Virus record (IMG/VR): IMGVR_UViG_2579778786_000004
Coordinates: 1 to 47,988 of that record
DNA length: 47,988 nucleotides
Strand: one strand, 5' to 3'
Source of the DNA: a virus
Taxonomy: Duplodnaviria; Heunggongvirae; Uroviricota; Caudoviricetes
Shown here: positions 1 through 47,988 of the stretch, piece by piece
Position numbering within the stretch: position 1 is the first letter of the stretch
Layout of the letters: each line of letters opens with the position of its first letter
Notes under the pieces: model-generated
Seen by the model: the letters and a program-made list of their open reading frames with translations, nothing else
Databases searched by the model: none
What the model was told of the DNA's origin: nothing
Made by a program: the position numbers and the translations under genes

Positions 1-933
1 ATGGACAACGACAAAATTGATCAACACAGCGACGAAATTGAAGTTGAGAGCGAAGAAAAAGAGCGCGGCAAAAAAATAGAAATAGATGAAGATCGACTCC
101 CCTCCCGGGCGATGGCAATTCATGAGCATATCCGCCAGGATGGTGAAAAAGAGCTGGAACGCGACGCAATGGCGCTACTGTGGTCAGCCATTGCGGCGGG
201 TCTGTCGATGGGCGCTTCGCTACTGGCAAAAGGGATATTTCATGTCGAACTGGAAGGAGTGCCAGGCAGCTTCTTACTGGAGAATCTCGGTTATACCTTT
301 GGTTTTATTATCGTCATTATGGCCCGCCAGCAATTATTTACCGAAAACACCGTGACTGCGGTACTACCCGTCATGCAAAAACCGACAATGAGCAACGTCG
401 GCTTACTTATGCGATTATGGGGCGTCGTGCTGCTGGGTAATATTCTCGGGACAGGTATTGCTGCATGGGCATTTGAATATATGCCTATCTTCAATGAAGA
501 AACTCGCGATGCATTTGTCAAAATCGGCATGGATGTGATGAAGAACACCCCCAGCGAGATGTTTGCCAACGCGATCATTTCCGGCTGGCTGATCGCCACT
601 ATGGTTTGGATGTTTCCTGCTGCGGGTGCGGCAAAGATTGTGGTGATTATATTGATGACCTGGCTTATTGCACTGGGTGACACCACCCACATCGTTGTCG
701 GTTCTGTTGAAATCCTCTATCTGGTGTTTAACGGCACGCTGCACTGGAGCGATTTCATCTGGCCCTTCGCACTACCTACTTTAGCGGGGAACATCTGCGG
801 CGGCACCTTTATCTTCGCGTTAATGAGTCATGCACAGATTCGTAACGACATGAGCAACAAGCGTAAAGCAGAAGCACGCCAAAAAGCAGAACGTGCGGAA
901 AACATTAAGAAAAATGATAAAAACCCAGCATAA
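1..933 (+). CDS. yfdC: Inner-membrane protein of the formate/nitrite transporter family (YfdC-like); host gene left of the prophage
   Basis: 310 aa ORF with hydrophobic multi-pass core and charged N and C termini; sits directly upstream of tRNA-Arg as yfdC does in E. coli K-12 (recalled). Confidence 0.75.
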   Translation: MDNDKIDQHSDEIEVESEEKERGKKIEIDEDRLPSRAMAIHEHIRQDGEKELERDAMALLWSAIAAGLSMGASLLAKGIFHVELEGVPGSFLLENLGYTFGFIIVIMARQQLFTENTVTAVLPVMQKPTMSNVGLLMRLWGVVLLGNILGTGIAAWAFEYMPIFNEETRDAFVKIGMDVMKNTPSEMFANAIISGWLIATMVWMFPAAGAAKIVVIILMTWLIALGDTTHIVVGSVEILYLVFNGTLHWSDFIWPFALPTLAGNICGGTFIFALMSHAQIRNDMSNKRKAEARQKAERAENIKKNDKNPA

Positions 934-1008
934 ATGGCGAGGGTTTAAGCAATCGAGCGGCAGCGTACTTACCCCGCAGTCCATTAGCGGGTATACTCAT
1001 GCCGCATT

Positions 1009-1083
1009 GTCCTCTTAGTTAAATGGATATAACGAGCCCCTCCTAAGGGCTAATTGCAGGTTCGATTCCTGCAGGGGACACCA
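1009..1083 (+). tRNA. argW: tRNA-Arg (anticodon CCU), integration target of the prophage
   Basis: 75 nt: GTCCTCT acceptor, anticodon loop CT-CCT-AA, T-arm GCAGGTTCGATTCCTGC, 3' ACCA. Confidence 0.9.
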
Positions 1084-1208
1084 TTTATCAGTTCGCTCCC
1101 ATCCGTACCAGTCCGCAAAATCCCCTGAATAGCAAGCCTTCCATAGATTCACAGTTCGTAATGGTTCGCGTCAGATCGTTGACAGCCGCACTCCATGACG
1201 GGTAAAAA

Positions 1209-2405
1209 GTGGATAAAATAATTTTACCCACCGGATTTTTACCCATGCTCACCGTTAAGCAGATTGAAGCAGCAAAGCCGAAAGAAAAACCATACCGCCT
1301 TCTCGATGGTAATGGCCTGTACCTTTATGTCCCTGTGTCAGGGAAAAAGGTATGGCAGCTTCGCTACAAGATTGACGGTAAGGAGAAAATCCTGACTGTC
1401 GGAAAATATCCGCTTATGACTTTGCAGGAGGCAAGGGATAAAGCATGGACTGCGAGGAAAGACATCTCGGTTGGCATAGATCCGGTAAAAGCGAAAAAGG
1501 CTTCGTCTAACAACAACTCCTTTAGTGCCATTTACAAGGAATGGTACGAGCACAAGAAGCAAGTGTGGTCTGTAGGGTATGCGACTGAACTTGCCAAAAT
1601 GTTTGATGACGACATTTTACCCATCATCGGCGGTCTCGAGATTCTGGATATTGAGCCGATGCAACTGCTGGAAGTAATCCGCAGATTTGAAGATCGCGGT
1701 GCAATGGAGCGAGCCAACAAAGCCCGCAGAAGATGCGGCGAGGTTTTCCGTTACGCTATTGTCACTGGTAGGGCTAAATATAACCCGGCACCTGACCTTG
1801 CTGACGCCATGAAGGGATACCGCAAGAAAAACTTCCCGTTTCTTCCTGCAGACCAGATCCCGGCATTTAACGAAGCACTGGCAACATTTTCAGGAAGCAT
1901 CGTATCGCTCATTGCGACCAAGGTTTTACGCTATACAGCCCTAAGAACGAAAGAGCTTCGTTCCATGCAATGGAAGAACGTCGATTTTGAAAACAGGATT
2001 ATCACCATCGACGCCAGTGTGATGAAGGGTCGCAAAATTCATGTGGTTCCTATGTCAGACCAGGTGGTTGAACTTCTCACTACGCTAAGCTCAATCACTA
2101 AACCAGTATCAGAGTTTGTTTTTGCCGGTCGCAACGATAAGAAGAAGCCAATCTGCGAGAACGCGGTATTGCTTGTGATCAAACAAATCGGCTATGAGGG
2201 TCTGGAAAGCGGTCACGGATTCAGGCATGAATTCAGCACAATTATGAACGAGCACGAATGGCCTGCTGACGCTATTGAAGTGCAACTGGCACATGCCAAC
2301 GGCGGATCTGTGCGCGGTATTTACAACCATGCGCAGTATCTCGATAAGCGCAGAGAAATGATGCAGTGGTGGGCTGATTACATCGATGGTCGTGCAGGAG
2401 TGTAA
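1209..2405 (+). CDS. intS: Tyrosine recombinase / phage integrase (IntS-like); alternative start at 1245 (MLTVKQIEAAK)
   Basis: 398 aa; N-terminal motif typical of P4-type integrases, C-terminal catalytic region with R...H..R...Y (HANGGSVRGIYNHAQY); adjacent to tRNA. Confidence 0.85.
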   Translation: MDKIILPTGFLPMLTVKQIEAAKPKEKPYRLLDGNGLYLYVPVSGKKVWQLRYKIDGKEKILTVGKYPLMTLQEARDKAWTARKDISVGIDPVKAKKASSNNNSFSAIYKEWYEHKKQVWSVGYATELAKMFDDDILPIIGGLEILDIEPMQLLEVIRRFEDRGAMERANKARRRCGEVFRYAIVTGRAKYNPAPDLADAMKGYRKKNFPFLPADQIPAFNEALATFSGSIVSLIATKVLRYTALRTKELRSMQWKNVDFENRIITIDASVMKGRKIHVVPMSDQVVELLTTLSSITKPVSEFVFAGRNDKKKPICENAVLLVIKQIGYEGLESGHGFRHEFSTIMNEHEWPADAIEVQLAHANGGSVRGIYNHAQYLDKRREMMQWWADYIDGRAGV

Positions 2406-2409
2406 GCCA

Positions 2410-3441
2410 TTACGCGAATTCTTCCACGATCGCCATGCCAGTAGCACCATCACCACCGGTAAATGCCGTACCGGTAAACCCAAGGTCATACGCGCCACCA
2501 CCACCGGATCCGGGAGCTGCGCCAGCAATACCGGCCTGAGAACCCGCCCGGCCACCGCCGCCAAAATACGACGCCCCGCCGTTGCCCGTCAGAAGGCTTG
2601 AGCCTGTCTGTCCATCTGAGCCGGTACCACCGTTGATCCTGATATCTCCGGTCGCCGCCGTACCTCCGTCGCCGCCGGCGGTATTGGACACGCCTGACTT
2701 CACTCCTCCTTTCCCGCCAGGAGCTGAGAACAGGCTGGCAAACGAGGTAGCACCACCATCCGCACCACTTACTGCGCCAACTCCGCCCTTACCACCCTTG
2801 CCGACAGTAATCGCGTAAGAACTGGCAGCAGACAGGTCAACCCATACGATAATGGTCGCACCCGCGCCGCCGCCGGCACCGGAAAAGGTTTCGGTGTTAT
2901 TAGATGCCTGGCATCCGCCACCGCCGCCGCCACCTCCGACCAACGTTACTTTTGCATAACGGGCCAGAGGAGAGCGCGTATAGGTGCCGTTTGCATAGAA
3001 CGCTTTTGGAGCGCCAAGAGAACGCCCGACAAAACCAGAGGAATCAGATATTCCGAGGTTATAACGGGCTTCATTTACCGCATCATCACCGGCATCTTTA
3101 ATTTCTGACAGGTTATTACTGATCTGCAGGAACGATAACAATGATCCGGCTGTCATTAGATTCGCGACAATGTCATTTGTTGACCATACGCGCGCCGTAG
3201 TTCCTTCCTGACCACGAATTACTGTCATCACGTCACCGGATACAGACGTGACGTGCATAATTTCAGAAATTGTTTTCGTGGCCGCGTCGGTTATCGTTAA
3301 TTTGAAATAACTCTGCCCTGATACAGGGGAAGGGAATAAAGCCCCCGCTCCAGTTCCCACGGTAATAACGGTAGCGGACGCGCTAATACCCGCAGCGAGA
3401 ACACTCTTTGCGTTATTATTGGCTAATAGCTTAAGCGCCAT
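2410..3441 (-). CDS. Glycine-rich tail-fibre-like protein (paralog of the fibre at 8291-9076)
   Basis: 343 aa; C-terminal half dominated by GGxGG repeats ending VEEFA, same architecture as the C-terminus of the 8291-9076 fibre (ends YLEEFS). Confidence 0.55.
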   Translation of the reverse strand: MALKLLANNNAKSVLAAGISASATVITVGTGAGALFPSPVSGQSYFKLTITDAATKTISEIMHVTSVSGDVMTVIRGQEGTTARVWSTNDIVANLMTAGSLLSFLQISNNLSEIKDAGDDAVNEARYNLGISDSSGFVGRSLGAPKAFYANGTYTRSPLARYAKVTLVGGGGGGGGCQASNNTETFSGAGGGAGATIIVWVDLSAASSYAITVGKGGKGGVGAVSGADGGATSFASLFSAPGGKGGVKSGVSNTAGGDGGTAATGDIRINGGTGSDGQTGSSLLTGNGGASYFGGGGRAGSQAGIAGAAPGSGGGGAYDLGFTGTAFTGGDGATGMAIVEEFA

Positions 3442-3785
3442 ATATACCCCAGTTAAATAATAGAATTATCAGAACGAACATCGCAGATAGTAAATGTCAC
3501 GACGCCGATGACAGTAACATCGTCCAGGGCTTCACCCTCGATCGCTTCACCATCTTCGGTAATCAGCGACCTTCCTCTCAGCGTGGATGCCTCGCCGGCG
3601 CAGCGCGGTAATGAAGTCGCGGGTGTGAAGGTACTGGAACCCCTTGGAACTGCGCAAAACTGACTCGCGGAAAGCCGCGGCGATGTCTGAATGCCTAAAC
3701 ATGATCTGCCCTTCGATAAACACTGTATTCATATACAGTGGTTTTAAACAGGAAGCAGATCAAGCAGGCTAACAACTGCTATGCG

Positions 3786-4589
3786 TTAAACAATTATGCC
3801 TCGGCGCAGGGCATAGCTTTGAATGTACGCATACATGGAGGCCTCTTCCGCATTCGTCAGCGCTCTGTCCCAGAGCATTGCCAGCATGATCTCCGTTGTT
3901 GCTACCGTAGTCCCAGATGGTCCACGCGTACCAATACGGAGAGTGGCGGTGTTGCGCAGGTCACGAACGTTACCCGATACCAGTGCCTGTGAAGCCTGCG
4001 TGCTCTTGGTGAGGTTTTTTACATAACGGTTGCCGGCGGTTCCTGAAACACCCGTCCCGTCGATTTTCCCCAAAATAGCCCTCCACCAGGTGTCATCTGC
4101 CGCTGCAAGAGAGGTTGGAAGTCCAGACTCTGCAGTTAATACAGCAGAGTTAGCGTTCGATGCGGTTCCGGCGACACCGGTATAGGATGCGCCAACCATT
4201 TGCTGCGTGCCGACAGCCTCAAATACGATACCGCAACCTTGTGCCGTTACCGAGTTACCGCTTTCAGTAATGACATTGTTAAAGTTGGTAAATAGCGGCA
4301 GGCGAACAGTTTGAGGGGCATATATTTTGGCAACAACAATCATCGTTGGGTTTGCCATTTCAGCAATATTAGTGTCGATATAATTGGTTAATGACAGCTG
4401 GGAACTATATTCCGTTACGTGATTTGGTGTTCCTACAATGGTGGGCTGGACTCCGCCAGCCACCTGGTTTACCCATAATCCTTTAGAGCCACCAAACCAC
4501 ACTCCAAGCAGGCCATCCATAACAGGAACATTAATGCCCATTGAAAAAGACTGAGCATTTACATTTTTTCCAATAATTACTGCACCCAT
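3786..4589 (-). CDS. Hypothetical protein, coupled to the upstream esterase-domain gene
   Basis: 267 aa ORF; start codon overlaps stop of the 4592-6925 gene (ATGGGTGCAGTAA context); no recognisable motif. Confidence 0.5.
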   Translation of the reverse strand: MGAVIIGKNVNAQSFSMGINVPVMDGLLGVWFGGSKGLWVNQVAGGVQPTIVGTPNHVTEYSSQLSLTNYIDTNIAEMANPTMIVVAKIYAPQTVRLPLFTNFNNVITESGNSVTAQGCGIVFEAVGTQQMVGASYTGVAGTASNANSAVLTAESGLPTSLAAADDTWWRAILGKIDGTGVSGTAGNRYVKNLTKSTQASQALVSGNVRDLRNTATLRIGTRGPSGTTVATTEIMLAMLWDRALTNAEEASMYAYIQSYALRRGIIV

Positions 4590-4591
4590 TT

Positions 4592-6925
4592 TTAGGCCTC
4601 TTCAGTAGCTGTAATAATGTCAGCGCCGCACCAGTTTTGCAGTGCGTACGGTTTACCATTTAGTTCAGAAATTGATTCTGCTGCTGGCGAGCCGGTTACC
4701 AGTTCCCACTTATATGTTGATAATGAGTCGTCACTATCAGCGATATTGTGAACGCCAGAATGATAGGTTTTATCTCCAAGCCAAATATTTACCGGAGCAA
4801 CCAGTTTTCTTGATGCGACAATTTTAACTACCACGTCAGAAGCTAATGTCACGGTCAAATCTGAACCATACAAAACCCCCTGCGCATCTTTTATGGTAAA
4901 ACCTTTATCGGCAAAACTTGTTGCCACATTTCCTACATATCCGGGAGTAAATTTAACTGGAGGGACGGGAACCGAAAAAGCTATGTTAACTGTATCTTCT
5001 CTAAAAATAGCCTCGCGCATGCGAAAAACTGGCCTTCCGCATCCCCTTTGCACTAAATCCATAACCTTGCCTGCATCGCATCCAAACCAGCGATATGAAT
5101 TAGCAAACATGTGGTTGTCGTTGCCATCAGGATTCACTGGTTTTGGCAAATGTCCCACCGGATTAACAAATGTCGCCAAGCCTGGATTATTGTCGCAGAA
5201 ATCAAGAAGTGCGCGAGACACCGCCATTGAATTTGAATCAGAGGTATACGTGCCACCCGGTTGATAATTATACCAGTGCGGTGGCAGTGTCTGACCAAAA
5301 ATAGCCATCCCATCCGTGCAAATGTTGTTATAAAGCGTATTTAATGCAGTCATATATGCATCGTACGCCGTTGAACCATCGTTCTCGCCCTGCATCCACA
5401 TGAAGCCACAAAAGCGCGATGTCTTTCCTGCAGCATCTGCTGCGGCTTTAATAGCCTGAAGCGCGGTAATTACGTGATTATAGAAGTTGGGAGTCGCTCC
5501 TTTACTGAGCTGCGCGATGGTCTTTCCCCCAACACCACAACATGCGCCGGCAAAGATTCGCGACGAATCATTATCGACCATCAACCGCTGGTTATGCAGC
5601 AACTTACCGAAGTTAAGCCAGCCAGAAAGCGGGGTTTCACCGAAACTACCGGATGAAGGGCTGAGAGTGCCATCATCTAGCTGTCGCACCTCAATTAAGT
5701 TATTGAGATTGCTGTTTCCTACCGGGCCAAACTGATCTGATGTCGTGCCGCTAACGTAATTAGAGCCTCTCGGAGAATTGCCAAGCATCAGGTTCCCGAA
5801 CATGTTCAATACAGAGAGAGGCACCTGGCTATTCGTTCCGACAGAAAAAGACTGTCCATAAACAATATATATGTTTATATCTGCTGTCGGCATCTGTGTC
5901 AGGTAATAACGCTGCCGAATTGCCCCAGCGACCAGAGATAGAGAGTTGTTAGCTATTCTTGCTACAGAATCGGTGCCTGAAACCTCACCATCAACCCTAA
6001 TTTTCGTCTGGAGTTTGAAGTCTTTAGTTAACCTAAGAAAAACAATCCCGTCAGGGTCCTGCATTGTAATAATGTCAGAGCTATTCCCATCAACATAGAA
6101 CCTAATGGCACTTGACTCAATGCCAATATTGTTCCCAAGCATAGAGACAATTTGTTGTATCCAGTCATATTTAACTGTAATACCTAAACCTTTAGCCACT
6201 CCATTATTGAAGCTGGCGAGAATGCGACCATCCTCATCCTGAACAGAAAACCCATCCTCTGTAACTTTAAAAAAAGAAAAAATGGCATTTTCAAGCAACT
6301 CAGGCATAAGAGATACTTTGCTTGTTTTAAACCCTACCCCGCTATCATCCTCTTCTACTTTGGCAGCAATAAATCCGTCTTCATCGCAAAAATCAATAAG
6401 AGTTTCACTGTCTCCATTTTGATAAATGCTTTCTGCTACAGAATCGGCTTTCACTTTTGCCTCATCAACTGCAGCCTGTGACGGCATTTTCCTCCCGGTA
6501 GGTTCCAGGGTCCCTCCGTTATTAATAACTTCAATAGCCAGCGCGCTATCATCCGGGCTGCGGTAATACGTGGCGCTTCCTGTCGGAATATTAGCAATAT
6601 CTGCCTGTGCATCAGCAAGCGTCATGTATTGCTTGCTCAGAGGGATCAGGTTTTGGCGGGCTTCATCAATAACAGCGTCGGTAGCAGCTGCCATTTTTTT
6701 AGTAGCCCCAGTCATCGTATCCCGGGCGTTACCAAAACGATCTATAAAAGTATCGCTTTCGCTGTTCAGGAAATCATCGTACGCCAGGGCGTTATCATTC
6801 AGATCCTTCATGCTATTTGAAGGTCTTGGATTGCCGGTATTATATCTTTTGTCCATACCTGTTCCTGTCTTCATCTTTTCAATGAAGCAATTAAGATTGA
6901 CGCCCCGCCCCTTCAGGGCTAACAT
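4592..6925 (-). CDS. Large prophage protein with carbohydrate O-acetylesterase (SASA/SGNH, DUF303-like) domain, resembling prophage NanS-p-type esterases; likely true start at 6856 (MDKRY, RBS AGGAACAGG)
   Basis: 777 aa; central motifs GQSFSVG and WMQGENDG match the sialate-O-acetylesterase-type signature (GQSN..G / W.QGE.D); located next to tail fibre genes. Confidence 0.6.
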   Translation of the reverse strand: MLALKGRGVNLNCFIEKMKTGTGMDKRYNTGNPRPSNSMKDLNDNALAYDDFLNSESDTFIDRFGNARDTMTGATKKMAAATDAVIDEARQNLIPLSKQYMTLADAQADIANIPTGSATYYRSPDDSALAIEVINNGGTLEPTGRKMPSQAAVDEAKVKADSVAESIYQNGDSETLIDFCDEDGFIAAKVEEDDSGVGFKTSKVSLMPELLENAIFSFFKVTEDGFSVQDEDGRILASFNNGVAKGLGITVKYDWIQQIVSMLGNNIGIESSAIRFYVDGNSSDIITMQDPDGIVFLRLTKDFKLQTKIRVDGEVSGTDSVARIANNSLSLVAGAIRQRYYLTQMPTADINIYIVYGQSFSVGTNSQVPLSVLNMFGNLMLGNSPRGSNYVSGTTSDQFGPVGNSNLNNLIEVRQLDDGTLSPSSGSFGETPLSGWLNFGKLLHNQRLMVDNDSSRIFAGACCGVGGKTIAQLSKGATPNFYNHVITALQAIKAAADAAGKTSRFCGFMWMQGENDGSTAYDAYMTALNTLYNNICTDGMAIFGQTLPPHWYNYQPGGTYTSDSNSMAVSRALLDFCDNNPGLATFVNPVGHLPKPVNPDGNDNHMFANSYRWFGCDAGKVMDLVQRGCGRPVFRMREAIFREDTVNIAFSVPVPPVKFTPGYVGNVATSFADKGFTIKDAQGVLYGSDLTVTLASDVVVKIVASRKLVAPVNIWLGDKTYHSGVHNIADSDDSLSTYKWELVTGSPAAESISELNGKPYALQNWCGADIITATEEA

Positions 6926-6933
6926 CGCCTTAC

Positions 6934-7221
6934 GTGTTTAAACGGTTAAATAAGAGAATGATTTTAATAAATAAATACACCCCTCCAACGCAGGAAGATT
7001 TAGCCAGACTGAAATCCGCACTAAATTACTCCGGAAACCAAATGGCAGGGCTCGCAGGTGTAGCCAGCGATAGCCAATGGCGGAAATACACTGGCGGAGA
7101 GAGCCCCAGGGTAATGTCAAGACACATACTGTTTTATATTGCAGCTCAGCTTGTTCTGTCTGATGAGCAACTTAACAATGTAATAAATAAAATGCGCGAT
7201 ATTGGCGCGGAGATAAAATAA
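6934..7221 (+). CDS. Small putative helix-turn-helix protein, coupled to the downstream acyltransferase
   Basis: 95 aa; segment GNQMAGLAGVASDSQWRKYTGG resembles an XRE-type HTH; stop overlaps the ATG of the next gene (TAATG). Confidence 0.4.
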   Translation: MFKRLNKRMILINKYTPPTQEDLARLKSALNYSGNQMAGLAGVASDSQWRKYTGGESPRVMSRHILFYIAAQLVLSDEQLNNVINKMRDIGAEIK

Positions 7222-8312
7222 TGCTTGGCCTAATAAGGTTTTTTTTGGCATCGTGCGTCATTGCTTTTCACTTAACGGCTCGCATACCTGCACTTGGCAA
7301 CTTTGCAGTGAATTGCTTCTATGTTATTAGTGGTTTTTTAATAACATACATTTTGCATGAAACATACAAGTTCAACTTCTCTATGTTTTGGAAAAATAGA
7401 ATACTGAGGTTATTTCCGGCATATATATTTTTTCTCGTCATGGGCTTTCTTATTATAAAATTAATTCCATCCGCAAAGGAATTCCACTCAAACTGGACAG
7501 GCAATTTCTTACTTGGAGATTTATTAGGAAACATCTTAATCTTCCCCTGGGCTTTCCTTTCTGATAATGCTGTAGCAAATCCATTCGGTGCCTTTTCATC
7601 CATTTATCACTTTGCTATTGATGGTAATAGATTCAGAATAGTCACATCATCATGGTCAGTGGGTGTTGAGATAACATGTTATTTTTTGTTGTGGCTTTTC
7701 ATAGCCCGAAATAAATTTACAGCCATTACGTCGATTCTGCTTTCACTGCTTTATCATGCTTACGTATATGTAGTACACCATTCTTTTGATATGGCGTATT
7801 TCCCATTCCTTGCTGCAACACTTCCTTTTAGCATGGGTTCTCTGGGTTATTTTTCCCATAGAAAATTCAAAGCTATGTATCTTTCTCCACACAAAGCTTT
7901 TTTAATAACATTTATTTGCATCGGGATTTTTATTACCAATTGGCATTTATATACAATTAATGCATTAGGTCAGCACAACATAATACTTTACTACACCAAT
8001 AATGTAATAGCATTGTTTACAACCCTGGTATTATTAAAAATAAAGACAAACATACATCTTGAGAAAATACTCAAGTGGTTTGGTGATCTGGCCTATCCAA
8101 TTTTTCTTTGTCAATATTTTGGTGGATTTCTAGCATGGCTTGCTATTGGTGGTGAAAATCGTGGCTTATCCATCTTTTTATTAGGCTACCCAATATCAAT
8201 TGCACTTGGGATCGTTTGTGTAATATTAATAGACAAGCCACTAATTAAAATTAGAGCAAAAATAAGGGCGGACGCTCAAAGCAAAAATAATCAGGAAAAC
8301 TCTTCAAGGTAA
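7221..8312 (+). CDS. Integral-membrane acyltransferase family 3 (O-antigen/polysaccharide O-acetyltransferase-like, Oac/OafA type)
   Basis: 363 aa, about 10 predicted TM segments; N-terminal FH and FYVISGFLITY...RILRLFPAY motifs typical of acyltransferase-3; markedly AT-rich compared with neighbours. Confidence 0.75.
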   Translation: MLGLIRFFLASCVIAFHLTARIPALGNFAVNCFYVISGFLITYILHETYKFNFSMFWKNRILRLFPAYIFFLVMGFLIIKLIPSAKEFHSNWTGNFLLGDLLGNILIFPWAFLSDNAVANPFGAFSSIYHFAIDGNRFRIVTSSWSVGVEITCYFLLWLFIARNKFTAITSILLSLLYHAYVYVVHHSFDMAYFPFLAATLPFSMGSLGYFSHRKFKAMYLSPHKAFLITFICIGIFITNWHLYTINALGQHNIILYYTNNVIALFTTLVLLKIKTNIHLEKILKWFGDLAYPIFLCQYFGGFLAWLAIGGENRGLSIFLLGYPISIALGIVCVILIDKPLIKIRAKIRADAQSKNNQENSSR

Positions 8313-9076
8313 ACTAAACCATTCGCTCCTTTTCCTGATGAATAGTTACCATTCCCCCCGGCACCACCTGAGCCGGGGAAACCGCCATTATCGCCAGAAC
8401 TACTGAAGTGGCCATTGCCACCTGTTGATGAAAATGCAGATCCTCCAGTCCCGCCAATAAAAGCATCAGAACCATAATACAGACCACCTTGAGATATTCC
8501 GCCAGTAACATTTAAAATGTTCCCGCCACTTCCGATACCTCCAGCAGGAGCTGTAGCCCCGCCACCACTCCCTCCAGTAGCTGAGATTAAACTTCCGAAC
8601 CTTGTATCACCACCATTCCCGCCTTTAGACGAGACACCAGCAGCAACAGCACTGCCACCAGTACCTATCGTCACAGATATAGTTTCTTTATCAGAAATAT
8701 TAAATAACCCTTCCGAAAATCCACCAGCACAACCTCCAGATGCGCCCACACTAACTGGAGCATTCTGGCCACCTCCCCCCGCTCCCCAAACTTTCACCCG
8801 CACTCTTTTCGTCCCTTTAGTTGGAGTGTAAGTCCCTGACTTAGTAAAGGTGACAATATTAAGCAGGCGACCGCCACCAATCGCTTTAAGAACCTGTGAA
8901 TCATCATCAGGATCAAGCTCAAGCCCCGAGCCCTCAACAACGTTTACCAGCTCACGCTGAAAGGTATTCATCATCTCAGCATTAATTATTGTCGGTGAAA
9001 TACCATTAGCGACATTACCATTAGTGTATTCACCATTAGCATCAGCGGTGTCAGTTGTACTGCCAACTTTTCTCAT
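8291..9076 (-). CDS. Tail fibre protein with glycine-rich C-terminal domain
   Basis: 261 aa; N-terminal ISPTIINAEMMNTFQRELVNVV fibre-attachment-type motif, Gly-rich C-terminus; directly downstream of the baseplate genes. Confidence 0.7.
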   Translation of the reverse strand: MRKVGSTTDTADANGEYTNGNVANGISPTIINAEMMNTFQRELVNVVEGSGLELDPDDDSQVLKAIGGGRLLNIVTFTKSGTYTPTKGTKRVRVKVWGAGGGGQNAPVSVGASGGCAGGFSEGLFNISDKETISVTIGTGGSAVAAGVSSKGGNGGDTRFGSLISATGGSGGGATAPAGGIGSGGNILNVTGGISQGGLYYGSDAFIGGTGGSAFSSTGGNGHFSSSGDNGGFPGSGGAGGNGNYSSGKGANGLVYLEEFS

Positions 9077-9102
9077 ATAAACCTTCTTTTTAAATGTCTG
9101 AA

Positions 9103-9777
9103 TTAAACGTAACCGGAAGCGATATCAAATATTCTGGCAAACTCAGGCGTGACTTCGTAAACCCCCTCATCGTTAAAACCGAAATAGATATAGCCGAATT
9201 TGACCAGGGTGTATGAGGGGGCGAGGGCATTAATCCGGCATTCAAGCTGACGATTACCCCAGGAACGTAATGGATCGCCACAATAACTCAGACCTGCACG
9301 GGCATAAGTTATCGTTGTGTCTTCCGCCTCTACCAGCCAGACAAATGGCCAGTCATCCCCATTTAGCCCGTCACCACATACCGATAAGCCAGCACGCGCC
9401 TGCCGGTATTCCTTAATCGAAATCGTATAACCCATTGCTGCGGCAATACTGATGAAATAGCTCTTTGACTGCCCGCCGGTGCTGATGAGTTTCGATACAA
9501 TGGCAGACTGACGCTTCGCAATCGTATCCACTTCGCCAATTGAGCAATCATCAGGTAAGCCGAGTGTTTTTTCCCACTCGGTGAGCATAATCGTCGCAGT
9601 TTTTGGAAAGGCACCGCGCAGCAATGCGAGTGCGTCGTTATCACTACGCTGGAAACTGGCCGCAATGGCCCGCAGTACAGCAGCCTGAACAGCTTTTGGA
9701 TCCCGTGTCCACGCTCGGCCGGTGGGGATAAGCGCCTGCAGTGCCTTCTGATAATCGTCTGTTGAGAAAAGGCTCAT
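9103..9777 (-). CDS. Mu gp48-like tail/baseplate protein (DUF2313 / YmfQ-like)
   Basis: 224 aa; position between baseplate J-like gene and tail fibre, as in Mu-like tail modules. Confidence 0.65.
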   Translation of the reverse strand: MSLFSTDDYQKALQALIPTGRAWTRDPKAVQAAVLRAIAASFQRSDNDALALLRGAFPKTATIMLTEWEKTLGLPDDCSIGEVDTIAKRQSAIVSKLISTGGQSKSYFISIAAAMGYTISIKEYRQARAGLSVCGDGLNGDDWPFVWLVEAEDTTITYARAGLSYCGDPLRSWGNRQLECRINALAPSYTLVKFGYIYFGFNDEGVYEVTPEFARIFDIASGYV

Positions 9778-10922
9778 GTGTAGTTCACCTCACCACGAAC
9801 AGCCAGCTCCCCAACTCCCGGCTCAATATTCGCAGAAGGCGACACAAGGATATAACCTGAAGTACCGGCAACATCCCCTATCGCACGGTTGAGATCTGAA
9901 AGGTAAATTTTCCCTGTGCCGAGCGGGTTAGCGGATTCAAACAATACCCCGTCAATCGCATCCGCAATGGCCGCAGTCGTTGCGCTGTCGGCATCAGATA
10001 TCCCGCTTATTTCAAAATCGATAACGCGTTCGATGGGAGAGCAGACATAGTTAAGGGAGGTAACCGGCGCAAGCGGATACATATAATCGGCAACTCTCCC
10101 CTGATCCCCGGTGGCTTTTACAGCCCCCCACTCTTCCAGTTGAGAGACACCGTCAGTTCCTACAGGGAATCCATGATTGGTTTTATCATCGCCGTCGCAC
10201 ATGATGTAAATCACCACGGTACCCGGCCCCATCCCCCGGCGCCGTATCCATGCCCTGGTGATCCCCGACACGGATAAAGCCCAGCTTTTATAATCAGTGT
10301 CACTCCCTCCCTGCGGGGGATTCTGATACGCCAGCAGACCACGTAATCGGAAATCCTCTTCACTTTCAATGTTAGCGCCGCCGGTGGCAGGCTCAATCAG
10401 CGTGACCGAGCTGTCTATGCCGGGGGCATTAGCATCCAGTGTAAGAATGGTGCCAGCATCGGCATTTCCGGAAGCGCCTCCTCCTGTCACATCGTCTGTG
10501 ATATCCGGCAAAACCGCTGTTACGGCGACCGTCGCACTGCCAGTGGTATTTATCGTTATGGCGTCATCGGTTATGTACTGGTAACCATCATCACGGTTTA
10601 ACACAGCCCCTTTTGACAGTGTTTTTCCCGGTGTTCCGGTAACTTTCGCCGCCGGAGAGCGTGCTGCCGTTGCGGCTTTTCGGTAAATCTGCTTTAGCGC
10701 CATCCATCCGGCAAGCCACTCATCGGTAGAGGTGAAAGGCGTGCTCTGACGGGCAATATAATCCAGGTAGGCGTAGTGCAGATGGGCCATGCCCGCATCC
10801 ATATCAGCGAGCACCTTAAGGTTGCCAAACCGTAACAACGCGCCAACACTTTCAAGCTCTGCCTGCATAAACTGGCGATTCTCCTGCCGGAGCTCGCTCA
10901 GTGTTTTCCGCTTAAATGGCAT
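9774..10922 (-). CDS. Baseplate J-like protein (Mu gp47-like)
   Basis: 382 aa; gene order and overlapping start/stop with neighbours typical of the Mu baseplate operon. Confidence 0.7.
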   Translation of the reverse strand: MPFKRKTLSELRQENRQFMQAELESVGALLRFGNLKVLADMDAGMAHLHYAYLDYIARQSTPFTSTDEWLAGWMALKQIYRKAATAARSPAAKVTGTPGKTLSKGAVLNRDDGYQYITDDAITINTTGSATVAVTAVLPDITDDVTGGGASGNADAGTILTLDANAPGIDSSVTLIEPATGGANIESEEDFRLRGLLAYQNPPQGGSDTDYKSWALSVSGITRAWIRRRGMGPGTVVIYIMCDGDDKTNHGFPVGTDGVSQLEEWGAVKATGDQGRVADYMYPLAPVTSLNYVCSPIERVIDFEISGISDADSATTAAIADAIDGVLFESANPLGTGKIYLSDLNRAIGDVAGTSGYILVSPSANIEPGVGELAVRGEVNYT

Positions 10923-11361
10923 TATTCAGTTGCTCCCATAGCCAGAAGAATTTGAACTCCTGCCAGTCCCCCGTCGGCGGCAAATACCGGATGATGAGGT
11001 TCAGCCTGTTCGGGAAAACAATCTCTGACTGAGCCTCTATCGCTGCTGCAATACCATCCGACTTCATCCAGGCCAGAGCCTCTTCGGCGTAATCTTCAGC
11101 TCTCATCGCCACTTCGCGCGTCAGTTTTTCACGCCGCAGTAGCCACAGCCTTGAGCCAATATTCCGGTCGTTGTCCAGATCCCCCCACCAGCCGCGGCGG
11201 TCAGTTCCTTCATAATCATCATCAGCGCGCGCCAGTCCGTCAGTAAACAAACTGATAATAATGGCCGTGTGCATATCATTCTCAGATGTCAGTAAGCCGT
11301 TACCGGTTTGCCAGTCAGCATGAATGGCATCCACATCCCAGAATGAGGAAATATCACTCAT
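10912..11361 (-). CDS. Phage GP46-family baseplate protein (Mu gp46-like)
   Basis: 149 aa; conserved position between V-like spike and J-like genes. Confidence 0.65.
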   Translation of the reverse strand: MSDISSFWDVDAIHADWQTGNGLLTSENDMHTAIIISLFTDGLARADDDYEGTDRRGWWGDLDNDRNIGSRLWLLRREKLTREVAMRAEDYAEEALAWMKSDGIAAAIEAQSEIVFPNRLNLIIRYLPPTGDWQEFKFFWLWEQLNNAI

Positions 11362-11939
11362 ACCTGACTCTCTGTTTTTTCGCTTGTGATCGTGCTATCG
11401 CCGGACTGAACTTCTTTAACGTCATGGTCATGATCGTTGTGAGCATCCCGCAGCGCTTTGAGCGTTGAATTGTTCGTCTCGCAGTTATCGATGATGTCAC
11501 CCGTCACCAGGAGTTTGGGGGTAACCAGCTTTACCTGTTCCGTTGCCGTCGCGGTGATGTTTCGGGCATTGTTGATCTCTACATCTTTGCCTTTCGCATC
11601 AATGAAAATTCCCGCCTCAGTCAGATGAATATTCATCCCCTGCTGGTTATAGACCACCGTTTCGCCTGGCTTAAGCCCGGTATGCCGGTAGCTTTGATGG
11701 TTAGAGGCAATGACGACGGGACTGGAGCGGTCCCCGCCGAGAAAGGCAATAACCACATCCGATCCCGCCGGCAACCCCGATGAAAAACCAAAATCAGAGA
11801 GCCGTGGGGCGCTGGCCACTTCCAGCGGTGTCTGGTACTGGATTTCCTGCACAACCCCGCTATCTTTCTGCGTGGTAATACGGCCAATGCCCAGCATGCC
11901 GGCGATGCGCGTGGCCGATTTCTTTAAATTTTGATTCAT
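11358..11939 (-). CDS. Baseplate assembly/spike protein (Mu gp45 / gpV-like)
   Basis: 193 aa; position and size in the Mu-like baseplate operon. Confidence 0.6.
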   Translation of the reverse strand: MNQNLKKSATRIAGMLGIGRITTQKDSGVVQEIQYQTPLEVASAPRLSDFGFSSGLPAGSDVVIAFLGGDRSSPVVIASNHQSYRHTGLKPGETVVYNQQGMNIHLTEAGIFIDAKGKDVEINNARNITATATEQVKLVTPKLLVTGDIIDNCETNNSTLKALRDAHNDHDHDVKEVQSGDSTITSEKTESQV

Positions 11940-13021
11940 TGGTTTAGTCCGGGTATTTGCTGGTAGAAAGCATAAGGCTGGACAGCGAAAGCCTCCGGGG
12001 GCATCAGATAAAGGCGCGCATGGGTGCCGTCACTGTCTCTGATATAAGTCACCTCTGCGATAAGCAATTCGGTGTCAGGCAGCTGCAGACTCGGGATGTT
12101 GACCGGGATAAGCGTATTCGGCTCCCATAATTTCCCGGATTTATCGCGCCAGGAATCAATCGTCACCGTTAACTGACGGGAACGGCCGTATCGGCGGTTC
12201 ATCTCCCAGTCAATCGCTCGCTGAGCCTGTTGTGAAGCCATCAGTGTACTTTCAACAATAATGATCCGTTTTCGGTAACGCATACTGGCCGCCTCAGGAT
12301 CGCGGGCCGTCGCCAGCGTCACCGAATCATAAGCCGTATCTGGCGAGAATCCTGCAATCGGCGAAATGCTCATCGATACGCCGACGTAATCAGAAAAGCG
12401 GTCAGCCATCGAACGGCGGTAATAAGCCTGTTCGATATTTACCCCTTCTGCGATACCGCTGGCCGCGCGCTTTGTCCCCACCCTGGTCAGAAATAAGTTA
12501 CCGTCAGGCTGATCGTAATAAAGCAATGCCGACCAGCGGGAGACACGATCAAGTATTTCCTGTGGCGATTCCCCCCAGTTCAGGGAAAATTGCGGAACTT
12601 TCACCAGATCATCAACGTCTGTACTTACACCAATGTTGTAATGGGATGCGAGGCGGGAGGCAATATCAAGCGCATTACTGTTATTGATGACGTTATTTGG
12701 CCATTCAGCAGAGCAATCAACGAGATCTGCGCACTTACTGCGGCCTGAGGCTCTGACTTCATGGCGCGAACGGGAAATAGCAGGCGACCAGTCATCAACA
12801 TACCCCGTCACCACCAGGTCGTTACCAAGCTTTACCTGACAAGGCATCCCTTCCTTTACCAGCTGCTTCTGGTCACTTCCCGGAAAATAATCCATCAGTC
12901 CCAGGTCAAAATCGGAGGGAAAACGCTCAATGCCACGGGTCACCCGCACAGAGTCCCATCCTTCAATGATTTTTCCGCCCACTATCAGGGAGACAATATC
13001 CTGATCATTATCCGTACTCAT
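11936..13021 (-). CDS. Baseplate hub / tail protein (Mu gp44 / gpP-like)
   Basis: 361 aa; follows DNA-circulation-like gene as in Mu. Confidence 0.6.
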   Translation of the reverse strand: MSTDNDQDIVSLIVGGKIIEGWDSVRVTRGIERFPSDFDLGLMDYFPGSDQKQLVKEGMPCQVKLGNDLVVTGYVDDWSPAISRSRHEVRASGRSKCADLVDCSAEWPNNVINNSNALDIASRLASHYNIGVSTDVDDLVKVPQFSLNWGESPQEILDRVSRWSALLYYDQPDGNLFLTRVGTKRAASGIAEGVNIEQAYYRRSMADRFSDYVGVSMSISPIAGFSPDTAYDSVTLATARDPEAASMRYRKRIIIVESTLMASQQAQRAIDWEMNRRYGRSRQLTVTIDSWRDKSGKLWEPNTLIPVNIPSLQLPDTELLIAEVTYIRDSDGTHARLYLMPPEAFAVQPYAFYQQIPGLNQ

Positions 13022-14418
13022 TGTCTCAACACCTTCATCGTCGTCGGCATAAATGCCGGATGCGGTACGCTGGCCTCCTGTATCAGTTCATTTGCCCGCG
13101 AGGCATCCTGATACAGGCGGTTGGCCAGTACCAGGGCAGGAACCGGCACCGCAGTATTGATTTGCATCAACTCACTCAGTCCGGATGAAGTCTGAGCCAT
13201 GGTATTCAGAAAAGCGGTTCTCACGTCCATCAATGCCGTATAAAGATCATCATCGCCACGGTCGCCCGCCAGTAGTAACGCGGTATCCAGTTGCCCGGCC
13301 ACGCGTTGAGTGATTTCTTCGGCCTCATTACGACTGGTTGGGTTGTAATCTGCAGCAGCATCCGTCATGGCTCCGGTACATAGCACTACGATCAGCGTGT
13401 TCATGGTGCCAGCCAGTTGCTGGCTGCTTTCGGAACGCTGGTATCCGGTACTGGTTGAAGCCGCCAGTTTTTCAAATGCGGCAATTTTGTCACTCACGCT
13501 ACCAGCGCTGGACAGAATGCGATTAATCACATCGGCAACGCCCTGAACAAATTCCTCGACCGATACAGATTCATTCAGTGCAGCCGTTGTATCGAGCACA
13601 GCCTGGCGATCCATCACCGCCCGGGCGGTAACCTGTTCAGACAATGCCTGATGGTCTTCTGAGTCATCGGCATCACGATTGCCGTTAATACCCGAAGAGC
13701 TCCCGCCTACGGTCCCCTTGCTGTACCGCCCGTAACGATTATTCCCGAAAGTAGAATCCAGCACGTTACTGACGTTTGTTACCTCACTGATGGTGTTATC
13801 CACCATATTGGTCCAGAACGTCACGGTTCCCCTGATGGTCTGAATCCCCTGCGACACACCGCGGATCTCGCTTTTAATTCTCGCGAGGGTACTGGCAACC
13901 GTCGTACTAACCAGCTTCAGATAGTTGGTGCCAACGGTATCCCCCGCGGCGGCACTGTCGGTAACGGCAAAGACCTTTAACCCCGACTCAATGACCATCA
14001 GGGTAAATTCAAACGAACGGCCGTTGTCGGCGGAACCGGAAAACCTTAAACCATTCTCAGGTATGGAAACGGTCATCTCCCCCAGCGTGGGGTGAATGAG
14101 CGTACCACTCCCCTTAGCTTCACACGCATTGATCAATGACTGGCGCTGAGAAATAACGTCGCCACCGCCGTATACCAGACTGTTCTGGACGATAAAGCCA
14201 CGGATAATAAATCGCCGTGTCCCGCGCCCCATATCCTCAATCCAGGCGGTATCACGGTATGGATATTCATGAACCGCCTGCCGCCGGCCATGACTGCCTT
14301 CCTCATTCACCACAGCAAAAGGCACGCCCCGGAACGAGCCAGGACGTAGCTGGCTCAACCAGTCCTCACTACCACCGCCCCCCATCAGAGAAGTTATTGC
14401 ATCCTGGATAATTGCCAT
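13018..14418 (-). CDS. Mu gpN-like DNA circulation / tail protein
   Basis: 466 aa; position directly downstream of the tape measure gene. Confidence 0.6.
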   Translation of the reverse strand: MAIIQDAITSLMGGGGSEDWLSQLRPGSFRGVPFAVVNEEGSHGRRQAVHEYPYRDTAWIEDMGRGTRRFIIRGFIVQNSLVYGGGDVISQRQSLINACEAKGSGTLIHPTLGEMTVSIPENGLRFSGSADNGRSFEFTLMVIESGLKVFAVTDSAAAGDTVGTNYLKLVSTTVASTLARIKSEIRGVSQGIQTIRGTVTFWTNMVDNTISEVTNVSNVLDSTFGNNRYGRYSKGTVGGSSSGINGNRDADDSEDHQALSEQVTARAVMDRQAVLDTTAALNESVSVEEFVQGVADVINRILSSAGSVSDKIAAFEKLAASTSTGYQRSESSQQLAGTMNTLIVVLCTGAMTDAAADYNPTSRNEAEEITQRVAGQLDTALLLAGDRGDDDLYTALMDVRTAFLNTMAQTSSGLSELMQINTAVPVPALVLANRLYQDASRANELIQEASVPHPAFMPTTMKVLRQ

Positions 14419-14464
14419 CAGGCCTCCTGAATTAAAAAACCGCCAGGGTGGCGGTTTAATAGGG

Positions 14465-16318
14465 TTAGTAATTCATGGCGGTTGTTATTCTGCCGTTATC
14501 CTCGACGTTATAGGTTTTCTTCTCCCCCTTATCATTGACCAGGGTGATTTCCAGCTTCATTTTCTGATCGGCCATCGCCTCTTTGAGGGACCGGGTCAGG
14601 TTTTCACTGACAGTGTCTCTCCCATTACCGGAAGCTGTCAGGATTGAGGTACTGTCAAACTTGTCCGGTTGCGGTACGAGGATGTTCTCTCTCTGCTGGC
14701 TGAGCACTCGGCTGTCACGAAGACCAGACCAGCGCGGATCACTGATAGCCGTCTGAATTGCCGCCCGTATCTCATCTTCAGAATATGGCTGCGCCCCATT
14801 CTCATGCTGAATCATGGCCGCCATGACTGACTTCAGCACCTCCGGGTTATGCAGATCCACCCGCTGATGGGGCTGAATACCTGTCGCGGCCGATACTGAA
14901 TTGATATAGGACTGCGTATCATTTTCCGAGCGTGGCGCATAAGTGTGGATCATGCTGTTCAGCGTGTTATTCCCACGATCGCCATATAACATCAGTTGCC
15001 GGGCCATTGCCGCCAGCCCGTCGCTGCTGTTGTCATAAGTGACGAAACCACGATTCACCCCAGTCGCATTAGGCGCTATCCGGAGATTGCCGGGGTTATT
15101 ATTTCTCAGGCCCAGTGCCTGGTTAGATGGCTGGCTGTAATTCACCTCTCCGCGTGGAGCTGCTGCACCTGCTGGCAGGATGACAGACAAATCATTTCGG
15201 AGTTGTTCAGCTCTGTCACTGGCGCCATATTGCGCGTCATAGCGTTTACGGACGGCATCAGTCATAAAGCCGGCATCCACCGCTCCGCGCTCGCGCCGGG
15301 AAAGGGTGTTATACAGCGCCTTATCACCCTGAATGCGGCGTAGCTTCCCGGCATCCTTGCTACTGATAAACCCCAGCGCATGCGACAGCCCGGTGAAATC
15401 GCCATTCGTGAACAAGTCGGTCACTCCTTCAAGGCCGTCTTTCACCGAACCATCAGAAAGCAATCCCTTAAACAGAGAGTTTTTCGAACGGTTTTTCAGC
15501 CCATCCCATGCAGCGCCCAGCTCATTCATGGAGCCGTTAACCTCGGACAATTGCCGGTTAAATTCCGGATCAACCGTCAGGCCAAGTTCATCAGATTTAG
15601 CCAGCAATGCTTTCATCCGTACGCCTTCACGCATCAGCGCCAGCATTTCCGGCGTCAACCCGAGGGCATCGGAAACTGATTTCTGCTGGTCTGGTCGCAG
15701 ACTCGGGAAAACTCGTGCTATCGACTCCAGCGTTCTCAGCGTATCAACGGATCCATCGTTGTTTTTCTGGATCTGAACGCCAATCTGTGACAATGCGCCG
15801 AGTACCTGGCTGTTGGCACCGCTGGCGGCCTCCTTCAGGCTTTTAGCCATCCCCTCAATGGAGGAATTTGCACTGTCGCCATCAGCACCCAGTATCCGCA
15901 TGGCACCGGACAGGCGGGAAAAATCGTCCACTCGCATACCCGCATTTTTCGCGGCGACATCGAGGTTATAGGCTTCCCTTGAGGCCTCATGGAAACCGTA
16001 GGCAATCCGTTTCAGCCCATATCCCGCCGCTCCAACCACCCCCAGCGATACCAGCTTACCGGAGAGCTCACCGACCATCTTCAGCGGCGGTACCATGTCC
16101 CCGATGTACTGAACATTATCACGGGCATTTTTGGACAGATTTTCTAAGCGGTAAATAAAGCCATTCAGTCCATCGAGGGTCTCCTGCCCTCCTAACTGGA
16201 GTCCCTCTTTGGTTTTATCCAGCTTTGGTTCCAGATCACGGATAGCCTCATTGATACGCTCAATGGCTTCCGTCGCCTGGTCGCTGGCCACCAGCTCAAA
16301 GTCGAAAGAATTACTCAT
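14465..16318 (-). CDS. Tail tape measure protein
   Basis: 617 aa, helical low-complexity protein downstream of the frameshifted chaperone pair. Confidence 0.7.
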   Translation of the reverse strand: MSNSFDFELVASDQATEAIERINEAIRDLEPKLDKTKEGLQLGGQETLDGLNGFIYRLENLSKNARDNVQYIGDMVPPLKMVGELSGKLVSLGVVGAAGYGLKRIAYGFHEASREAYNLDVAAKNAGMRVDDFSRLSGAMRILGADGDSANSSIEGMAKSLKEAASGANSQVLGALSQIGVQIQKNNDGSVDTLRTLESIARVFPSLRPDQQKSVSDALGLTPEMLALMREGVRMKALLAKSDELGLTVDPEFNRQLSEVNGSMNELGAAWDGLKNRSKNSLFKGLLSDGSVKDGLEGVTDLFTNGDFTGLSHALGFISSKDAGKLRRIQGDKALYNTLSRRERGAVDAGFMTDAVRKRYDAQYGASDRAEQLRNDLSVILPAGAAAPRGEVNYSQPSNQALGLRNNNPGNLRIAPNATGVNRGFVTYDNSSDGLAAMARQLMLYGDRGNNTLNSMIHTYAPRSENDTQSYINSVSAATGIQPHQRVDLHNPEVLKSVMAAMIQHENGAQPYSEDEIRAAIQTAISDPRWSGLRDSRVLSQQRENILVPQPDKFDSTSILTASGNGRDTVSENLTRSLKEAMADQKMKLEITLVNDKGEKKTYNVEDNGRITTAMNY

Positions 16319-16502
16319 CGGGTTCGGGATTCCTGAGTTTATTGATACGGGAGGCCTGCGATACCCACCACTTCAGACGGGCATAGGTCATGCCCCATGC
16401 CCTGTCTTCTGTCCAGCGGAAATAAAATGTGACGTCAGCCGCCGTTTCCTGCCAGGCGGTCAGGGCTTCCAGGTCAAAAAACCGAGCAAAAACTCCTCGC
16501 AT
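16311..16502 (-). CDS. Frameshift extension of the tail assembly chaperone (GT-like, -1 frame)
   Basis: ORF in the -1 frame overlapping the 3' end of the chaperone gene; reached by slipping at the heptamer complementary to 16475-16481. Confidence 0.5.
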   Translation of the reverse strand: MRGVFARFFDLEALTAWQETAADVTFYFRWTEDRAWGMTYARLKWWVSQASRINKLRNPEPDE

Positions 16503-16738
16503 TTTCGGAAGTCGATAAAATCCATCGGCTGAAGCACACTTTCCCGCGTATCCGTGACCAGCGAGATCAGCAGGCGCATCGCCGCCAGTGAAGTGGACGA
16601 TGCCTGCTTTTCGTAGAACTGCTCTGCCTGGCTGAGCGTCGGCGCCTTCAGCTCCAGTTGCTCATAGCGTGTTTTTTGCGCCTCATCGACCAGAGGCTTG
16701 ATGAGGGGAATGACTTTGGTGCGTTCAAGTTCTGCCAT
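16460..16738 (-). CDS. Tail assembly chaperone (G-like)
   Basis: 92 aa between tail tube and tape measure genes; ends just after a UUUUUUG slippery run. Confidence 0.6.
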   Translation of the reverse strand: MAELERTKVIPLIKPLVDEAQKTRYEQLELKAPTLSQAEQFYEKQASSTSLAAMRLLISLVTDTRESVLQPMDFIDFRKCEEFLLGFLTWKP

Positions 16739-16739
16739 C

Positions 16740-17111
16740 TTAGTTCTCCGTTACGTCCCGGCCTTCCCAGCGAACATCAAACACTGCATCTTCGCTTTCC
16801 ACTTCCTGAACGTTCACCGTCCATAGCGCGCGACCGATAATAGTCTTTCCGTTCGCCAGTTCGGCGATCACGTTGACGTTCGTCTGTTTGTTAAAACCCA
16901 GTACGTTGGTACCGCCGCTGTCGCGAAGACGGGCAGAAATATACGGGGCAACCGGCTTTTCTTTGTAGCCATGCACACCGTCCATGCCTGTCAGTGTGGT
17001 ACGGTTAACAGTGGAGGTCTGATACTTGAATGAGCCCTCCACCATAACGGTCACCCCGTTTACGGTGACATAAGCGGTACCTGCCAGGCGATTAGTGGTA
17101 TCTCCAGCCAT
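16740..17111 (-). CDS. Tail tube protein (Mu gpM-like)
   Basis: 123 aa directly downstream of the sheath gene. Confidence 0.7.
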   Translation of the reverse strand: MAGDTTNRLAGTAYVTVNGVTVMVEGSFKYQTSTVNRTTLTGMDGVHGYKEKPVAPYISARLRDSGGTNVLGFNKQTNVNVIAELANGKTIIGRALWTVNVQEVESEDAVFDVRWEGRDVTEN

Positions 17112-17114
17112 GTT

Positions 17115-18626
17115 TTATGCTCCTGTTGATTCAGCCTGCAGGCGGAACTGGTTAAGCAGCGCGAAGATGCGCAACTGGTTCATAAGCGTTCCCGGCCACA
17201 ACACATCGACGCGGTTCGGATTTGTTTTGTTCTGCTCCACGATAATGTTTCTGGCGAAGGCCTCAGCGTCCTGCGCGTAGCCGTTAAAGACCAGCGTCTG
17301 GTATTCCGCGATCTGATCGGCTCTGATGATGTTTGGCGTCACTATCGCCGCCCCCGGCGCAAAACGCGTGCCATCCGCGGCCAGCTTCATGCGACCAAAT
17401 TTACTGGTCACTGCAGTGCGGAGATATCGCGTGACAAACATCAGGCTGAAGAGCGTTTCCACCTGAAGGTAACTGTCGTCTTCGTCGCCATAGCTGTTTT
17501 TCTGGTAGGTGGTAATCAGGTTTTCAATCATCACCGTCCCGTCATCACCCACGGTGTAAGTGGAGATGCCGCTGTGCAGCAGGTTGTTGCGCTCTGTCAG
17601 CTCAAAGCGATCCGCCAGGTCCGGTGCCAGCACGCCATAAACAGGCAGACTTTGTAGCGGACGTGCGGGGTCATTACGCAGGCTGGGTGCGGCGGCCCCT
17701 GTCAGTGCCGCCGACCAGATATAACGCGGTGACGGTGAGCGATACACACCAAGCAGTGACTCATGCTGGTTATTACGGTTTTCCCCTTTGGTGCCAAGCT
17801 CGGCGTAAGTGCCGTTGGTAGTGGTGAATGCGTGGCCATAAAGCTGTTTATCCCATGCCCAGCGGCCGGTTGCATCGTTCAGAAATTCTCTGATGGCATC
17901 CAGTGATGCGGTGTCATCATAAGGGTTGATGACAAAATCAAAGGTCTTATCCTGCAGGTTGCCAAGGGCATCAACAAAATCCGGCGCGCCGTTGCCGCCG
18001 GTCATGCCCGTGATGGTGAGTGTCAGGCCCGCGGGCGTCACCTCACCACCCTGAACACCGAGATAATTCAGCCTGATATCAATACCATTGCCCAGCAACC
18101 CGGCATTTTTGGCCGTCAGTGTCACGGTATCCGTTGCATCGGCTTTTACAGCAGCTGTCACCGGCAGTTCCGTTTTGCGGGTAATCGCCGCGACCAGCGC
18201 AGTGGCAATCTGAGCCGGAGTGTCAGTCGCCAGTACGGTCAGTTGTACGCGAACGCCAGCAATATAAAGAGAGATAACGCCGGTTTCTGCCGCCTGTGTG
18301 GCAACCTTGATACTGCCAGTTGCCACTGCCATCGAATCCGCATCATCAGCCAGCGGAAGGATCCAGACCTCCGCAGCAGTATCGTTTTTTTGATACGCCG
18401 TCATCATGCCATGCAGCATTGATCCTTTTCCGGTGAGCTCACCCACCGCATTGGGAGAGGAGACTTTTACCGGGATTTTTTCCTGTGCAGAGCCTGATGC
18501 CAGCATCTGACCAATCAACAGCGTTCGTTGTGTAGCCGTCGCCGTGTTGGCCATGGAGTTATCAAACTCCACATAAAAAAGCGGCACACGTAAATTGCTG
18601 GGAACTCGCGAAAATGGAACGGTCAT
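17115..18626 (-). CDS. Contractile tail sheath protein (Mu gpL-like)
   Basis: 503 aa; size and position typical of myovirus sheath. Confidence 0.8.
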   Translation of the reverse strand: MTVPFSRVPSNLRVPLFYVEFDNSMANTATATQRTLLIGQMLASGSAQEKIPVKVSSPNAVGELTGKGSMLHGMMTAYQKNDTAAEVWILPLADDADSMAVATGSIKVATQAAETGVISLYIAGVRVQLTVLATDTPAQIATALVAAITRKTELPVTAAVKADATDTVTLTAKNAGLLGNGIDIRLNYLGVQGGEVTPAGLTLTITGMTGGNGAPDFVDALGNLQDKTFDFVINPYDDTASLDAIREFLNDATGRWAWDKQLYGHAFTTTNGTYAELGTKGENRNNQHESLLGVYRSPSPRYIWSAALTGAAAPSLRNDPARPLQSLPVYGVLAPDLADRFELTERNNLLHSGISTYTVGDDGTVMIENLITTYQKNSYGDEDDSYLQVETLFSLMFVTRYLRTAVTSKFGRMKLAADGTRFAPGAAIVTPNIIRADQIAEYQTLVFNGYAQDAEAFARNIIVEQNKTNPNRVDVLWPGTLMNQLRIFALLNQFRLQAESTGA

Positions 18627-18808
18627 TTAATTACGCCCTCTTTTTTTACGGCGTTTTTAACGCCCTTTTCCGGTACCAGACTGACGTCGCCATCCTTCAG
18701 GCGGCGACGCCAGAACGTATTATCAGGTACCTCCGCGCCATCTTTGGGCAAAGGCTCCCCCCTGACAGGGCAGCGAACGCTGAGCCCGTCCTTCGGTTTT
18801 ACAAACAT
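18623..18808 (-). CDS. Small phage protein (Mu gp38 / DUF2635-like)
   Basis: 61 aa, start/stop overlap with neighbours. Confidence 0.45.
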   Translation of the reverse strand: MFVKPKDGLSVRCPVRGEPLPKDGAEVPDNTFWRRRLKDGDVSLVPEKGVKNAVKKEGVIK

Positions 18809-18810
18809 GA

Positions 18811-19356
18811 TTACTCCTGAAGGTCTATTTTTACGCCCGGCTGCGGCGTACCGTCCGGCATGTCGATGGTGATGTCGATCCCCGCCAGCGGCACCGTATC
18901 GACCGGATAAAAGTCTTCCGGTCCCTGATAGTGCTCAATATCAATTTCGATAAGCAGCTGGCCCATATGCGCTTCACCATCCGCATCAACATCAATCGTC
19001 GAGCGGACCTCCGCATATTTCTGGATGTTCCGGGTTAACTCGTAGCTGTTAATCACCGCCCTTTCTACCTGTTCGCGGAGCTCTTCCAGCGCAACCTCCG
19101 CGCGCATGGCGCCATCATCAGTAGTTTCACTGTCGTACTCCTGAACCCGGCCAGTAATGCGAACGGTGGTCAAAGAGGTAAAGGCCGGGACATTTCTCCC
19201 CTGCGCCTTTTTGTGATCAAATGTCGTCTGAACAAGCAACGCTGGGTACAGGTCCGGCGAAGTTGCCCAGTCACGCGGGGAATACACACGATCGGCGGCA
19301 GCCGTTTTATCTTTCAGCGCTGCCACGACCATGTGTCGTATTGCGGAAGCATTCAT
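18811..19356 (-). CDS. Head-tail connecting protein (Mu gp37-like)
   Basis: 181 aa, position between head and tail modules. Confidence 0.5.
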   Translation of the reverse strand: MNASAIRHMVVAALKDKTAAADRVYSPRDWATSPDLYPALLVQTTFDHKKAQGRNVPAFTSLTTVRITGRVQEYDSETTDDGAMRAEVALEELREQVERAVINSYELTRNIQKYAEVRSTIDVDADGEAHMGQLLIEIDIEHYQGPEDFYPVDTVPLAGIDITIDMPDGTPQPGVKIDLQE

Positions 19357-19712
19357 CGGGTTTTCGCCACATTGAGAACAAGACGTGAGCCGCCATGGCT
19401 GTCCGGTTCGACGTTGGACACAACAAATAACTGATTGATGATCTGACCTCCGACCGTTTTGATAAACACACGGTCAGATACGGCAGGTTGCGGTTTACCC
19501 AACTGACGAAATTCAGCATCGCGCACCCCAAGCATTGGGCTGGAGGTGTTAATTTCTGAATCACCATCAAGATTTTCTGCAACCTGCGCATAGCCACGGT
19601 CAAAAATACCGTTAATCGTAAAAGGAGTACCGTTGCGGGGACGGTACTCATGCTCATCGCCAAACACGCCATGGAGCGGACTCAGAAGATGTAAATCCCA
19701 GTCCACGCCCAT
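19353..19712 (-). CDS. Head-tail joining protein (Mu gp36-like)
   Basis: 119 aa, overlapping stop/start with downstream gene. Confidence 0.5.
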   Translation of the reverse strand: MGVDWDLHLLSPLHGVFGDEHEYRPRNGTPFTINGIFDRGYAQVAENLDGDSEINTSSPMLGVRDAEFRQLGKPQPAVSDRVFIKTVGGQIINQLFVVSNVEPDSHGGSRLVLNVAKTR

Positions 19713-19716
19713 ATGC

Positions 19717-20094
19717 TCACTCCGTTGTTATTTTCACACCACGCGCAGCAGATAACGCGCGCTGTCGCAGAGCATGGACATCGGCAATTACACCTGCGGC
19801 CAGCAGACGCTCGGCATCCTTACCGGAGACCGGAATTAGGGAGTTTTCCCGGTAAACCTCACCGTCATGGCGAATGCAGTTCCCTTTCAGGACCACAAAC
19901 TCAGGTTCCGCTACTTCCTGAAAATCTTCTTCATCGTCATCCTGATCATCAGATGAATCGCCGTCTTTTTCGTCATGCTGTTGCGTCATCTGAACGCTGC
20001 CGCCGGCATTCAGGTCGTCGATATTCAGGGCGTCTTCGGTGGCGCCTTCCGCATTCAGATCATCGACCTGCTCGGTTTTAGAGATTTTTGCCAT
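19717..20094 (-). CDS. Acidic hypothetical head-associated protein
   Basis: 125 aa with an Asp/Glu-rich stretch, directly downstream of the major capsid gene. Confidence 0.45.
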   Translation of the reverse strand: MAKISKTEQVDDLNAEGATEDALNIDDLNAGGSVQMTQQHDEKDGDSSDDQDDDEEDFQEVAEPEFVVLKGNCIRHDGEVYRENSLIPVSGKDAERLLAAGVIADVHALRQRALSAARGVKITTE

Positions 20095-20095
20095 A

Positions 20096-21145
20096 TCAGA
20101 CCACCGTCGCGCAGAGGGATGCGTTTACCCGGCTCGGAATAACCAGCGGGGAGGATTGCATTAGGATAAGACGCTGGGCCGGATCTTCTTTCACCCAGGA
20201 TTTTGGCGCATAGGCCAGGGGACCGTAGTTAAATGCCGGGTCCAGGATAACGCCAAAAGCGCGGGTACCCATCAGATCAGCGCCAGACATAATAACGGCG
20301 CCGTCGGGGATCATCGGCTTCTCGACATTATCAAGTGGGTCAATAAACCAGTCGTTATATAACCAGAGGTCAAAGTTACCCCAGCGACCTTTATAAATAG
20401 CGCCCTTCATCGCCTGTGGACCAGCATTAATCTGGTTACCAAACGGGCTCAGCGCCGGGAACGTGATGGCGTTATCTTTGATGGTGGTATCCAGTCGGAA
20501 AGCACGCCATGACTTGCTTGTGAACACCAGATCTGTCGCGACGGAACCGGATTCTTTCAGGAAAAGCGTCTGCCAGGTTTCAATATCATCAGAGGGCTGG
20601 GTATTAGTGGCACCCGCGGCAACCTTCAACGGCCACTTATCTGAACCACTCAGAGTGATAGTCAAATCCGGAGAGCGCCCGAAATCCACCACTTTGGTTT
20701 CATAGCCTTCCCCGGCAACCGTGACGGTACCGGACACCAGAGCGCTGGCCGCCATCCATTCCAGCCGACGGTTGATCATGTCAATCTGATCAGTCATCTC
20801 AAACTGCAGGTTCAACATTTCGCGTTCTGCGGCGGTATATTCACCGCCAATACGCTCACCAATCTGGCGGCGGATAGGTTTACGCAGGTCCGGCGCCCGC
20901 TTGTCTTTGATGTACGCCGGTTTGAACGTATTGGTCTGGTATTTACGGGACTCGACCAGCTTACCTTCCACCAGCGGGGAGACGAATGGCGCCATACGAC
21001 GCAGGCCGACATCCACGTCAATCGCTACTTCTTCGGTCTCATAAGTCACGACGTTCGGGAAGAAGCGATCAAGCAGCCAGTTCTGACTGGTTTTCAGGTT
21101 AGGAACGACCTGCACCAGCACACTGGTATCATAAATATTTTCCAT
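20096..21145 (-). CDS. Major capsid protein (lambda gpE-like)
   Basis: 349 aa, size and position (after decoration gene) as in lambda. Confidence 0.8.
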   Translation of the reverse strand: MENIYDTSVLVQVVPNLKTSQNWLLDRFFPNVVTYETEEVAIDVDVGLRRMAPFVSPLVEGKLVESRKYQTNTFKPAYIKDKRAPDLRKPIRRQIGERIGGEYTAAEREMLNLQFEMTDQIDMINRRLEWMAASALVSGTVTVAGEGYETKVVDFGRSPDLTITLSGSDKWPLKVAAGATNTQPSDDIETWQTLFLKESGSVATDLVFTSKSWRAFRLDTTIKDNAITFPALSPFGNQINAGPQAMKGAIYKGRWGNFDLWLYNDWFIDPLDNVEKPMIPDGAVIMSGADLMGTRAFGVILDPAFNYGPLAYAPKSWVKEDPAQRLILMQSSPLVIPSRVNASLCATVV

Positions 21146-21243
21146 ATTCAGTCTCTTGATAATGCCAGCTAGACGCTGGCATAAATTTTAAATAGGTCAG
21201 CGCCTGCCGGTTAAAGCATTCGCCAGGATAAATGAGGGATAAA

Positions 21244-21651
21244 TCAGGAGGTGGTTAAAGGTGCCTTGGCGCTGTCTTTCAGGAAGATGGCCAGCGGACG
21301 TAGTGCTGTTTTCAGTTCCTGCGCAGTCCAGGAATCGTCAAAAATAATATGATTCTGGTTGAACTCGCCCATCAGGTACAGGCCGCCGGACTGATCGCCA
21401 TTGGTGGAAGCGTCAACATCATCAACCAGAATGGCCACTGGCTTCTCGCTACCATCCGTTGCGGTTTTCACACTGGATGTATATTTGCCACTGGCGGTGA
21501 TCATGCCAAGCACAGTGCCACGCTTATACACACCGCCGGTGATCGTGCCGGTGTCAGTGACCAGTTGCAGCGTACCGGCAATTAACTGATCCGGCACAAA
21601 CACTGAACTCTTCATGCCAGGTGCAAAGGCATTCTGACCAAATTGATCCAT
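21244..21651 (-). CDS. Head decoration protein (lambda gpD-like)
   Basis: 135 aa between scaffold and capsid genes. Confidence 0.65.
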   Translation of the reverse strand: MDQFGQNAFAPGMKSSVFVPDQLIAGTLQLVTDTGTITGGVYKRGTVLGMITASGKYTSSVKTATDGSEKPVAILVDDVDASTNGDQSGGLYLMGEFNQNHIIFDDSWTAQELKTALRPLAIFLKDSAKAPLTTS

Positions 21652-22241
21652 TATTTCTCTCCTTTAATGGAGTTGTAGAGGCCGGTCATCTGGTTTACCA
21701 GTGCCGATTTACCGTTCTCTTTCTTGCCGCCATCCGGATTCAGACGGACATTATAGCTTTCCTGCATGCGCTGATCGAGAGAGCGCCCGCGCGTTGCCTT
21801 TGGTTGCAAGGCTGGCGCCGTGGATGCCAGAACATCGATAGCGGCGGCAGAGCTCATCCCGGTATTGAATGCGAGTGAAGCGGCCAGTGACGGATTCGCC
21901 GCAGCGTGCTTACTGCCGAAGATACGGGCGCAACGTTTACGCTCGGCGGCGCGGGCATTTTTCACCGCTTTGCTTTCTTTGCGGTCATCGTCGCCGTCAT
22001 CTTCGGAATCGTCATCGTCTTCAGCCGCATCCGGGTCGTCACCGTCATCTTCAGCGTCATCATCACGATCGTCGTTTTCCGCGTCATCTTCGCGTTCATC
22101 GTCCCCGGCATCATCTTCGCGCTCATCCTCTTCCGCGCGACGGCCTTTCGCTTTTTTGGCCTTTTTGTCCTCTTCCTCTTCGGAAGCAGTCGCGCCACGG
22201 CCAATAAGATGAGCAAAACTAAAAGTCTTTTTCTTCGCCAT
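21651..22241 (-). CDS. Capsid scaffolding protein with extremely acidic repeat region (Nu3-like position); ORF track gives a longer ORF to 22325
   Basis: Start MAKKKTFSF at 22241 with RBS AGGAG; long run of D/E-rich repeats; sits after the protease gene. Confidence 0.5.
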   Translation of the reverse strand: MAKKKTFSFAHLIGRGATASEEEEDKKAKKAKGRRAEEDEREDDAGDDEREDDAENDDRDDDAEDDGDDPDAAEDDDDSEDDGDDDRKESKAVKNARAAERKRCARIFGSKHAAANPSLAASLAFNTGMSSAAAIDVLASTAPALQPKATRGRSLDQRMQESYNVRLNPDGGKKENGKSALVNQMTGLYNSIKGEK

Positions 22242-22242
22242 T

Positions 22243-23109
22243 TCAGGCTCCTGTTTTTTCAAGTAAGTTTCTGAACGCAGCATCAGGAGGACACACCTCA
22301 TCAGCCAGTCCAAGTTCCACACCATCAGCAGCCATAAAACAGGCAGCCTGAGTACTTTTGATAACCTTTGCGCTAATCCCCCGATTTCTGGCGACGGTAT
22401 TCACAAACAATTCGCCCATGGTGTTGATGTCCTGCTGAATAGCCGCCAGCGCTTCATCTGACAGCTCTCTCAGCGGTGACCCCTCAGCCTTACGGGAACC
22501 GTAGGTGATGATGGTGACTTTGAGGCCGTCATCTTTTATCCGCTGGGTCCAGTCAAGGTGCATAGTGATCACACCAACTGAACCCACACCACCGGTTCGG
22601 GGAACAGAAATCCGGTCCGCCGCACTGGCAATCGCATAGGCGGCGGAATAGGCGCTTTCCGTCAGAATGGCATGGATGGGCTTTTTCCCGCGGGCGCCAT
22701 AAATGACATCTACCAGATCGAAACATCCGGCGACCTCGCCTCCTGGCGAATCAATATCCAGGCAGATCCCTGTAATATCGGGGTCTTCCATAGCAGTCAG
22801 GAAGGCCTGACGAATGCCGTCATAGCCTGTCATGCCACTGTATGGGCGCAGACTACCCAGCTTCTGCACCAGGGTCCCACATATCGGGATGACAGCGACG
22901 CCCAACACATTGTCATAACCCGGGTCGCTACGGGATTCCCGCCCCCGGTTATCGTCGTATCCATACCAGTCATCATCCATGGCAAGAGAGGATTCGATTT
23001 TACTGATGCCAAACCGGTCCATAACGGATGCCATGATGACTTCAGCTTTACTTGGGTGCAGCGCCAGCGGTGTATTAAAAAGGCGCTGGGCCAGATGAGG
23101 TAGATTCAT
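22243..23109 (-). CDS. Head maturation protease, S49 (SppA/ClpP-like) family
   Basis: 288 aa; directly downstream of portal gene as lambda gpC. Confidence 0.75.
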   Translation of the reverse strand: MNLPHLAQRLFNTPLALHPSKAEVIMASVMDRFGISKIESSLAMDDDWYGYDDNRGRESRSDPGYDNVLGVAVIPICGTLVQKLGSLRPYSGMTGYDGIRQAFLTAMEDPDITGICLDIDSPGGEVAGCFDLVDVIYGARGKKPIHAILTESAYSAAYAIASAADRISVPRTGGVGSVGVITMHLDWTQRIKDDGLKVTIITYGSRKAEGSPLRELSDEALAAIQQDINTMGELFVNTVARNRGISAKVIKSTQAACFMAADGVELGLADEVCPPDAAFRNLLEKTGA

Positions 23110-24740
23110 TTTTCCTCCGGATCGGTAATTGTCTGGCTGGCGAACTGGTCCGCCTGCGCCCAGCTAGGTAATGGAAGTCCGCGCTTCAGGCAGGACTCAA
23201 TTTCCCGCTGGCGCTGATCAAGTATCTCTTCCCAGTCCTCACCCACGTTTTCACCCACTTCAATTTCGAGAGTGGAAAGGCCGGCATCGAGGCCGAGAAT
23301 GGCGCCTTTTTTCTCTGCCACCGGATCAACCCATCCTCGCCCCGGCCCCATCCAGCGCGCACGGGAATACGCTGCCCGGGCATCAACAAAATCAGGGGCA
23401 TCATTAGGTAGAGGTAAATCCTCGTTATCGTGAACTTCCTCCACAAAGGCCGTCAGAAGCGGCTGAGCGGTACCCATGGAAAAATCATCACGTCGGCGGG
23501 TGAGCGTTTTCCATGCCTCCAGCAAGGAAGATCGCGCAGAGCTGTAATTCACATCAGACCAGTCCTGTGTAACCTGCTGAGGAGATAACCCCGTACCGGA
23601 TGAGAAATTACGCAATACTGCAGACTCGAAAACCTCAAAGTTGCTGTAAGGGCGGGCAGCGTTGACCGTTGTTATTTTCTCCCCTGGATAAAGGATCGGC
23701 ATACGGGCGCCGTTCTGCAGCGTCAAACGGCGATCATTATGAAACTCTGCGCGACCATCCTGGTATGCTCCCAATCCCTCTTCGAAGTTTTCCCCCAGCG
23801 CGGACTGGATCATTTCGGGATCGTATGGAGACTCAATATACGCGGCGAAGATAGCATTCAGAATTGCTGCTTCCAGCTCGCTCTGGTCGTACTTCACCAG
23901 CATCTTCAGACGTTGCACTACTGGAGTCAGAATGCCATTCCCCCGATGCTGAGCTCCACGCTCATGGTCAAAGTCGTGCACAACGTGCGGGCGCCCCCAT
24001 GCGGTTTCGCGCGGGATTCGTCGCCATGTCATTGTTTTGGCGCCACTCCACCAGTCACCGATATGTGCTTCACGTATGTGATAAGCCACAGGTGCGCCGT
24101 CAGCATCAATTTCAACGCCGCCGCGGATATTCGGCATATCAAAATTCTGCTGCGGGTTACTGAGTCTGTCGGGATCAACAACCTGCACCGTCGTGGCATA
24201 ACGCCCCTTACCTGGTCCAAGGCGATCGGTGCGATACTGAAGCACCATCAGGGCATCGCCATCAATCAGCTTGTGGCGAAAGGCCAGACGCAACATTTGT
24301 GGAACGGTTAGCTTGCGCTCAACGTCACAATAACGGCCTGGGTCGTATGCCCAGGTTCTCCAGTGGGAAGCGAGTGCTTTTCCGTACTCTTCCGCCCATA
24401 CTGCGTCAAAACTTTTATTACCTGTCATCATCCGTAATACACGATAGTCAGGCTTCATGATCGGACGGAAATTGGCGCCGACCGCATTATCAAGCAGGCG
24501 AGTTATGGCACCATTGGCCCATCCATCATTTCGGACCAGATCCCGCGCACGGGAAACTATACGGTCACGATAGATATTAATTTCGTTATCCGGTGACCAT
24601 AGTGCGGGCTGCCAGTTCGCCAGTTGATCGCTGAAGGAATCCGCGGCGTCATATGGCACCCGGCTACCGCCCGTCAACATGCTGGGTTTTGGTGCCTGAT
24701 AAGGTCTCCCGTCAGGACCAAGGATTTGCACTTTATTCAT
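23106..24740 (-). CDS. Portal protein (lambda gpB-like)
   Basis: 544 aa; size and position after gpW-like gene. Confidence 0.8.
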   Translation of the reverse strand: MNKVQILGPDGRPYQAPKPSMLTGGSRVPYDAADSFSDQLANWQPALWSPDNEINIYRDRIVSRARDLVRNDGWANGAITRLLDNAVGANFRPIMKPDYRVLRMMTGNKSFDAVWAEEYGKALASHWRTWAYDPGRYCDVERKLTVPQMLRLAFRHKLIDGDALMVLQYRTDRLGPGKGRYATTVQVVDPDRLSNPQQNFDMPNIRGGVEIDADGAPVAYHIREAHIGDWWSGAKTMTWRRIPRETAWGRPHVVHDFDHERGAQHRGNGILTPVVQRLKMLVKYDQSELEAAILNAIFAAYIESPYDPEMIQSALGENFEEGLGAYQDGRAEFHNDRRLTLQNGARMPILYPGEKITTVNAARPYSNFEVFESAVLRNFSSGTGLSPQQVTQDWSDVNYSSARSSLLEAWKTLTRRRDDFSMGTAQPLLTAFVEEVHDNEDLPLPNDAPDFVDARAAYSRARWMGPGRGWVDPVAEKKGAILGLDAGLSTLEIEVGENVGEDWEEILDQRQREIESCLKRGLPLPSWAQADQFASQTITDPEEK

Positions 24741-25003
24741 CAGAATCTGAACCTCACTGGCTTCCGTGGCCTGGCGACAATTCCCAGTTGCGCCTGCAGC
24801 AACTGAATCAGCGCCAGCAGGTCGGCGAGAGAGCTTTGCTGATAGGAGACAGAGCGCGTCCCATCACCCTGCGTATAGGAGAATGAGACGCCACGGCTGC
24901 CGGTAGTCAGGTCGATATAAGCCTGCTGCGCTTTCTGCAGAGCGTCTCTGAGCTGCTCATCAGTCATCCCACCAGCAAGTAAGCTCGTGTTTCGGTTAAA
25001 CAT
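24740..25003 (-). CDS. Head-tail joining protein gpW-like
   Basis: 87 aa; C-terminal sequence closely resembles lambda gpW as recalled. Confidence 0.7.
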   Translation of the reverse strand: MFNRNTSLLAGGMTDEQLRDALQKAQQAYIDLTTGSRGVSFSYTQGDGTRSVSYQQSSLADLLALIQLLQAQLGIVARPRKPVRFRF

Positions 25004-25011
25004 GGTTTTCC

Positions 25012-27144
25012 TTATTGCGGCAGGAGTTTAGAAATGTTCTTACGCTTAACAGGAGCCATAGCCTCATCCACGATGGCACCCGGTAATTCGTAATTGATTT
25101 TTTCTTCTGGCTCGGCTGGCGCCGGCAGGAACTTATCGGGATCGGCCTGAAGGTTAGCGGCCCGAACATTGAGTTTTAATCCCATATGTTTCAGCCCACA
25201 CAACGCGGCATAGCTGTAAACGAGGCAGTCGAGTGCTTCGTTCGCCCGTCCGGGGATAGGCTCCCAGACACTGAATCGCTGACCGGCCACCACTTTATAA
25301 ACCAGTCGCTCGGCCAGCAGCTGGTTGAAATATCCGAGGTCACGATCATCCGGGAAGTGCATATAGCCCGCACCGGCAGTACCTAAAGCTGGCGGTTCAA
25401 GATGCAGACGACCACGGATAACATCTTTCGCAGAGTTCACGCCAAGTATAATTGGCCTGAAGCTGGCTTTACTTTTCGATGTCGGTCGCTTGGTTGGCCA
25501 GACGGGGTTGCGTTTCCCACCCTGCGCAGATTCGCCCTTGATAGCCCAGACGCGGCGCCCAAGGCGATCTTTGCAGAACTCATAAACCTTTTGCGTGTGG
25601 TGACCGCCGGAGTCCATACATGCAGCCAGAATATTCAGCCCTCGCCCGTCGCCGCGTCGCCATATCTGTTTCAGGTACGCATCGAGGCGCTTCCAGGGTT
25701 CCTCAGTCTCCAGATCGCCATAAATGACGTCATGCGCAACTGACCACGATTCCTCGTCCCGCCCCCAGCCAGTGATCGTGATTTCGAATCGGTCATCCTG
25801 GGTATCGACGCCCGCAGTTAACAATGCCACGCCATCAGGAACGACGGCCGGGAAGACTTCACGGCGCGCCAGCAGGACATCAACCGGGAGCTGTTTCCCG
25901 TGGTTAGGCCGGTGCGGCAACCCCATCTGGGTGTTCCACCAGGCCTGTTCCTTATCCGGATCCCCTTTCGCATCGAGGTATTTCTTTGCAATGTCCGATG
26001 GCTTGTCTTTTTGCCAGGGACTGAAGAGTTTTGACGCCTGGTACCCGGCGTGGTGATTATCCAGCGCCTCAGCCCCGCAGTCCGGGCAAATCGCCCGGTA
26101 TACGGCATGCCGTTCCGACTCTGACCAGCGCCAGACGGCATCAACACTGCCCTCGTCTCCTTCATGCCATTTCTGGTCGTATTCCATTAATGGTGAATGG
26201 CGGGAACCACAACATTCAAACGGTTTGGTCTGATGCCAGCGGATTGTCTGTAATGCCCGCAGACGCTCACCCTCTGACCAGCCAGCACCACAACATTCAC
26301 AATGGATCATGGCCGCTTTGGTCAGGTGCTTATCACCTTCTTTTGGCCATTGAACATGTTTGAAGAAATCAAGGAACTGTCGGTGCCCGCAATGGGGGCA
26401 AACTACAGAGGCCCGCCGCTGATCTGAATCTTCGTAACTGTCAGCAATCCGGCTTTCATCTTCGATCGTCGGCGAGCAAGCCCGCACAGACAGCCAGTTA
26501 AGGCCAAATGTGGCGGTTCGCTCTTCCGCCAGAGCAATGGGATCGCCCTCGCGGGTAATCGGGTATTTATCCACCTCATCTGCCAGCAGAACACGGATCG
26601 GACGGCGCGCAAGGTTATCTGGACTACCGGCGCCGGCCAACGCCAGAAATCCGCCCGTGAAGGCTTTATACAGAATGGTTTCTTTCGAACTCTTCTGCTT
26701 TGAGTCACCTATGATGTTACGCAGGACAGGAGTTACGCGAACCAACGGGCTGATTCGCTCTTTGGAAAACTGCTCGGCGGCTTCTTCCTTCGGCTGCAGG
26801 AGCAAAATCGGGCATGGATCGAGGTGCGCGAAATAACCAAACAGGTTTTCCAGTAGCGCGGTTTTCATTAACTGGGTACAGCACATCACGGTGATAATGT
26901 GGACGCCCGATTCCGTCGCGGCCAGCATAGGACCGCGGGCAATTTCAACCGTTGATGTTTCCCAGTTCCCGGAGGTACTGCCAGCTTCTTTCGCCAGCTT
27001 CCGGTAGTCATCGGCCCATTGAGGGACGCTGATACGTGGTGGTGGTGTCCACCCTTTCCGGACACTCAGTTGAAGACGCTCAATCTTCCGCTGGGTTAAA
27101 CTCTGGTTCTCCGAGGACTGAGATATGTTTGTGGACATGTTCAA
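25012..27144 (-). CDS. Terminase large subunit (lambda gpA-like)
   Basis: 710 aa with ATPase and nuclease regions; precedes gpW/portal. Confidence 0.85.
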   Translation of the reverse strand: MNMSTNISQSSENQSLTQRKIERLQLSVRKGWTPPPRISVPQWADDYRKLAKEAGSTSGNWETSTVEIARGPMLAATESGVHIITVMCCTQLMKTALLENLFGYFAHLDPCPILLLQPKEEAAEQFSKERISPLVRVTPVLRNIIGDSKQKSSKETILYKAFTGGFLALAGAGSPDNLARRPIRVLLADEVDKYPITREGDPIALAEERTATFGLNWLSVRACSPTIEDESRIADSYEDSDQRRASVVCPHCGHRQFLDFFKHVQWPKEGDKHLTKAAMIHCECCGAGWSEGERLRALQTIRWHQTKPFECCGSRHSPLMEYDQKWHEGDEGSVDAVWRWSESERHAVYRAICPDCGAEALDNHHAGYQASKLFSPWQKDKPSDIAKKYLDAKGDPDKEQAWWNTQMGLPHRPNHGKQLPVDVLLARREVFPAVVPDGVALLTAGVDTQDDRFEITITGWGRDEESWSVAHDVIYGDLETEEPWKRLDAYLKQIWRRGDGRGLNILAACMDSGGHHTQKVYEFCKDRLGRRVWAIKGESAQGGKRNPVWPTKRPTSKSKASFRPIILGVNSAKDVIRGRLHLEPPALGTAGAGYMHFPDDRDLGYFNQLLAERLVYKVVAGQRFSVWEPIPGRANEALDCLVYSYAALCGLKHMGLKLNVRAANLQADPDKFLPAPAEPEEKINYELPGAIVDEAMAPVKRKNISKLLPQ

Positions 27145-27643
27145 TCAGCACCTCTGTCATCCTGTCCGCCGGCACATTCAGATCGGCGGCTATCAGCGGT
27201 GCCACGCGTGAAGGCCAGTTCAGCCAGGCATCACGCTGCTGGCGAAAGGCGTTAAACAGAACCTCCTCGGCGATGGCCAATTCAATTGTCTGGCCGCTGT
27301 CTTTTTCATACTGGAGCTTTGCCTGCATGGCCATGTAATTTTCACGGATCCGCGCGGCCTCTTCCCTGGAAAGGGCTGCACCTTCTGTAAGCATTATCTG
27401 GCGAACGGTTTCATCAATTTCATCGTCGCCATCATTCCGGGGTGCTGGGGCTTTTTTCTTCTTCGCGTTTGATGCCCGCGGATCTTTTCCATCACGGTTT
27501 TTCTTCAGCGCGGCATCGCTCGCCTCAACATCAATCAGGTCGCCATCCATGACGATAAACCGACCAGCCTTGATCCATCGGCCAATAGTCTTGCGATCGA
27601 CGCCTGAATGTTGCGCGTACTGACTCTGGTTCATCGTGGTCAT
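27080..27643 (-). CDS. Terminase small subunit (HTH DNA-binding)
   Basis: 187 aa, N-terminal HTH-like segment (RKTIGRWIKAG), overlaps the large subunit start, lies next to the cos-like repeat array. Confidence 0.6.
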   Translation of the reverse strand: MTTMNQSQYAQHSGVDRKTIGRWIKAGRFIVMDGDLIDVEASDAALKKNRDGKDPRASNAKKKKAPAPRNDGDDEIDETVRQIMLTEGAALSREEAARIRENYMAMQAKLQYEKDSGQTIELAIAEEVLFNAFRQQRDAWLNWPSRVAPLIAADLNVPADRMTEVLIEHVHKHISVLGEPEFNPAED

Positions 27644-27790
27644 GGGACATCACCTGGGACATTTTTGGGGTGGGACATTTACCTGGGACATTTTTTCAAT
27701 GTCCCACACGAATGTCCCACTGGAATAAATGGAATAATCCGTGCTGGCTCTGGCGTGGCTGGCGATCCCTTGGGGTGGGACATGGGACAC
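27641..27790. repeat. cos / terminase-binding region: array of direct and inverted GGGACAT repeats
   Basis: At least six direct TGGGACA(T/C) copies and two inverted ATGTCCCA copies immediately upstream of the small terminase start. Confidence 0.55.
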
Positions 27791-27890
27791 AAAATAAAAG
27801 TTTGTAGCTAGGAAAACACTGCGGCGCGCAATGCCCGTGCTTTACAAAAGTCTCAGGAAGGACCCAAACCCTATGGGGTAGGTATTCAGG

Positions 27891-28529
27891 TCATTTTGCC
27901 GTTCGAATCGCTTCCTCAATCGCCCTACTCAGCGCGCCGGGCATTAAGCCGGCTGCCATTGATCGTGAGCGGTTCATGTAGTCAAGCGTAGGCGTAACAG
28001 GTAGAGCATCACCAAACCTCACCAGCAGCTTAGGAGCACGCTGTTTCCGCTTTGGTCTGCGCGTACCATTCGCTGAGCGCCGGGCTCGTTTCTTTTTCGC
28101 CTTCTTCGGTTTACGCCTCTGCCAGACAGCATCAACACCATTGACCTCACCTACGAACACATTCGGCTTCGCTTTCAACTGCGACAGCTTATTTCGCGGC
28201 ATGTTGCCGTATTTGTTCAGTTTGATGTTCTTTGGATTGAGCAGCGCCTGGCTGTTCAGTTTATGTTCACCACCAAATTCAAAGGGTTCGAGATATTCAG
28301 CGGCGACATCGCGCACAAAGACTTTTGCGCGGAGGTTGTTCTTTCTGGCGCCAGCAGAGCCCACTGAGTTGACGGTGAACGGCGTCGGCGATTCCAGTTT
28401 TCGCCCCAGTGCCACCTTTTGCGCTGCGGCGATATCCCTTACTACCGATGTCATGGCTTGCGCCGTGGCGAAAGGGATTTGCTTCTGCAGCTGCTTTAGC
28501 TGCCGGGATAAATCCTTAAGCGTTGACAT
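27891..28529 (-). CDS. Hypothetical basic phage protein (likely start MSTLKDL at 28529, RBS GGAGGAAA)
   Basis: ORF with Lys/Arg-rich segment; between Rha-like gene and cos. Confidence 0.5.
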   Translation of the reverse strand: MSTLKDLSRQLKQLQKQIPFATAQAMTSVVRDIAAAQKVALGRKLESPTPFTVNSVGSAGARKNNLRAKVFVRDVAAEYLEPFEFGGEHKLNSQALLNPKNIKLNKYGNMPRNKLSQLKAKPNVFVGEVNGVDAVWQRRKPKKAKKKRARRSANGTRRPKRKQRAPKLLVRFGDALPVTPTLDYMNRSRSMAAGLMPGALSRAIEEAIRTAK

Positions 28530-28581
28530 GGTTTCCTCCAACATTATCGAGCCACCTCTGGAAGTGGCTCTGTAATGTCGA

Positions 28582-29136
28582 TCAGCCAATCAGCAGTTCT
28601 GGCTGCGTCACCTGCATGATGTGCTCATGCTCGAGCTCCAGAACGCGCTTCTCTTTCTTCCGCTCGTTCATCAACCGGCTGCCGATTGTGCCTTTCAGCT
28701 TTGAGCGCGTTTCTTTGATGGCGTAGCGATGCTGCAATTCTTCACCCATCGCCATGCGCCGGTTTAGCTGCTCGGCCATCCAGTTGAAGGCATTGATGTA
28801 ACACTCCTTCACTGCGGCAGCTGTTTTGCCAGTGAATCCCATCACTAGCATCATGCATCCGTCGCGGGTGATGTTATACATAGGCTGAACATCGCCATTT
28901 TTATCAATGAAATCAATGGGCGCAAAATTGCGCTGGGTGAAGTCATCGGAGCATTTCAGGTTACGTATGGCACGCAAAACGTCTTTGTGTCGCTTGCCAA
29001 AGTAATCCGCCACCTTGAGTGATGTGGTGATTATCTTGTTGTCGAGGGTCGTGACCATTTCGCGGAAGTCGAAGGCCGGAATAACTGACGGATTATTCAT
29101 AGCGTCTTTACCTTTTAGAAAGTGAGCCTGTCTCAC
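28582..29136 (-). CDS. Rha-family phage regulatory protein (possible start at 29100)
   Basis: N-terminal ...TTSLKVADYFGKRHKDVLRAI... matches Rha family signature. Confidence 0.6.
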   Translation of the reverse strand: MRQAHFLKGKDAMNNPSVIPAFDFREMVTTLDNKIITTSLKVADYFGKRHKDVLRAIRNLKCSDDFTQRNFAPIDFIDKNGDVQPMYNITRDGCMMLVMGFTGKTAAAVKECYINAFNWMAEQLNRRMAMGEELQHRYAIKETRSKLKGTIGSRLMNERKKEKRVLELEHEHIMQVTQPELLIG

Positions 29137-29298
29137 AGAAAAGCCGCCCGAGAGAGGTCGCCACCTATAACGGCATTTCTCAGGCTCGCTTACTGAAAGG
29201 CTCTCGTTAATATGCGCGTGAGATGCGCATTTACTGCGGACATAAAAAAGCCCCGCATCGCGAGGCTCATTAAATGGACTTTGTGATTTGCAAAAAAA

Positions 29299-29757
29299 TT
29301 ATTTCAGGCATTGCGCCCTGATGTATTCCTGCAGGTAGTTGACCTGTGCGGTTATCTTGTCGATTCCACTTCGGAGACGGTAATAATTGAGTTCAGCATC
29401 TGCTGTAAGTCTTGGGCTTTCTCCATCGCCCATGCCGCTGGCTCCGGTCGTTGACTTTGCACAGGTGGCGGCGACTTGCAGGCGCTTACGCCCAGCAGAA
29501 ACATCAGCACGGAGACTTTCGATAGTCGCGTTAGCATCAGCAAGCTCCTTTGTGTATCTTGCGTCGAGTTCTGCTACATCACGTTGACGCTTCCGCATGT
29601 CAGCGATGGTGGCGTTCGCCTTCTCCAGTTCACTGGCCTTGTTATCGCGCTGCTCTTTGTAGGCGATTGCGTTATCACGGTAATGATTAACAGCCAATGA
29701 CAGGCAGACGATGATGCAGATAACCAGAGCTGAGATAATCGCGGTTACTCTGCTCAT
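29299..29757 (-). CDS. Rz: Spanin inner-membrane subunit Rz
   Basis: 152 aa, N-terminal TM, coiled-coil; follows endolysin as in lambda. Confidence 0.85.
29352..29543 (-). CDS. Rz1: Spanin outer-membrane lipoprotein Rz1, embedded in Rz in the +1 frame
   Basis: 63 aa with lipobox LLGVSAC and proline-rich segment, entirely inside Rz. Confidence 0.6.
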
Positions 29758-30230
29758 ACCTCAATCTCTCTGACCGTTCCGCCAACTTCTTTGAATTTTG
29801 CAATCAGGCTGTCAGCCTTATGCTCGAACTGGCCATAGCCAGCGCCCGGCAGTGAAGCCCAGATATTGCTGCAACGGTCGATAGCCTGACGAATATCACC
29901 GCGATCAATCATCGGTAAAGCGCCACGCTCTTTAATCTGTTGCAGTGCCACAGCGTCCTGGCTTTTCGGAGAGAAGTCTTTCAGGCCAAGCTGCTTGCGG
30001 TAGGCATCCCACCAACGGGAAAGAAGCTGGTAGCGTCCGGCGGCTGTTGATTTGAGTTTGGGGTTTAGCGTGACAAGTTTGCGAGGGTGATCGGAGTAAT
30101 CAGTGAATAGCTCTCCGCCAACAATGACGTCATAACCATGATTTCTGGTTTTCTGCCGTCCGTTATCAGTTCCCTCTGACCACGCCAGCATATCGAGGAA
30201 CGCCTTACGTTGATTATTGATTTCCACCAT
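29754..30230 (-). CDS. R: Endolysin R (lytic transglycosylase, lambda R-like)
   Basis: 158 aa; sequence closely resembles lambda R as recalled. Confidence 0.9.
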
Positions 30231-30537
30231 CTTCTATTCCGGCTTTTTTAGCAGCGAAGCGTTTGATAAGCGAACCAATCGAGTCAGTACCGATGTAGCC
30301 GATGAACACGCTCGTTATATAAGCGAGATTGCTACTTAGTCCGGCGAAGTCGAGAAGGTCACGAATGAACCAGGCGATAATGGCGCACATCGTTGCGTCG
30401 ATTACTGTTTTTGTAAACGCACCGCCATTATATCTGCCGCGAAGGTACGCCATTGCAAACGCAAGGATTGCCCCGATGCCTTGTTCCTTTGCCGCGAGAA
30501 TGGCGGCTAACAGGTCATGTTTTTCTGGCATCTTCAT
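30214..30537 (-). CDS. S: Holin S (lambda S-like, class I)
   Basis: 107 aa beginning [20 protein letters not shown] with dual-start motif, three TM segments. Confidence 0.9.
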
Positions 30538-30779
30538 GTCTTAGCCCCAATAAGGGGATTTGCTCTATTTATTTAGGAATAAGGTCGATTACTGATAGAA
30601 CAAATCCAGGCTACTGTGTTTAGTAATCAGATTTGTTCGTGATCGATATGCACGGGCAAAACGGCAGGATGTTGTTAGCGCGACCTCCTGCCACCCGCTT
30701 TCACGAAGGTCATGTGTAGAAGTCCGCAACGTAACTATCACTGATGAATTCAGGATAGCCAGTGGCTACGGCTCAGTTA

Positions 30780-30855
30780 TGGTGCTGTTTAACGGACTTG
30801 AACCGCTACCCATTCGCTTACAAGGCGACCGCTCTATCATTGGAGCTAAAACAGC
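30780..30855 (-). tRNA. Phage-encoded tRNA-Thr (anticodon UGU)
   Basis: 76 nt cloverleaf by hand: perfect 7 bp acceptor stem GCTGTTT/AAACAGC, D-stem GCTC/GAGC, anticodon loop CT-TGT-AA, T-loop TTCAAGT, 3' ACCA; D-loop lacks GG. Confidence 0.6.
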
Positions 30856-30860
30856 ATGTT

Positions 30861-30935
30861 TGGCGGGACAGCGTGGACTCGAACCACGATAAGAAGGTTA
30901 ACAGCCTTCCGTAATGACCTTTATACGACTGACCC
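30861..30935 (-). tRNA. Phage-encoded tRNA-Asn (anticodon GUU), one T-T mismatch in acceptor stem
   Basis: 75 nt: anticodon stem GAAGG/CCTTC, loop CT-GTT-AA identical to E. coli tRNA-Asn loop, T-arm CGTGG-TTCGAGT-CCACG, 3' GCCA. Confidence 0.6.
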
Positions 30936-30998
30936 AAATAAAAAAAGCCACCGTTGCAACTTAAGAGTTACTAACGGCAGCTTACCTTCTAATTATGG

Positions 30999-31517
30999 CT
31001 AAATGGATAATTGCATGTCAAGGCCTTTAACAGCAACATGCTTAACTTTCTCAACACGTTTACGCATTTTGAAAGCATTTTGCATTGGCTGGTACAAAAC
31101 AAATAACGACGCTTTCAGGATGTCGTCAATTTCGTTTCTACAGGTTGCCAGTGAAGGTTTTCTCCATCCCTCGCCACCACGTCCACACATCTTGCGTGGC
31201 TTTGCAGTCGCGTGATAGTAGGATGCAATTGCTCGCTTAGATGAACCATGAGCATAGTAGCTGAGGAGGATGCCAAAGGCTTTTTTGTCAATGTACATGA
31301 CGGAATCGACGACCTGAGAAATCAACATTCCATCATCATCATTACACATTGGCCTTGTCATAACTCTTCCCGGCTCTACGCTCTCCATGAACTTCGCTAT
31401 TACGCTGCTCATGCGCTTTTCCAGACGACCTGAATAAACCCATGCGCCCCACAGTTCAAGCCAGCCATTCAGCCACTCGTGCTGCTCTTTGGTGAGTTTT
31501 AGTTCTCTTATGCCCAT
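30999..31517 (-). CDS. Late-gene antiterminator Q-like protein
   Basis: 172 aa, Cys-containing, located between the nin region and the lysis cassette. Confidence 0.6.
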
Positions 31518-32179
31518 GCGCCTTCTCCCTGTACCTGAATCAATGTGAGGTTTCCGCAGAACACTGCGCCGGTATCGATATACATCTGGTTAGCGTATTT
31601 GAGAGGCTGGCGCGCCGGGGTATGCCCGAAAATAAACAGGTATGCACCGGATATTTCATTCACAATCCCATTCTGAGCCGCGCTCACTCGCTCACGATTC
31701 CAGATCACCTGTTCTGCATCGACGGGCCTGCCATACGCATATTCGTCGTGAGGATAGTCTGCATGGCAGATGACGAACTTCTTGCCGCCCTTCTCCACCT
31801 CGATGATGAGCGGAAGTGCTGCCGCCTTGCTGACCAGTGACTTCGCAAGGATCTGCTGTTCGGCATTGAGGTTGTAGAACCAACTACCACCGTTCTGCAT
31901 CCAGTGCAGGATACTTCCGGCACCCATCACAGCATCCAGCATCATCTGCTCATGGTTGCCGCGCACCGCGCGGAACCATGGCTGATTAATCAGGTCTAGG
32001 CATTCGACGTTCTCGGTGCCGCGGTCGATGAGGTCGCCAACCGAAACCAGCAGATCCTGTGCAGGGTCGAACCCGACAGCGTCCAGCCGTTTCATCAGGT
32101 TGGTGTAGCATCCGTGCAGATCGCCAACTACCCAAATATTTCGGTATTTGCTGCCATCAATTCTTTCGTAGATATTCAT
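31508..32179 (-). CDS. Ser/Thr protein phosphatase (lambda PPase / NinI-like metallophosphatase)
   Basis: 223 aa; motifs GDLHG, GDLIDRG, GNHE of calcineurin-like phosphoesterases. Confidence 0.85.
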
Positions 32180-32781
32180 GCAGCCTCACTTCTGCTGTTT
32201 CGCAGTTTTTTAAGTTTCTGTTGATACTCCGCCTTGATGGTCCTGCACTCTTCGACAGTCCAGCGATGGCGGTTATGGTTTGATTCGATTTCGTCTACTG
32301 CTTCCTGCCCGATGCGGCTAATCAGTTCGACGCGATACGGAACGAGATTTCCGCTTTTGTGCTGGTTGCACACCACGCATTGCTTGTGAATATTGCGTTC
32401 ATCAAATCGGAGTTGAGGGGCCGCAGCAGTTGTCCGGTAATGCCCGGCATCCCACTGAGCAGACGTGAGCGTTCCGCACGAGATACATGGTAAGTCGCGG
32501 TCTCTTTCTCTGATGAAGGCGTTTACGGCTTGTTGGGCTTGTTTAATCCAGTAACTGCGGGGCTTTAAGGCGAGTTTTCGAATCTTCAGTTTATCTTTCT
32601 GTTTCTGCTCCTCTCGTCGTCGTTTCTTCTCTGCTGCTTTTTCCGCTTTTTTTCGCTGTTTACTTTGTAGTTTGAGTGCTAACTGAGTTCCGTGTTCCGG
32701 GCAGCACCACCACTGATTTGAGAATGCCGGGTGAAACCATTCCTTGCATATTTTGCATTTCCTTCGCGCTGGTTTAGCCAT
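32176..32781 (-). CDS. ninG: NinG / Rap recombination protein
   Basis: 201 aa beginning [20 protein letters not shown], near-identical to lambda NinG as recalled. Confidence 0.9.
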
Positions 32782-32950
32782 CGTCTTCTTCCTCGTACAT
32801 TGAGCTATTCGGATCGCTCATCAGTTCTGCGCAGCAGTGCTCACACACGTGAACTTCCAGCACATGCAGCTTCTGACCGCAGTTAGCGCACGTTAAAGCC
32901 CGCTCGACGCTTTCTTTCTGGTATTGAAGAGATTGGGATGGACTAAGCAT
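32774..32950 (-). CDS. ninF: NinF
   Basis: Start [13 protein letters not shown] at 32950, matches lambda NinF; ORF track shows a longer upstream extension. Confidence 0.8.
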
Positions 32951-33350
32951 GGCTTTCACCATTAAAAAGTCGCTTGTAAGCATCAATGTCTCGTTTTGCT
33001 TCACCAAGCTTTCGTCTTAATTCCATGTTTTCTGATTCAAGCTTTTCCATATCTTGCTGGTATCGATCGCGGTGTTCTTTCCATGCTTTTCGATACGCCT
33101 TCATGTATGTCGTATTGGCCTTTCTCTTTGCCTGACGAACTGCGTGGTGGTTTTTCACAAACCAGTCAGGGTCGTTAAATGCTGCTCTGGCGCATGTATA
33201 CCAATAATTTGTTGCCTCCCTGTTTAGCCAATAAATACTGATAAATGGCAACTGTATCGACACCATTTTTCGTTGAGATTCTTTCTCGCCAAACATGTGC
33301 CCTTTTTTGATGCTAAGGCCAAATCCAGGTTGAATTAAAAGCATTGTCAT
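32943..33350 (-). CDS. Hypothetical nin-region protein with C-terminal coiled coil
   Basis: ATGA overlap with ninE stop and ATGCTTAG overlap with ninF start; no recognised motif. Confidence 0.45.
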
Positions 33351-33523
33351 TTCCTCGCACGATGTCTTAGCCACCGGATATCCCACAGGTGAGCCGTGTA
33401 ATTGAAGGTTTTTACGTCAGATTCTTTTGGGATTGGCTTGGGTTTATTTCTGGAGCGTTTCGTTGGAAGGTATTTGCAGTTTTCGCAGATGATGTCGGTG
33501 AAACTTCGTCGCTGTCGCCTCAT
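33347..33523 (-). CDS. ninE: NinE
   Basis: Start [20 protein letters not shown] at 33523, matches lambda NinE. Confidence 0.85.
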
Positions 33524-34047
33524 GCCGCCCTCCTGACGCCCTGCCCGATCGCCATCAATGCCGCTTTGGATACGGTAGTAAACATCCGTCGAGGACTGAT
33601 GAACGGTCGCCAAATCAGCAGCATGGAGCCTTTGCTGTTTCCCTTCTTCTCCAGCCCTGTCGATGGTTCGATAAAATTAATCCGTCCATCAGTGATAATG
33701 CGAACTTCGTCGACACTCTCCAGAGCCTTGCTGAACCATCCGACTGACATATCCTCTGGCACAAGCATAACTACCGTCTGTCGCTGTTGTATGCACTGCT
33801 CAGCGGCTTTTTCCACCCACGGCCTGATATTGCTGTACGGTGGGTTATTCCAGATTGCACCGTGGCTTACCCACTCAGAATTGAGCGCGTCGTCGGCCTC
33901 AGTTAGCCAGTGAGCACACAGAGCATTTTTGTCGCTCGCTGCCGAATCCAGCCAGAATCCAAACTCAATATCCAGTGCATCAAAAAGCCAAAGCGGCGTT
34001 TGCCAGCAGTCCTTGTCGTGCGCTGGCGTATTTGATTTGATAGTCAT
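33520..34047 (-). CDS. Phage DNA N6-adenine methyltransferase
   Basis: NPPY motif (WNNPPYS) and Dam-like N-terminus [18 protein letters not shown]; ATGA coupling to ninB and ninE. Confidence 0.8.
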
Positions 34048-34484
34048 GCAGCCCGATCTCCCCATCTCGCTTTCCACTCCAGAGCCAGTCTCGCTTCGTC
34101 TGACCACTTAACGCCACGCTCTGTACCGAATGCCTGTATAAGCTCTAATAGCTCCGCAAATTCGCCTACACGCATCCTGCTGGTTGACTGGCCTATTACC
34201 ACAAAGCCATTCCCGGCAAGGTTAGGAACAACGTCCTGCTGCTTTAATGCTGCTGTAAAAACGCACTTCCAGCTTTCTGCATCCAGCCAGCGACCATGCC
34301 ATTCAACCTGACGCGAAACGTCACCAAGGCAAGCCCAAAGCTTCCGATTTTGGTCTAAGCTGCGGTTGCGCTCCTGAATGGTTACTACGATTGGTTTTGT
34401 TGGGTCTGGAAGGATTTGCTGGATGGCTTGAATGGCGTTCTGCTGATGGATGGGGCTTCTTAGTTCAAACGTTAGTTTCCTCAT
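34044..34484 (-). CDS. ninB: NinB (Orf-family recombination mediator)
   Basis: 146 aa, near-identical to lambda NinB as recalled. Confidence 0.9.
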   Translation of the reverse strand: MRKLTFELRSPIHQQNAIQAIQQILPDPTKPIVVTIQERNRSLDQNRKLWACLGDVSRQVEWHGRWLDAESWKCVFTAALKQQDVVPNLAGNGFVVIGQSTSRMRVGEFAELLELIQAFGTERGVKWSDEARLALEWKARWGDRAA

Positions 34485-34719
34485 TGCTCACCTTCTGCAC
34501 ACATGGATTAATTAACGCCAAAATAGCTTCTGGTTTCTCAATAACATCGAACCGCTCACCACTTGCCATTCTTACAATCGTAATCCCGGCCTCAAATAGG
34601 GTTTCGATGTTGTCAGAGTTAACGTACAAGGGCTCATATGCACTTCTGGTGCTTTCTATCACGCCTGTGCTTGGTGGCTGATAGATGCTGCATTGCATGG
34701 TTAATTTTATAAATGGCAT
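34465..34719 (-). CDS. Hypothetical protein
   Basis: 84 aa ORF in the early-right operon, start overlapping upstream gene. Confidence 0.45.
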   Translation of the reverse strand: MPFIKLTMQCSIYQPPSTGVIESTRSAYEPLYVNSDNIETLFEAGITIVRMASGERFDVIEKPEAILALINPCVQKVSNEETNV

Positions 34720-34723
34720 ATAC

Positions 34724-35044
34724 TCACTCCTTCACTTTGACTCCAGCAGCGCGGATGTTTTCCTCATAAGCATCCATTGCATCACCGAAGCCATTGGAAT
34801 AATCAACAGTAAACCCTTTGGCTAATGCTTCTCTGCTGTTGATAAACTTTGGCGCGGTTATTTCAATAGCTGATCGCGATGCCTGCCACGTTTGCCAGTG
34901 GCCTTGAACATCGTCCATCACGTATTGACCACCAATATTACCGCTGCCAATTTCATGGTGATTTTCAGGGTAACGGATAAGGTCTGAAGATTCGCCTCCA
35001 CGTCGCAACCAACTTTCTTCAAACTGCCTTCTTGATTCGTCCAT
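34724..35044 (-). CDS. Hypothetical protein
   Basis: 106 aa ORF, tightly packed with neighbours. Confidence 0.45.
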   Translation of the reverse strand: MDESRRQFEESWLRRGGESSDLIRYPENHHEIGSGNIGGQYVMDDVQGHWQTWQASRSAIEITAPKFINSREALAKGFTVDYSNGFGDAMDAYEENIRAAGVKVKE

Positions 35045-35061
35045 CGGTACTTACCCTCAGT

Positions 35062-35268
35062 TCAACTCACAAAACGCCACGCCATTTTTGCTACAGCGAC
35101 AGGCATAACACCGATAATCACCCAGACAAATGCAGCGCCAAACAACGTATACCATGGGTCTTTACCGTCATTCACAAGACGAATGTAGCTATGCAGAACA
35201 ATAAAAAACGTCAGAAGAATCCATCCAACGCCAACGCATTTGAGTGCGACGAGCATAAACTCAGCCAC
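35062..35268 (-). CDS. Small two-transmembrane-segment membrane protein
   Basis: 68 aa with two hydrophobic helices separated by NDGKDPW. Confidence 0.45.
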   Translation of the reverse strand: MAEFMLVALKCVGVGWILLTFFIVLHSYIRLVNDGKDPWYTLFGAAFVWVIIGVMPVAVAKMAWRFVS

Positions 35269-35340
35269 GATTTACTCTCCCCCAAATAAAAAGGCCTGCG
35301 ATTACCAGCAGGCCTGTTATTAGCTCAGTGATGTAGATGG

Positions 35341-36717
35341 TCATACGTCAGCCCCTTGTGCATATCGTCTGCCACGCGCAGCAGGTGCATTTGATGCTGT
35401 GCAAATCTGTCTGGCTTCATCCTGGTCACATGCAACAAAGTGTCCATTACAGAACCGCTGGTAAACCGTACCAAGTGAGCCAAAACGGTTTTTCGTCACG
35501 ATGATTTCAGCAAATGGCGAGGCGCTACTGTTCTCGTCATATACCGCTTCCCGATAGAGCATGATGATTGAGTCTGCGTCCTGCTCAATGCTTCCAGAAT
35601 CACGCAAATCTGCGTTTGTCGGACGTTTGTTTGGTCGCTTCTCAACATCGCGCGAAAGCTGACTCAGGGAGATAACTGGCGTTTTCAGGTCTTTCGCCAT
35701 CGCCTTCAGGCTTCCGGAGATGTGAGCAATTGCGAGGTCGTTGCGGTCTGCTTTCGGCTTCTCAATCAGGCCAAGATAATCCGCCATGATGAGTGACAGG
35801 TTTGGATTTTCCTGTTTGTGCCGTTCTGCGATTGAGCGTATTTCTTCGACCGATAACCGCGAGGCATCGACTACCCATACATCCAAATCTGCAAGCTGAC
35901 TCATGCCGTTAGCAACGCGCGCCCAGCCTTCGTCATCCATCGATGCAGGATTTCGCAGCACGCTAACCGACATCCTCCCGGCGTTGGCAATGCTTCGCTC
36001 TGCAATCTGCAATGCGCTCATTTCCATCGAGAAAATCAACACTCCGCGCCGGACGTCAGAACCAGGAATAACTCGGCTTGCAACGCCTTCGGCAATCTTC
36101 AGCGCCAGCTCGGTTTTCCCCATACCAGGACGAGCAGCGATTATCACCAGGTCTTCTGCGTTCATCCCTCCGGTGATGGCGTCAAGTTCTTCGATTCCGG
36201 TCTTCAGGGTATCTGACTCTTCTCCGTTCCTCAGACGCCTGTCAAGCGTGTCAGTGTAGTCAGTGATGATTTCCCCTAACCGTACAGGTTTAACCTCGTC
36301 ACGGGGCTTTCTGATGGCTGAAAGACGCTTTACAAGTTCATCCATCGCCTGACTCGATGCGTCGATGGTTCCGCTCTGAATCTGTTCACGCATTTCATCC
36401 ATGATTTCCAGTACCAGACGGCGGTGATAGTTATCCGCGACCATTCCGGCATATCCCTTCAGGTTTGCGGCACTCGGGCAGTTCTTACTGGTCATCAGGA
36501 TTGACGTGAAATGCTCCTCTCCGCACGCCTCGGCAACCATCAGCGCGTCGATTAGGTTTCTGTTTCTCGCCTGCTTGCGGATAACCTCGAAGGCTTTCCG
36601 GTAGAGCGGAATTGAAAACGCTTCCGGCTCCAGCGTTGCCAGAACGTCACTGGCGGTTGGTGTTAATCCACCAATCAGCAGGCCACCGATAACGCTCGCT
36701 TCGATATCCTGTTTCAT
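35341..36717 (-). CDS. Replicative DNA helicase, DnaB family (P22 gene 12-like)
   Basis: 458 aa; Walker A ARPGMGKT, DnaB N-terminal domain. Confidence 0.85.
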
Positions 36718-37535
36718 GCAATCCCCCTGTCTGCAAACTTCCCTTCCCGTACTCCCGTTAACGAATCTTCCCTCAGCAGGTAATCAAAATCTGCCGTCCA
36801 GCCCGTGTCGTTGTCTCCGAAGTAAAACGGCTTGGCCTGATGCACAAACGCCCTGACATACGCTCTGAAACCGTCCACGTTTGGCGTTTTCAGTTGCGGG
36901 ATGATTTTCTTCAGGCGGCGTTTGCGTTTCTCGTTGACCGCAACAGCATGTGGAAGTCTGTCACCGACTTCGGTGTTGTAGGCGTTCAGGAAGGATTCGT
37001 AGTCGATTCGTTCTGCCTTGCGACGTTCAGGTTTAACCTGCCCATCGCCTCCCCCGTTAGGGGGTAAGGGGGTATTTGTATTTATTGTCTTTTGTATATT
37101 GTCTTTTGTGTTTAGCTGACTTGGCTTATACCCATTAGCCGACTTGGCTAATGTTTTATTAGCTGTTTTAGCTAATGTTAAGCTGTCCTGGCTAATCCAC
37201 TGAGAAACCACCTTGTTCACTCCGATTTTCACGCCATCAGCAATGAGGAATTTACGCTCAATAAGCTGGCGCTTGGCAGCGCAAACATGAGTGTGATGAA
37301 TACCTGTCATGGCTGCTATCTGCGTGTTTGTGAGTCGATCCATCGGCTTATTGAATCCGTATGTCTTGCGCATGATAGCGAGCATCACCTTCAACTGCCG
37401 GACGGTTAAATCAGCCATCAGCAGACTGTCGGTAATCTCGTTAGCAACGCGCATGAAACCATCTTCGGTATCTGCCACGCGATGCTCCACGACCTCCAGT
37501 TGAGGCCTGTAATCAGCTAACTTAACGACGCCCAT
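36714..37535 (-). CDS. Replication initiator protein O-like, contains the origin iterons
   Basis: 273 aa; N-terminal O-like DNA-binding region; iteron array lies inside the coding sequence. Confidence 0.8.
37073..37195. repeat. Replication origin: AT-rich tract followed by four ~17 bp iterons (TTAGCYGACTTGGCTAA-like) spaced ~23 bp
   Basis: Iteron copies at 37112-37128, 37135-37151, 37159-37175, 37178-37195; TATTGTCTTTTGT repeats upstream. Confidence 0.6.
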
Positions 37536-37683
37536 GTTTCACTCCTGCTTTGGCTAGTCTGTAAACACCAACAAGGCGCTCTGCGAACGCCCTGTTATTT
37601 GCTGCGGCTACCACTAATCCCTCAGGTGAATCAGGGTGTCGAATCTCTTCTTTTTCCTGGTATTTCTTACGACGTTTTGTCAT
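37522..37683 (-). CDS. Small hypothetical basic protein between cII and O
   Basis: 53 aa from ATG 37683 with strong RBS AGGAG. Confidence 0.35.
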   Translation of the reverse strand: MTKRRKKYQEKEEIRHPDSPEGLVVAAANNRAFAERLVGVYRLAKAGVKHGRR

Positions 37684-37717
37684 AATTACTCCTGTGGATT
37701 GATCCAGTCTTTCTACA

Positions 37718-37996
37718 TCAGGCCTCAAAACTGTTCCCGCAGTCTTGAGGCTTTTCTTTTGTCAGCACCATGGCTACTTTCTTTGCCAGCTCCGCTAATT
37801 CCTCGTCTTCAACACCCCACTCCAGCACAGCCAGAAGCATTCCCATTTTGGGGATGAAGCTGTCTTTCCATCGCGAAATTTGCGATTCATTAATCCCTAA
37901 CGCGTCGGCAACCTTTCGCTGACCACGTACAGCAATTCGATTCAGGATGTTGCTTGTAATTGCATTCGCTTTCTTGCGAGTACTTGTAAGTTGCAT
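37718..37996 (-). CDS. cII: Transcriptional activator cII
   Basis: Start MQLTSTRKK at 37996; ESQISRWK..IPK..MLLAVLEWGV matches lambda cII. Confidence 0.85.
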   Translation of the reverse strand: MQLTSTRKKANAITSNILNRIAVRGQRKVADALGINESQISRWKDSFIPKMGMLLAVLEWGVEDEELAELAKKVAMVLTKEKPQDCGNSFEA

Positions 37997-38075
37997 ATGT
38001 AAGTATTTCCTTAGATAACAATTGATTGAATGTATGCAAATAAATGCATACACCATAGGTGTGGTTTAATTTGAG

Positions 38076-38107
38076 GCCCTTTTTCAGGGCTGGGATGTGT
38101 AAGAGCG
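38076..38107 (-). promoter_or_regulatory. nutR (boxA CGCTCTTA and boxB GCCCTGAAAAAGGGC on minus strand)
   Basis: boxB hairpin identical to lambda nutR boxB as recalled; located between cro and cII. Confidence 0.75.
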
Positions 38108-38115
38108 GGAATGTC

Positions 38116-39468
<1,353 letters not shown>

Positions 39469-39518
39469 TCCCCACCTCAATCTCGATAACCAAAAAACAA
39501 ACTATTTTCCGTTTAAAA

Positions 39519-39587
39519 ACAATGGAGTTTGTTTTTTACGCCCCTTTTTTACAATATTTCTTGTTTACAACATACAATATTTCTTGT
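39519..39587. promoter_or_regulatory. Left operator region OL (three ACAA-N6-TTGT 14-mers) with PL
   Basis: 14-mers at 39519-39532, 39551-39564 and 39574-39587; the last two identical. Confidence 0.6.
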
Positions 39588-39642
39588 AATTTTAAGCCAT
39601 CAGCAGGACGCACTGACCACCATTGAAGGTGGCGCTCTTAAA

Positions 39643-39673
39643 AATTAAGCCCTGAAGAAGGGCAGCATTCAAA
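39643..39673 (+). promoter_or_regulatory. nutL (boxA CGCTCTTA, boxB GCCCTGAAGAAGGGC)
   Basis: Matches lambda nutL boxA and boxB; upstream of N. Confidence 0.85.
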
Positions 39674-39773
39674 GCAGAAAGCTTTGAGTAGCGCGAAATG
39701 CAGCTGCAAGACAGCAACCGTGGAGATAAGCATCACGGCGCGTTACTCAAAGCTAACTGACAGGAGAATCCAG

Positions 39774-40100
39774 ATGGATGCACAAGCACGCCGCCGCGAA
39801 CGTCGCGCAGAGAAACAGGCTCAATGGAAAGCAGCAAATCCCCTGTTGGTTGGGGTAAGCGCAAAGCCAGTTAACCGCCCTATTCTCTCGCTGAATCGCA
39901 AACCGAAATCACGAGTAGAAAGCGCACTGAATCCTATAGACCTTACAGTGCTGGCTGAATACCACGAACAGATTGAAAGCAACCTGCAACGTATTGAACG
40001 CAAGAATCAGCGCACATGGTACAGCAAGCCACGCAGTGAAATGAGTGTGACTTGTGTTGGTCGCCAGAAAATGAAATTAGGCAGCAAACCACTTATTTGA
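39774..40100 (+). CDS. N: Antitermination protein N (lambda type)
   Basis: 108 aa from MDAQARRRERRAEKQAQWKAANPLLVG, near-identical to lambda N N-terminal arginine-rich motif. Confidence 0.9.
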   Translation: MDAQARRRERRAEKQAQWKAANPLLVGVSAKPVNRPILSLNRKPKSRVESALNPIDLTVLAEYHEQIESNLQRIERKNQRTWYSKPRSEMSVTCVGRQKMKLGSKPLI

Positions 40101-40111
40101 GAGGAATTAAT

Positions 40112-40735
40112 ATGTCATCAATCCGCTTAACTACGAGAATGAAAGAGGAAATCGCTCGTAACGCTTTAATTAAGTCTGGGGTTTTCACTGAACTTAAAGA
40201 AGTAACAAAGTTAAAGAACCAGCTTGCACTTGACGCCAGAGTTATTGCGTTTGGCGGTAAAAAGAAAACTGAGGAAGTGGATCAGTTATCATCCAGGTTA
40301 GTAGCTATAAGTGAAGAACTTGAAAAGATGGGATGTTCATTTTACTCATACGATGTTCGTTCTACTTCAATTTATCTGACTGTATCTGGCAGAAGGGTTG
40401 GATGGCATTCATATGGGAAAGACGGCAACGGCGAAGATATATTGCTCCCTACTCCGACCAAAGATAAATGCATGTTTAGCGCAGAACACGAAATAACAAA
40501 AAGGTTTGATGAAATCTGCGCATTGCAACAAAAACTTGAAGCCAAGAAAAAGGATATCGAATCAAATGTATGGGCTGCTTTGAACTCAGTCACAACAGTT
40601 AAGCGACTTATTGAAGTTTGGCCTGAAAGCAAAGAATTGCTACCAGAAGAAGCAGATAAAGCAAGTACAGCACTTCCTGCTTTACGGGTAGAAGATTTGA
40701 ATAAGATGATTGGACTTCCTTCCGAGGCCGCATAG
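40112..40735 (+). CDS. Hypothetical protein, first gene after N in the PL operon
   Basis: 207 aa from MSSIRLTT (RBS GAGAGGAA), soluble, coiled-coil segments. Confidence 0.55.
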   Translation: MSSIRLTTRMKEEIARNALIKSGVFTELKEVTKLKNQLALDARVIAFGGKKKTEEVDQLSSRLVAISEELEKMGCSFYSYDVRSTSIYLTVSGRRVGWHSYGKDGNGEDILLPTPTKDKCMFSAEHEITKRFDEICALQQKLEAKKKDIESNVWAALNSVTTVKRLIEVWPESKELLPEEADKASTALPALRVEDLNKMIGLPSEAA

Positions 40736-40959
40736 TCGGCCTTTACTTTTGGCATAAACAACAGAATAAACACTGCACTGTGTATTCATTCCAACGAGTG
40801 AATACACGGAGCAATGTCGCTCGTAACCAAACAGGAGCCGACTTGTTCTGATTATTGGAAATCTTCTTTGCCCTCCAGTGTGAGGGCCTTTTTATATGCA
40901 TACCAATAACGCTTCACTCGAGGCGTTTTCGTTATGCAATCAAATATAAGGAGTTACCC

Positions 40960-41094
40960 ATGATGCACTTTCAGCTCGCGGGTAGCGGCGTCATGTCCGC
41001 TTTCTACCCGCACGAATCTGAATTATCACGCCGAGTTAAACAATTAATCAGAGCAGCAAAGAAACAACTGGAGACGTTATGCGCAATGAAATAG
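40960..41094 (+). CDS. Small hypothetical protein
   Basis: 44 aa with strong RBS AAGGAG upstream of ATG 40960. Confidence 0.35.
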   Translation: MMHFQLAGSGVMSAFYPHESELSRRVKQLIRAAKKQLETLCAMK

Positions 41095-41231
41095 CCATCA
41101 ATCACCAGATGCTTCGTGCTGCACAGAACAAAGCAGTAATAGCCAGATTTATTGGTGATTCCAAAATGTGGCTTGAAGCAAATAAAGAGATGAAATCAGC
41201 TATCAACCTTCCATGGTATCGCAGGAAATGA
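41079..41231 (+). CDS. kil: Kil-like small protein
   Basis: 50 aa; segment IARFIGDSKMWLEA resembles lambda Kil (IATFIGDEKMFREA) as recalled. Confidence 0.45.
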   Translation: MRNEIAINHQMLRAAQNKAVIARFIGDSKMWLEANKEMKSAINLPWYRRK

Positions 41232-41306
41232 GTTTTACAGATAACTGGTCAGACGAAGAATTCATTCGTCAGATGAAAGAATTAATCGGTAACGAAGGAG
41301 ATATTC

Positions 41307-41477
41307 ATGTCACTTGCAACCACAGTGAAGGAGAGCAAGTTACAGAGACGCATGTACACGCAGAAAGCTCTCTGGTATCGCCATAATGGCGACCGCGAAG
41401 GAATGCGGGTATGCCTTAATATGTCCCGAGTCGAAGTATTAAATCAGCGTTATTTCCTTGGGCCGTGTCCATTCTGA
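41307..41477 (+). CDS. Small hypothetical protein
   Basis: 56 aa ORF with RBS AAGGAG 7 nt upstream of ATG 41307; below the ORF-track size cutoff. Confidence 0.35.
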   Translation: MSLATTVKESKLQRRMYTQKALWYRHNGDREGMRVCLNMSRVEVLNQRYFLGPCPF

Positions 41478-41485
41478 GGTGAATT

Positions 41486-42193
41486 ATGGATTTGAATAAA
41501 TTCGATGAGCCATTCAGCCCTGAAGATATCGAATGGCGAATACAGCAAAGCGGTAAAACACGCGATGGAAAGGTGTGGGCTATGGTGCTAGCTTATGTCA
41601 CGAACAGGGCAATCATGAAACGCCTGGACGATGTTTGCGGCAAAGCAGGATGGCGCAATGAATACCGCGATATTCCCAACAACGGCGGAGTTGAATGCGG
41701 CATATCAATCAAGATTGATTCCGAATGGGTAACCAAATGGGATGCTGCTGAAAACACGCAGGTAGAAGCCGTAAAAGGTGGTCGTTCCGGTGCAATGAAG
41801 CGTGCTGCCGTTCAGTGGGGAATCGGTCGGTATCTGTATAACCTTGAGGAAGGTTTCGCACAAACATCTCTCGATAAAAAGCAGGGGTGGCACAGGGCAA
41901 AACTGAAGGATGGAACAGGATTTTACTGGCTCCCTCCATCGCTGCCGGGATGGGCAATCCCAGCATCAGATAACAAACCATCACCAGAAAATACCAACCA
42001 GAAATCTCCATCGGTTGACTGCGAACAAATCCTGAAAGACTTCAGCGATTATGCGTCAACAGAAACTGACAAGAAAAAACTCATCGAGCGTTATCAGCGT
42101 GACTGGCAATTAATGGCTGGCAATGAGGAGGCGCAGGCTAAATGCGTTCAGGTAATGAACATCAGAGTTAACGAACTAAAACAGGCGGCATAA
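41486..42193 (+). CDS. Rad52-family single-strand annealing recombinase (Sak/Erf-type)
   Basis: 235 aa; directly upstream of SSB in the recombination module. Confidence 0.55.
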   Translation: MDLNKFDEPFSPEDIEWRIQQSGKTRDGKVWAMVLAYVTNRAIMKRLDDVCGKAGWRNEYRDIPNNGGVECGISIKIDSEWVTKWDAAENTQVEAVKGGRSGAMKRAAVQWGIGRYLYNLEEGFAQTSLDKKQGWHRAKLKDGTGFYWLPPSLPGWAIPASDNKPSPENTNQKSPSVDCEQILKDFSDYASTETDKKKLIERYQRDWQLMAGNEEAQAKCVQVMNIRVNELKQAA

Positions 42194-42667
42194 ATGGCAA
42201 GCAGAGGCGTAAATAAGGTGATTATCCTTGGTCGGGTAGGACAAGACCCGGAAGTTCGATACTCACCATCAGGAACAGCGTTCGCTAACCTGACAATAGC
42301 CACGTCAGAACAATGGCGAGATAAAAATACTGGCGAGCAAAAGGAATTGACTGAATGGCACCGCGTGGTAATGAGCGGGAAACTGGCAGAAATTGCCAGC
42401 GAATATCTGCGAAAAGGCTCTGAGGTTTATCTTGAAGGTAAATTGCGGACAAGAAAATGGCAGGATCAAAGCGGACAGGATCGGTTCACTACCGAAATCA
42501 TCGTGGGCGTTGGTGGAACCATGCAAATGCTTGGTGGCAAGCAAGGAGGCAATGAACAGTCTTCACCTCAGCGAAATAACGGTCAGCAACAAAGACAGCA
42601 ACCTCAGCAGCAGGGAAATCACAGCGAACCACCTATGAACTTCGACGATTCGGATATTCCGTTCTAG
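42194..42667 (+). CDS. ssb: Single-stranded DNA-binding protein
   Basis: 157 aa; OB-fold N-terminus, Gly/Gln-rich linker, acidic tail DDSDIPF. Confidence 0.9.
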
Positions 42668-42676
42668 GAGCTGAAT

Positions 42677-43156
42677 ATGAAAATCTGCTCAAGATGCCAT
42701 CAACAGAAGGAAGAAAGGGACTTTCAAATCAGAAGAGCATCCAGAGATGGATTAACTGCCGCTTGCCGGGCTTGCCTGGCTGAATACGACAAAGAACGCG
42801 CTGGATTGCCACATCGAGTATCAGCAAGGAGAGAATATCAATCATCGGAACGCGGAAGAGAACGGTGTAACGCAGCCAAAAAGCGGTTCATTCAGAGCAA
42901 CCCATGGAAAAGAAAAGCCCACATCATTGTGGGTAATTTTTTGCGCGACGGTAAGCTAATCCGACCACCACAATGTGAGTGCTGCGGATCAGAATGTAAA
43001 CCACAGGCGCACCACTGCGACTACAGCAAACCAACCGATGTGATGTGGCTCTGCAAGTCATGTCATGCCGAGTGGCACAAACATAACAAACCTATCTACC
43101 CAGACGAGGAACCAGTAACTCTCCCCTTCCCTCGTCACGCTATTCACGCAATTTAA
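42677..43156 (+). CDS. Cys-rich zinc-binding protein, possible HNH-type nuclease
   Basis: 159 aa with CSRC...CRAC and CECCGSEC...HHC...CKSCH..WH arrangement. Confidence 0.45.
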   Translation: MKICSRCHQQKEERDFQIRRASRDGLTAACRACLAEYDKERAGLPHRVSARREYQSSERGRERCNAAKKRFIQSNPWKRKAHIIVGNFLRDGKLIRPPQCECCGSECKPQAHHCDYSKPTDVMWLCKSCHAEWHKHNKPIYPDEEPVTLPFPRHAIHAI

Positions 43157-43169
43157 TCAGGAGAAAATC

Positions 43170-43466
43170 ATGCCAGCGCCTCAGTATGGTGCGGATGACC
43201 CGCGCCGCTGTTCCGGCAAATCCGTATCGGAGGTGCTGGATAAATTCAGAAAAAACTACGATCGGATAATGTCGCCACCACAGGAAACGAAAGAGGAAAA
43301 GGAATTTCGCCACTGTATATGGCTTGCAGAGAAAGAAGAACGAGAGCGAATTTACCAGACATCAATCCGACCATTCCGTAAATCCACATATACCCACTTC
43401 CCTGAATATATCGACCCGCGCCTGCGTAATTACCGCTCACGCTATGGCGCTATCAGTAATGACTGA
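43170..43466 (+). CDS. Hypothetical protein
   Basis: 98 aa ORF in the early-left operon. Confidence 0.45.
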   Translation: MPAPQYGADDPRRCSGKSVSEVLDKFRKNYDRIMSPPQETKEEKEFRHCIWLAEKEERERIYQTSIRPFRKSTYTHFPEYIDPRLRNYRSRYGAISND

Positions 43467-43476
43467 GGAATTAACA

Positions 43477-43767
43477 ATGAAAACAATGAAGCTAAACATC
43501 GACCTCGGAAAATACGTTATTACCGGAACCAAACACGATCTGATTCTTAGCGAAAGAGGAATTATCAAAGAAGGCGAGAATGCAGGGAAAGAAACACTAA
43601 GCCGTATCGGTTATTACAGCAAGTTTGAGCATCTGGTTAAAGAATTATGCAACCGTGAAATCCTGTTATCTCAGGCGCAGACGCTACAGGATATTCAGCA
43701 GCATATCGAGACTTTAGGTGTGTCACTTAGCATGGCCGTTGACCAGTTCGTGGAGAGTAAATCATGA
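43477..43767 (+). CDS. Hypothetical protein
   Basis: 96 aa from ATG 43477 with RBS GAGGAA. Confidence 0.45.
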
Positions 43768-43927
43768 GAGGACTTGCATACAATCCCGGCATTCTTCCGG
43801 CAGAAATGATTATTCGCCAACGCGTAAAGCCAATGCCATCGAGAGAGGAATTGCTTAAGAGAAATTCTTTTCCATCAGTGAATCAAAACAAATATCTGAA
43901 TGCGATGTGGCGCAAAGGAGGCAAGCA

Positions 43928-44227
43928 GTGAGTGTATATCTCATTGATAAACGTCGACGTGGGCAACAAATACCACCTGTAGGAATTCCGAATCACACAT
44001 GGTTTTGCGTACTTGATATCGATGGTATGGATGCGTTGGTTGACACTCGTCATTACTGCGATACCGCAACAGCTACTCCGGCGAAAGCAAAGAAAATGGC
44101 TGCTCTGATAGAAAACTGGACTCCACCTGATGGTTGGTGCAATGGGAATGATCGAGATTGGCATGAAAAAATGAAGGGCTATATCTGCGATTTCTTACGT
44201 AAATGCAACGGATTCAGGGTGATGTGA
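43928..44227 (+). CDS. Hypothetical protein (GTG start)
   Basis: RBS AGGAGG 6 nt upstream of GTG 43928. Confidence 0.4.
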
Positions 44228-44228
44228 C

Positions 44229-44636
44229 ATGAACAAGATTGACTATCAGGCACTGCGTGAAGCGGCAGAGAAAGCCGGTGAAGATAAGTGGCAGGCTAAA
44301 AAAATAAATGGTGATTTTTTTGTTATTCGTCACGGTAGTTATACAAGACAGCATGGCTACACATCGTATCAACCCATTGCGGAGATTGATTGTAAGCCAG
44401 TCCGGGATTTTGTTGCCAAGGCTAATCCGGCTACCGTGCTGGAATTACTGGATGAACTGGAAGCAGCAAAAAAGCGCATTGCAGAACTGGAAGCGCGGGA
44501 AATATCGCTCCCGGAACGTAGCAGCATGCTTCATCGAACAGATTTTCACGATGATTACCAAACGGTAATGGCATACAAAGTTTCTGAAGTCATCGCTGCA
44601 ATCCGCGTCGCTGGCATTCGCATCAAAGGAGAGTGA
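44229..44636 (+). CDS. Ead/Ea22-like protein
   Basis: 135 aa with coiled-coil segment ELLDELEAAKKRIAELEARE typical of Ea22-family proteins. Confidence 0.5.
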   Translation: MNKIDYQALREAAEKAGEDKWQAKKINGDFFVIRHGSYTRQHGYTSYQPIAEIDCKPVRDFVAKANPATVLELLDELEAAKKRIAELEAREISLPERSSMLHRTDFHDDYQTVMAYKVSEVIAAIRVAGIRIKGE

Positions 44637-44637
44637 T

Positions 44638-44901
44638 ATGGCAACTTTGACAAAAAAAGAACAAGCATGGTTGAGCGAATTACAGGACGTTCTTGATCGC
44701 TGCCCATCACCGAAAAAAATTGGTTTTTACACCATTGGCGATAAAAGCATTTACCTGTATGACCTGCGCCGCATGGATGAAATCATGGAGGCTCTTGATA
44801 ATCGTTCGTCGATGGATTGGTGTGTTGCTGTCCATGATATGAATGCAGGGTTTGATGAAAAGATTTTGTTCCCCTCATCAGTTGAAAGCACTGCGGGTTA
44901 A
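44638..44901 (+). CDS. Hypothetical protein
   Basis: 87 aa ORF tightly following the upstream gene. Confidence 0.45.
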   Translation: MATLTKKEQAWLSELQDVLDRCPSPKKIGFYTIGDKSIYLYDLRRMDEIMEALDNRSSMDWCVAVHDMNAGFDEKILFPSSVESTAG

Positions 44902-44911
44902 GGAGTAACAC

Positions 44912-45445
44912 ATGACCACTATTACCAAAGAACGTATTGAATTGTTCATTAAAAATCCGCTTTATAACGGGCTTACCCGTGGCGAACAAATGGAACTGGC
45001 ACGGATTGCACTGGCATCGCTGGAAGCAGAGCCTGTAAGCCAAACTTACAACTTGCCAGAATTAATCGAAGGCATGGAAGTTTCCATTGATGTAAGCACT
45101 TGTGATGCTGATTTCGGTAATCGCTATTTCGGCACCGTCACCGAGGCGTTAGAACTTGATACAGCCAAGAATGGTTACATCCTCCTGGTTCAGGACGCAG
45201 AGCCAAACTTCGATGTAAATGGCAACTCTCCGGTAACTCCGGATGGTTGGATAAGCTGTAGTGAGCGAATGCCAAACGAAGAAGATGTTTTGGTTTATTG
45301 TTCAGACACAAAAGAGCAGATGGTAGGGTTTCACAAAGGTAAAGGGTTATTTCAATTCTTTTACATGAACGGTGTTGAGGGGGTATGTGAGCCGTCACAC
45401 TGGATGCCGCTACCAGAACCGCCGCAGGGGGTTAACCGTGGTTAA
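44912..45445 (+). CDS. Hypothetical protein with C-terminal DUF551-like region
   Basis: 177 aa; C-terminal ...SHWMPLPEPP resembles the DUF551 signature. Confidence 0.5.
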   Translation: MTTITKERIELFIKNPLYNGLTRGEQMELARIALASLEAEPVSQTYNLPELIEGMEVSIDVSTCDADFGNRYFGTVTEALELDTAKNGYILLVQDAEPNFDVNGNSPVTPDGWISCSERMPNEEDVLVYCSDTKEQMVGFHKGKGLFQFFYMNGVEGVCEPSHWMPLPEPPQGVNRG

Positions 45446-45545
45446 CCTTCAACTTGCCGTCAAAGGTGAATAACAATCCTCGCACTCGCGGGGATTTCTT
45501 TTATCTGAACTCGCTACGGCGAGTTTTGTTTTATGGAGACAAGAA

Positions 45546-45890
45546 ATGTCAGATTTGGCTATGAAGGTTTTGAAATGGCAATCGACTGGCGATGTCGGCA
45601 TCAGTAGCGCAACTCTTGCCTCAATCGCATGTGGACTGAAAAAGAATATCTATGGTCATCACTTCGGCGCTCCACATGACGCAGCCGATTTCCGGCGATG
45701 CGTTGCGCTTGTCGAGCAGATTCCAGAAATCAGAGATTCATTCGACAAGGTTGCAAAGCGCGTTCCGGCATTCAAAGGAATCCTCAACGAATGGGATTCA
45801 CTCGTTGCCCTGTTGAAGTCTGAAATGAAGATACACGGAAACAAAGCACCACAGACTTACAGAAGAATCAGCGAGCTACGCAAGGACTAA
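45546..45890 (+). CDS. Hypothetical protein
   Basis: 114 aa ORF, last gene before the terminators. Confidence 0.5.
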   Translation: MSDLAMKVLKWQSTGDVGISSATLASIACGLKKNIYGHHFGAPHDAADFRRCVALVEQIPEIRDSFDKVAKRVPAFKGILNEWDSLVALLKSEMKIHGNKAPQTYRRISELRKD

Positions 45891-45891
45891 C

Positions 45892-45920
45892 GCCTCACAC
45901 TCGATGAGGCATTTTCATTT
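45892..45920 (+). terminator. Rho-independent terminator hairpin (GCCTCA/TGAGGC) with T-rich tail
   Basis: 6 bp stem, 7 nt loop, followed by ATTTTCATTT. Confidence 0.5.
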
Positions 45921-45945
45921 ATCAAGATATCCAGACCTACCATCG

Positions 45946-45967
45946 CCGCATCAATGCGGTTTTTTAT
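45946..45967 (+). terminator. Rho-independent terminator hairpin (CCGCA/TGCGG) with T6 tail
   Basis: 5 bp GC-rich stem, 4 nt loop, TTTTTTA. Confidence 0.55.
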
Positions 45968-46010
45968 TGCCTGATTTGCAGGTTCGATTCCCTATTCGGA
46001 GATAGCACTC

Positions 46011-46211
46011 ATGCAACACGAACTACAGCCTGATTCACTGGTTGATTTGAAATTCATCATGGCTGATACTGGCTTTGGTAAAACCTTCATCTATGACCGG
46101 ATTAAGTCCGGCGACCTGCCAAAAGCCAAAGTTATCCACGGTCGAGCAAGATGGTTATATCGTGACCATTGTGAATTCAAAAATAAGCTCTTAAGCCGCG
46201 CCAATGGGTAA
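46011..46211 (+). CDS. torI: Excisionase / recombination directionality factor, AlpA family (TorI-like)
   Basis: 66 aa; matches E. coli TorI as recalled; sits immediately inside attR. Confidence 0.8.
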   Translation: MQHELQPDSLVDLKFIMADTGFGKTFIYDRIKSGDLPKAKVIHGRARWLYRDHCEFKNKLLSRANG

Positions 46212-46284
46212 AATAGCGGGTAAAATATTTCTCACATCTAAAAAACACCATTCCAATCAATCCCCTGCTGCTTCAAGTAGATGT

Positions 46285-46299
46285 CTGCAGGGGACACCA
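46285..46299. repeat. attR core (CTGCAGGGGACACCA), direct repeat of the argW 3' end at 1069-1083
   Basis: Exact 15 bp identity with the tRNA 3' acceptor end including CCA. Confidence 0.7.
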
Positions 46300-46740
46300 G
46301 ATACCCTTCAAACGAAATCTACCTTCACCCCGTAAAAGATGGGTTTGGCAGCACACTTGCCTTATATCTACTCATTTTTACTGCAACAGGTTGAAATCTC
46401 AGCACTGTCAGAAAGCGCTGATGACTAAACAGCCCTGGGCCGGGCGATGTAACCATCACACAGAATCCTGATAGCGAAATATGGCGTGACTCGATACTTC
46501 ACTCCGCAATGCATTCCTTGATGAATTCGCAGGACCGTGATACACGGGACAGGTCACTGAATGACGACAATGTCCTGGAAATCAGCGAACCGCGCATCTG
46601 AAGTACATTTGAGCGACTGTACCAGAACATGAATGAGGCGTTTGGATTAGGCGATTATTAGCAGGGCTAAGCATTTTACTATTATTATTTTCCGGTTGAG
46701 GGATATAGAGCTATCGACAACAACCGGAAAAAGTTTACGT

Positions 46741-47988
46741 CTATATTGCTGAAGGTACAGGCGTTTCCATAACTATTTGCTCGCGTTTTTTACTCAAGAA
46801 GAAAATGCCAAATAGCAACATCAGGCAGACAATACCCGAAATTGCGAAGAAAACTGTCTGGTAGCCTGCGTGGTCAAAGAGTATCCCAGTCGGCGTTGAA
46901 AGCAGCACAATCCCAAGCGAACTGGCAATTTGAAAACCAATCAGAAAGATCGTCGACGACAGGCGCTTATCAAAGTTTGCCACGCTGTATTTGAAGACGG
47001 ATATGACACAAAGTGGAACCTCAATGGCATGTAACAACTTCACTAATGAAATAATCCAGGGGTTAACGAACAGCGCGCAGGAAAGGATACGCAACGCCAT
47101 AATCACAACTCCGATAAGTAATGCATTTTTTGGCCCTACCCGATTCACAAAGAAAGGAATAATCGCCATGCACAGCGCTTCGAGTACCACCTGGAATGAG
47201 TTGAGATAACCATACAGGCGCGTTCCTACATCGTGTGATTCGAATAAACCTGCATAAAAGACAGGAAAAAGTTGTTGATCAAAAATGTTATAGAAAGACC
47301 ACGTCCCCACAATAAATATGACAAAAACCCAGAAGTTTCGATCCTTGAAAACTGCGATAAAATCCTCTTTTTTTACCCCTCCCGCATCTGCCGCTACGCA
47401 CTGGTGATCCTTATCTTTAAAACGCATGTTGATCATCATAAATACAGCGCCAAATAGCGAGACCAACCAGAAGTTGATATGGGGACTGATACTAAAAAAT
47501 ATGCCGGCAAAGAACGCGCCAATAGCATAGCCAAAAGATCCCCAGGCGCGCGCTGTTCCATATTCGAAATGAAAATTTCGCGCCATTTTTTCGGTGAAGC
47601 TATCAAGCAAACCGCATCCCGCCAGATACCCCAAGCCAAAAAATAGCGCCCCCAGAATTAGACCTACAGAAAAATTGCTTTGCAGTAACGGTTCATAAAC
47701 GTAAATCATAAACGGTCCGGTCAAGACCAGGATGAAACTCATACACCAGATGAGCGGTTTCTTCAGACCGAGTTTATCCTGAACGATGCCGTAGAACATC
47801 ATAAATAGAATGCTGGTAAACTGGTTGACCGAATAAAGTGTACCTAATTCCGTCCCTGTCAACCCTAGATGTCCTTTCAGCCAAATAGCGTATAACGACC
47901 ACCACAGCGACCAGGAAATAAAAAAGAGAAATGAGTAACTGGATGCAAAACGATAGTACGCATTTCTGAATGGAATATTCAGTGCCAT
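46741..47988 (-). CDS. cscB: MFS oligosaccharide:H+ symporter of the LacY family (sucrose permease CscB-like); host gene right of the prophage
   Basis: 415 aa, 12 TM segments, LacY-family motifs; N-terminus MALNIPFRNAYYRFASSYSF as recalled for CscB; start codon at window edge. Confidence 0.7.
   Translation of the reverse strand: MALNIPFRNAYYRFASSYSFLFFISWSLWWSLYAIWLKGHLGLTGTELGTLYSVNQFTSILFMMFYGIVQDKLGLKKPLIWCMSFILVLTGPFMIYVYEPLLQSNFSVGLILGALFFGLGYLAGCGLLDSFTEKMARNFHFEYGTARAWGSFGYAIGAFFAGIFFSISPHINFWLVSLFGAVFMMINMRFKDKDHQCVAADAGGVKKEDFIAVFKDRNFWVFVIFIVGTWSFYNIFDQQLFPVFYAGLFESHDVGTRLYGYLNSFQVVLEALCMAIIPFFVNRVGPKNALLIGVVIMALRILSCALFVNPWIISLVKLLHAIEVPLCVISVFKYSVANFDKRLSSTIFLIGFQIASSLGIVLLSTPTGILFDHAGYQTVFFAISGIVCLMLLFGIFFLSKKREQIVMETPVPSAI

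Follow-up and report, generated by a model that had tools for sequence, protein, structure and literature searches.

A glycine-rich short tail fibre beside the integrase of an argW prophage, probably an imported receptor-binding protein

The integrase end of this prophage raises a simple question: what is a glycine-rich protein of 343 residues (Gly343) doing beside intS, when a second glycine-rich protein of 261 residues (Gly261) already lies next to the baseplate genes? An earlier note on this DNA had described the two as paralogs and the integrase-side copy as detached from the tail operon, and had offered an alternative receptor-binding protein, a remnant of module exchange and a non-virion protein as its possible identities. 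We analysed the whole stretch of 47,988 nucleotides (IMGVR_UViG_2579778786_000004), here called the window, and compared its left part with cultured phages, solved virion structures, viral contigs and complete E. coli genomes.

The prophage and its two glycine-rich proteins

The left end of the window holds yfdC (1-933), the tRNA-Arg(CCT) gene argW (1009-1083, plus strand; ARAGORN), whose final 15 nucleotides form the attL core (1069-1083), and the IntS integrase gene intS (1209-2405, plus strand), recognized by its Pfam integrase domains. These 15 nucleotides recur at 46285-46299 as attR, which gives a prophage length of ~45.2 kb. Since this IntS-type integrase gene stands between the attachment site and the neighbouring fibre gene, integrase and fibre are linked in both the phage and the prophage states. 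The Gly343 ORF was confirmed at 2410-3441 on the minus strand with its reading frame intact. It is convergent with intS and is the last gene of the late strand. Gly343 passes PF21722 (Gly_rich_2) with 56.9 bits (4e-15) over model positions 7-224 of 226, the curated gathering threshold being 24.3 bits, and its PHROG matches (phrog_863, phrog_6202 and phrog_454) all belong to the tail category.

Upstream of Gly343 on the minus strand lie a decayed spacer of ~345 nt (3442-3785), the gene for a 267-aa protein (phrog_4390; 3786-4589) that is always found 3' of this type of esterase, and an SGNH/SASA acetyl-esterase tailspike gene (4592-6925; PF03629; tail-fibre phrog_4201, 5e-153). A cassette on the plus strand, antisense to these genes (6934-8312; PF01757; phrog_3333 and phrog_6705), encodes a 95-aa ORF and an Acyl_transf_3 protein resembling an O-antigen acetylase; this cassette is what splits Gly261 from the esterase. 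What sets the two glycine-rich genes apart is the acyltransferase cassette together with the genes for the esterase and its 267-aa partner. The 3' neighbour of Gly343 is intS, and that of Gly261 is the antisense acyltransferase. The Gly261 ORF was likewise confirmed, at 8291-9076 on the minus strand. Its gene directly follows that of the Mu gp48-like wedge protein (9103-9777; PF10076, 5.5e-31), upstream of which lie Baseplate J (9774-10922; PF04865, 5.8e-53) and the gp46 and gp45 genes, all on the minus strand, making the baseplate one of the Mu gp45-48 type. Gly261 is the baseplate fibre of this prophage. Its N-terminus (8867-9076, minus strand) matches the N-termini of fibre PHROGs 1858, 2617, 6859 and 1833, and its receptor-binding domain (8291-8866, minus strand) passes PF21722 with 42.9 bits (7.7e-11) over model positions 3-223.

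The direct resemblance of the two proteins is weak by BLASTP (33% identity over 96 aa, E 1e-4), and a shared wealth of glycine could in principle have produced it. The match is collinear from end to end, however, running from an 'F..GTYT' entry strand to an '..EEF' C-terminal strand. When the glycine-rich part of Gly261 was shuffled 1000 times, the shuffles averaged 112 +/- 12, and none of the 1000 reached the observed Smith-Waterman score of 229 (z = 9.9). An HMM of Gly343 homologues from which the query had been left out gave Gly261 96.6 bits, against a maximum of -10.7 bits for 500 composition-preserving shuffles. These two tests rule out a compositional artefact, and the alignment that the earlier note had proposed as a check thus reveals conserved, collinear similarity. 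Judged by alignment and profile, the C-terminal domains are homologous members of PF21722. The N-termini (residues 1-105 of Gly343 and 1-70 of Gly261) are unrelated and match different tail-fibre PHROGs, so that the picture of one glycine-rich module carried on two different N-termini is borne out.

A fibre in three parts

Gly343 opens with an N-terminal fibre attachment domain, anchor A (aa 1-105; 3127-3441, minus strand). By phmmer it matches residues 7-101 of PDB chain 8jov_1, a 'putative tail fiber protein' (E 1.8e-9) that accounts for 18 chains of the entry; we take 8jov to be the portal-tail complex of the Ralstonia podophage GP4. Anchor A is 58% identical to the N-terminus of a Felix-type 872-aa esterase tailspike (E 3e-33). 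At 75-97% identity it also heads proteins with Collar (PF07484), gp53-like (PF21882) and fibre-repeat C-termini, and it is found on annotated tail fibres of cultured Yersinia, Pantoea, Burkholderia, Ralstonia and Escherichia phages. These matches contradict the earlier statement that only the baseplate-adjacent protein has a baseplate-type N-terminal motif. The AlphaFold (AF2) monomer model of anchor A has a pLDDT below 50.

Anchor A gives way to a neck (aa 106-140; 3022-3126, minus strand) that is predicted to be helical, AF2 placing helices at aa 88-128; a segment of the neck weakly matches the 'NNLSEIK' segment of Mu fibre S (E ~0.1). The remainder is a receptor-binding domain (aa 141-343; 2410-3021, minus strand), which hmmsearch and Foldseek identify as a TNF-like beta-sandwich with a polyglycine lattice. 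AF2 models it with a pLDDT above 90. Its profile matches the fibre of cyanophage Pam3 (7ypx/7yfw) with E 5e-11, and the top Foldseek match of its model is 7ypx_A (E 5e-9, probability 1.00). Tail-tip chains of Bxb1 (9d93) come next, followed weakly by the TG domain of ALK/LTK (E 2e-3 to 2e-2, probability 0.5-0.96). The TM-score of this last match is only ~0.2, and we claim no membership for a eukaryotic receptor ectodomain. Long glycine runs occur at aa 168-177 (VGGGGGGGGC) and aa 311-318 (GSGGGGAY). Among 35 homologues, column entropy is 0.73 at glycine positions, which are conserved, versus 2.01 at the variable non-glycine positions.

The closest cultured counterpart is gp33 of Klebsiella phage RothD (proposed Felixviridae, genus Nakavirus), a short tail fibre whose polyglycine-rich domain is described as rare and which is classed as a receptor-binding protein (PMC12629751). 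The two proteins have the same three-part build and the same glycine-rich receptor-binding fold. Their residues 1-101 are 97% identical, whereas overall identity is 54%, the neck and receptor-binding domain having diverged; identity collapses beyond aa 101, which marks a module swap point at about that residue. In RothD the tailspike gene and two further genes lead to a 79-aa gene and a UmuD-like gene, then to gp33 and the integrase. The window has the same order from the 79-aa gene to the integrase, except that the 79-aa and UmuD-like genes are truncated here by a 304-bp deletion. In Klebsiella phage vB_Kpn_Chronis, gp26 is likewise the final late gene, next to the integrase, and the Chronis-type domain is 37% identical to that of Gly343. 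The tail of RothD and Chronis is of Felix type, whereas the prophage that carries Gly343 has a Mu-gp48-type baseplate instead. Gly343 is therefore hardly detached from the tail operon, as had been supposed: it is co-oriented with the late genes and is the last of them, as its counterparts are in RothD and Chronis.

The fold is best understood from Pam3 gp24, which combines a TNF-like sandwich with a lattice of glycine-rich strands and whose variable distal tips are the proposed receptor-binding surface (PMC9608196). As in Gly343, its structures (PDB 7YPX and 7YFW) have a TNF-like domain, a lattice of the GGGGxGG type and variable loop tips, although the Foldseek-aligned sequences are only ~25% identical. 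Gly261 is a near full-length counterpart of Pam3 gp24 (7ypx residues 54-284, E 1e-3, phmmer). Pam3 gp24 attaches to the baseplate by a long helix at its N-terminus and depends on a chaperone, gp25, encoded next to it. Gly343 has predicted helices at aa 88-128, but these are preceded by the 105-aa anchor A, which Pam3 gp24 lacks, and it has no adjacent chaperone gene: none of the genes neighbouring Gly343 or Gly261 is of the Caudo_TAP, Tfa or Pam3 gp25 type. A positional analogue of Gly343 is the side tail fibre Stf of lambda, which is long and served by the chaperone Tfa and to which no relationship in sequence was seen.

Two further systems illuminate how such a domain may work. TFP_Y, the gp24 homologue of Klebsiella myophage SCNJ1-Y, has been shown to bind LPS and, once a depolymerase has acted on the capsule, to set off DNA ejection, and its host-range mutations map to the glycine-rich domain (PMC12671077). 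Likened by description, TFP_Y and its polysaccharide-degrading enzyme are the best functional model for the pairing of a glycine-rich fibre with an esterase; SCNJ1-Y is lytic, however, and TFP_Y is its single baseplate fibre, which places it nearer to Gly261 than to Gly343. The adhesin gp38 of Salmonella phage S16 (PDB 6F45) is a polyglycine sandwich with hypervariable loops for receptor recognition (PMC9608196, PMC12629751). In contrast to Gly343, it sits as an adhesin at the tip of the long fibre gp37 and has no TNF-like domain, and it is absent from the Foldseek matches of Gly343.

Arrival by recombination, and the spread of anchor A

Nucleotide similarity records how Gly343 came to this prophage. 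By blastn, window positions 1-3586 and 3583-6396 are 97-99% identical to the Felix-type argW prophage of E. coli elppa10, and positions 6479-12500 match, at 98%, the prophages of E. coli HS and XYEH3314. These two lie at other chromosomal sites and lack Gly343. The mosaic junction falls at ~6396-6479, inside the esterase tailspike gene. On these nucleotide identities, the left arm of the window derives from a Felix-type argW prophage, and the module exchange and recombination junction anticipated by the earlier note are plainly there. Recombination inside the esterase gene, and not duplication of Gly261, would have brought in attL, intS, the Gly343 fibre, the 267-aa gene and the esterase C-terminus, to be joined to a recipient with a Mu-like tail. 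Fourteen contigs encode a protein identical to Gly343; most are elppa10-type argW prophages, and a single assembly shows the hybrid layout of the window. An example of this layout is the assembly of locus L008 (GCA_000503275.1). The elppa10/Chronis type, in which sheath, hub and J-like wedge are present, corresponds to the proposed Felixviridae, given that one census locus is named in the Felixviridae paper as a close relative of RothD.

The esterase itself carries the marks of this exchange. Its true start is probably M24 at 6856, followed by anchor B (residues 24-110; 6596-6856), a conserved segment (6416-6595) and the enzymatic part. Residues 177-777 are ~99% identical to the Felix-type (elppa10-type) 872-aa esterase in its L007 copy. 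The N-terminus, anchor B, is of HS type, and it matches PDB 9occ_G, 'putative tail protein gp13', with E 2e-10. A distant kinship of anchors A and B would have accounted for their common contexts, but hhalign gave a probability of 0.1 and we abandoned the idea. The conserved segment of ~60 aa after the anchor (residues 111-170 of the window esterase) is common to all large tailspikes. The Acyl_transf_3 cassette is also found in the HS and XYEH3314 prophages. The 267-aa protein, which has no PDB sequence match, finds no support as a partner of Gly343; it co-occurs with this type of esterase, not with the anchor-A fibre.

The spacer was resolved by blastn against four loci (L001, L003, L005 and L006), by translation and by PHROG and NCBIfam matches. 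It holds the 3' remnant of a HumD/UmuD'-like gene (3453-3586), the scar of the 304-bp deletion (~3583-3586) and the 5' remnant of the 79-aa gene (phrog_3893), and the ORF at 3547-3732 is a fusion remnant. We considered the two small genes as fibre chaperones and discarded the idea: one of them is HumD/UmuD'-like, and both are truncated here and in Felix-type prophages with an identical fibre.

To place the fibre among its relatives we scanned IMG/VR with anchor A, which gave 55 loci, and assigned tail types by tblastn with reference proteins. Felix-type tails account for 28 loci, DUF2612/Wedge1 myophages for 11 and lambda-like siphophages (NlpC plus an 825-aa tip protein) for eight; the other eight are too short for classification of the tail. 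A Mu-gp48-type baseplate was found in none of the 55. Among close relatives, taken as those whose anchor A is at least 80% identical, no gene separates the anchor-A gene from the integrase or the end of the contig, and the 79-aa and UmuD-like genes usually stand ahead of it. A first glycine-rich fibre after the wedge is also present in nine of the 11 Wedge1-type loci, so a layout with two glycine-rich fibres is recurrent and not peculiar to the window; it is seen in complete genomes as well. Among 5426 complete E. coli genomes, the gene is present in 70 and the whole 12-kb hybrid arrangement, Mu-type tail plus Gly343, in none.

The fibre is intact in most of the 55 viral loci, including seven of the eight siphophage-type loci and all eight Wedge1-type loci whose terminal gene lies fully inside the contig (three more are cut by the contig end). 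Three copies are disrupted (L027, in a siphophage context, and L032 and L039, of unclassified context), none of them in a recognized Felix-type context. Compared with 15 distinct close alleles, Gly343 has a dN/dS of 0.06-0.12, indicating purifying selection, with 0.00-0.07 in the anchor and 0.06-0.18 in the tip. Different receptor-binding tips sit on anchor A in every tail context, and the fibre variants do not group by tail type: identity between copies taken from different tails is 96-100%, one Wedge1-context copy being identical to a Felix-context copy and one siphophage-context copy 96% identical to a Felix-context one. Variants have thus been exchanged so often among tail types that no single context can be credited with the constraint, and we do not use dN/dS as proof of function on non-native tails, for which it is uninformative.

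Could the two glycine-rich genes nonetheless be a true pair of paralogs, one duplicated from the other in this phage lineage and later given a new N-terminus? They share a Pfam domain and a strand and lie ~5 kb apart, but we regard a local duplication as extremely improbable. Their receptor-binding domains are only 38% identical to each other. That of Gly343 comes closer, with 50-53% identity, to first-position fibres from DUF2612/Wedge1-type myophages, and that of Gly261, with 47-51%, to fibres of other lineages. The two genes sit on mosaic blocks with different nearest relatives, and each occurs without the other, Gly261 in HS-type prophages and Gly343 in Felix-type ones. The word paralog, in the sense of a local duplicate, is therefore best dropped: as these comparisons indicate, what the two proteins have in common is only an ancient receptor-binding fold. 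The domain of Gly343 is only 37% identical to those of other terminal fibres bearing anchor A, and the pattern of identities clearly points to receptor-binding tips having been shuffled among anchors and positions.

What Gly343 may do on this tail

The homology and fold of Gly343, its modular anchor and intact frame, the mosaic junctions that flank its arrival, purifying selection and its recurrent terminal position underlie the explanation that we favour: Gly343 is probably an imported short tail fibre of three parts with the role of a receptor-binding protein, the counterpart of RothD gp33. The integrase-side copy looks like the receptor-binding protein that had been suggested as one option, combining a Pam3 gp24-type domain with a fibre anchor. 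Anchor A (residues 1-105) would attach the fibre, with the helical neck (~106-140) carrying the glycine-rich tip (141-343), whose variable loop tips may contact a surface saccharide such as LPS. By analogy with TFP_Y, the acetyl-esterase would process O-antigen and the glycine-rich fibres would engage LPS, so that LPS or O-antigen is the presumptive ligand of Gly343. We expect the protein to be trimeric and to be expressed late. Whether the virion of this prophage also takes it up, which would add a third receptor binder to Gly261 and the esterase, is a closer call, on which we lean only slightly towards incorporation. Against it stand the 304-bp deletion upstream, a lack of promoter signal above chance, the missing adjacent chaperone gene and the low-confidence AF2 model of anchor A.

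The crucial issue is docking. The most serious competing explanation, to which we give appreciable but lesser weight, is that the fibre works in its native Felix-type phage and is an orphan here: dragged in by recombination, locked to intS in both states and too recent to have decayed, it would find nothing to dock to on the Mu-like baseplate. The native setting of anchor A is the Felix-type baseplate; distant relatives and Yersinia myophages carry the anchor-A fibre directly after Felix-type baseplate genes of 472, 234 and 225 aa, and tblastn found no homologue of the Felix-type baseplate proteins in the window. The esterase exchanged its anchor from A to B, and Gly343 kept anchor A. The full layout of Mu-type tail plus Gly343 is missing from the 55 viral loci and the 5426 complete E. 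coli genomes alike, none of the three disrupted copies is in a recognized Felix-type context, and Felix-type and hybrid prophages share one and the same 343-aa sequence, so a useless copy would not yet have decayed. Yet intact fibres also stand behind siphophage and Wedge1 tails, where Felix baseplate genes are likewise wanting, and these non-Felix tails make up ~40% of classified loci, a great deal for a useless gene. Anchor A bears diverse tips in every one of these contexts, and its relatives serve on podophages and other myophages. The ~60-aa tailspike segment could offer anchor A a piggy-back site, although HS-type phages carry this segment without any anchor-A fibre. Taken to its limit, this idea would turn the integrase-linked anchor-A fibre into a universal plug-in that binds receptors for four or more unrelated tails (Felix, DUF2612/Wedge1, Mu and lambda-like siphophage), docked perhaps to the tailspike segment common to those phages and not to the baseplate. 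We consider so general a role unlikely; if it were real, an integrase and a host-range determinant would travel as one portable cassette.

A role outside the virion, as a moron or lysogenic-conversion product such as a surface or exclusion factor with a glycine-rich fold, is very improbable. The gene does adjoin the integrase and accessory genes (HumD/UmuD'-like and the 79-aa ORF) and not baseplate genes, and a weak promoter-like site lies at 3494-3465. Promoter and terminator signals around Gly343 are at or below chance, however, with eight promoter-like sites found versus 12.3 expected. The N-terminus is a conserved fibre anchor, common to tailspikes and a solved virion fibre, and swappable receptor-binding tips on a single anchor are typical of tail fibres. 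The RothD homologue is classed as a receptor-binding protein (PMC12629751), a reading of Gly343 as a defence protein finds no match in PADLOC, and NCBIfam gives a non-virion role no support either. The non-virion option of the earlier note accordingly goes unsupported, and an imported short tail fibre remains our preferred identification.

Much about this protein is already known: its fold is solved, PGAP gives its gene the product name 'glycine-rich domain-containing protein', and its closest cultured homologue is published as a short tail fibre. For annotation, Gly343 should be named a short tail fibre over its full frame of 343 aa, and the glycine-rich pair should not be recorded as a duplication. 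What is less usual is only that its anchor may be mismatched to this tail, or compatible with it against expectation. The prophage probably has three receptor binders, namely a glycine-rich fibre at the baseplate, an acetyl-esterase tailspike and a terminal glycine-rich fibre, in addition to an O-antigen acetylase-like gene, which makes it a useful case for seeing how host-range modules are combined and exchanged in temperate coliphages. The hybrid is a natural test of a fibre anchor on a foreign tail type, and as such it bears on the engineering of phage host range.

Prophage ends and the history of the fibre block

The 15-nt 3′ end of a tRNA-Arg (CTGCAGGGGACACCA) lies at 1069-1083 and is repeated at the right end at 46285-46299; this repeat marks attL and attR and delimits a prophage of ~45.2 kb. 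Just inside attR, a small open reading frame (ORF) at 46012-46212 looks, from our reading of its sequence, like a putative AlpA/Xis-type excisionase. A second, partial tRNA repeat occurs at 45976-45991. Genes for tRNA-Thr(TGT) and tRNA-Asn(GTT) are carried within the prophage on the minus strand (30780-30935).

Two of the loci that we compared record an earlier state of the block containing Gly343, the 343-amino-acid glycine-rich short tail fibre (2410-3441, minus strand). In L005 (~8001-8087) and L039 (2931-3014), the integrase is of the lambda type, and 28 codons left over from the 3′ end of IntS still separate it from the Gly343 gene. The block was thus formerly linked to IntS, and replacement of the integrase came later.

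The spacer upstream of Gly343 (3442-3785) is decayed and bears the scar of a 304-bp deletion at ~3583-3586, as referenced against loci L001, L003, L005, and L006. Two genes were truncated by the deletion, a 79-amino-acid gene (phrog_3893) at its 3′ end and a HumD/UmuD′-like gene (phrog_3469) at its 5′ end, and the ORF at 3547-3732 is a fusion remnant of the two. An identical 345-nt gap is present in the Felix-type prophages (elppa10-like argW prophages) that carry an identical Gly343 fibre. Judging from this gap, they share the deletion, which is therefore older than the hybrid in which a Felix-type left arm was joined to an HS-type part with a Mu-like tail.

Start sites of the fibre and esterase genes

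RefSeq/PGAP calls the Gly343 homologues at L001 14410-15441 and L072 9001-10032 as proteins of 272 amino acids from Met72, which loses most of the N-terminal attachment domain (anchor A, residues 1-105). The complete 343-codon frame is open in these homologues, and codons 1-110 of the Gly343 gene have a dN/dS of ~0.00-0.07.

For the SGNH/SASA acetyl-esterase tailspike (4592-6925, minus strand), the mechanical ORF begins at the ATG at 6925 and encodes 777 amino acids. This start, and with it the stretch 6856-6925, is probably wrong: every homologue begins at Met24 (6856; 754 amino acids), as does the gene annotated in L008, a locus with the same hybrid layout.

Tailspike architecture and the acyltransferase cassette

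Residues 111-170 of the esterase (6416-6595) form a ~60-amino-acid segment kept across large tailspikes at 50-84% identity, in a comparison with homologues in L002, L005-L007, and L012-L015. The tailspikes that share it vary in N-terminal anchor (A, or the unrelated B of the window esterase), in tail type, and in enzymatic domain (SGNH esterase, BNR_4, or other). A 267-amino-acid protein (phrog_4390; 3786-4589, minus strand) follows this esterase type in every case: the window, elppa10, HS, XYEH3314, strain 300081, and Chronis (gp24). Sequence comparison of this protein with Pfam and PDB returned no match; candidate roles include those of a chaperone and a lectin.

Within the late gene block, directly adjoining the esterase, two genes run antisense (6934-8312, plus strand): a 95-amino-acid ORF and an Acyl_transf_3 gene that resembles O-antigen acetylases. 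The 3′ ends of the acyltransferase gene and of Gly261, the baseplate-adjacent glycine-rich fibre gene, overlap by 22 nt (8291-8312), and the cassette recurs in the prophages of Escherichia coli HS and XYEH3314. Since an acyltransferase stands beside an acetyl-esterase, the prophage may be able to add as well as remove acetyl groups on surface polysaccharide.

Follow-up and report, generated by a model that had tools for sequence, protein, structure and literature searches.

The window analyzed here, all 47,988 nucleotides of the IMG/VR virus record IMGVR_UViG_2579778786_000004, is a lambdoid prophage with a Mu-like tail. Two genes that lie reversed in its tail-fiber region, one for a small helix-turn-helix (HTH) protein and one for a family-3 acyltransferase (AT3), probably constitute a compact, self-contained and self-repressed conversion cassette whose enzyme acylates a surface glycan. 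Comparison with related loci indicates that the HTH gene is the constant head of a widespread, so far uncharacterized family of cassettes with varying sugar-modifying cargo. The locus thereby points to a shared control element, made up of one promoter, one palindrome and one 87-amino-acid HTH protein, at the head of conversion genes in prophages of E. coli, Salmonella, Serratia, Klebsiella, Pseudomonas and Burkholderia. Phage-borne genes that modify glycans alter serotype, vaccine targets and phage susceptibility; to our knowledge, their expression from a silent prophage and their mobility have been worked out mostly in a few models, namely gtr and Sf6 oac.

Gene models and orientation of the unit

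The unit comprises two plus-strand ORFs, 6934..7221 and 7221..8312. The long ORFs of the late region, from 2410 to ~30537, are all on the minus strand, so the two-gene unit is antisense to the late operon, as a preliminary description of this DNA had stated. That description gave the HTH gene 95 codons, the length of an ORF read from a GTG. The gene is 87 codons long and starts at the ATG at 6958, because all homologs open with M[R/I]LI and PGAP annotates the same 264-nt coding sequence in strain W21; against both, the GTG ORF is too long. The divergent tailspike gene most likely starts at 6856 and not at 6925, given that the starts annotated by PGAP in W21 and E. coli HS correspond to window positions 6856 and 6958 and that PHROG alignments begin at ORF residues 27–40. 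The 8-nt gap between the tailspike and HTH ORFs is an artifact of taking the longest ORFs, and the preferred starts leave a 101-nt intergenic region into which a promoter fits (Table 1).

The HTH stop codon and the AT3 start codon overlap in the sequence TAATG, with a GGAG Shine–Dalgarno motif 8 nt before the ATG; the Shine–Dalgarno motif of the HTH gene itself is weak, AAGAGA directly abutting its start codon. The promoter and HTH region is identical over 365 nt in E. coli HS. Megablast of the 3.2-kb region against cultured phages gave no match, and NCBIfam, PADLOC and Rfam searches returned nothing for the HTH protein, the AT3 protein or the region.

Table 1. Positions of the cassette elements and neighboring genes in the window
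Feature	Position	Strand	Description
Tailspike gene	4592..6856	−	Conserved N-terminal anchor, 6475..6856; C-terminal part with SASA/SGNH esterase domain
Intergenic region	6857..6957	.	From tailspike start 6856 (−) to HTH start 6958 (+); cassette promoter inside
−35 hexamer TTGACG	6897..6902	+	Promoter scan; in register with family TTGACA
Operator-like imperfect palindrome CCGCCCCTTCAGGGCTA	6905..6921	.	Inside the 17-nt spacer; ortholog of the family palindrome
−10 hexamer TAACAT	6920..6925	+	Promoter scan, 17-nt spacing; family TATTAT/TAATAT
HTH gene	6958..7221	+	87-aa XRE-type helix-turn-helix protein, phrog_20491 family, proposed autoregulator
Coupling junction	7209..7223	+	GGAG 7209–7212, HTH stop TAA 7219–7221, AT3 ATG 7221–7223
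AT3 gene	7221..8312	+	363-aa stand-alone acyltransferase-3 membrane protein, AT-rich cargo
Fiber 3′ (C-terminal, distal) part	8291..8768	−	AT-rich; same exchanged block as the AT3 gene
Glycine-rich fiber gene	8291..9076	−	261 aa, PF21722 Gly_rich_2; convergent with AT3, 22-nt overlap 8291–8312

Composition and acquisition

The two genes had been described as a single, recently acquired unit of lower GC content than its flanks, and this holds for only one of them. The AT3 gene has a GC content of 0.348 and a GC3 of 0.32 (late genes, 0.571 ± 0.032) and is the lowest-GC 1092-bp stretch in the 48-kb window, in which 0.17% of such windows are as low (mean 0.498, s.d. 0.044). Its acquisition is recent, since the corresponding site in near-identical E. 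coli prophages is occupied by another AT3, 49% identical, or by an unrelated gene. The HTH gene, at 0.437, is close to its neighbors (tailspike, 0.451; fiber, 0.477) and recurs as a conserved head in front of many cargos, which speaks against joint acquisition of the pair. The compositional island opens at the HTH/AT3 junction and runs into the 3′ part of the convergent fiber gene, where the codons at 8294–8768 have a GC3 of 0.277. By comparison with the relatives, the acquired DNA is the AT3 gene together with the fiber tip, and the HTH protein appears as a resident regulator.

A moron is an accessory gene in the late region of a prophage that has its own promoter and usually a terminator, is independent of late expression and has an atypical composition. 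The unit shows the reversed orientation, the atypical GC content and a family-conserved promoter-like site, and a promoter and terminator scan of the region found no terminator after the AT3 gene. Composition and orientation support the view of AT3 as a compositionally foreign, reversed gene of the lysogenic-conversion type.

A conserved HTH protein at the head of a cassette family

Homologs of the HTH protein fall into >1000 protein clusters from Gamma- and Betaproteobacteria and share invariant residues; at 50% identity they are covered by 167 representatives. The only profile to match is phrog_20491 (E 3e-30), whose function is not annotated. An AlphaFold2 model built from 150 sequences reached a pLDDT of 91.4 and superseded an unreliable first run with 26 sequences (pLDDT 58.8). 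It is a five-helix bundle in which helices 2 and 3 form the HTH, as in XRE (Cro/C1) proteins, and the model and its XRE-type fold matches, HigA antitoxins among them, bear out the initial 'HTH-like' label. By DSSP, helix 3 spans residues 39–46 (SQWRKYTG), and we propose it as the recognition helix of the modeled protein. A profile search against PDB sequences gave weak matches (E 0.3 or worse), including Aca3 and AcrIF24. It is hardly conceivable that the small ORF arose by chance or forms a 5′ leader and encodes no protein. PGAP does skip it in many genomes, E. coli HS among them, and no Pfam or NCBIfam family matches it at E ≤ 0.01, but the conservation, the phrog_20491 match and the confident fold refute a non-coding origin.

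The HTH gene is the constant element in ~150 related loci, where it lies behind a conserved promoter and palindrome. Among 64 distinct cargos are 19 AT3 proteins, 11 hexapeptide acetyltransferases, 3 GDSL proteins, 3 glycosyltransferases, 1 Wzy and 1 GH43 protein; the types seen in sister cassettes include AT3, LbH acetyltransferases, SGNH, GT2, GT4, GT25 and Wzy_C. The cargo has a GC content of 0.415 as compared to 0.520 for the flanks and is the lower of the two in 70 of 76 loci, with the HTH gene at 0.496. HTH and cargo genes are ≤15 nt apart or overlap in 36 of 76 related cassettes. No same-strand cargo follows the HTH gene in 55 of 168 loci, so the protein must also act, or at least persist, cargo-free. 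In Lonsdalea, the promoter, HTH and AT3 genes are flanked by chromosomal genes; that is, the cassette also occurs outside a phage. The HTH gene may serve as a search handle for new conversion genes through guilt by association, as Aca genes do for anti-CRISPRs.

A gene for a tail-anchored membrane protein of 57–72 amino acids lies directly upstream of the HTH gene in 94 of 147 distinct neighborhoods; none precedes it in the window. Together with the cargo-free loci and the HigA fold matches, this arrangement raises the possibility that the HTH protein is the partner of the membrane protein in a toxin–antitoxin-like, exclusion or abortive module with HigBA gene order, on which the cargo hitch-hikes; the HTH gene of the window would then be a leftover that has lost its membrane gene and exerts no meaningful control over AT3. 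We consider this unlikely. A conserved intrinsic terminator separates the two genes in 81 of 147 neighborhoods, which would yield more 'toxin' than 'antitoxin', and the membrane protein carries no PADLOC or Pfam toxin signature. In addition, the HTH gene persists intact, accompanied by promoter and palindrome, in a number of lineages without the membrane gene (the window, Lonsdalea and loci L133, L125, L124 and L136), and the palindrome lies at the cassette promoter, so that the cargo would be co-controlled anyway. The hairpin that precedes the HTH gene in enterobacterial relatives resembles the palindrome (AGCCCC-N4-GGGGCT), and we considered it as a second operator. Betaproteobacterial relatives retain the hairpin and its T-run with unrelated sequence, and we therefore regard it as a terminator and the likeness as incidental.

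A palindrome in the promoter spacer covaries with the HTH protein

The family promoter reads TTGACA–17 nt–TATTAT and contains in its spacer the palindrome TAGCMCC-N3-GGKGCTA (TAGCACC-N3-GGGGCTA; consensus TAGCACCAAAGGGGCTA). Of 168 loci, 82 contain a single copy of the exact palindrome TAGCMCCNNNGGKGCTA, with ~0.05 occurrences expected by chance in 1.5 Mb, and the copies that were mapped fall within the spacer of a TTGACA-17-TATTAT promoter that precedes the cassette. In the window, transcription is predicted to start near 6932, from a promoter with a weak −10 hexamer. The window palindrome has three mismatches and alone is not significant compared to chance: the outer TA of the left half-site is lost, and the first base of the right core is an A. 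It keeps the inner GCCCC/AGGGC cores and the C/G pair at base 4, and relative to the −35 and −10 elements it is placed exactly as in the conserved family promoter.

Base 4 of the palindrome changes symmetrically in both half-sites in 52 of 54 distinct pairs, and it tracks the residue aligned with S39 of the window protein. Serine, asparagine or glutamine at this position goes with C, arginine with G (six of six cases, in Pseudomonas and Burkholderiaceae) and histidine or glutamate with A (five of five), a covariation that rests on few clades, perhaps four to six independent changes, and to which shared ancestry could contribute. In phiE131, WHKYC replaces WRKYT and the site is GTTCCC-TTA-GGGAAC. 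Symmetric changes of a palindrome that follow one residue at the start of the putative recognition helix argue for autoregulation by the HTH protein through the promoter-spacer site, and the pairing of one helix-3 residue with one base per half-site is a candidate specificity code. Between a dedicated regulator and an unrelated small protein, the two options initially offered for this gene, the evidence favors the former.

An XRE-type DNA-binding protein whose gene lies where the divergent tailspike gene begins, next to a degenerate palindrome, could alternatively work in trans, on the expression of tail fiber or tailspike, on immunity or on polysaccharide genes of the host, while another factor binds the palindrome. 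This seems very unlikely to us, because the exact palindrome is found once per ~10-kb locus, nowhere but at the cassette promoter, the 48-kb window contains no second good site, the covariation of helix-3 residue and half-site points to the HTH protein as the binder, and cassette and palindrome are also found outside prophages.

The acyltransferase and its acceptor

Assignment of the second gene to acyltransferase family 3 stands. PF01757 matches residues 4–336 with 55.3 bits, above its cut-off of 31, over profile positions 6–323 of 326, and phrog_3333 ('O-acetyltransferase') matches as well. The protein retains both motifs that contain essential AT3 residues, R-X10-H in TMH1 (R6-FFLASCVIAF-H17) and RXXR at TMH3 (R60-IL-R63) (PMC9833829). 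A 15-residue Kyte–Doolittle scan, which is crude, gives 11 hydrophobic peaks, in line with ~10 transmembrane helices. Homologs are present in Enterobacterales, Pseudomonas and Legionella, all with PF01757; a search of PDB sequences found nothing.

Some relatives in function have acceptors other than O-antigen: WecH acts on enterobacterial common antigen and OpgC on osmoregulated periplasmic glucans. AT3 might likewise acylate another envelope glycan (enterobacterial common antigen, capsule or colanic acid, osmoregulated periplasmic glucans or LPS core) and perhaps have no role in phage exclusion. Such a specificity would suit the finding that the same AT3, at 98% identity, accompanies tailspikes whose receptor-binding domains differ widely among E. 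coli strains (SGNH, SASA, CotH and TolB), the lack of similarity to Sf6 Oac and the other characterized phage acetyltransferases in tblastn searches at E 1e-3, and the many acceptors of stand-alone AT3 proteins (PMC9833829). We find it rather doubtful, given that the sister cargos are mostly typical O-antigen or LPS modification enzymes and that the cargo is swapped together with the fiber tip, which suggests a link to receptor recognition. The authors of the study on Serratia phage vB_SspM_BZS1 also read their module, the nearest homologous one described, as an O-antigen-type modification, without data (PMC7556043).

Proposed mechanism

In the reading that we prefer, that of a self-repressed conversion cassette, a sigma-70 promoter (TTGACG, 17 nt, TAACAT) would give rise to a bicistronic mRNA that runs antisense to the late operon; the unit would thereby not depend on late transcription and would be expressed in the lysogen. 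The HTH protein, presumably as a dimer, would bind the spacer palindrome and repress its own operon, which would keep the AT3 membrane protein at a low, steady level. We infer this binding and self-repression from family-wide conservation and covariation. AT3 would be translated by coupling, through the GGAG motif and the TAATG overlap. With its ~10 transmembrane segments, it would take an acyl group, probably acetyl, from acyl-CoA in the cytoplasm and transfer it to a glycan in the periplasm or on the cell surface. By analogy, the acceptor is most likely O-antigen or another LPS or surface polysaccharide, and its acylation may alter the receptor seen by phages, those of the same kind included. 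Promoter activity, DNA binding and the AT3 substrate all enter this scheme as features that we infer. In evolutionary terms, the comparison shows promoter, operator and HTH gene to be the resident, conserved head, and AT3 with the fiber tip to be a foreign block swapped in one piece between related prophages.

Comparison with known systems

Phage vB_SspM_BZS1 carries p24 (AT3), p25 (HTH) and p26 (C-terminal TM) between tail genes p23 and p27, and its authors noted that comparable clusters in Serratia prophages invariably include an acetyltransferase (PMC7556043). The module is homologous to the window unit and has the same place and orientation: the HTH proteins are 67% identical, AT3 follows directly behind, an acetylase/esterase-annotated tailspike-like protein lies on one side and Mu-like baseplate genes lie on the other. 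Unlike the window, BZS1 has the tail-anchored membrane gene and a perfect palindrome, and its AT3 is another, distantly related one. The promoter/operator, the cargo variability and the block exchange are absent from the BZS1 paper (PMC7556043).

Sf6 Oac, although dissimilar in sequence, is also a stand-alone AT3 of a temperate phage encoded opposite to the structural genes. We know of no dedicated HTH leader for Sf6 oac. The enzyme is assumed to acetylate the glycan that the phage itself uses as its receptor (PMC9833829, PMC7556043). Judging from the title of Clark et al. 1991 (via PMC9833829), Sf6 oac adjoins int and does not lie in the fiber cluster.

By analogy, the control of the unit may resemble the repression of acr operons by Aca proteins. 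The window-type HTH gene is, however, the first of its operon, whereas aca is the last; the cassette cargos are glycan-modifying enzymes and not anti-CRISPRs; and sequence similarity to Aca proteins is not significant, so we do not class the protein with Aca. A similar analogy could be drawn with C proteins acting on restriction genes (C.AhdI, C.Kpn2I, C.Csp231I, C.BclI and C.Esp1396I), but the window has no C-box sequence, and we found no restriction–modification genes in the window region or the related loci examined, which places the HTH protein outside this class. The cassette instead has a single palindrome in a 17-nt spacer, suggesting plain repression and not an activate-then-repress switch. 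HigA antitoxins share the fold and size, and in relatives a small same-strand gene precedes the HTH gene as higB precedes higA. That gene differs in encoding a tail-anchored membrane protein with no toxin or defense profile and in being separated by a terminator; as the window has no such upstream gene, its unit is not a HigBA-like type II toxin–antitoxin system.

Exchange of the enzyme together with the fiber tip

Homology between the window and two related loci, L092 and L097, ends at 7366 and 7208 and restarts at 8806 and 8769, respectively, and cargo identity and fiber-tip identity co-vary among relatives. These comparisons show that, among E. coli relatives, AT3 is swapped in one block with the C-terminal two-thirds of the fiber gene next to it. 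The constant segment consists of the tailspike N-terminal anchor, the promoter and the HTH gene, and megablast matches in 44 E. coli genomes start at window positions 6475–6585.

More tentatively, the promoter–operator–HTH head, accompanied by the membrane protein in most relatives, may be a portable, self-regulating docking platform and recombination anchor for swapping matched enzyme and fiber-tip blocks, common to prophages of Gamma- and Betaproteobacteria. We regard this as possible, though on balance not probable. If true, a phage would change the 'lock' of its host and its own 'key' in one event. The joint travel of cargo and fiber tip bears on the co-evolution of host range and superinfection exclusion.

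The C-terminal part of the tailspike also varies between E. coli relatives. The window copy matches PF03629 SASA (E 1.9e-6), and tailspikes in the matched E. coli genomes are annotated as SGNH/GDSL hydrolase, sialate O-acetylesterase, CotH or TolB. As for a possible link between acetyltransferase cargo and esterase-type tailspikes, spikes annotated as SGNH or SASA adjoin AT3 in 16 of 25 E. coli records among the matches listed, but family-wide only 4 of 19 distinct upstream large ORFs, some of them not spikes, have Pfam domains of this kind.

The AT-rich stretch and its gene models

The two genes at this locus, encoding a small helix-turn-helix (HTH) protein and a family-3 acyltransferase (AT3), overlap at their stop and start codons and are both read from the + strand. 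All remaining long ORFs between 2410 and about 30537, including those for Baseplate_J and Mu Gp48 (Mu-like baseplate), lie on the − strand, in keeping with the preliminary description of a moron transcribed against the late operon. That observation is real and was largely well read; the moron idea itself is ordinary. The 95-aa length proposed for the small protein needs correction: its gene starts at ATG 6958 and encodes 87 aa, as homologues all begin M[R/I]LI and PGAP annotates this same 264-nt coding sequence in strain W21. The PGAP start of the tailspike gene is 6856, with concordant PHROG alignments, and the intergenic region therefore measures 101 nt, not 8 nt.

A sliding-window computation of GC sets the AT3 gene (GC 0.348, GC3 0.32) apart as the lowest 1092-bp stretch in the entire window (mean 0.498, s.d. 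0.044), with 0.17% of 1092-bp windows as AT-rich; GC3 of the late genes is 0.571 ± 0.032. The low GC ascribed to the whole unit thus holds for the AT3 gene but not for the HTH gene, which at 0.437 is similar to its neighbours.

Features of the locus and its surroundings in the window
Feature	Position	Strand	Basis or remark
tRNA-Arg(CCU)	1009-1083
Integrase gene	1209-2405
Second glycine-rich fibre gene	2410-3441	−	PF21722-like, phrog_863
267-aa gene	3786-4589
Tailspike ORF, 777 aa, SASA esterase domain	4592..6925 (longest ORF)	−	domain match
-35 TTGACG	6897-6902		promoter scan
Spacer CCGCCCCTTCAGGGCTA	6905-6921		in exact register with family alignment
-10 TAACAT	6920-6925		promoter scan, 17-nt spacing
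Small ORF (longest form)	starts 6934, stop TAA 7219-7221	+	ORF scan
GGAG	7209-7212	+	5' of AT3 ATG
AT3 ORF	ATG 7221-7223, end 8312	+	ORF scan
Glycine-rich fibre	8291..9076	−	long ORF
tRNA-Thr(UGU) and tRNA-Asn(GUU)	30780-30935	−	within prophage

The window is a prophage, adjoined by tRNA-Arg(CCU) and an integrase gene; these lie directly beside each other, and the tRNA gene is the likely attachment site. Both fibre genes are of the PF21722-like, phrog_863 type. The second adjoins the integrase gene in an unusually high-GC stretch (0.60-0.62 at 2401-3000), and between it and the 267-aa gene lie 344 nt that hold no long ORF.

The acyltransferase

Assignment of the 363-aa protein to the AT3 class is secure. 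It matches PF01757 far over threshold as well as phrog_3333 ('O-acetyltransferase'), has 11 hydrophobic segments and contains R-X10-H (R6...H17) and RXXR (R60ILR63), both essential in AT3 proteins by mutagenesis (PMC9833829). The absence of an SGNH domain makes it a stand-alone AT3, as are Oac and WecH; it is in concept a moron of the same kind as Sf6-oac, with unrelated sequence. Its relatives are unnamed 'acyltransferase family' proteins of Lonsdalea, Pantoea, Klebsiella, Sodalis and Serratia (44-64% identity) and proteins of Pseudomonas and Legionella (41-49%). We found no close relative in cultured phages, where the best match reaches 28% (a Vibrio phage), and none in the PDB.

A large family of small HTH proteins

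The HTH protein has no match in Pfam or NCBIfam and matches phrog_20491 (unknown function; E 3e-30). Clustering of its family gives at least 1082 groups at 90% identity and 167 representatives at 50% identity; members are mainly 86-95 aa long and share a near-invariant Q-W-R-K-Y-T-G-G, and the window protein retains every family-invariant residue. Such conservation excludes a chance ORF, a reading of negligible probability. The HTH-like character originally noted is borne out by a confident five-helix AlphaFold model built from 150 sequences (pLDDT 91.4), for which AcrIF24, Aca10, HigA, Aca2 and Aca1 hold the top Foldseek ranks. Sequence-profile matches in the PDB, to Aca3 and AcrIF24, are weak and share the stretches PPT..L and (W/F)RKYT(G/A)G.

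Among 5426 complete E. coli genomes, 32 contain a 365-nt segment with the promoter and HTH gene at 98% identity or more, strain HS (NC_009800.1 2067617-2067981) being one of them. E. coli genomes with a 100%-identical copy often carry the 87-aa gene without PGAP annotation; other RefSeq genomes label it 'hypothetical protein' or, in one, 'transcriptional regulator'. An E. coli homologue at 74% identity (P0004) is altered at near-invariant positions (W to C in QWRKY; GG to SN) and looks like a decaying copy.

A putative operator and its covariation with the HTH protein

Nearly all related loci share the upstream sequence TTGACA-nn-TAGCACCAAAGGGGCTA-TTAT, which reads as a -35 element, a 17-nt spacer and a -10 element, with a 7-3-7 palindrome that fills the spacer and extends into the -10. 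The exact pattern TAGCMCCNNNGGKGCTA occurs exactly once in 82 of 168 loci, at the cassette promoter where mapped, against a chance expectation of about 0.05 occurrences per 1.5 Mb. Base 4 of the left half-site covaries with its mirror base in 52 of the 54 distinct protein/site pairs, and it tracks the residue that opens helix 3, which corresponds to S39 in the window protein. Ser, Asn or Gln at this position accompanies TAGC...GCTA; Arg accompanies TAGG...CCTA (6/6, in Pseudomonas and, separately, in Burkholderiaceae), and His or Glu accompanies (T/C)AGA...TCTA (5/5). In Burkholderia phage phiE131, WHKYC replaces WRKYT and the site is GTTCCC-TTA-GGGAAC. Symmetric compensation of this kind is the constraint imposed by a dimeric binder, and Arg-G pairing is a classic contact.

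Because the palindrome lies within an optimally spaced promoter, binding there would repress by occlusion; we infer that the HTH protein represses its own operon and is probably autoregulatory. Action in trans at other sites is very unlikely, given the single site per locus and the covariation of residue and half-site. What is new here is a resident, probably autoregulatory HTH gene from a large and so far uncharacterised family whose putative operator code can be read.

The window site keeps the inner cores GCCCC and AGGGC, together with the C/G pair that S39 would predict, and its left arm is without the outer TA. By itself this site does not reach significance (the window has 5 sites at ≤3 mismatches versus 4.0 expected). 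A further conserved motif, GAGGTAGCG(G/C)A, lies in the 5' leader 15-25 nt 3' of the -10 in enterobacterial and betaproteobacterial loci and is absent from the window leader; it may serve as a further site for a protein or as an RNA element.

A constant head with variable cargo

Family-profile scans yielded 80 genomic and 80 viral loci. The genomic hosts are Enterobacterales, Pseudomonas, Burkholderiaceae, Comamonadaceae and Chromobacterium, and cultured phages such as Serratia BZS1 and Burkholderia phiE131 also carry the family. The recurrent order in enterobacterial prophages is tailspike (−), then promoter, optional small membrane gene, HTH and a downstream gene, or cargo (all +), then fibre, gp48 and baseplate J (all −). 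This cargo changes between loci: the 64 distinct cargos classified include 19 AT3 proteins (most 15-25% identical to that of the window), 11 hexapeptide (LbH) acetyltransferases, three GDSL/SGNH proteins, three glycosyltransferases (GT1/4, GT2, GT25), one Wzy_C and one GH43. That one HTH family heads so many different glycan-modifying cargos is new. Same-strand cargo is missing in 55 of 168 loci. Cargo GC is 0.415 against 0.520 in the flanks, a deficit seen in 70 of 76 loci (Wilcoxon p 2e-12), and HTH genes (0.496) lie near the flanks; HTH and cargo overlap or are separated by ≤15 nt in 36 of 76 cassettes.

In Lonsdalea quercina (L003-L007), promoter, palindrome, HTH and AT3 lie between EAL/GGDEF genes and a ferredoxin-acpS-pdxJ-recO-era-rnc cluster, with no phage genes in these chromosomal flanks. 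One locus from a Lonsdalea sequencing run (L006) has the same left flank followed by a phage tail module, which suggests that the cassette survived the loss of its prophage.

A very common version in Salmonella enterica (L169-L173) consists of the membrane gene, HTH and a 194-aa hexapeptide acetyltransferase; its HTH protein (P0146) is indexed in 747 collection blocks. This cassette is convergent with an HtrL_YibB-family gene and tail-fibre genes and adjoins sopA or, in one genome, SPI-5 genes instead (sopB/ipgD, pipC, pipB, pipA).

Cargo and fibre tip are exchanged together

Two E. coli-type loci have HTH proteins 95-100% identical to that of the window and different cargo, namely an AT3 at 49% identity (L092) and a 295-aa DUF1796/DUF4214 protein (L097). 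DNA homology to the window covers the tailspike N-terminus, promoter and HTH gene, breaks at about 7366 (L092) or 7208 (L097) and resumes at 8806 or 8769, respectively, within the fibre gene. The exchanged block therefore comprises the cargo and, from the convergent fibre, the C-terminal two-thirds; the fibre and AT3 genes share 22 nt at their 3' ends. In agreement, the fibre codons within nucleotides 8294-8768 have a GC3 of 0.277, as low as the AT3 gene. Recent acquisition, proposed for both genes, accordingly fits the AT3 gene, foreign in composition and swapped, but not the HTH gene, which is shared while cargo differs. Among locus pairs with conserved fibre N-termini, the tip differed in 50/50 pairs with different cargo and was the same in 24/24 pairs with the same cargo, the latter mostly near-identical E. 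coli loci. This joint movement of cargo and fibre tip is also new.

The tailspike C-terminal domain varies independently, being annotated as SGNH/GDSL, sialate O-acetylesterase, CotH or TolB beside the same AT3. The constancy of AT3 beside differing tailspikes would suit an acceptor glycan distinct from O-antigen; the cargo census, which is of LPS type, and the linkage of cargo to fibre tip speak against this reading, which we consider rather unlikely. We favour a scheme in which the promoter fires in the lysogen and an HTH dimer on the palindrome keeps expression of the operon low and steady, sensible for an approximately 10-TM membrane protein and a unit transcribing against the late operon. 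AT3, translated by coupling, would acylate a glycan of the cell surface, with O-antigen or LPS the likeliest acceptor, and so change how the cell is recognised by phages equipped with the co-transferred fibre tip or with esterase-type spikes. In the lytic phase, transcription of the late operon can reach the tailspike gene only by passing through the cassette in antisense orientation.

In the window tailspike (4592-6856, −), ORF residues 461-538 match a SASA/SGNH carbohydrate-esterase domain (PF03629). Its E. coli relatives share the N-terminal 95-125 residues and join them to C-terminal domains of very different kinds, annotated as SGNH/GDSL hydrolase, sialate O-acetylesterase, CotH kinase or TolB, and among the E. 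coli matches listed an esterase-type spike is paired with AT3 in 16 of 25 records. A deacetylase/acetylase pairing of a similar sort has been proposed for phage BZS1.

The nearest described module is p24-p25-p26 of Serratia phage BZS1, whose authors noted its orientation, HTH motif and C-terminal membrane segment (PMC7556043); a full-text literature search found only this description of such an arrangement. The cassette head appears functionally similar to acr-aca operons, in which the Aca repressor acts on an inverted repeat. Restriction-modification controller proteins offer a comparable parallel, with a small HTH gene first and an overlapping enzyme gene. Since the linked genes differ, the cassette HTH belongs to neither family.

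A membrane gene and terminator in relatives

Most relatives contain a small membrane gene and a terminator that the window is without. The gene, between cassette promoter and HTH in 94 of 147 distinct neighbourhoods (about 4790-4963 in L103, 4790-4963 in phage BZS1, 4523-4759 in phiE131), encodes a tail-anchored protein of 57-72 aa with a coiled N-terminus and a single C-terminal transmembrane helix (for example MTNDMTTAELEKIHAEIAKLMAETAKINRETMWYPVAVATGLIGAVATVTTIIIKFI). This protein is kept from Enterobacterales to Burkholderia and Pseudomonas and matches phrog_6330 and phrog_9071 (unknown function), with no match in Pfam, NCBIfam or PADLOC. By analogy with Iap of phage D3, one might speculate that it inhibits a host O-antigen enzyme. 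It could also be the HTH protein's primary partner in a toxin-antitoxin or exclusion pair; this is unlikely, as a conserved terminator separates the two genes and intact HTH cassettes exist without the membrane gene.

That terminator, an intrinsic hairpin with a T-run, is present in 81 of 147 neighbourhoods (for example L103, L113, L036 and L049). It lies 10-40 nt ahead of the HTH start codon and ends some 12 nt short of that ATG, so that HTH and cargo would be expressed by read-through in those relatives. Its sequence is clade-specific (AAGCCCCGAAAGGGGCTTTTT; GGCCCGCCGCAAGGCGGGTTTCT; AGCCCCGCGAAAGCGGGGTTTCTC), and the hairpin is conserved.

Follow-up and report, generated by a model that had tools for sequence, protein, structure and literature searches.

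The tail assembly chaperone gene of the Escherichia coli prophage analysed here very probably carries a programmed -1 ribosomal frameshift at the heptamer U UUU UUG, as judged from the comparison of related sequences. We propose that a minority of the ribosomes on the 92-aa chaperone gene would slip back by one nucleotide at 16481-16475 on the minus strand, with the P-site tRNA-Phe and the A-site tRNA-Leu re-pairing on UUU UUU and decoding resuming at GAC in the -1 frame, which would give a 142-aa fusion (...LLGFL-DLEALTAWQ...PDE) ending 8 nt inside the tape measure gene, and that the non-slipping ribosomes would stop after ...GFLTWKP. The site adds one unannotated case to a class that is well known, and the device as such is ordinary.

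The window, meaning the whole stretch of 47,988 nt that was analysed, is an E. coli prophage; the segment is 99.9% identical to chromosomes such as NZ_CP041110, and the prophage was found in 19 of 5,426 complete E. coli genomes. It adjoins a tRNA gene, which is followed by the gene of a tyrosine integrase (PF00589, with an arm-binding domain):

1009-1083: tRNA-Arg(CCT)
1209-2405: tyrosine integrase gene

Since host genes are present on both flanks, namely a formate/nitrite-transporter family gene on the left (1-933) and a LacY-family symporter on the right (46741-47988), the element spans roughly 1.1-46 kb. It combines a lambda-type head (lambda-family portal PF05136, gpA terminase and capsid E) with a Mu-type contractile tail, the marks of which are a gpP-like hub and a DNA circulation protein, and among isolated phages its closest kin are Citrobacter phage phiNP (77% nt identity) and Serratia phage BZS1 (48% aa identity in the fusion). 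The prophage also holds two adjoining phage-borne tRNA genes, tRNA-Thr(TGT) and tRNA-Asn(GTT), at 30780-30935 on the minus strand. In the tail fibre/spike region, a 777-aa protein (4592-6925, minus strand) has a SASA-type carbohydrate esterase domain (PF03629, E = 2e-6) and may be a receptor-modifying tail spike, while a plus-strand acyltransferase_3 gene (PF01757, 7221-8312), set among minus-strand tail genes, is a probable O-antigen-modifying lysogenic conversion gene.

The part of the tail module around the site consists of the following features:

17115-18626, minus strand: tail sheath gene, 503 aa (PF04984 and PF17482; phrog_165, E = 2e-190)
16740-17111, minus strand: tail tube gene, 123 aa, directly 5' of the chaperone gene (PF10618 Tail_tube, E = 1e-35; phrog_185)
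16460-16738, minus strand: frame-0 tail assembly chaperone ORF, 92 aa (PF10109 Phage_TAC_7; phrog_166, E = 2e-25)
16475-16481, minus strand: slippery heptamer U UUU UUG in the X XXY YYZ register (the reverse complement reads TTTTTTG)
16311-16475, minus strand: -1 frame extension, 54 codons from the re-read G plus TAA at 16313-16311 (phrog_10636, E = 3e-20)
16311-16318, minus strand: ATGAGTAA octamer, in which the extension stop overlaps the tape measure start
14465-16318, minus strand: tape measure protein gene, 617 aa (phrog_2276, E = 7e-141; weak PF10145 match)

The order on the minus strand is sheath, tube, PF10109 chaperone, overlapping -1 ORF and tape measure, so that the space between tube and tape measure genes is taken up by two overlapping ORFs, as is typical of lambda G/GT. 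The chaperone ORF scores 29.9 bits against PF10109 (gathering cut-off 25), with residues 11-88 of 92 matched, and precomputed matches to this family, which Pfam words as 'Phage tail assembly chaperone proteins, E, or 41 or 14', are found for nearly all homologues. The 92-aa ORF is the counterpart of lambda G and P2 E, and the -1 extension is the counterpart of lambda T and P2 E'. As regards the tape measure protein, its residues ~391-532 match endolysin and tail injection transglycosylase PHROGs (phrog_873, E = 5e-42; phrog_7182, E = 6e-15), which suggests a peptidoglycan-degrading domain in the C-terminal third.

An earlier note, made from the letters of this DNA, had placed U-UUU-UUG at the complement of 16475-16481, shortly ahead of the chaperone stop, and TTTTTTG is indeed there, in register, starting 19 nt ahead of the frame-0 stop TGA (16462-16460), with 12 nt between the heptamer end and the TGA. 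The frame-0 codons are GGT TTT TTG, with UUU and UUG both in frame 0, so the slippery sequence lies within the ORF overlap in a register that permits re-pairing of the tRNAs, and the frame-0 product ends four codons past it. The predicted fusion is join(16738..16475, 16475..16311), and after the slip it reads DLEALTAWQ...PDE up to the stop. The same note had the slip leading into an ORF at 16311-16502; the frame does run to 16311, but the ATG start is a by-product of the ORF listing, as the -1 frame in the window is already open from about 16661, and the two frames therefore overlap by ~200 nt and not by 43. In a similar way, the junction that it gave as '...GF then FDLEALT' has the right -1 frame but presumes a slip before UUG is decoded, whereas the tandem slip gives ...GFL-DLEALT; the annotation of P2 E+E' uses this GFL-type junction, as in a standard tandem slip. 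A junction peptide CEEFLLGFLDLEALTAWQETAADVTFYFR (GFL-DLE) would thus point to a tandem ribosomal slip, and a junction peptide CEEFLLGFFDLEALTAWQETAADVTFYFR (the GFFDLE variant) would point to a P-site slip or to slippage of RNA polymerase.

Taken by itself, the heptamer is not scarcer than expected by chance. The window holds 18 copies of TTTTTTG (14.7 expected), and there are 15 in-register XXXYYYZ heptamers (Y = A or T) in 26 kb of coding sequence, i.e., about one per 1.7 kb, with a chance expectation of about 0.11 per 200 nt and 0.011 per 19 nt. The acyltransferase_3 gene holds four in-register T6 heptamers (two TTTTTTG and two TTTTTTA), presumably as a by-product of a Phe-rich membrane protein, and thus the motif alone is not diagnostic. 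Since the motif is not unusual, the case rests on its position and conservation, for which relatives were compared.

We compared 59 distinct versions of the locus, with 47-100% aa identity to the window fusion, taken from IMG/VR contigs, GTDB genomes (Salmonella, Edwardsiella, Kluyvera and Citrobacter), phages phiNP and BZS1, and four distant contigs (Cedecea, Pectobacterium and two metagenomic ones). The scan of the GTDB genomes gave 7 close relatives only, and the remoter ones were reached via protein search and contig look-ups. All 59 belong to one Enterobacterales prophage lineage and are not independent observations. Start codons were counted on 55 distinct close relatives and alignment columns on 54 distinct sequences. 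Exactly six T followed by G (by A in Serratia phage BZS1) are present in register in 59/59 relatives, even as the frame-0 stop shifts among them (nt 276, 288, 294, 309 or 312 of the gene). The -1 ORF gets to the tape measure start in every relative with enough sequence (contig L176 stops inside the extension), and the ATGAGTAA junction is kept in the relatives that reach the tape measure gene, the exceptions being the Pectobacterium contig L174 and phage BZS1.

Only 5 of the 86 third-codon positions 5' of the site are invariant in the 54 sequences. ATG codons account for three of them, which leaves the X base of the heptamer (its first T) and the G of GAG in a Shine-Dalgarno (SD)-like element, this G lying fifteen nt upstream of the heptamer's first T. 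The T at the X position is constant although its codon varies between Gly GGT and Ser AGT. Invariance just 3' of the heptamer is confounded by dual coding. One relative, L015 (IMGVR_UViG_3300030442_000031), has an additional in-register TTTTTTG, 12 nt ahead of the conserved copy and likewise in an open -1 frame; its two heptamers lie at nt 245 and 257 of the chaperone gene (GAT TTT TTG CTC GGT TTT TTG).

The relatives bear the evolutionary signature of a recoding site in use. Upstream of the site, frame-0 codon diversity is 0.417 at the third position, against 0.125 at the first and 0.076 at the second. In the -1 frame, the values for positions 1/2/3 are 0.139/0.057/0.309 after the frame-0 stop and 0.092/0.049/0.343 in the part ahead of any possible start codon, so it can be seen that the third-position variation moves from frame 0 to frame -1 at the heptamer. 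It has to be considered whether the heptamer arose by chance and the 141 nt from the chaperone gene to the tape measure gene are a non-coding spacer, as nothing is annotated there in RefSeq or in the GenBank records of phiNP and BZS1, and in-register heptamers are as frequent as given above. Such a spacer does not agree with the coding-type pattern in the -1 frame, with a stretch that is open in every relative long enough and ends in ATGAGTAA in all but two, or with the phrog_10636 match of the extension.

It could also be supposed that the downstream frame is an independent small gene, translated without recoding from the ATG at 16502-16500 (MRGVFARFFDLEALT..., 63 aa). This ATG-initiated ORF is present in the window, and gene callers sometimes predict such pieces, e.g., a 62-aa gene in Pectobacterium and the family phrog_10636. 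Against this, there is no SD sequence ahead of the ATG at 16502, and in 25 of the 55 close relatives the -1 frame opens only past this ATG/GTG position (index 242), directly after which the column counts on 54 sequences indicate a TGA. In 5 more, a -1-frame TAG directly abuts the heptamer, which brings the relatives without a usable start, that is, with no ATG, GTG or TTG in the -1 frame between the last stop and the heptamer, to 30/55; the TAG in these five means that any frame change is confined to 19 nt. The first downstream start codon lies 90 nt past the heptamer in 27 relatives, and the stretch before it has the coding pattern. The -1 peptide is nevertheless conserved from DLEALT onward with coding-type substitutions, despite the missing starts, so that a downstream ORF without its own start is under protein-coding selection, as is characteristic of the G/GT type. 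Conservation, the frame switch and the lack of a start therefore lead us to discard both the small gene and the spacer, the former being highly improbable and the latter having practically no probability, and on the comparative data the frame change is placed at the heptamer.

A further way to reach the same frame would be transcriptional slippage, where RNA polymerase adds one U on the T6 run, giving ...GFFDLEALT..., and ribosomes do not slip. In favour of this, the T6 run is a homopolymer, and inserting a single base there leads into the same -1 frame; moreover, one Raoultella assembly has T7 here, which fuses the ORFs, so the run is prone to length change, be it at the level of DNA or of sequencing. 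The run has only 6 nt, and exactly 6 in all 59 relatives, and productive slippage of bacterial RNA polymerase is reportedly (Wagner 1990; Baranov 2005) dependent in general on runs of about 9 or more. Slippage of the polymerase leaves unexplained why the register is X XXY YYZ, why position 7 is a purine and why a conserved SD-like element lies at dnaX-like spacing, and the homologous site in P2 is treated as a translational frameshift (PMC3091744). We thus consider transcriptional slippage improbable, although less so than the small gene, and we infer that the slip is ribosomal in nature. The Raoultella sequence in question (R. ornithinolytica L177, GCA_901420735, CABDVT010000002.1, 601-1005) joins the chaperone and the extension into a single 134-aa ORF, which a second 1-nt deletion further on truncates. 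Due to the T7 and this second deletion, we rejected the single-frame 'fusion' as evidence of recoding; the T7 is most likely a homopolymer assembly error or a sign of a decaying prophage.

Regarding possible stimulators of the ribosomal slip, a likely candidate lies upstream of the heptamer:

16493-16498, minus strand: SD-like GAGGAG, 11 nt upstream of the heptamer (-17 to -12), from conservation and anti-SD pairing

The AGG core of this element is kept in all relatives, and it persists where the codon varies between GAG, AAG and CAG (E/K/Q). An apparent loss of the core in L015 was rejected, because the regular expression had been anchored on the second, upstream heptamer, and L015 has GAGGAT at the usual place. 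From -120 to +60, GAGGAG gives the strongest pairing with the anti-SD at the 3' end of 16S rRNA (mean -7.6 kcal/mol, background -0.27 ± 2.06). It is said, on the strength of Larsen et al. in 1994, that dnaX-type -1 frameshifting is stimulated by an internal SD-like sequence. The prophage has its GAGG/GGAG/AGGA element 6-17 nt upstream of the heptamer, as in dnaX and IS911-type sites, and its predicted anti-SD pairing is as strong as that of dnaX and at the same offset. According to the criteria of Sharma et al. for experimentally validated SD-like stimulators, the element is GAGG, GGAG or AGGA, 6-17 nt upstream and conserved in at least 50% of the family (PMC4066793), and GAGGAG agrees with all of these. 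Pairing of 16S rRNA with GAGGAG, a putative stimulator, thus probably helps the slip, as in dnaX and IS911.

U UUU UUG does not rank with the most efficient heptamers of the E. coli reporter survey (PMC4066793). Such a modest efficiency fits, without being positive evidence for, the low-frequency slip expected of this gene class, and from synonymous-site conservation we infer that the SD-like element would lift the weak heptamer to the needed slip level. No hairpin or pseudoknot that might credibly stimulate the slip is seen downstream. When 16 diverse relatives were folded together with RNAalifold, no conserved structure emerged there (-7.55 kcal/mol; covariation term -0.07), and a single-sequence downstream fold (z = -1.8) was rejected as a stimulator because it pairs the heptamer itself. 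In this respect the family differs from dnaX and IS911, which also use a downstream hairpin.

The closest known match to the prophage site is P2 E/E+E', the -1 frameshift of which is described in PMC3091744, citing Christie et al. 2002 and Xu, Hendrix and Duda 2004. In the P2 GenBank record the -1 frameshift is at TTTTTTG, with a 91-aa E and a 142-aa E+E', compared with 92 and 142 aa for the prophage. In both, the site lies between the tube gene (P2 FII) and the tape measure gene (P2 T) of a contractile tail, TTTTTTG has the context TC GGT TTT TTG (amino acids G-F-L), the frame-0 parts have PF10109 in common, and the ATGAGTAA octamer joins the extension stop to the tape measure start (E+E'/T in P2); the prophage thus has the P2-type arrangement of TTTTTTG near the end of an E-like ORF and an extension ending inside the tape measure start. 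A downstream hairpin is absent in both, and no conserved downstream structure is reported for P2 and P2-like phages (PMC3091744). By analogy with P2, and with the chaperone family PF10109 in common, the prophage site would work like E/E+E'. The claim of the earlier note that this is a G/GT-type frameshift between the tube and tape measure genes is accordingly supported by the gene identities, the comparison of the 59 relatives and the P2 layout.

Similarity at the protein level is faint. BLASTP of the prophage fusion against the P2 fusion gives 25% identity over 67 aa (E = 4e-4), with the alignment spanning the junction, and in hhalign with the family profile the -1 domains align (residues 98-133 with 101-136, E = 1.8e-4) at a probability of just 49%. 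The window fusion has no match to PF06528 (Phage_P2_GpE) at E <= 1, while P2 E+E' scores 76 bits, and due to this and the faint similarity the extension was not filed as a PF06528 member. A scan of viral contigs with P2 gpE found only sequences at least 99% identical, so no profile of the P2 family was built. No NCBIfam model matches either the window fusion or the P2 fusion. An AlphaFold prediction from the single fusion sequence was unusable (pLDDT 45.5), and a sequence search of the PDB with the fusion had as its sole match a weak one to a ribosomal protein, which was rejected as spurious. The prophage and P2 also differ in the position of the SD-like element (-17 to -12 in the prophage, AGGTG at -10 to -6 in P2) and in the surrounding tail genes, which are of the Mu type in the prophage (gpP-like hub, DNA circulation protein) and not of the P2 type.

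The Mu and prophage tail modules have the same order, i.e., DUF2635, sheath, tube, chaperone, tape measure, DNA circulation protein N and gpP-like hub, and the BZS1 record labels its tail genes Mup38 to Mup43. Mu gp41 and its extension are linked by a verified -2 frameshift (GenBank annotation; PMC5009743; Xu et al. 2004), while the prophage lineage would shift by -1, though its tail genes are in other respects nearest to those of Mu. The +1/-2 frame is closed in the prophage lineage, being open only at nt 265-301 of the gene in close relatives, and the conserved extension lies in the -1 frame, which does not correspond to a gp41-type -2 shift into the +1 frame. In addition, Mu gp41 has 144 aa and the prophage chaperone 92, and when the family profile was compared by hhalign with the -2 fusion of Mu gp41, no similarity emerged (E = 0.22), for which reason a likeness of the Mu and window extensions seen by eye was dropped.

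Compared with lambda, the likeness is one of layout. The -1 frameshift of lambda G/GT was reportedly described by Levin, Hendrix and Casjens in 1993 and by Xu et al. in 2013 and 2014. The lambda heptamer is G GGA AAG, unlike U UUU UUG in the prophage. The lambda tail is non-contractile and that of the prophage contractile, and no sequence similarity between lambda G/GT and the prophage proteins was detected. In both, a pair of overlapping ORFs separates the major tail gene from the tape measure gene, and in lambda a -1 slip occurs at a low level shortly before the upstream ORF ends, giving a fusion and a short product with one N-terminus, as we propose for the prophage. The chaperone logic, with the product ratio set by the slip frequency, is that of lambda and is presumed for the prophage. 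In lambda, it is the part common to G and GT that binds the tape measure protein; the tail tube subunit is bound by the T domain, and the proportion of the two products is critical (PMC5009743). By analogy with lambda G/GT and P2 E/E+E', both prophage products would be non-virion chaperones required for tail assembly, of which the shared N-terminal part may bind the tape measure protein and the -1-encoded C-terminal domain may recruit the tube protein.

RefSeq (PGAP) calls the 92-aa product 'phage tail assembly protein' and leaves the extension unannotated, and in the RefSeq, phiNP and BZS1 GenBank records the extension is an 'intergenic' gap of 121-141 nt. The unannotated gaps are, in the coordinates of the loci compared:

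L001: 3742-3882
L002: 3744-3884
L083: 2792-2912

In one Pectobacterium contig the extension is called as a separate 62-aa gene, and a tail-chaperone frameshift goes unmentioned in the papers on phiNP and BZS1. Since only the 92-aa product is listed, the predicted 142-aa tail assembly protein, which we take as essential, is absent from the proteomes of the family. The prophage family is widespread, with members in E. coli, Salmonella, Citrobacter, Klebsiella, Kluyvera, Edwardsiella, Pectobacterium and Serratia, and the main value of the finding is the correction of annotation; the site leaves the knowledge of tail assembly unchanged.

With its well-conserved U UUU UUG and upstream SD-like element, and without a downstream structure, the site could offer a simple setting in which to test SD-stimulated frameshifting. 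To hypothesize further, a P2-type U6G -1 signal may be at work here in a lineage with a Mu-type tail, driven by an SD-like element at dnaX-like spacing and without downstream structure, a combination that we put forward tentatively, giving it a substantial chance that falls a little short of favouring it. If it is true, one tail lineage could exchange its tail-chaperone recoding signal for that of another, and the family would be a clean natural model of the stimulation of a weak heptamer by an SD-like element only.

Follow-up and report, generated by a model that had tools for sequence, protein, structure and literature searches.

The locus examined here raises the question of what a densely acidic tract is doing in a small protein encoded in the head module of a tailed phage, and of whether this protein is indeed the scaffold that its position suggests. 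We analysed the whole stretch of viral DNA in which it lies (IMG/VR record IMGVR_UViG_2579778786_000004, 47,988 nucleotides; hereafter, the window). The interval given for the gene by the original prediction coincides exactly with one minus-strand open reading frame (21651..22241), which comprises 196 codons and a TAA stop. Its ATG, at 22241, is located 4 nt past the TGA (22243-22245, minus strand) of the gene for the S49 head maturation protease and is preceded at 6 nt by an AGGAG Shine-Dalgarno sequence (22248..22252, minus strand) embedded in the final protease codons, while its TAA shares one base with the ATG of the following head decoration gene (TAATG). Citrobacter phage phiNP also carries ACAGGAGCCTGA[A/T]ATG at the scaffold start, and the combination of a strong Shine-Dalgarno sequence and ATG is conserved at this site. 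The scaffold is a stand-alone, translationally coupled gene, and the protease stops short.

The protein has so far gone without a functional name. It matches phrog_6382 ("unknown function") over its full length (E 5.8e-74), and PGAP and GenBank label the gene "hypothetical protein", as they do its counterparts in E. coli EC20, phiNP and Serratia phage BZS1. PHROG 6382 and the PGAP "hypothetical proteins" of the WP_086642363 type belong to the same sequence family, and their assignment as scaffolds is a new annotation. Searches of Pfam and NCBIfam returned no domain above threshold; Pfam matches to Nop14 and CDC45, together with matches in NCBIfam, were sub-threshold, driven by acidic/basic low complexity, and were dismissed. 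At the nucleotide level, megablast of the gene against a phage collection found no match, and tblastn against the same collection recovered phiNP and BZS1 only, in both cases through the C-terminal domain only.

The window is a complete prophage. At its left end we find a host formate/nitrite transporter gene (1-2405 region), a tRNA-Arg(CCT) gene (1009-1083) that is likely the attachment site, and the integrase gene (1209-2405), and at its right end a LacY-like host gene (46741-47988); the interior of the prophage holds two further tRNA genes, Thr-TGT and Asn-GTT (30780-30935). Its head module is of the lambda type, its contractile tail of the Mu type and its regulation lambdoid, a combination also seen in the prophage of EC20, with its CI/CII/O/P/Q-like regulators, whose annotated gene region is 99.5% identical at the DNA level to that of the scaffold. 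The two isolated relatives, phiNP and BZS1, are myoviruses with conserved gene order, and both are viable phages (PMC6456863; PMC7556043), with phiNP plating on and transfecting E. coli K-12 (PMC6456863). Outside the head module, an acyltransferase gene (PF01757; 7221-8312, plus strand) runs counter to the tail genes and adjoins the gene for a 777-aa protein with a SASA/acetylesterase domain (4592-6925, minus strand), a pair that looks like O-antigen or surface-sugar modification cargo, as for p24 of BZS1 (PMC7556043).

Within the head module, all on the minus strand, the scaffold gene follows those for a portal protein of the lambda gpB family (23106..24740; PF05136, E 1e-100) and a 288-aa S49 head maturation protease of the lambda gpC type (22243..23109; PF01343, E 9e-28), and precedes those for a head decoration protein of the lambda gpD family (21244..21651; PF02924, E 2.7e-22) and a major capsid protein of the lambda gpE family (20096..21145; PF03864, E 1.9e-61). 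The protease matches positions 6-290 of the phrog_53 profile only and is devoid of the Nu3-like C-terminal domain of lambda gpC. The same order of portal, S49 protease, scaffold, gpD-like decoration protein and gpE-like capsid protein is found in all 12 related loci compared, which come from Citrobacter, Kluyvera, Raoultella, Salmonella, Hafnia, Brenneria and Erwinia and include phages phiNP and BZS1, and in all 12 the scaffold is the most divergent and fastest-evolving gene of the head module. An enterobacterial head module, with a portal 91% and a capsid protein 89% identical to those of the window, is also present on a contig (L009) labelled Vagococcus sp. WN89Y, a Gram-positive label that most likely reflects assembly contamination or mislabelling.

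Directly 3' of the major capsid gene lies an ORF of 125 aa (19717-20094, minus strand) with an acidic patch of its own, DSSDDQDDDEEDFQE, which is the sole other stretch in a six-frame scan of the window where D/E reach at least 50% over 30 aa. It matches DUF7210 weakly and falls into phrog_24496 (unknown function). It is kept in this position after the capsid gene in 11 of the 12 related loci, and the position-equivalent protein of BZS1, p09, was not detected in virions by mass spectrometry (PMC7556043).

The link to a known scaffold goes through the C-terminal domain (aa 87-196; 21654..21983, minus strand), whose net charge is about +8 to +11. In the phrog_53 profile, which represents the lambda gpC family, the scaffold matches the positions that follow the protease part, as lambda Nu3 does, and in phrog_17040 the C-terminal domain (E 7e-10) and lambda Nu3 (E 1.6e-11) match the same positions; reciprocally, lambda Nu3 matches phrog_6382 (E 3.8e-4). 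In line with this, hhalign of a 106-sequence profile against lambda gpC aligned 75 columns (E 1.9e-5, probability 78%), pairing scaffold residues 90-166 with residues 347-421 of gpC, inside Nu3, and a pairwise BLASTP alignment with lambda Nu3 is colinear, though not significant (E 0.027). The C-terminal domain is thus remotely homologous to lambda Nu3. The original prediction had spoken only of a protein in scaffold position; this is borne out by the order in the 12 loci and raised to the level of homology by the reciprocal PHROG matches and the hhalign result.

Structure prediction agrees with a three-part protein. In an AlphaFold2 model computed with the 106-sequence alignment, residues 1-89 are predicted to be disordered (pLDDT 42-60), at 55-60 in the N-terminal segment and at 42-52, without secondary structure, in the acidic tract. 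Residues 91-140 (21822-21971) are predicted to form a small helical bundle (pLDDT 89-95), followed at lower confidence by helices 155-161 and 178-193. A search of BFVD produced significant matches only to a "prohead protease" fragment and to the C-termini of S49 proteins, and a PDB search found no solved structure that is similar to the scaffold by sequence or fold, nor one that covers lambda Nu3. The protein thus shows what is expected of a Nu3-type scaffold in its predicted disordered and helical make-up, free of any enzymatic domain in Pfam and NCBIfam, and in its place in the head module; the homology to lambda Nu3 and the C-terminus of gpC is remote but consistent, and the gene departs from the Nu3 pattern in being a separate ORF in another frame rather than one encoded in frame inside the 3' part of the protease gene. 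Lambda gpNu3 itself is described as intrinsically disordered in the title of Medina et al. (2011; cited in PMC11922011). In BZS1, mass spectrometry of virions detected the decoration (p07) and capsid (p08) proteins and missed p06, the orthologue of the scaffold (PMC7556043), an absence that fits a scaffold role and yet is weak evidence, because the portal (p04) also went undetected and acidic peptides are easily missed.

The acidic tract is centred on aa 37-86 (21984..22133, minus strand), where 36 of 50 residues (72%) are D/E (26 D and 10 E, with 6 A, 3 R and 3 G), a density whose probability is about 3e-23 for at least 36 in 50 at a background of 11.5% D+E, and the net charge reaches -33 over 51 aa. 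The density falls off as the frame of reference widens, to 60% D/E over residues 20-87, 48% over the 90-residue span 21-110, which also holds 19 K/R, and 47% over the whole N-terminal region of 87 aa. The tract is therefore real, but the description of about 90 residues made almost exclusively of D/E was overstated; the figure roughly fits the acid-rich linker between the two conserved motifs of the protein, which spans 86 aa and contains 42 D/E. The short repeats proposed for it are likewise present but degenerate. Tandem Repeats Finder reports a period of 27 nt with 2.3 copies and 76% matches in the tract DNA, the direct repeat copies are 65-83% identical, and the units at the protein level are degenerate variants resembling DDAEDDER. 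This copy does not have the near-identical head-to-tail DNA units of a recently expanded slippage repeat, and since its repeats have decayed to 65-83% identity, we regard the tract as old and maintained rather than as a product of recent slippage.

The same DNA is also open in other frames (window 21820-22274 on the plus strand and 21962-22216 on the minus strand), with a Ser-rich ORF of 130 aa and ORFs of 112 and 122 aa on the plus strand and one of 84 aa on the minus strand. The GAN-codon repeats of the tract account mechanically for these three extra open frames, and no supporting homologues were found for the alternative-frame ORFs.

The gene is widespread. Among 5426 complete E. coli genomes, 58 contain the 1866-nt stretch spanning protease, scaffold and decoration genes, and 19 share it at ≥99% identity; in six listed ones, which come from different sources and hosts (H3 and H5-H9), its length is identical and its identity 98.8-99.5%. 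A Klebsiella variicola protein has an identical 50-aa tract. A protein search collected 708 homologues from Escherichia, Klebsiella, Raoultella, Citrobacter, Enterobacter, Pectobacterium, Edwardsiella and Kluyvera, all of them labelled "hypothetical" and all staying in frame into the conserved C-terminal domain, and orthologues occur in the two isolated phages. A search with the C-terminal domain alone against 1.84 billion cluster representatives yielded 325 clusters. From these relatives we compared the 120 closest clusters and, as a distant set, 131 stand-alone representatives at ≤50% mutual identity. Multi-stretch phmmer matches to P0130, P0136, P0138 and P0191 were set aside as compositional noise, these being T/A/S-rich repeat proteins.

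Comparing repeat length across relatives, as the original prediction had proposed, shows that the tract expands and contracts by whole units in frame. Among the 120 closest clusters, proteins range from 178 to 208 aa and core tracts from 18 to 52 aa, and the copy in the window (196 aa, with a tract of 50 aa) has the modal length among its closest relatives. One homologue (P0008) lacks 15 aa and is otherwise 99% identical, another (P0053) has perfect units, with DDCDDPE three times, and two more (P0088 and P0106) carry DDDPDDDPDAS units. Overall, tracts are D-rich, E-rich or of the DDDPDAS type, and Raoultella and Klebsiella electrica have the Glu-rich tract EEEQEEEAEEEE where the window copy is Asp-rich. 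Through all this, the linker between the conserved motifs measures 67-117 aa in all cases examined, and its median net charge is -26 across 117 close and -19 across 42 distant relatives. In the distant set, 130 of the 131 representatives have an N-terminal region with a net negative charge; the median charge is -19 and the median D/E fraction 0.36, compared with -26 and 0.47 in this copy; D/E fractions at least as high as that of the window copy occur in four of the 131, and charges equally or more negative in ten. Judged from these comparisons, the acidic linker is a family trait that keeps its charge and rough length and leaves its sequence free. The original prediction considered the tract unusual even for scaffold proteins, whereas an acidic N-terminal region is the rule in this family; this copy sits at the high end of the family range and is not an outlier. 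In BZS1, a module made of KEKGKKAKSRRAEE and an acidic block is duplicated in p06 (L015, 3210-3809), which shows basic patch and acidic block to behave as a single evolutionary unit.

In front of the tract lies a conserved N-terminal segment (aa 1-36; 22134..22241, minus strand; MAKKKTFSFAHLIGRG...EEEEDKKAKKAKGRRA) that contains an F-S-F-A-H-L motif (22206-22223, minus strand) followed by a Lys/Arg patch. Conservation is higher in the pattern MAKKxFSFAHLxG and its Lys/Arg patch than in the tract: M1, F9, H11 and L12 are ≥90% conserved in the 106 sequences, down to about 31% identity, and a motif of the F/x-H-L type is found within the first 30 aa of 126 of the 131 distant representatives. Lambda Nu3 has neither a FAHL motif nor a Lys-rich patch. 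The protease, for its part, begins with NLPHLAQRLFNTPL (23089-23103, minus strand), which is invariant in 12 orthologues and matches NLPHIASMAFNEPL of lambda gpC. FAHL of the scaffold and NLPHLA of the protease (NLPHIA in lambda) share a hydrophobic-x-H-L/I element at the start of both proteins, which may be a coincidence or a common docking signal and is too short to interpret.

Taken together, we consider it probable that the gene encodes a separate Nu3-type scaffold of a temperate myovirus prophage, made of an N-terminal motif, a disordered polyanionic linker and a basic, Nu3-like C-terminal domain. Against this stands the remoteness of the Nu3 homology, with BLASTP at E 0.027 and hhalign at 78% and not above 95%. 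From the gene and its tract, the synteny, the remote homology to Nu3, the predicted disorder and helices, and the conservation of negative charge and N-terminal motif, we infer every functional step of a possible mechanism. Procapsid assembly would be driven, as it is by Nu3 in lambda, through binding of the C-terminal domain to the capsid protein and probably also to itself. The linker (about 50-85 aa) would reach into the lumen of the procapsid and serve there as a flexible spacer of high charge, whose function would depend on charge and approximate length and not on sequence, and which would hold the scaffold soluble and extended and the lumen clear of nucleic acid. The S49 protease would then cleave the scaffold, and the linker fragments would exit as DNA comes in. 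The N-terminal motif would dock a partner, for example the protease or the portal; possibly it is the protease, which here does not have the Nu3 domain that targets lambda gpC.

A more specific form of this proposal is a "split gpC" design, where a three-part scaffold takes over from the covalent link between protease and scaffold in lambda. FAHL would recruit the protease or portal non-covalently, and the polyanionic linker, conserved in charge and free in sequence, would take the place of nucleic acid inside the procapsid, set the spacing by electrostatic repulsion, exclude host nucleic acid and be displaced by DNA after proteolysis. We put it forward tentatively, as a possibility with the balance against it. 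If true, it would provide a disordered polyelectrolyte whose role in capsid assembly is defined and which is genetically tractable, because phiNP plates on E. coli K-12.

The reading that competes best with a charge-dependent linker accepts the scaffold but takes the tract for a tolerated low-complexity spacer that drifts by slippage, with only its flexibility and rough length being of importance. The wide range of core tract lengths (18-52 aa), the gain and loss of units even between near-identical proteins such as P0008, the poor conservation of the tract sequence and the fast evolution of the scaffold in all 12 loci would all be accounted for by it. However, drift should not hold the net charge negative in 130 of 131 representatives at ≤50% mutual identity, nor would it be expected to replace Asp by Glu wholesale and leave the tract acidic, and the degenerate DNA repeats speak for an old, maintained sequence. 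We thus consider a neutral spacer unlikely.

Still less likely is that the tract serves as a nucleic-acid surrogate or DNA mimic, a role that the original prediction had raised, either by covering basic, DNA-facing surfaces inside the shell until DNA takes over or by inhibiting DNA-binding defence proteins of the host after release by proteolysis. Its charge is very dense (-33 over 51 aa, 72% D/E over the 50-aa core), abundant late expression is likely by analogy with lambda Nu3, and acidic phage mimics such as Ocr exist. Mimics of the Ocr and ArdA type, however, are folded, with carboxylates that imitate B-DNA, whereas the tract is predicted to be disordered (pLDDT 42-52, no secondary structure) and to have no structured charge array. 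We further found no similarity in fold or sequence to any known mimic, the matches in PDB and BFVD being confined to the C-termini of S49 proteases; the gene sits in a late head operon and is tied to Nu3 by homology, and the BZS1 orthologue was undetected in virions.

A programmed +1 frameshift at the A6 run GAAAAAAC (22253-22260, minus strand; 15 nt 5' of the protease stop), which would fuse protease and scaffold in a gpC-like manner, is highly improbable and was rejected. In its favour, no stop interrupts the scaffold frame of the window over the 53 codons that precede the ATG, tRNA-Lys slipping by +1 on AAA-A would bring protease and scaffold into a single frame, and a database protein (P0017) is a protease-scaffold fusion. 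The run, however, is not conserved, with phiNP having TCACTGACAGGAG in its place and the Salmonella loci likewise lacking it, and in phiNP, Salmonella and other loci a stop interrupts the scaffold frame 4 codons before the ATG, which itself keeps its strong Shine-Dalgarno sequence. P0017 (306 aa, on a 1162-nt Logan contig) changes frame not at the A run but about 35 codons before the normal scaffold start, and its junction fits an indel or a sequencing error, not a natural fusion.

Finally, that the repeat is a sequencing or assembly artefact, the outcome named in advance as fatal to the original prediction, or that the ORF is no gene at all, deserves practically no credence and is refuted, for although low-complexity GAN repeats are prone to mis-assembly and three further frames are open across the tract, the region occurs in 58 complete E. 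coli genomes, at equal length and ≥98.8% identity in the six listed independent ones, the 708 homologues keep their frame into the conserved C-terminal domain, and two isolated, viable phages carry orthologues.

For the preferred reading, a Nu3-type scaffold with a polyanionic linker, the most direct consequence is one of annotation, as the name of scaffolding protein of the lambda-head/Mu-tail temperate phages of Enterobacterales can be given to a widespread family with 708 close homologues and about 325 clusters at 50% identity. It also means that the nested C/Nu3 gene arrangement of lambda has a split alternative, and that a three-part architecture exists which preserves negative charge but not sequence. 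If this charge is functional, phiNP and BZS1 would offer a simple system for the study of a polyanionic disordered region inside a procapsid. The current understanding of scaffolds is not overturned by these findings.

Among known systems, T7 Ocr and ArdA come close to the tract in their high density of Asp and Glu. They are folded proteins with charges placed like those of B-DNA, made early and acting on host enzymes, whereas the tract of the window is predicted to be disordered and belongs to a late head-assembly gene. A precedent for polyanionic material in a procapsid is the prohead core of T4 (gp22 and the acidic internal peptides II and VII), which is strongly acidic and cut by the head protease into acidic peptides. 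The T4 protease (gp21) is a different one, the T4 core is structured and helical, the acidic peptides of T4 stay in the head, and we know of no sequence relationship between the T4 core proteins and the scaffold of the window. The scaffolds of P22 (gp8) and phi29 (gp7) are, as here, encoded by separate genes, and in both a small helical region binds the coat protein, in part electrostatically, while the rest is flexible (PMC11922011); they are, however, unrelated to the window scaffold in sequence and fold and have no poly-acidic tract, and the P22 scaffold exits intact and is recycled without a protease. The closest counterpart is lambda gpNu3, which interacts with C, B, E and itself (PMC3224144). 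Both scaffolds are encoded in the head operon after the portal and an S49 protease of the gpC type, their partner, and before gpD and gpE, and both combine a disordered, acid-leaning N-terminal part with a C-terminal helical region that is remotely homologous between them. In contrast to lambda, where Nu3 is translated in frame inside gene C, the protease carries the Nu3 domain and the N-terminal part of Nu3 is mildly acidic, the scaffold of the window is a separate gene in another frame, and its linker is 72% D/E over 50 aa.

Follow-up and report, generated by a model that had tools for sequence, protein, structure and literature searches.

A tRNA-Asn and tRNA-Thr cassette in the late leader of a lambdoid prophage as a probable source of nuclease-resistant replacement tRNAs

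Why does a temperate phage carry two slightly unusual tRNA genes between its late promoter and its lysis genes? The question is raised by a stretch of viral DNA of 47,988 nucleotides (IMG/VR record IMGVR_UViG_2579778786_000004; hereafter the window), which contains an apparently intact lambdoid prophage of ~45 kb with host flanks on both sides. The left host flank has a formate/nitrite-transporter gene followed by tRNA-Arg(CCU), and the right host flank has a LacY-like gene. The prophage carries an integrase with tail-fibre and acyltransferase accessory genes, a lambdoid early region (CI-like repressor, CIII, Erf and SSB) and a late region encoding a contractile tail (sheath gene) and a gpA-type terminase. 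A reading of this DNA from its letters alone (the sequence-only reading) placed tRNA-Thr-UGU together with tRNA-Asn-GUU at 30780-30935 in the late-operon leader, described both as slightly non-canonical and suggested that they either compensate for the codon usage of AT-rich accessory genes or are partly decayed. The features that bear on these suggestions are as follows.

1009-1083: tRNA-Arg(cct), the att-site tRNA, anticodon CCU (ARAGORN; Infernal 63.4 bits, intact)
1054 and 45976: repeats of the 16-nt att core
30214..30537, minus strand: holin/antiholin S, first protein-coding gene of the late operon (107-aa ORF)
30538..30779, minus strand: conserved untranslated leader from the tRNA cassette to the holin, equivalent to the lambdoid 'boundary sequence' bsq3
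30780..30855, minus strand: tRNA-Thr(UGU), 76 nt, CCA encoded (ARAGORN, tgt; RF00005, 58.1 bits)
30856..30860, minus strand: 5-nt spacer AACAT between both tRNAs
30861..30935, minus strand: tRNA-Asn(GUU), 75 nt, CCA encoded, discriminator G73 (ARAGORN, gtt; RF00005, 55.3 bits)
30936..30987, minus strand: short late leader RNA with qut region and t_R', counterpart of the phage 21 'aRNA'
30992..31021, minus strand: late promoter P_R', overlapping the 3' end of Q (TTGACA, 18-nt spacer, CATAAT)
30999..31517, minus strand: Q-family late antiterminator gene of the phage 21 / Sf6 gene 59 type (172-aa ORF)

Both tRNAs are recognized by prediction programs, at exactly the coordinates first given. ARAGORN calls the two genes, and Infernal scores both above the Rfam RF00005 gathering score of 29 bits (tRNA-Thr E-value: 4.4e-10; tRNA-Asn E-value: 2.5e-9). 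They lie on the minus strand, which had been left unstated, and are transcribed in the order Asn, then Thr. tRNA-Thr has the terminal features G1-C72, C2-G71 and A73, an anticodon loop CUUGUAA (U33, purine 37) and a T-loop UUCAAGU. tRNA-Asn has the corresponding loops CUGUUAA (U33, purine 37) and UUCGAGU, with A14 and GG present. Read against established knowledge, the sequences contain the identity elements of ThrRS (G1-C72, C2-G71, G35 and U36) and AsnRS (G34 U35 U36 and G73). The description of both as slightly non-canonical is a fair one, and their scores fall inside the range of genuine host tRNAs (host thrU: 73.8 bits, host asnT: 72.6 bits, host tyrU: 53.4 bits; Sf6 tRNA-Thr: 61.5 bits). 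The claim that the anticodon and T arms are perfect stands for the tRNA-Asn anticodon arm (GAAGG-CUGUUAA-CCUUC, with a full 5-bp stem) but not for that of tRNA-Thr (GUCGC-CUUGUAA-GCGAA), in which G27.A43 is mismatched; the tRNA-Thr T-stem also includes a G50.U64 wobble. The T-T mismatch noted in the tRNA-Asn acceptor stem is flagged by Infernal as U4.U69 and is kept in every copy, even the diverged one of a Klebsiella phage. The D-stem of the same tRNA has a U13.U22 mismatch.

Irregularities of this kind could mark decaying or hitch-hiking pseudo-tRNAs, remnants of an old capture with no present function. The scores are ~15-17 bits under those of the host isoacceptors, the window copies carry C14, U4.U69, U13.U22 and a G19A change (discussed below), 45 of 80 loci with the same Q have no cassette, and the second tRNA of phage L/ST64T has been remodelled such that ARAGORN rejects it. 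Comparison among copies argues for the opposite. In an alignment of 15 distinct tRNA-Thr sequences, 12 of them of lambdoid type, 95.2% of cells are paired and eight pairs have changed on both sides (matched by 0/500 shuffles; slid controls give 0-1 pairs). Compensatory changes also separate the tRNA-Asn from the Klebsiella phage copy, at 6:67, 7:66 and 28:42, with U4.U69 retained. Pairing is thus maintained by compensatory substitutions in all stems, which indicates selection on the cloverleaf. The Thr G27.A43 pair is unpaired in 12/12 lambdoid-type sequences; since this mismatch and U4.U69 are kept across copies rather than occurring at random, they are conserved features and not decay. The tRNA-Asn is identical (75/75) in the window, phage 21, Sf6, phage L and HK446, phages that differ elsewhere, and the anticodons, synthetase identity elements and CCA are strictly conserved among cassette copies. 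Orthologous tRNA-Thr was functional in two independent studies (PMC12445682; bioRxiv 10.64898/2026.07.10.737580). The suggestion of a partly decayed cassette is not supported by these observations, and the present absence of function that it implies is very improbable. Judged from their sequences, both tRNAs are most likely functional phage genes within a known module. Recent capture from the host is ruled out by the ~60-70% of positions that match K-12 thrU/asnT (read off alignments). A degenerate-pattern scan of genome contigs (tRNA-Asn anticodon and T arms) returned unrelated tRNA-Asn genes from distant phyla, and enterobacterial representatives were absent from its output.

One feature of the window copy stands apart. 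The tRNA-Thr D-loop, CAAUGAUA, reads G18 A19, and the lack of GG in the sequence-only reading is here traced to a single G19-to-A change private to this copy. The best E. coli genome copies (175/176) differ by this change alone, which is found in 0/33 IMG/VR copies and in no full-length phage match (best 97.4%). The gene also has C14 instead of A14, a substitution common to all lambdoid and Klebsiella copies, and so departs from the U8-A14 and G18 G19 consensus at one shared and one private position. This is a departure from the tRNA consensus and not an exclusion from the tRNA class; orthologous tRNA-Thr with C14 is functional (PMC12445682). The window tRNA-Thr differs from that of phage 21, Sf6 and HK446 at four positions (5, 19, 26 and 68), none of them in the anticodon arm. 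The 5:68 pair is U-A in the window and G-C in phage 21, a compensatory change, and position 26 is G in the window and A in phage 21. The G19-C56 elbow pair is near-universal in tRNAs. Because G19A removes this pair, the window copy of tRNA-Thr may be impaired. Either a private, mildly deleterious mutation or an error in sequencing could account for the change, which, alone among the odd features, could represent an incipient defect of the window copy.

The placement of the pair in a late-operon leader of phage origin is borne out by its surroundings. The order in the window is P_R', leader, t_R', tRNA-Asn, tRNA-Thr and holin, all on the minus strand, with endolysin and Rz downstream of the holin on the same strand as the tRNAs and Q. 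In E. coli records that match, the counterpart of the window Q is an 'antiterminator Q family protein', and in Sf6 it is 'gene 59, similar to phage 21 Q'; the window Q has 597 relatives in IMG/VR. P_R' matches the consensus at 11/12 positions (consensus scan), and the Sf6 record has P_R' at the equivalent site, 'nearly identical to phage 21 late promoter'. As read from the sequence, the t_R' stem is formed by GCTGCCGTT (30981-30973) pairing with AACGGTGGC (30955-30947) and is followed by the T-run TTTTTTTATTT (30946-30936); tRNA-Asn begins at the next base. A simple terminator scan with a loop limit of 3-8 nt did not return t_R', presumably because its loop, as read, is 17 nt. The 50-nt 'aRNA' of the phage 21 record maps onto window positions 30987-30936, its last base adjoining tRNA-Asn, and Sf6 has qut and 't R'' annotated at the equivalent of this leader. 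On the far side of the tRNAs, the counterpart of the holin is labelled 'phage holin, lambda family' in matching records, and the 241 nt preceding the holin are bsq3 in the CUS-3 record. The Sf6 GenBank record shows the same series: P_R', qut, t_R', tRNA-Asn and tRNA-Thr ('similar to phage 21'), and holin.

The cassette is already known. It has been annotated since the phage 21 and Sf6 records (also in SfI and BTP1) and was described in 2013 in SfI, where the same arrangement was noted in Sf6, ST64T, PS3 and p21 (Sun et al., 2013; PMC3636060); its tRNA-Thr was tested functionally in 2025-2026. The 156-nt pair of the window is 97.4% identical to those of phage 21, Sf6, SfI and BTP1 and 96.8% identical to that of HK446. 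A 701-nt region around the tRNAs has matches in 162 phage records and in 1,287/5,426 complete E. coli genomes, and the tRNA pair itself is present in 369 of these 5,426 genomes. Of 80 IMG/VR loci with a Q that shares 97% identity or more with the window Q, 33 have both tRNAs, two have tRNA-Asn alone and 45 have neither, so the cassette is dispensable. In the loci that lack the tRNAs, homology to the window breaks off at the t_R' T-run and restarts at the tRNA-Thr 3' end, in the leader 30538..30779, which identifies the pair as a discrete, swappable cassette. The flanks of this slot are the lambdoid 'boundary sequences' bsq4 and bsq3 in the CUS-3 record. In HK446 the cassette lies behind a lambda-type Q/P_R'/t_R', with homology beginning at the T-run, and is thus independent of Q type; it also occurs alongside different integrases. 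Asn-only loci exist (including phage L/ST64T with its remodelled second tRNA), and no Thr-only locus was seen among the 80 same-Q loci and the phage copies compared. In this set tRNA-Thr is always accompanied by tRNA-Asn, and tRNA-Asn persists where tRNA-Thr has been lost or remodelled.

The slot of the tRNA-less loci is filled by unannotated sequence of 136-809 bp, of which there are 24 distinct versions. The 5' part of this alternative cassette is a long hairpin with a conserved stem (CACAACAGGUAAGAGCA...UGCUCUUAUCGUUGUG) and a hypervariable tip; z-scores of the folds are -3.1 to -5.9 in three of four versions and -1.6 in the L074 version. In most versions, the second domain ends in a covarying hairpin (GUCGG/CCGAC, GCCGG/CCGGC, ACCGG/CCGGU or GUUGG/CCAAC) followed by (C)RCCACAAYCCA, the end of which coincides with the CCA of the window tRNA-Thr; the L074 version ends otherwise. 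The alternative cassettes have no Rfam match at the gathering score and, at E<=1, a single weak tmRNA-like match to the T-arm/acceptor (20.2 bits vs 47). ARAGORN finds neither a tRNA nor a tmRNA in them, and no known RNA family could be assigned. One version has a hammerhead-like CUGACGAG...CGAAAC core that was not confirmed by Rfam, and another has an HNH-AP2 endonuclease ORF.

The position of the cassette, bounded exactly by the t_R' T-run on one side and the conserved leader on the other, would also suit a role in RNA processing, in which the tRNAs serve as RNase P/RNase E sites that detach the t_R' leader and set a stable 5' end for the late mRNA, with decoding secondary. The other structured RNAs found in the same slot, most of which (L074 excepted) have a tRNA-like T-arm/acceptor/CCA end, mildly suggest such a function. 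It is difficult to reconcile with the strict conservation of anticodons, synthetase identity elements and CCA or with the decoding of ACA in vivo by orthologues (PMC12445682), and as the main purpose of the cassette it is quite improbable. A different explanation, suggested for HK446, is that the phage tRNA makes up for a host tRNA gene that the integrating prophage has disrupted, which is a general pattern for some prophages (bioRxiv 10.64898/2026.07.10.737580). In the window, however, the tRNA at the att site is tRNA-Arg(CCU), which is intact and of neither Thr nor Asn specificity, and the cassette is located mid-prophage, is late-controlled and is found with different integrases. Compensation for the att-site tRNA is contradicted by the intact tRNA-Arg(CCU), and its probability here is close to negligible.

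Codon usage provides a more substantial alternative. If the cassette acted purely in codon supplementation, it would supply extra tRNA for over-used codons, chiefly ACA (read by the single-copy minor thrU), and nuclease resistance would be irrelevant. Codons were compared using one simple ORF caller on the prophage and on 50 kb of K-12. ACA is used 13.1 times per 1000 in the prophage (11.2 in the late operon) and 5.3 times per 1000 in the K-12 sample (odds ratio: 2.5, p: 2e-12). The Asn codons do not follow: AAC is unbiased (24.6 vs 23.7 per 1000, not significant) and AAU is just 1.6-fold enriched (22.4 vs 14.2 per 1000; odds ratio: 1.6), and the host has four asn tRNA genes. The codons AGA (8.5 vs 2.4 per 1000), AGG (5.6 vs 1.2 per 1000) and AUA (9.4 vs 2.9 per 1000) are enriched 3.2-4.7-fold in the prophage, above the 2.5-fold of ACA, yet none of the three has a phage tRNA. 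The SfI paper found the same ACA bias (17.3 vs 7.1) and proposed a codon supply role, and its authors likewise found no rationale for Asn (PMC3636060). The genes richest in ACA are the integrase-proximal accessory genes (17.4 per 1000), which lie outside the late unit and so would not be co-expressed with the tRNAs. The AT-rich accessory genes near the integrase lie on the opposite strand or are not part of the Q-dependent unit, and their expression would fall in the lysogen, while the tRNAs sit behind t_R'. Codon supplementation also leaves unexplained the rewritten anticodon stems, the conserved G27.A43 and the observation that host ThrU gives little or no protection against the Old nuclease whereas the phage versions protect (PMC12445682). 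The compensation proposed in the sequence-only reading therefore receives weak support from ACA and is countered by the Asn codons and by AGA, AGG and AUA. Codon supply can be a secondary benefit for ACA, but it does not account for why Asn was chosen or why the stems were rewritten; as the sole explanation it is rather unlikely.

The anticodons UGU and GUU are those of host tRNAs reported as nuclease targets. P2 Old is lethal because it cleaves host tRNA-ThrU(UGU) at a CNG pseudo-palindrome of the anticodon stem, both strands of which are cut; it also cleaves tRNA-Asn(GUU), more slowly (PMC12445682). Phage tRNA-Thr(UGU) variants resist P2 Old and rescue its toxicity, and host tRNA-Thr genes, including ThrU, provide little or no protection (PMC12445682). 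Among these variants, phage 21 'encodes a tRNAThr with a UGU anticodon' that 'also protected against P2-OLD' and restores ACA decoding in vivo; resistance was ascribed to a shorter anticodon stem and the altered pairs C28U/G42A (PMC12445682). The Thr(UGU) tRNA of HK446 restores plating of Old-sensitive phages (bioRxiv 10.64898/2026.07.10.737580). A second nuclease, AriB of PARIS, acts on the tRNAs Lys(UUU), Thr(UGU) and Asn(GUU); its cut falls between positions 40 and 41, where the context is U36AAUC, and escape requires the T5 variants of Lys, Thr and Asn (PMC12409363).

The window tRNAs are altered at these sites. The anticodon arm of tRNA-Thr is identical to that of phage 21, with UCG at 28-30 and CGA at 40-42 (CUG and CAG in the host) and 27:43 unpaired. 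tRNA-Asn has AAG at 28-30 and CUU at 40-42 (CGG and CCG in the host). At the AriB site, tRNA-Thr reads UAAGC|G vs UAAUC|A in the host, and tRNA-Asn reads UAACC|U vs UAAUC|C. Neither tRNA has CNG at 28-30 or 40-42, and both differ from the host at 39 and 41. The motif is retained in the Klebsiella tRNA-Asn and in the T5/P1-type tRNA-Thr, so its loss is not universal. The resistance of tRNA-Thr to Old, shown for the phage 21 and HK446 orthologues, is probably shared by the window copy, as judged from its identical anticodon arm. On this evidence, the cassette probably provides nuclease-resistant replacement tRNAs under Q-dependent late control, downstream of t_R'.

The proposed model for the action of these tRNAs is as follows. 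RNA polymerase starting at P_R' would normally halt at t_R', ~50 nt downstream, and Q-modified polymerase would pass t_R' into tRNA-Asn, tRNA-Thr and the lysis and structural genes. The tRNAs would be co-produced with the late mRNAs and excised by host tRNA-processing enzymes. Competing P2-like prophages or satellites may carry Old-family Toprim nucleases (P2 Old or PARIS AriB), which would cut the anticodon stems of host tRNA-Thr(UGU), which alone reads ACA, and of host tRNA-Asn(GUU). As the phage tRNAs keep the anticodon and synthetase identity and have rewritten anticodon stems (no CNG and a stem shortened by G27.A43 in Thr; no CNG in Asn), they would escape cleavage and allow late translation to continue. 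Added capacity for ACA, used 2.5 times as often in the prophage as in the host sample, would be a secondary benefit. For the window prophage itself the Q-dependence, what tRNA-Asn does and whether the A19 copy is competent are matters of inference.

Several points limit what such a system could achieve. Early proteins and Q would need to be translated before the spare tRNAs appear, because expression is late and Q-dependent, and as the cassette has no tRNA-Lys(UUU), the main AriB target, it cannot alone defeat PARIS. A single tRNA did not rescue lambda itself, nor did it relieve Old toxicity in recB cells; the preferred targets of Old in the same study were Thr, Gly, fMet, Val and Pro, with Asn not among them, and its authors considered that the HK446 tRNA may be an adaptation to temperate life, given that HK446 also has a protein inhibitor, Oad2 (bioRxiv 10.64898/2026.07.10.737580). 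A RecBCD-inhibitor type of Old trigger was sought in the recombination region of the window prophage, where the proteins recognized were limited to CIII, Erf, SSB and one that is endonuclease/Lar-like. Self-immunity against a tRNA nuclease encoded by the prophage is unsupported: PADLOC returned 0 hits among nine accessory ORFs of the prophage. With respect to expression, lysogen RNA-seq of BTP1 set its tRNA pair apart from five other genes at TPM>100 (PMC7067206), which suggests that the pair is also highly expressed, a point that the paper does not state.

The pairing of Asn, then Thr recurs in a Klebsiella lambdoid phage (Asn-Phe-Thr-Arg between antiterminator and holin), a T5-like phage and P1-like phages, in keeping with selection acting in common on these two specificities. 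In HK446 the tRNA-Asn is unannotated, and it is unmentioned where the HK446 tRNA-Thr was tested (bioRxiv 10.64898/2026.07.10.737580). We tentatively suggest that the lambdoid tRNA-Asn(GUU) might be a second nuclease-resistant spare part, directed against Old-family Toprim nucleases such as PARIS AriB and P2 Old, and the slot a swappable locus for counter-defence RNAs whose alternative alleles serve a related purpose. This wider proposal is possible rather than probable.

The cassette, if so interpreted, exemplifies a recent principle by which phage tRNAs act less for codon usage and more to replace host tRNAs destroyed by abortive-infection nucleases. For the window the practical value is in annotation: the genes are real members of a known module, and what is odd in their stems is conserved, not damage. 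Three points are modestly new. The partner tRNA-Asn likewise has an anticodon stem altered at the sites of Old and AriB; the cassette, independent of Q type, shares its recombination slot with an uncharacterised tRNA-like RNA; and the private G19A constitutes a natural test of the importance of the elbow pair in a counter-defence tRNA.

The closest known systems are the pairs of phage 21 and HK446, which share with the window the site directly after t_R', the tRNA-Asn (75/75) and the Thr anticodon arm, including G27.A43. The window differs from phage 21 in having U5-A68 in place of G5-C68, G26 in place of A26 and the private A19, and from HK446 in having phage 21-type rather than lambda-type Q/P_R'/t_R' upstream. 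Sf6, SfI, BTP1, SPN9CC and other P22-like or lambdoid phages have the same series of P_R', qut, t_R', tRNA-Asn, tRNA-Thr and holin. Virions of the Sf6/BTP1-type group are mostly short-tailed and P22-like, whereas the window prophage is contractile-tailed, like SfI; as a mosaic module, the cassette does not depend on virion type. T5, whose tRNA-Lys/Thr/Asn variants neutralise PARIS, likewise has Thr-UGU and Asn-GUU with changes at 39/41 near the AriB site (PMC11464382, PMC12409363), and in T5-like phages Asn and Thr are adjacent in the same order as in the window. Unlike the window prophage, T5 is lytic and has ~20 or more tRNAs, the key tRNA-Lys(UUU) among them; the T5-type pair is ~74% identical to that of the window and its tRNA-Thr retains CNG. 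P1, a temperate coliphage, has adjacent Asn(GUU) and Thr(UGU) genes (tRNA1 and tRNA2), but these have no Q-dependent leader, the Thr is ~78% identical and the Asn retains UAAUC|A at the AriB site. Finally, the tRNA genes ileZ-argN-argO of Stx phage 933W are reported to lie between P_R' and stx (Plunkett et al., 1999). Phage 933W resembles the window in having tRNA genes in a lambdoid late leader, from Q/P_R' to the first late genes. Its tRNAs (Ile, Arg and Arg), however, are for the rare codons AUA, AGA and AGG and are unrelated in sequence, and their usual explanation is codon supplementation.

An unannotated structured RNA fills the site between the t_R' T-run and the conserved leader before holin in 42 of the 45 IMG/VR loci that carry the same Q (at least 97% identical to that of the window) and lack tRNAs. 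Across the 42 loci, this slot RNA comes in 24 distinct versions. It forms a long hairpin, conserved along the stem and hypervariable at the tip, followed by a second domain, which in most versions ends with a covarying T-arm-like hairpin, an acceptor-like strand and CCA; this CCA occupies the same position as the CCA of tRNA-Thr. The slot RNA matches no Rfam family at the gathering score, and ARAGORN makes no call on it. Its sequence is also carried by phages CUS-3, HK629, HK75, IME10 and Huey. Its location is as follows.

About 2078-2380 of loci L004, L009, L018, L024, L034, L052, L072, L074 and others: slot RNA, at the position equivalent to window 30780-30935

Other elements are found at or near this site. 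The alternative cassette of L072 contains a hammerhead-like core at about 2100-2160 (GCGCGC-CUGACGAG-UCCAUGAGGGA-CGAAAC-GCAUUAGC-GUC), for which Rfam gives no confirmation at E<=1. Within that of L041 lies an ORF of about 170 aa (about 2150-2800) that resembles HNH-AP2 homing endonucleases. A 704-bp insertion (positions 2027-2730 in L026, L044, L049, L057, L065, L066, L069, L070, L079, L081 and L082) also encodes an HNH-AP2 homing-endonuclease-like protein (MKEIKLTPEMVLSVVDYNPSSGDFHW...). This insertion lies after the -10 hexamer of the late promoter P_R' and before the leader and t_R', splitting the qut/terminator region from the promoter.

Within the window, ACA density peaks in the genes of the integrase-proximal accessory block. 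The features of this block and of the attachment-site flank are listed below.

Window 3786-8312: accessory block, integrase-proximal
Window 4592-6925: 777-aa protein with a SASA/acetylesterase domain, in the accessory block
Window 7221-8312: Acyl_transf_3 gene (35% GC), in the accessory block, on the opposite strand
Window 45976: attR core of the prophage (TTGCAGGTTCGATTCC)
Window 46011-46208: small AlpA-like ORF, past the attR core
Window 46285: tRNA-Arg 3' end, second copy (CTGCAGGGGACACCA), past the attR core

The 777-aa protein is probably a tail fibre or spike, and the Acyl_transf_3 gene looks like an O-antigen acetylation moron. Together, the AlpA-like ORF and the second tRNA-Arg 3' end suggest that this is what remains of another element that had integrated at the same tRNA-Arg(CCU) site.

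A Q/tRNA/holin module with 98.7% identity to that of the window is found on NZ_CP141750.1 of E. coli 2023CK-01482, a circular record of 47,948 bp (close to the window in size) labelled 'plasmid unnamed4'. The chromosome of this strain also has the module. NZ_CP141750.1 is possibly an excised circular prophage that was assembled as a replicon.

The tRNA-Asn(GUU) of phage HK446 (NC_019714; L113, 701-775) is identical to that of the window and lies immediately upstream of the HK446 tRNA-Thr; the RefSeq record has no annotation for this tRNA-Asn. An identical tRNA-Asn is found in phage L cII-101, ST64T and ST160, in all of which the anticodon arm of the second tRNA has been replaced.

Phage L cII-101 (L108) 781-852: second tRNA, annotated as tRNA-Leu(UAA), Rfam 42.1 bits

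ARAGORN rejects the second tRNA of this lineage, which is a tRNA-Thr derivative, either retargeted or decaying. The adjacent pair, with Asn(GUU) first and Thr(UGU) second, is found again in unrelated phage groups.

Klebsiella phage ST101-KPC2phi6.1 (L109) 701-1020: Asn-Thr pair
T5-like phage Cyrano (L110) 273-425: Asn-Thr pair
P1-like phage RCS47 (L111) 525-678: Asn-Thr pair

In the Klebsiella phage, which is lambdoid, the array has the same Q-to-holin position as in the window but is expanded to Asn-Phe-Thr-Arg(UCU).

Follow-up and report, generated by a model that had tools for sequence, protein, structure and literature searches.

Three small genes downstream of tR2 in a lambdoid prophage are probably a mosaic nin accessory cassette

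What are the three small genes that separate the replicative helicase gene from ninB in a lambdoid prophage, and do they belong together? The DNA that we analyzed, hereafter the window, is a stretch of 47,988 nucleotides. The original prediction placed genes of 68, 106 and 84 aa in this interval, and our analysis confirmed their coordinates, all on the minus strand, as well as their description as small genes without a characterized function. The additional claim that they have no recognizable function held in part: the genes are uncharacterized, but orf84 passes the gathering score of the Pfam family FlbD, and RefSeq has a family name for orf106. The features on which the following paragraphs rely are:

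29299-29757: Rz gene of the lysis cassette, downstream of Q
34044-34484, minus strand: ninB/orf recombination mediator, the downstream neighbor (Pfam NinB, E=4e-54)
34465-34719, minus strand: orf84, 84 aa, predicted SwrD/FlbD fold (PF06289, phrog_8458)
34724-35044, minus strand: orf106, 106 aa, probable member of the phiTE_015 family (PF26207, phrog_343)
35062-35268, minus strand: orf68, 68 aa, GTG start (phrog_1165, E=1.6e-39)
35261-35344, minus strand: ninA micro-ORF, 27 aa, with an ATG that overlaps the helicase stop codon; it contains the tR2 hairpin
35282-35315, minus strand: tR2 intrinsic terminator (hairpin 35292-35315), an 8-bp stem with six G-C pairs and an 8-nt loop, followed by TTTTTATTT
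35341-36717, minus strand: DnaB-type replicative helicase, the upstream neighbor and end of the replication module (Pfam DnaB_C, E=7e-78; DnaB, E=4e-13; phrog_19)
39684-40100, plus strand: N-like antiterminator gene of the same prophage (phrog_271, E=5e-26)

The 96 bases 3' of the helicase gene are almost identical to the lambda segment between ren and ninB that carries tR2, and the three genes therefore lie downstream of this terminator. The tR2 assignment was obtained from a terminator scan, from folding and from an alignment with tR2 of lambda, Sf6 and HK620, and the element is annotated in Sf6, HK620 and Lahn2. In lambda, ninB directly follows tR2, and orf68 re-uses the Shine-Dalgarno sequence that serves ninB there. 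The trio had been predicted to occupy the position of lambda ren; instead, it is found on the far side of tR2, and the ren slot, which would separate the replication gene from the terminator, is empty. A tblastn search of the whole window with lambda Ren and two Ren-like proteins detected no Ren homolog with E<0.02, and neither orf68, orf106 nor orf84 matched phrog_142 in the PHROG search. The earlier map was correct for the trio itself but had overlooked both the tR2 hairpin and the ninA micro-ORF. The counterpart of this micro-ORF is annotated as gene 45/ninA in Sf6, HK620 and Lahn2, and its coding status is doubtful. Feature names under the BLAST hits of orf68 also include NinA, a name that we rejected for orf68, as ninA in HK620, Sf6 and Lahn2 is a micro-ORF of 26-27 aa over tR2. 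The HK620 homolog of orf68 is unannotated. A terminator-like site inside orf68 (35207-35232, three G-C pairs) was likewise rejected, with three such sites found and 1.8 expected.

We regarded as nin genes those members of the pR operon that are found from tR2 to Q, share one strand and form chained or overlapping ORFs. On the minus strand of the window, this interval comprises tR2, the trio, NinB, Dam, small ORFs, NinG, a NinI-like phosphatase and Q. The nin region of lambdoid phages draws on a pool of 30-50 genes (PMC5630979), and this diversity supports the original description of the interval as a known variable stretch. Shine-Dalgarno sequences precede orf68, orf106 and orf84 (GGGGGAGAG, GAGGG and AAGGAG, respectively), so that each gene would be served by its own site. 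The 3' end of orf84 runs 20 nt into the start of ninB, which is likely translationally coupled to it.

A sigma-70 consensus scan of positions 33900-35600 yielded no promoter-like site, with 1.8 expected. In lambda, the nin genes are N-dependent, delayed-early and non-essential (PMC10695390). Together with the identity of tR2 and the N-like gene in the window, these observations suggest that the trio should consist of N-dependent delayed-early nin genes that are not expressed from the prophage. As judged from lambda biology (PMC10695390), transcription presumably continues past tR2 and into the trio only with the help of the N-like antiterminator of the prophage. Transcription would start at pR and reach the cassette only once N-type antitermination passes tR2, so that the products would be made during lytic growth, alongside the replication and recombination proteins, and not in the lysogen.

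The three ORFs are more than chance, because their best PHROG matches range from E=1e-29 to 1e-40, because homologs occur in Escherichia, Salmonella, Cronobacter, Citrobacter and Enterobacter as well as in phages of Klebsiella and Pectobacterium, and because dN/dS is ~0.3-0.4 relative to the copies in HK022, Sf6 and HK620. To judge from these comparisons, selection on the trio looks purifying.

The unity of the trio that the original prediction implied did not survive the comparison of loci, in which the genes assort independently. A phiTE_015-family gene follows orf68 in 62 of 73 related loci, 11 of the 73 run straight to ninB, and an FlbD-like gene is present in only four of them; nine of nine extra contexts also have PF26207 after orf68. 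Loci with an orf84 of the window type all show the order phiTE_015-FlbD-NinB (18/18), and orf68 is found in only 11 of these 18. Mosaic joints lie inside orf68 and inside orf106. The pairing of orf68 with the phiTE_015-family gene may reflect only shared recombination joints, given that the E. coli alleles of orf68 do not differ in DNA sequence over their last 20 codons. Likewise, the linkage of orf84 to ninB and of the phiTE_015-family gene to orf84 could be one inherited block of DNA and not independent evidence, the window-type copies being at least 92% identical. As a whole, the locus is probably best explained as an ordinary mosaic nin accessory cassette of a lambdoid prophage and not as one machine. 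Such a cassette would have been placed by recombination at the conserved junction between tR2 and ninB, in a prophage that appears to have much of its early region in common with Sf6 and the HK phages. On sequence comparison the trio is already known, both from the gene order of HK022 and from catalogued families (phrog_1165 for orf68, PF26207 for orf106 and FlbD/phrog_8458 for orf84).

The product of orf68 is basic (pI about 9), and the two hydrophobic helices that had been predicted for it were confirmed by 19-residue Kyte-Doolittle means, which peak at 2.35 and 2.38. A polar loop, RLVNDGKDPWY, separates the two segments:

35197-35253, minus strand: first transmembrane segment of orf68, roughly residues 6-24
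35089-35145, minus strand: second transmembrane segment of orf68, roughly residues 42-60

Following the positive-inside rule, the protein would form a helical hairpin in the inner membrane with both ends in the cytoplasm and a short periplasmic loop. We found 61 homologs, from Escherichia and Salmonella where the source gives a name; relatives are present in 107 phage records, and a single variant appears in 137 indexed blocks of the sequence collection. An alignment of the alleles shows W16, T20, F21, W49, G53 and P56 of the membrane core to be invariant. We also considered the conserved second segment and tail as a sign of selection for a partner and rejected this, because the DNA-identical last 20 codons mark a recombination joint. 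Matches of orf68 to a T4SS pilin (14.9 bits, cut-off 26.6) and to the antiporter subunit MnhG (15.3 bits, cut-off 122) were rejected as reflecting hydrophobic composition.

T4 Imm and HK97 gp15 are examples of small phage-encoded membrane proteins that act in exclusion. As a small basic protein with two pronounced transmembrane segments and a membrane core conserved across alleles, orf68 could be taken for a membrane toxin or superinfection-exclusion protein through which the trio shields the lysogen from other phages, as the original prediction had proposed in part. We consider this unlikely. Positive evidence for it did not emerge: none of the three proteins matched a PADLOC model, with E values of up to 1 admitted, the matches in Pfam and NCBIfam did not rise above sub-threshold hits of the composition type, and the PHROG matches were confined to families of unknown function, which leaves the trio without an annotated relative in these collections. 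The independent assortment of the three genes also argues against a joint shield. Further, orf68 should be silent in the prophage because it lies directly behind tR2 without a promoter-like site; the sigma-70 consensus scan of 33900-35600 saw no promoter of its own for expression in a repressed prophage, with the terminator directly upstream, and prophage expression, which classical superinfection exclusion needs, is therefore unlikely. That orf68 is intact and apparently widespread counts against strong toxicity, an observation that repression would also explain. A membrane role in the lytic phase, of the T4 Imm type, is possible. Class II holins such as S21 resemble orf68 in size and two-segment layout, and with its presumed lytic expression the hairpin might tune lysis timing as a holin or antiholin. 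This appears quite improbable, as orf68 belongs to the early operon and is distant from the lysis cassette (located by its Rz gene, downstream of Q), has no holin match in Pfam or PHROG, and in one related locus its homolog stands beside separate holin genes. The same mosaicism that argues against one machine could also mean that the three ORFs are evolutionary filler, remnants without a selected function that are kept by lying between conserved joints. The laboratory dispensability of nin genes (PMC5630979, PMC10695390), the intragenic joints with DNA-identical segments between alleles, and the absence of the phiTE_015-family gene from 11 of 73 orf68 loci and of orf84 from most of them would agree with this. 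However, frames and Shine-Dalgarno sequences are intact in every locus examined, dN/dS is 0.3-0.4, and homologs at 30-60% identity occur in several enterobacterial genera and in non-lambdoid phages (including Yersinia, Hafnia and Pseudomonas phages), which makes filler very improbable. Within the preferred reading, a mosaic nin cassette, orf68 might together with orf106 serve a dispensable membrane function of the lytic phase, for example in blocking secondary infection or in shielding the cell from membrane-acting abortive-infection systems; we regard this more specific assignment as doubtful.

The second gene, orf106, encodes an acidic, mostly helical protein and is a mosaic within the gene. 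It matches phrog_343 (E=4.7e-29), and a RefSeq gene of 106 aa at the same position in an E. coli locus with 99% DNA identity is named 'phiTE_015 family protein', next to a 'flagellar FlbD family protein' in the same locus. Precomputed PF26207 annotations are present on 119 of 120 listed homologs, including proteins that are 93-97% identical, and the assignment of orf106 rests on these close homologs. Conserved motifs of the family are SRKQFE-W, W-x2-W-x-ASRAAIE and, at the C terminus, IRAAG-x-KVKE. The AlphaFold2 model of orf106 is of low confidence (pLDDT 63.5) and had no fold match in the PDB below E=2; sequence searches against PDB chains gave chance-level matches or none. The product is thus far best described as a putative soluble, acidic, helical protein, and a phiTE_015-type gene would be the usual companion of orf68. 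A literature search on the identifiers of these families found no paper.

For orf84, the Pfam match to FlbD reaches 25.5 bits, a margin of less than 1 bit over the gathering score of 24.7 (E=9.7e-6), and aligns residues 21-76 with profile positions 2-57. Six further members of the orf84 family all match the same profile (E=2e-8 to 3e-4), five of the six ungapped and with the same offset of 19-20 residues. The AlphaFold2 model (pLDDT 83) consists of strands at residues 3-14 and 23-34, a turn at 35-37, strands at 38-43, 47-51 and 56-59, and a helix at 63-70. Crystal structures of SwrD begin with a pair of antiparallel strands and a short 3_10 turn, continue with three more antiparallel strands and end in a helix (PMC13232269). 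Since the order of elements matches this description, orf84 is predicted to fold like SwrD/FlbD (beta-beta-3_10-beta-beta-beta-alpha). Assuming that the profile position equals the SwrD residue number, the Asn15-xxx-Ile/Leu19 pore motif and Glu20 of SwrD correspond, at an ungapped offset of 19, to N34, I38 and E39 of orf84; I38 is invariant in the alignment of the orf84 family, and E39 and N34 are invariant in a closer subset. By the same mapping, the surface loop Pro26-Asp27-Thr28 becomes G45-I46-T47 and Glu23 becomes F42, and the phage clade has a conserved Gly and mostly Thr at this loop. In SwrD, the Asn-xxx-Ile-Glu motif forms the pore and the interface of a hexamer. We suggest that orf84 probably oligomerizes as a ring, keeping this ring-building motif without the Pro-Asp-Thr loop. 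A Foldseek search of the orf84 model against the PDB gave a best match of E=0.16 to PH-like domains and neither RemA nor SwrD, and the long-hairpin monomer may not superpose on ring subunits. Searches of PDB chains with orf84 and with orf106 gave at best chance-level matches, to tissue factor (E=0.44) and to Mpf2Ba1 (E=0.17), and a profile of the orf84 family matched none. In BFVD, orf84 matches many phage proteins labeled 'flagellar and swarming motility', including those of phages named for Gordonia, Mycobacterium and Enterococcus, and further homologs were found in Shigella and Klebsiella phages.

Such labels raise the question of whether orf84 acts on the host flagellar motor. If it were a true FlbD/SwrD, it would work on the MotAB stators and alter the motility of the infected cell, in line with the Pfam match above threshold, with the PHROG and RefSeq names, and with Bacillus genetics, which link SwrD to the power of the stators (PMC13232269). 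We find this scarcely credible. Every orf84-family locus examined lacks a flagellar (fla/che) operon context and has the gene between replication genes and ninB, a setting of replication and recombination. Shigella, Klebsiella, Mycobacterium, Gordonia and Enterococcus, for which phages with family members or fold relatives are named, are typically non-flagellated. The Pro-Asp-Thr motif proposed for binding of a SwrD partner is Gly-Ile-Thr in orf84, SwrD is absent from Escherichia (Pfam taxonomy cited in PMC13232269), and biochemical confirmation of the predicted SwrD-MotA interaction failed (PMC13232269). The flagellar label of orf84 is almost certainly a misnomer. Alternatively, the ring could bind nucleic acid directly in the manner of RemA, so as to wrap or organize phage DNA at intermediates of replication or recombination, or act as a transcription factor. 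Fold and ring of SwrD resemble the DNA-binding proteins RemA, ComK and LytTR (PMC13232269), and members of the orf84 family are fused or adjacent to winged-helix Ren-like proteins, besides lying between replication genes and ninB. Against this stand the consistent acidity of the family (pI 4.3-5.3 in 14 of 16 members), the lack of a RemA match by Foldseek, and the lack in SwrD of the Arg-bearing helical insertion of RemA (PMC13232269), which is also missing between strands 3 and 4 of the orf84 model; moreover, a winged-helix fusion suggests that the ring relies on another domain for DNA binding. Direct nucleic-acid binding is improbable in our view. We tentatively favor, as a possibility only, that orf84 is a small acidic oligomeric hub for proteins associated with phage replication or recombination: winged-helix proteins of the Ren type in phages that have them, and in this phage NinB or the phiTE_015 protein.

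Evidence from other phages bears on this proposed hub. We compared 80 loci of a sister clade of orf84. The FlbD-like gene lies next to a Ren-like ORF in 72 of them and is fused to it in two more, so that 74 of 80 carry a conserved module of Ren-like, FlbD-like and phrog_492 genes. The pairs stand behind P-type or DnaB-type replication genes, and one protein, P0198, which is encoded directly 3' of a helicase gene, is a fusion of a phrog_142 Ren-like part (E=3e-11) and a phrog_8458 part (E=3e-19). Ren is a winged-helix protein with a likely role in replication and is reported to interact with Rex proteins (2021 preprint, 10.1101/2021.04.19.439022). The phage branch of SwrD/FlbD may serve as a ring-shaped oligomerization hub that works with Ren in most of the lambdoid phages that have it, for example by displaying several Ren domains around the ring for binding to replicating DNA or for neutralizing Rex-type abortive infection, and that was re-wired to NinB or the phiTE_015 protein in phages without Ren, an extension that we consider decidedly unlikely. 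Identity between orf84 and the sister clade is just 30-45%, and a Ren gene is missing from the window; judged on sequence, the association may not transfer to orf84. The mention of ren in the original prediction finds an indirect echo in the frequency with which relatives of orf84 occur beside, or fused to, Ren-like proteins elsewhere.

For the window itself, these results mean very little, as the three are hypothetical genes of the nin pool that have been catalogued before, with products that equal or closely resemble those of HK022, Sf6 and E. coli prophages. What was gained is a corrected map, with tR2 and ninA present, the ren slot empty and the trio past the terminator, and evidence that the trio is no functional unit. 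The labels 'flagellar FlbD family protein' and 'flagellar protein' in RefSeq and PHROG are very probably misleading for phage genes. The module of Ren-like, FlbD-like and phrog_492 genes offers a concrete way into the function of lambda Ren and the mechanism of SwrD. If the ring hub were true, the flagellar label would be too narrow for the whole Pfam family, and SwrD might act via nucleic-acid or regulatory complexes and not on the motor.

Among known systems, the closest counterpart of the trio is found in HK022 (AF069308), where genes 58-60 show the same order of orf68, phiTE_015-family gene and FlbD-like gene before ninB, on the ninB side of tR2. At the protein level, orf84 matches HK022 gp60 with 100% identity. 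Identity between orf106 and gp59 is 73% overall and almost complete over the N-terminal 62 residues. In contrast, gp58 represents another allele of orf68, with 57% identity and only the last 20 codons in common at the DNA level, and in HK022 two additional genes, 56 and 57, separate gene 58 from the helicase gene. Sf6 has gp48 and gp49, the latter 92% identical to orf84, but genes 46 and 47 take the place of orf68. The counterparts in both phages are annotated as hypothetical only. Within the phiTE_015 family (PF26207, phrog_343), which is distantly similar to P22 EaD, orf106 is a particular mosaic allele. The product of orf68 is comparable to T4 Imm, HK97 gp15 and class II holins in size and in having one or two transmembrane helices; it differs from them in genomic position and likely timing of expression, and searches of Pfam, PHROG, NCBIfam and PADLOC detected no sequence similarity. 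Like lambda ren, the three genes would be dispensable and delayed-early, and they stand in the stretch from the replication genes to ninB. However, ren lies upstream of tR2, right after P, the trio lies downstream, and none of the three is homologous to Ren, although the orf84 family is the usual downstream neighbor or fusion partner of Ren in other lambdoid phages. Compared with SwrD, a swarming factor of Bacillus subtilis and Borrelia burgdorferi, orf84 has a first beta hairpin that is longer by about 19 N-terminal residues and is encoded in the early operon of a phage whose hosts lack SwrD; common to both are the small size and a poorly predicted C-terminal tail.

The three small genes are real. 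They had been predicted as genes of 68, 106 and 84 aa between the helicase gene and ninB, and the ORF map, Shine-Dalgarno sequences (one 5-9 nt upstream of each gene), PHROG matches and homologues confirmed this arrangement. Read from high to low coordinates, the minus strand carries:

N-like/cI immunity region, at the top of this listing
cro and cII, minus strand, after the immunity region
36714-37535, minus strand, O-like initiator
35341-36717, minus strand, DnaB-type helicase, followed by a short spacer
35062-35268, minus strand, orf68 (two-helix membrane protein), GTG start
34724-35044, minus strand, orf106 (phiTE_015 family, PF26207)
34465-34719, minus strand, orf84 (SwrD/FlbD-like)
34044-34484, minus strand, NinB, whose start overlaps orf84 by 20 nt
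Between NinB and Q, minus strand, Dam-type methylase, small nin ORFs, NinG and NinI-like phosphatase
30999-31517, minus strand, Q

The PHROG matches run end to end (orf68, phrog_1165, E=1.6e-39; orf106, phrog_343, E=4.7e-29; orf84, phrog_8458, E=5e-40). Homologues of orf68 form 61 clusters, from Escherichia and Salmonella where a source name is given, and those of orf106 form 143, among them Cronobacter, Citrobacter and Enterobacter. The orf84 family is small, since an exhaustive phmmer search yielded only 14 cluster representatives. Pairwise dN/dS against the copies in HK022, Sf6 and HK620 was 0.30-0.40 where divergence is present, except for the strongly diverged Sf6 orf106 allele (0.72).

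The whole window is a prophage, bounded on either outer side by chromosomal transporter genes and with tRNA-Arg(CCT) and an integrase at one side; the tRNA-Arg gene is probably the insertion site. One boundary (1-2405) comprises a formate/nitrite-transporter-family gene, tRNA-Arg(CCT) (1009-1083) and a tyrosine integrase (1209-2405), the opposite one (46741-47988) a LacY-type sugar symporter. Additionally, tRNA-Thr(TGT) and tRNA-Asn(GTT) (30780-30935, minus strand) lie directly downstream of the Q antiterminator gene, before the lysis genes. In the leftward early operon, directly after the N-like gene, a 227-aa protein (40052-40735, plus strand) strongly matches Nmad5 (nucleotide modification associated domain 5, E=9e-72). 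A 158-aa ORF (38992-39468, plus strand; phrog_2651, function not assigned) overlaps the end of the cI-like repressor gene and had no match in a Pfam search. This site beside the repressor is that of rexA/rexB in lambda and of sieB-type prophage-expressed genes in P22.

The original prediction had located the trio at the lambda ren position, which is inaccurate: the genes lie downstream of the terminator tR2. The gene order in lambda is P, ren, tR2, ninB, and its tR2-ninB interval holds no genes. In the window, the first 96 bases past the helicase stop match the lambda ren-ninB intergenic segment almost base for base, as well as the annotated tR2 of Sf6 and HK620, and a terminator scan placed the hairpin at 35292-35315 (AGGCCTGC-loop-GCAGGCCT, then TTTTTATTT). 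The window keeps the ribosome-binding site of lambda ninB, GGGGGAGAG, which here serves the GTG of orf68. Therefore, we regard the trio as an insertion at the joint between tR2 and ninB. The hairpin is contained in ninA, a 27-aa hydrophobic micro-ORF (35261-35344, minus strand) annotated in Sf6, HK620 and Lahn2. The helicase stop overlaps the ATG of ninA, leaving the ren slot empty, and a search of the whole window revealed no Ren homologue. In a Salmonella variant of 93 aa (P0016), the ninA frame is continuous with that of the orf68 homologue, so that a protein with three helices is predicted.

A scan of 33900-35600 found no sigma-70-like promoter, and the prophage has a gene for an N-like antiterminator, from which we infer that the trio would be expressed as N-dependent delayed-early genes, like the nin genes of lambda. 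The latter are dispensable for plaque formation (PMC10695390) and are part of a pool of 30-50 exchangeable genes (PMC5630979), which bears out the earlier description of a variable region of lambdoid phages.

The two hydrophobic helices foreseen for the 68-aa product were recovered at residues 6-24 and 42-60 (19-residue Kyte-Doolittle means 2.35 and 2.38), separated by the polar loop RLVNDGKDPWY. The protein is basic (pI 9.0), and by the positive-inside rule, given the C-terminal K61 and R65, both termini would be cytoplasmic. Conserved positions are A8, W16, T20 and F21, L31-V32-x2-G35-K36-D37 in the loop, W49, I52-G53 and P56 through F66. The products of orf106 (pI 5.0) and orf84 (pI 4.5) are acidic and soluble. 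For orf106 a mostly helical structure was predicted with low confidence, and the fold search with this model was uninformative. No library searched assigned a function to orf68 or orf106, leaving the proposed toxin or exclusion role unsupported, though possible in the lytic phase. Some orf106 homologues (P0084, P0165, P0072) carry N-terminal extensions in the alignment, one with a zinc-ribbon-like CxxC...CxC motif (MSKCQKCNNTGMCDSGG...ECDC); they resemble fusions to small genes upstream.

The trio is not a three-part system, as its genes assort independently. Among 73 IMG/VR loci carrying window-type orf68, a phiTE_015-family gene (alleles of 87-146 aa) stands between orf68 and ninB in 62, ninB follows directly in 11, and an FlbD-like gene occurs in 4. 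Two divergent orf68 alleles have a PF26207 gene downstream in all of nine further contexts, behind DnaB-type or primase-type replication genes. This recurrent pairing is suggestive of co-function, but is explained equally well by shared recombination joints, because mosaic joints run inside both orf68 and orf106. The last 20 codons of orf68 are identical in DNA between two alleles otherwise 57% identical, and orf106 and HK022 gp59 have the first 62 and the last 10 residues in common but differ in the middle. The order phiTE_015, orf84, ninB was found in 18/18 loci with window-type orf84, 11 of which also have orf68; these may be a single inherited block, since the copies are at least 92% identical.

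Is orf84 a flagellar motor protein, as its label implies? Its match to Pfam FlbD is barely above the gathering score, and 6/6 further relatives scanned matched this profile, 5 at the same offset. The AlphaFold2 model (pLDDT 83) has the element order reported for the crystal structures of SwrD from B. subtilis and B. burgdorferi; these are hexameric rings similar to RemA, ComK and LytTR, with a mechanism that is not settled (preprint PMC13232269). At the ungapped Pfam offset, the SwrD pore/interface motif Asn15-xxx-Ile19-Glu20 corresponds to N34, I38 and E39, whereas Gly-Ile-Thr replaces the surface Pro-Asp-Thr loop and Phe replaces Glu23. Foldseek found no relative in the PDB; in BFVD it gave many phage "flagellar and swarming motility protein" matches (probability 1.0, TM 0.5-0.7), including N4 gp27 and proteins of phages whose names point to Gordonia, Mycobacterium and Enterococcus as hosts. 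Three observations argue against a motor role: phages infecting Shigella, Klebsiella and Pectobacterium carry sequence relatives, Escherichia lacks SwrD (preprint PMC13232269), and all orf84-family contexts examined are replication and recombination. Direct DNA binding of the RemA kind is argued against by the acidity of the family. We propose that orf84 is a protein of predicted SwrD/FlbD fold that is not flagellar, and that the "flagellar" labels on phage proteins are likely mis-annotations.

The sole functional lead for any trio gene is indirect, an association of FlbD-like with Ren-like proteins in other phages. P0198, encoded directly after a DnaB helicase, is a fusion of phrog_142 "Ren-like exclusion protein" (residues 2-79, E=3e-11) and phrog_8458 (residues 78-129, E=3e-19). 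Klebsiella phage RAH1 has the FlbD-like gene behind a winged-helix ORF of 100 aa, which shares 30% identity with lambda Ren across 50 residues (E=5e-8). Of 80 IMG/VR loci with this sister clade, 72 carry a Ren-like ORF immediately upstream and 2 carry it as a fusion; the replication genes ahead of it are of lambda-P or DnaB type, and a phrog_492 protein usually comes next. When adjacency was defined more strictly, at least 8 of the 11 clusters formed at 70% identity still showed the association. The module (L108-L187 in IMG/VR; L006, 2702-3713; L026, 2699-3776; L009, 2416-2868) is ordered replication gene, Ren-like winged-helix ORF, FlbD-like ORF, phrog_492 protein (163-171 aa, no assigned function), and one depositor labelled its FlbD-like ORF "exclusion protein ren". 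A 2021 preprint (10.1101/2021.04.19.439022) regards Ren itself as likely to act in replication and reports that Rex and Ren interact in two-hybrid assays. However, orf84 of the window is only about 30-45% identical to the Ren-associated clade and lacks a Ren partner.

A second hint is P0189, a 120-aa FlbD-like relative whose C-terminal tail (...MRNKCNLAIRAAGITV) is similar to the conserved end of orf106 (...AMDAYEENIRAAGVKV; IRAAG-x-V in the phiTE_015 family). Its gene (L010-L012, 5001-5363) follows a NinX-like gene and directly precedes ninB or DUF1367, and phiTE_015 genes lie near FlbD-like genes in further arrangements too.

The observation itself is real, and the trio is ordinary and already catalogued; the added value is modest and consists of the corrected anatomy, the independent assortment, the likely mis-annotation and the Ren-like/FlbD-like module of related phages. 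At megablast sensitivity, some part of the 941-bp segment is present in 2009 of 5426 complete E. coli genomes, and at least 80% of it in only 6. RefSeq labels at the best E. coli match are hypothetical protein, phiTE_015 family protein, flagellar FlbD family protein and NinB. In HK620 (NC_002730), an intact orf68 of 97% identity fills the interval from tR2 to ninB (L005, 2501-2707; 12378-12584 of the record) but carries no annotation in that reference record. Sf6 has gp48 (phiTE_015-like) and gp49 (92% identical to orf84) without orf68. HK022 has the same order as the window, genes 58, 59, 60 and then 61 (ninB), in which gp60 is 100% identical to orf84 and gp59 73% identical to orf106, whereas gp58 is only 57% identical to orf68.
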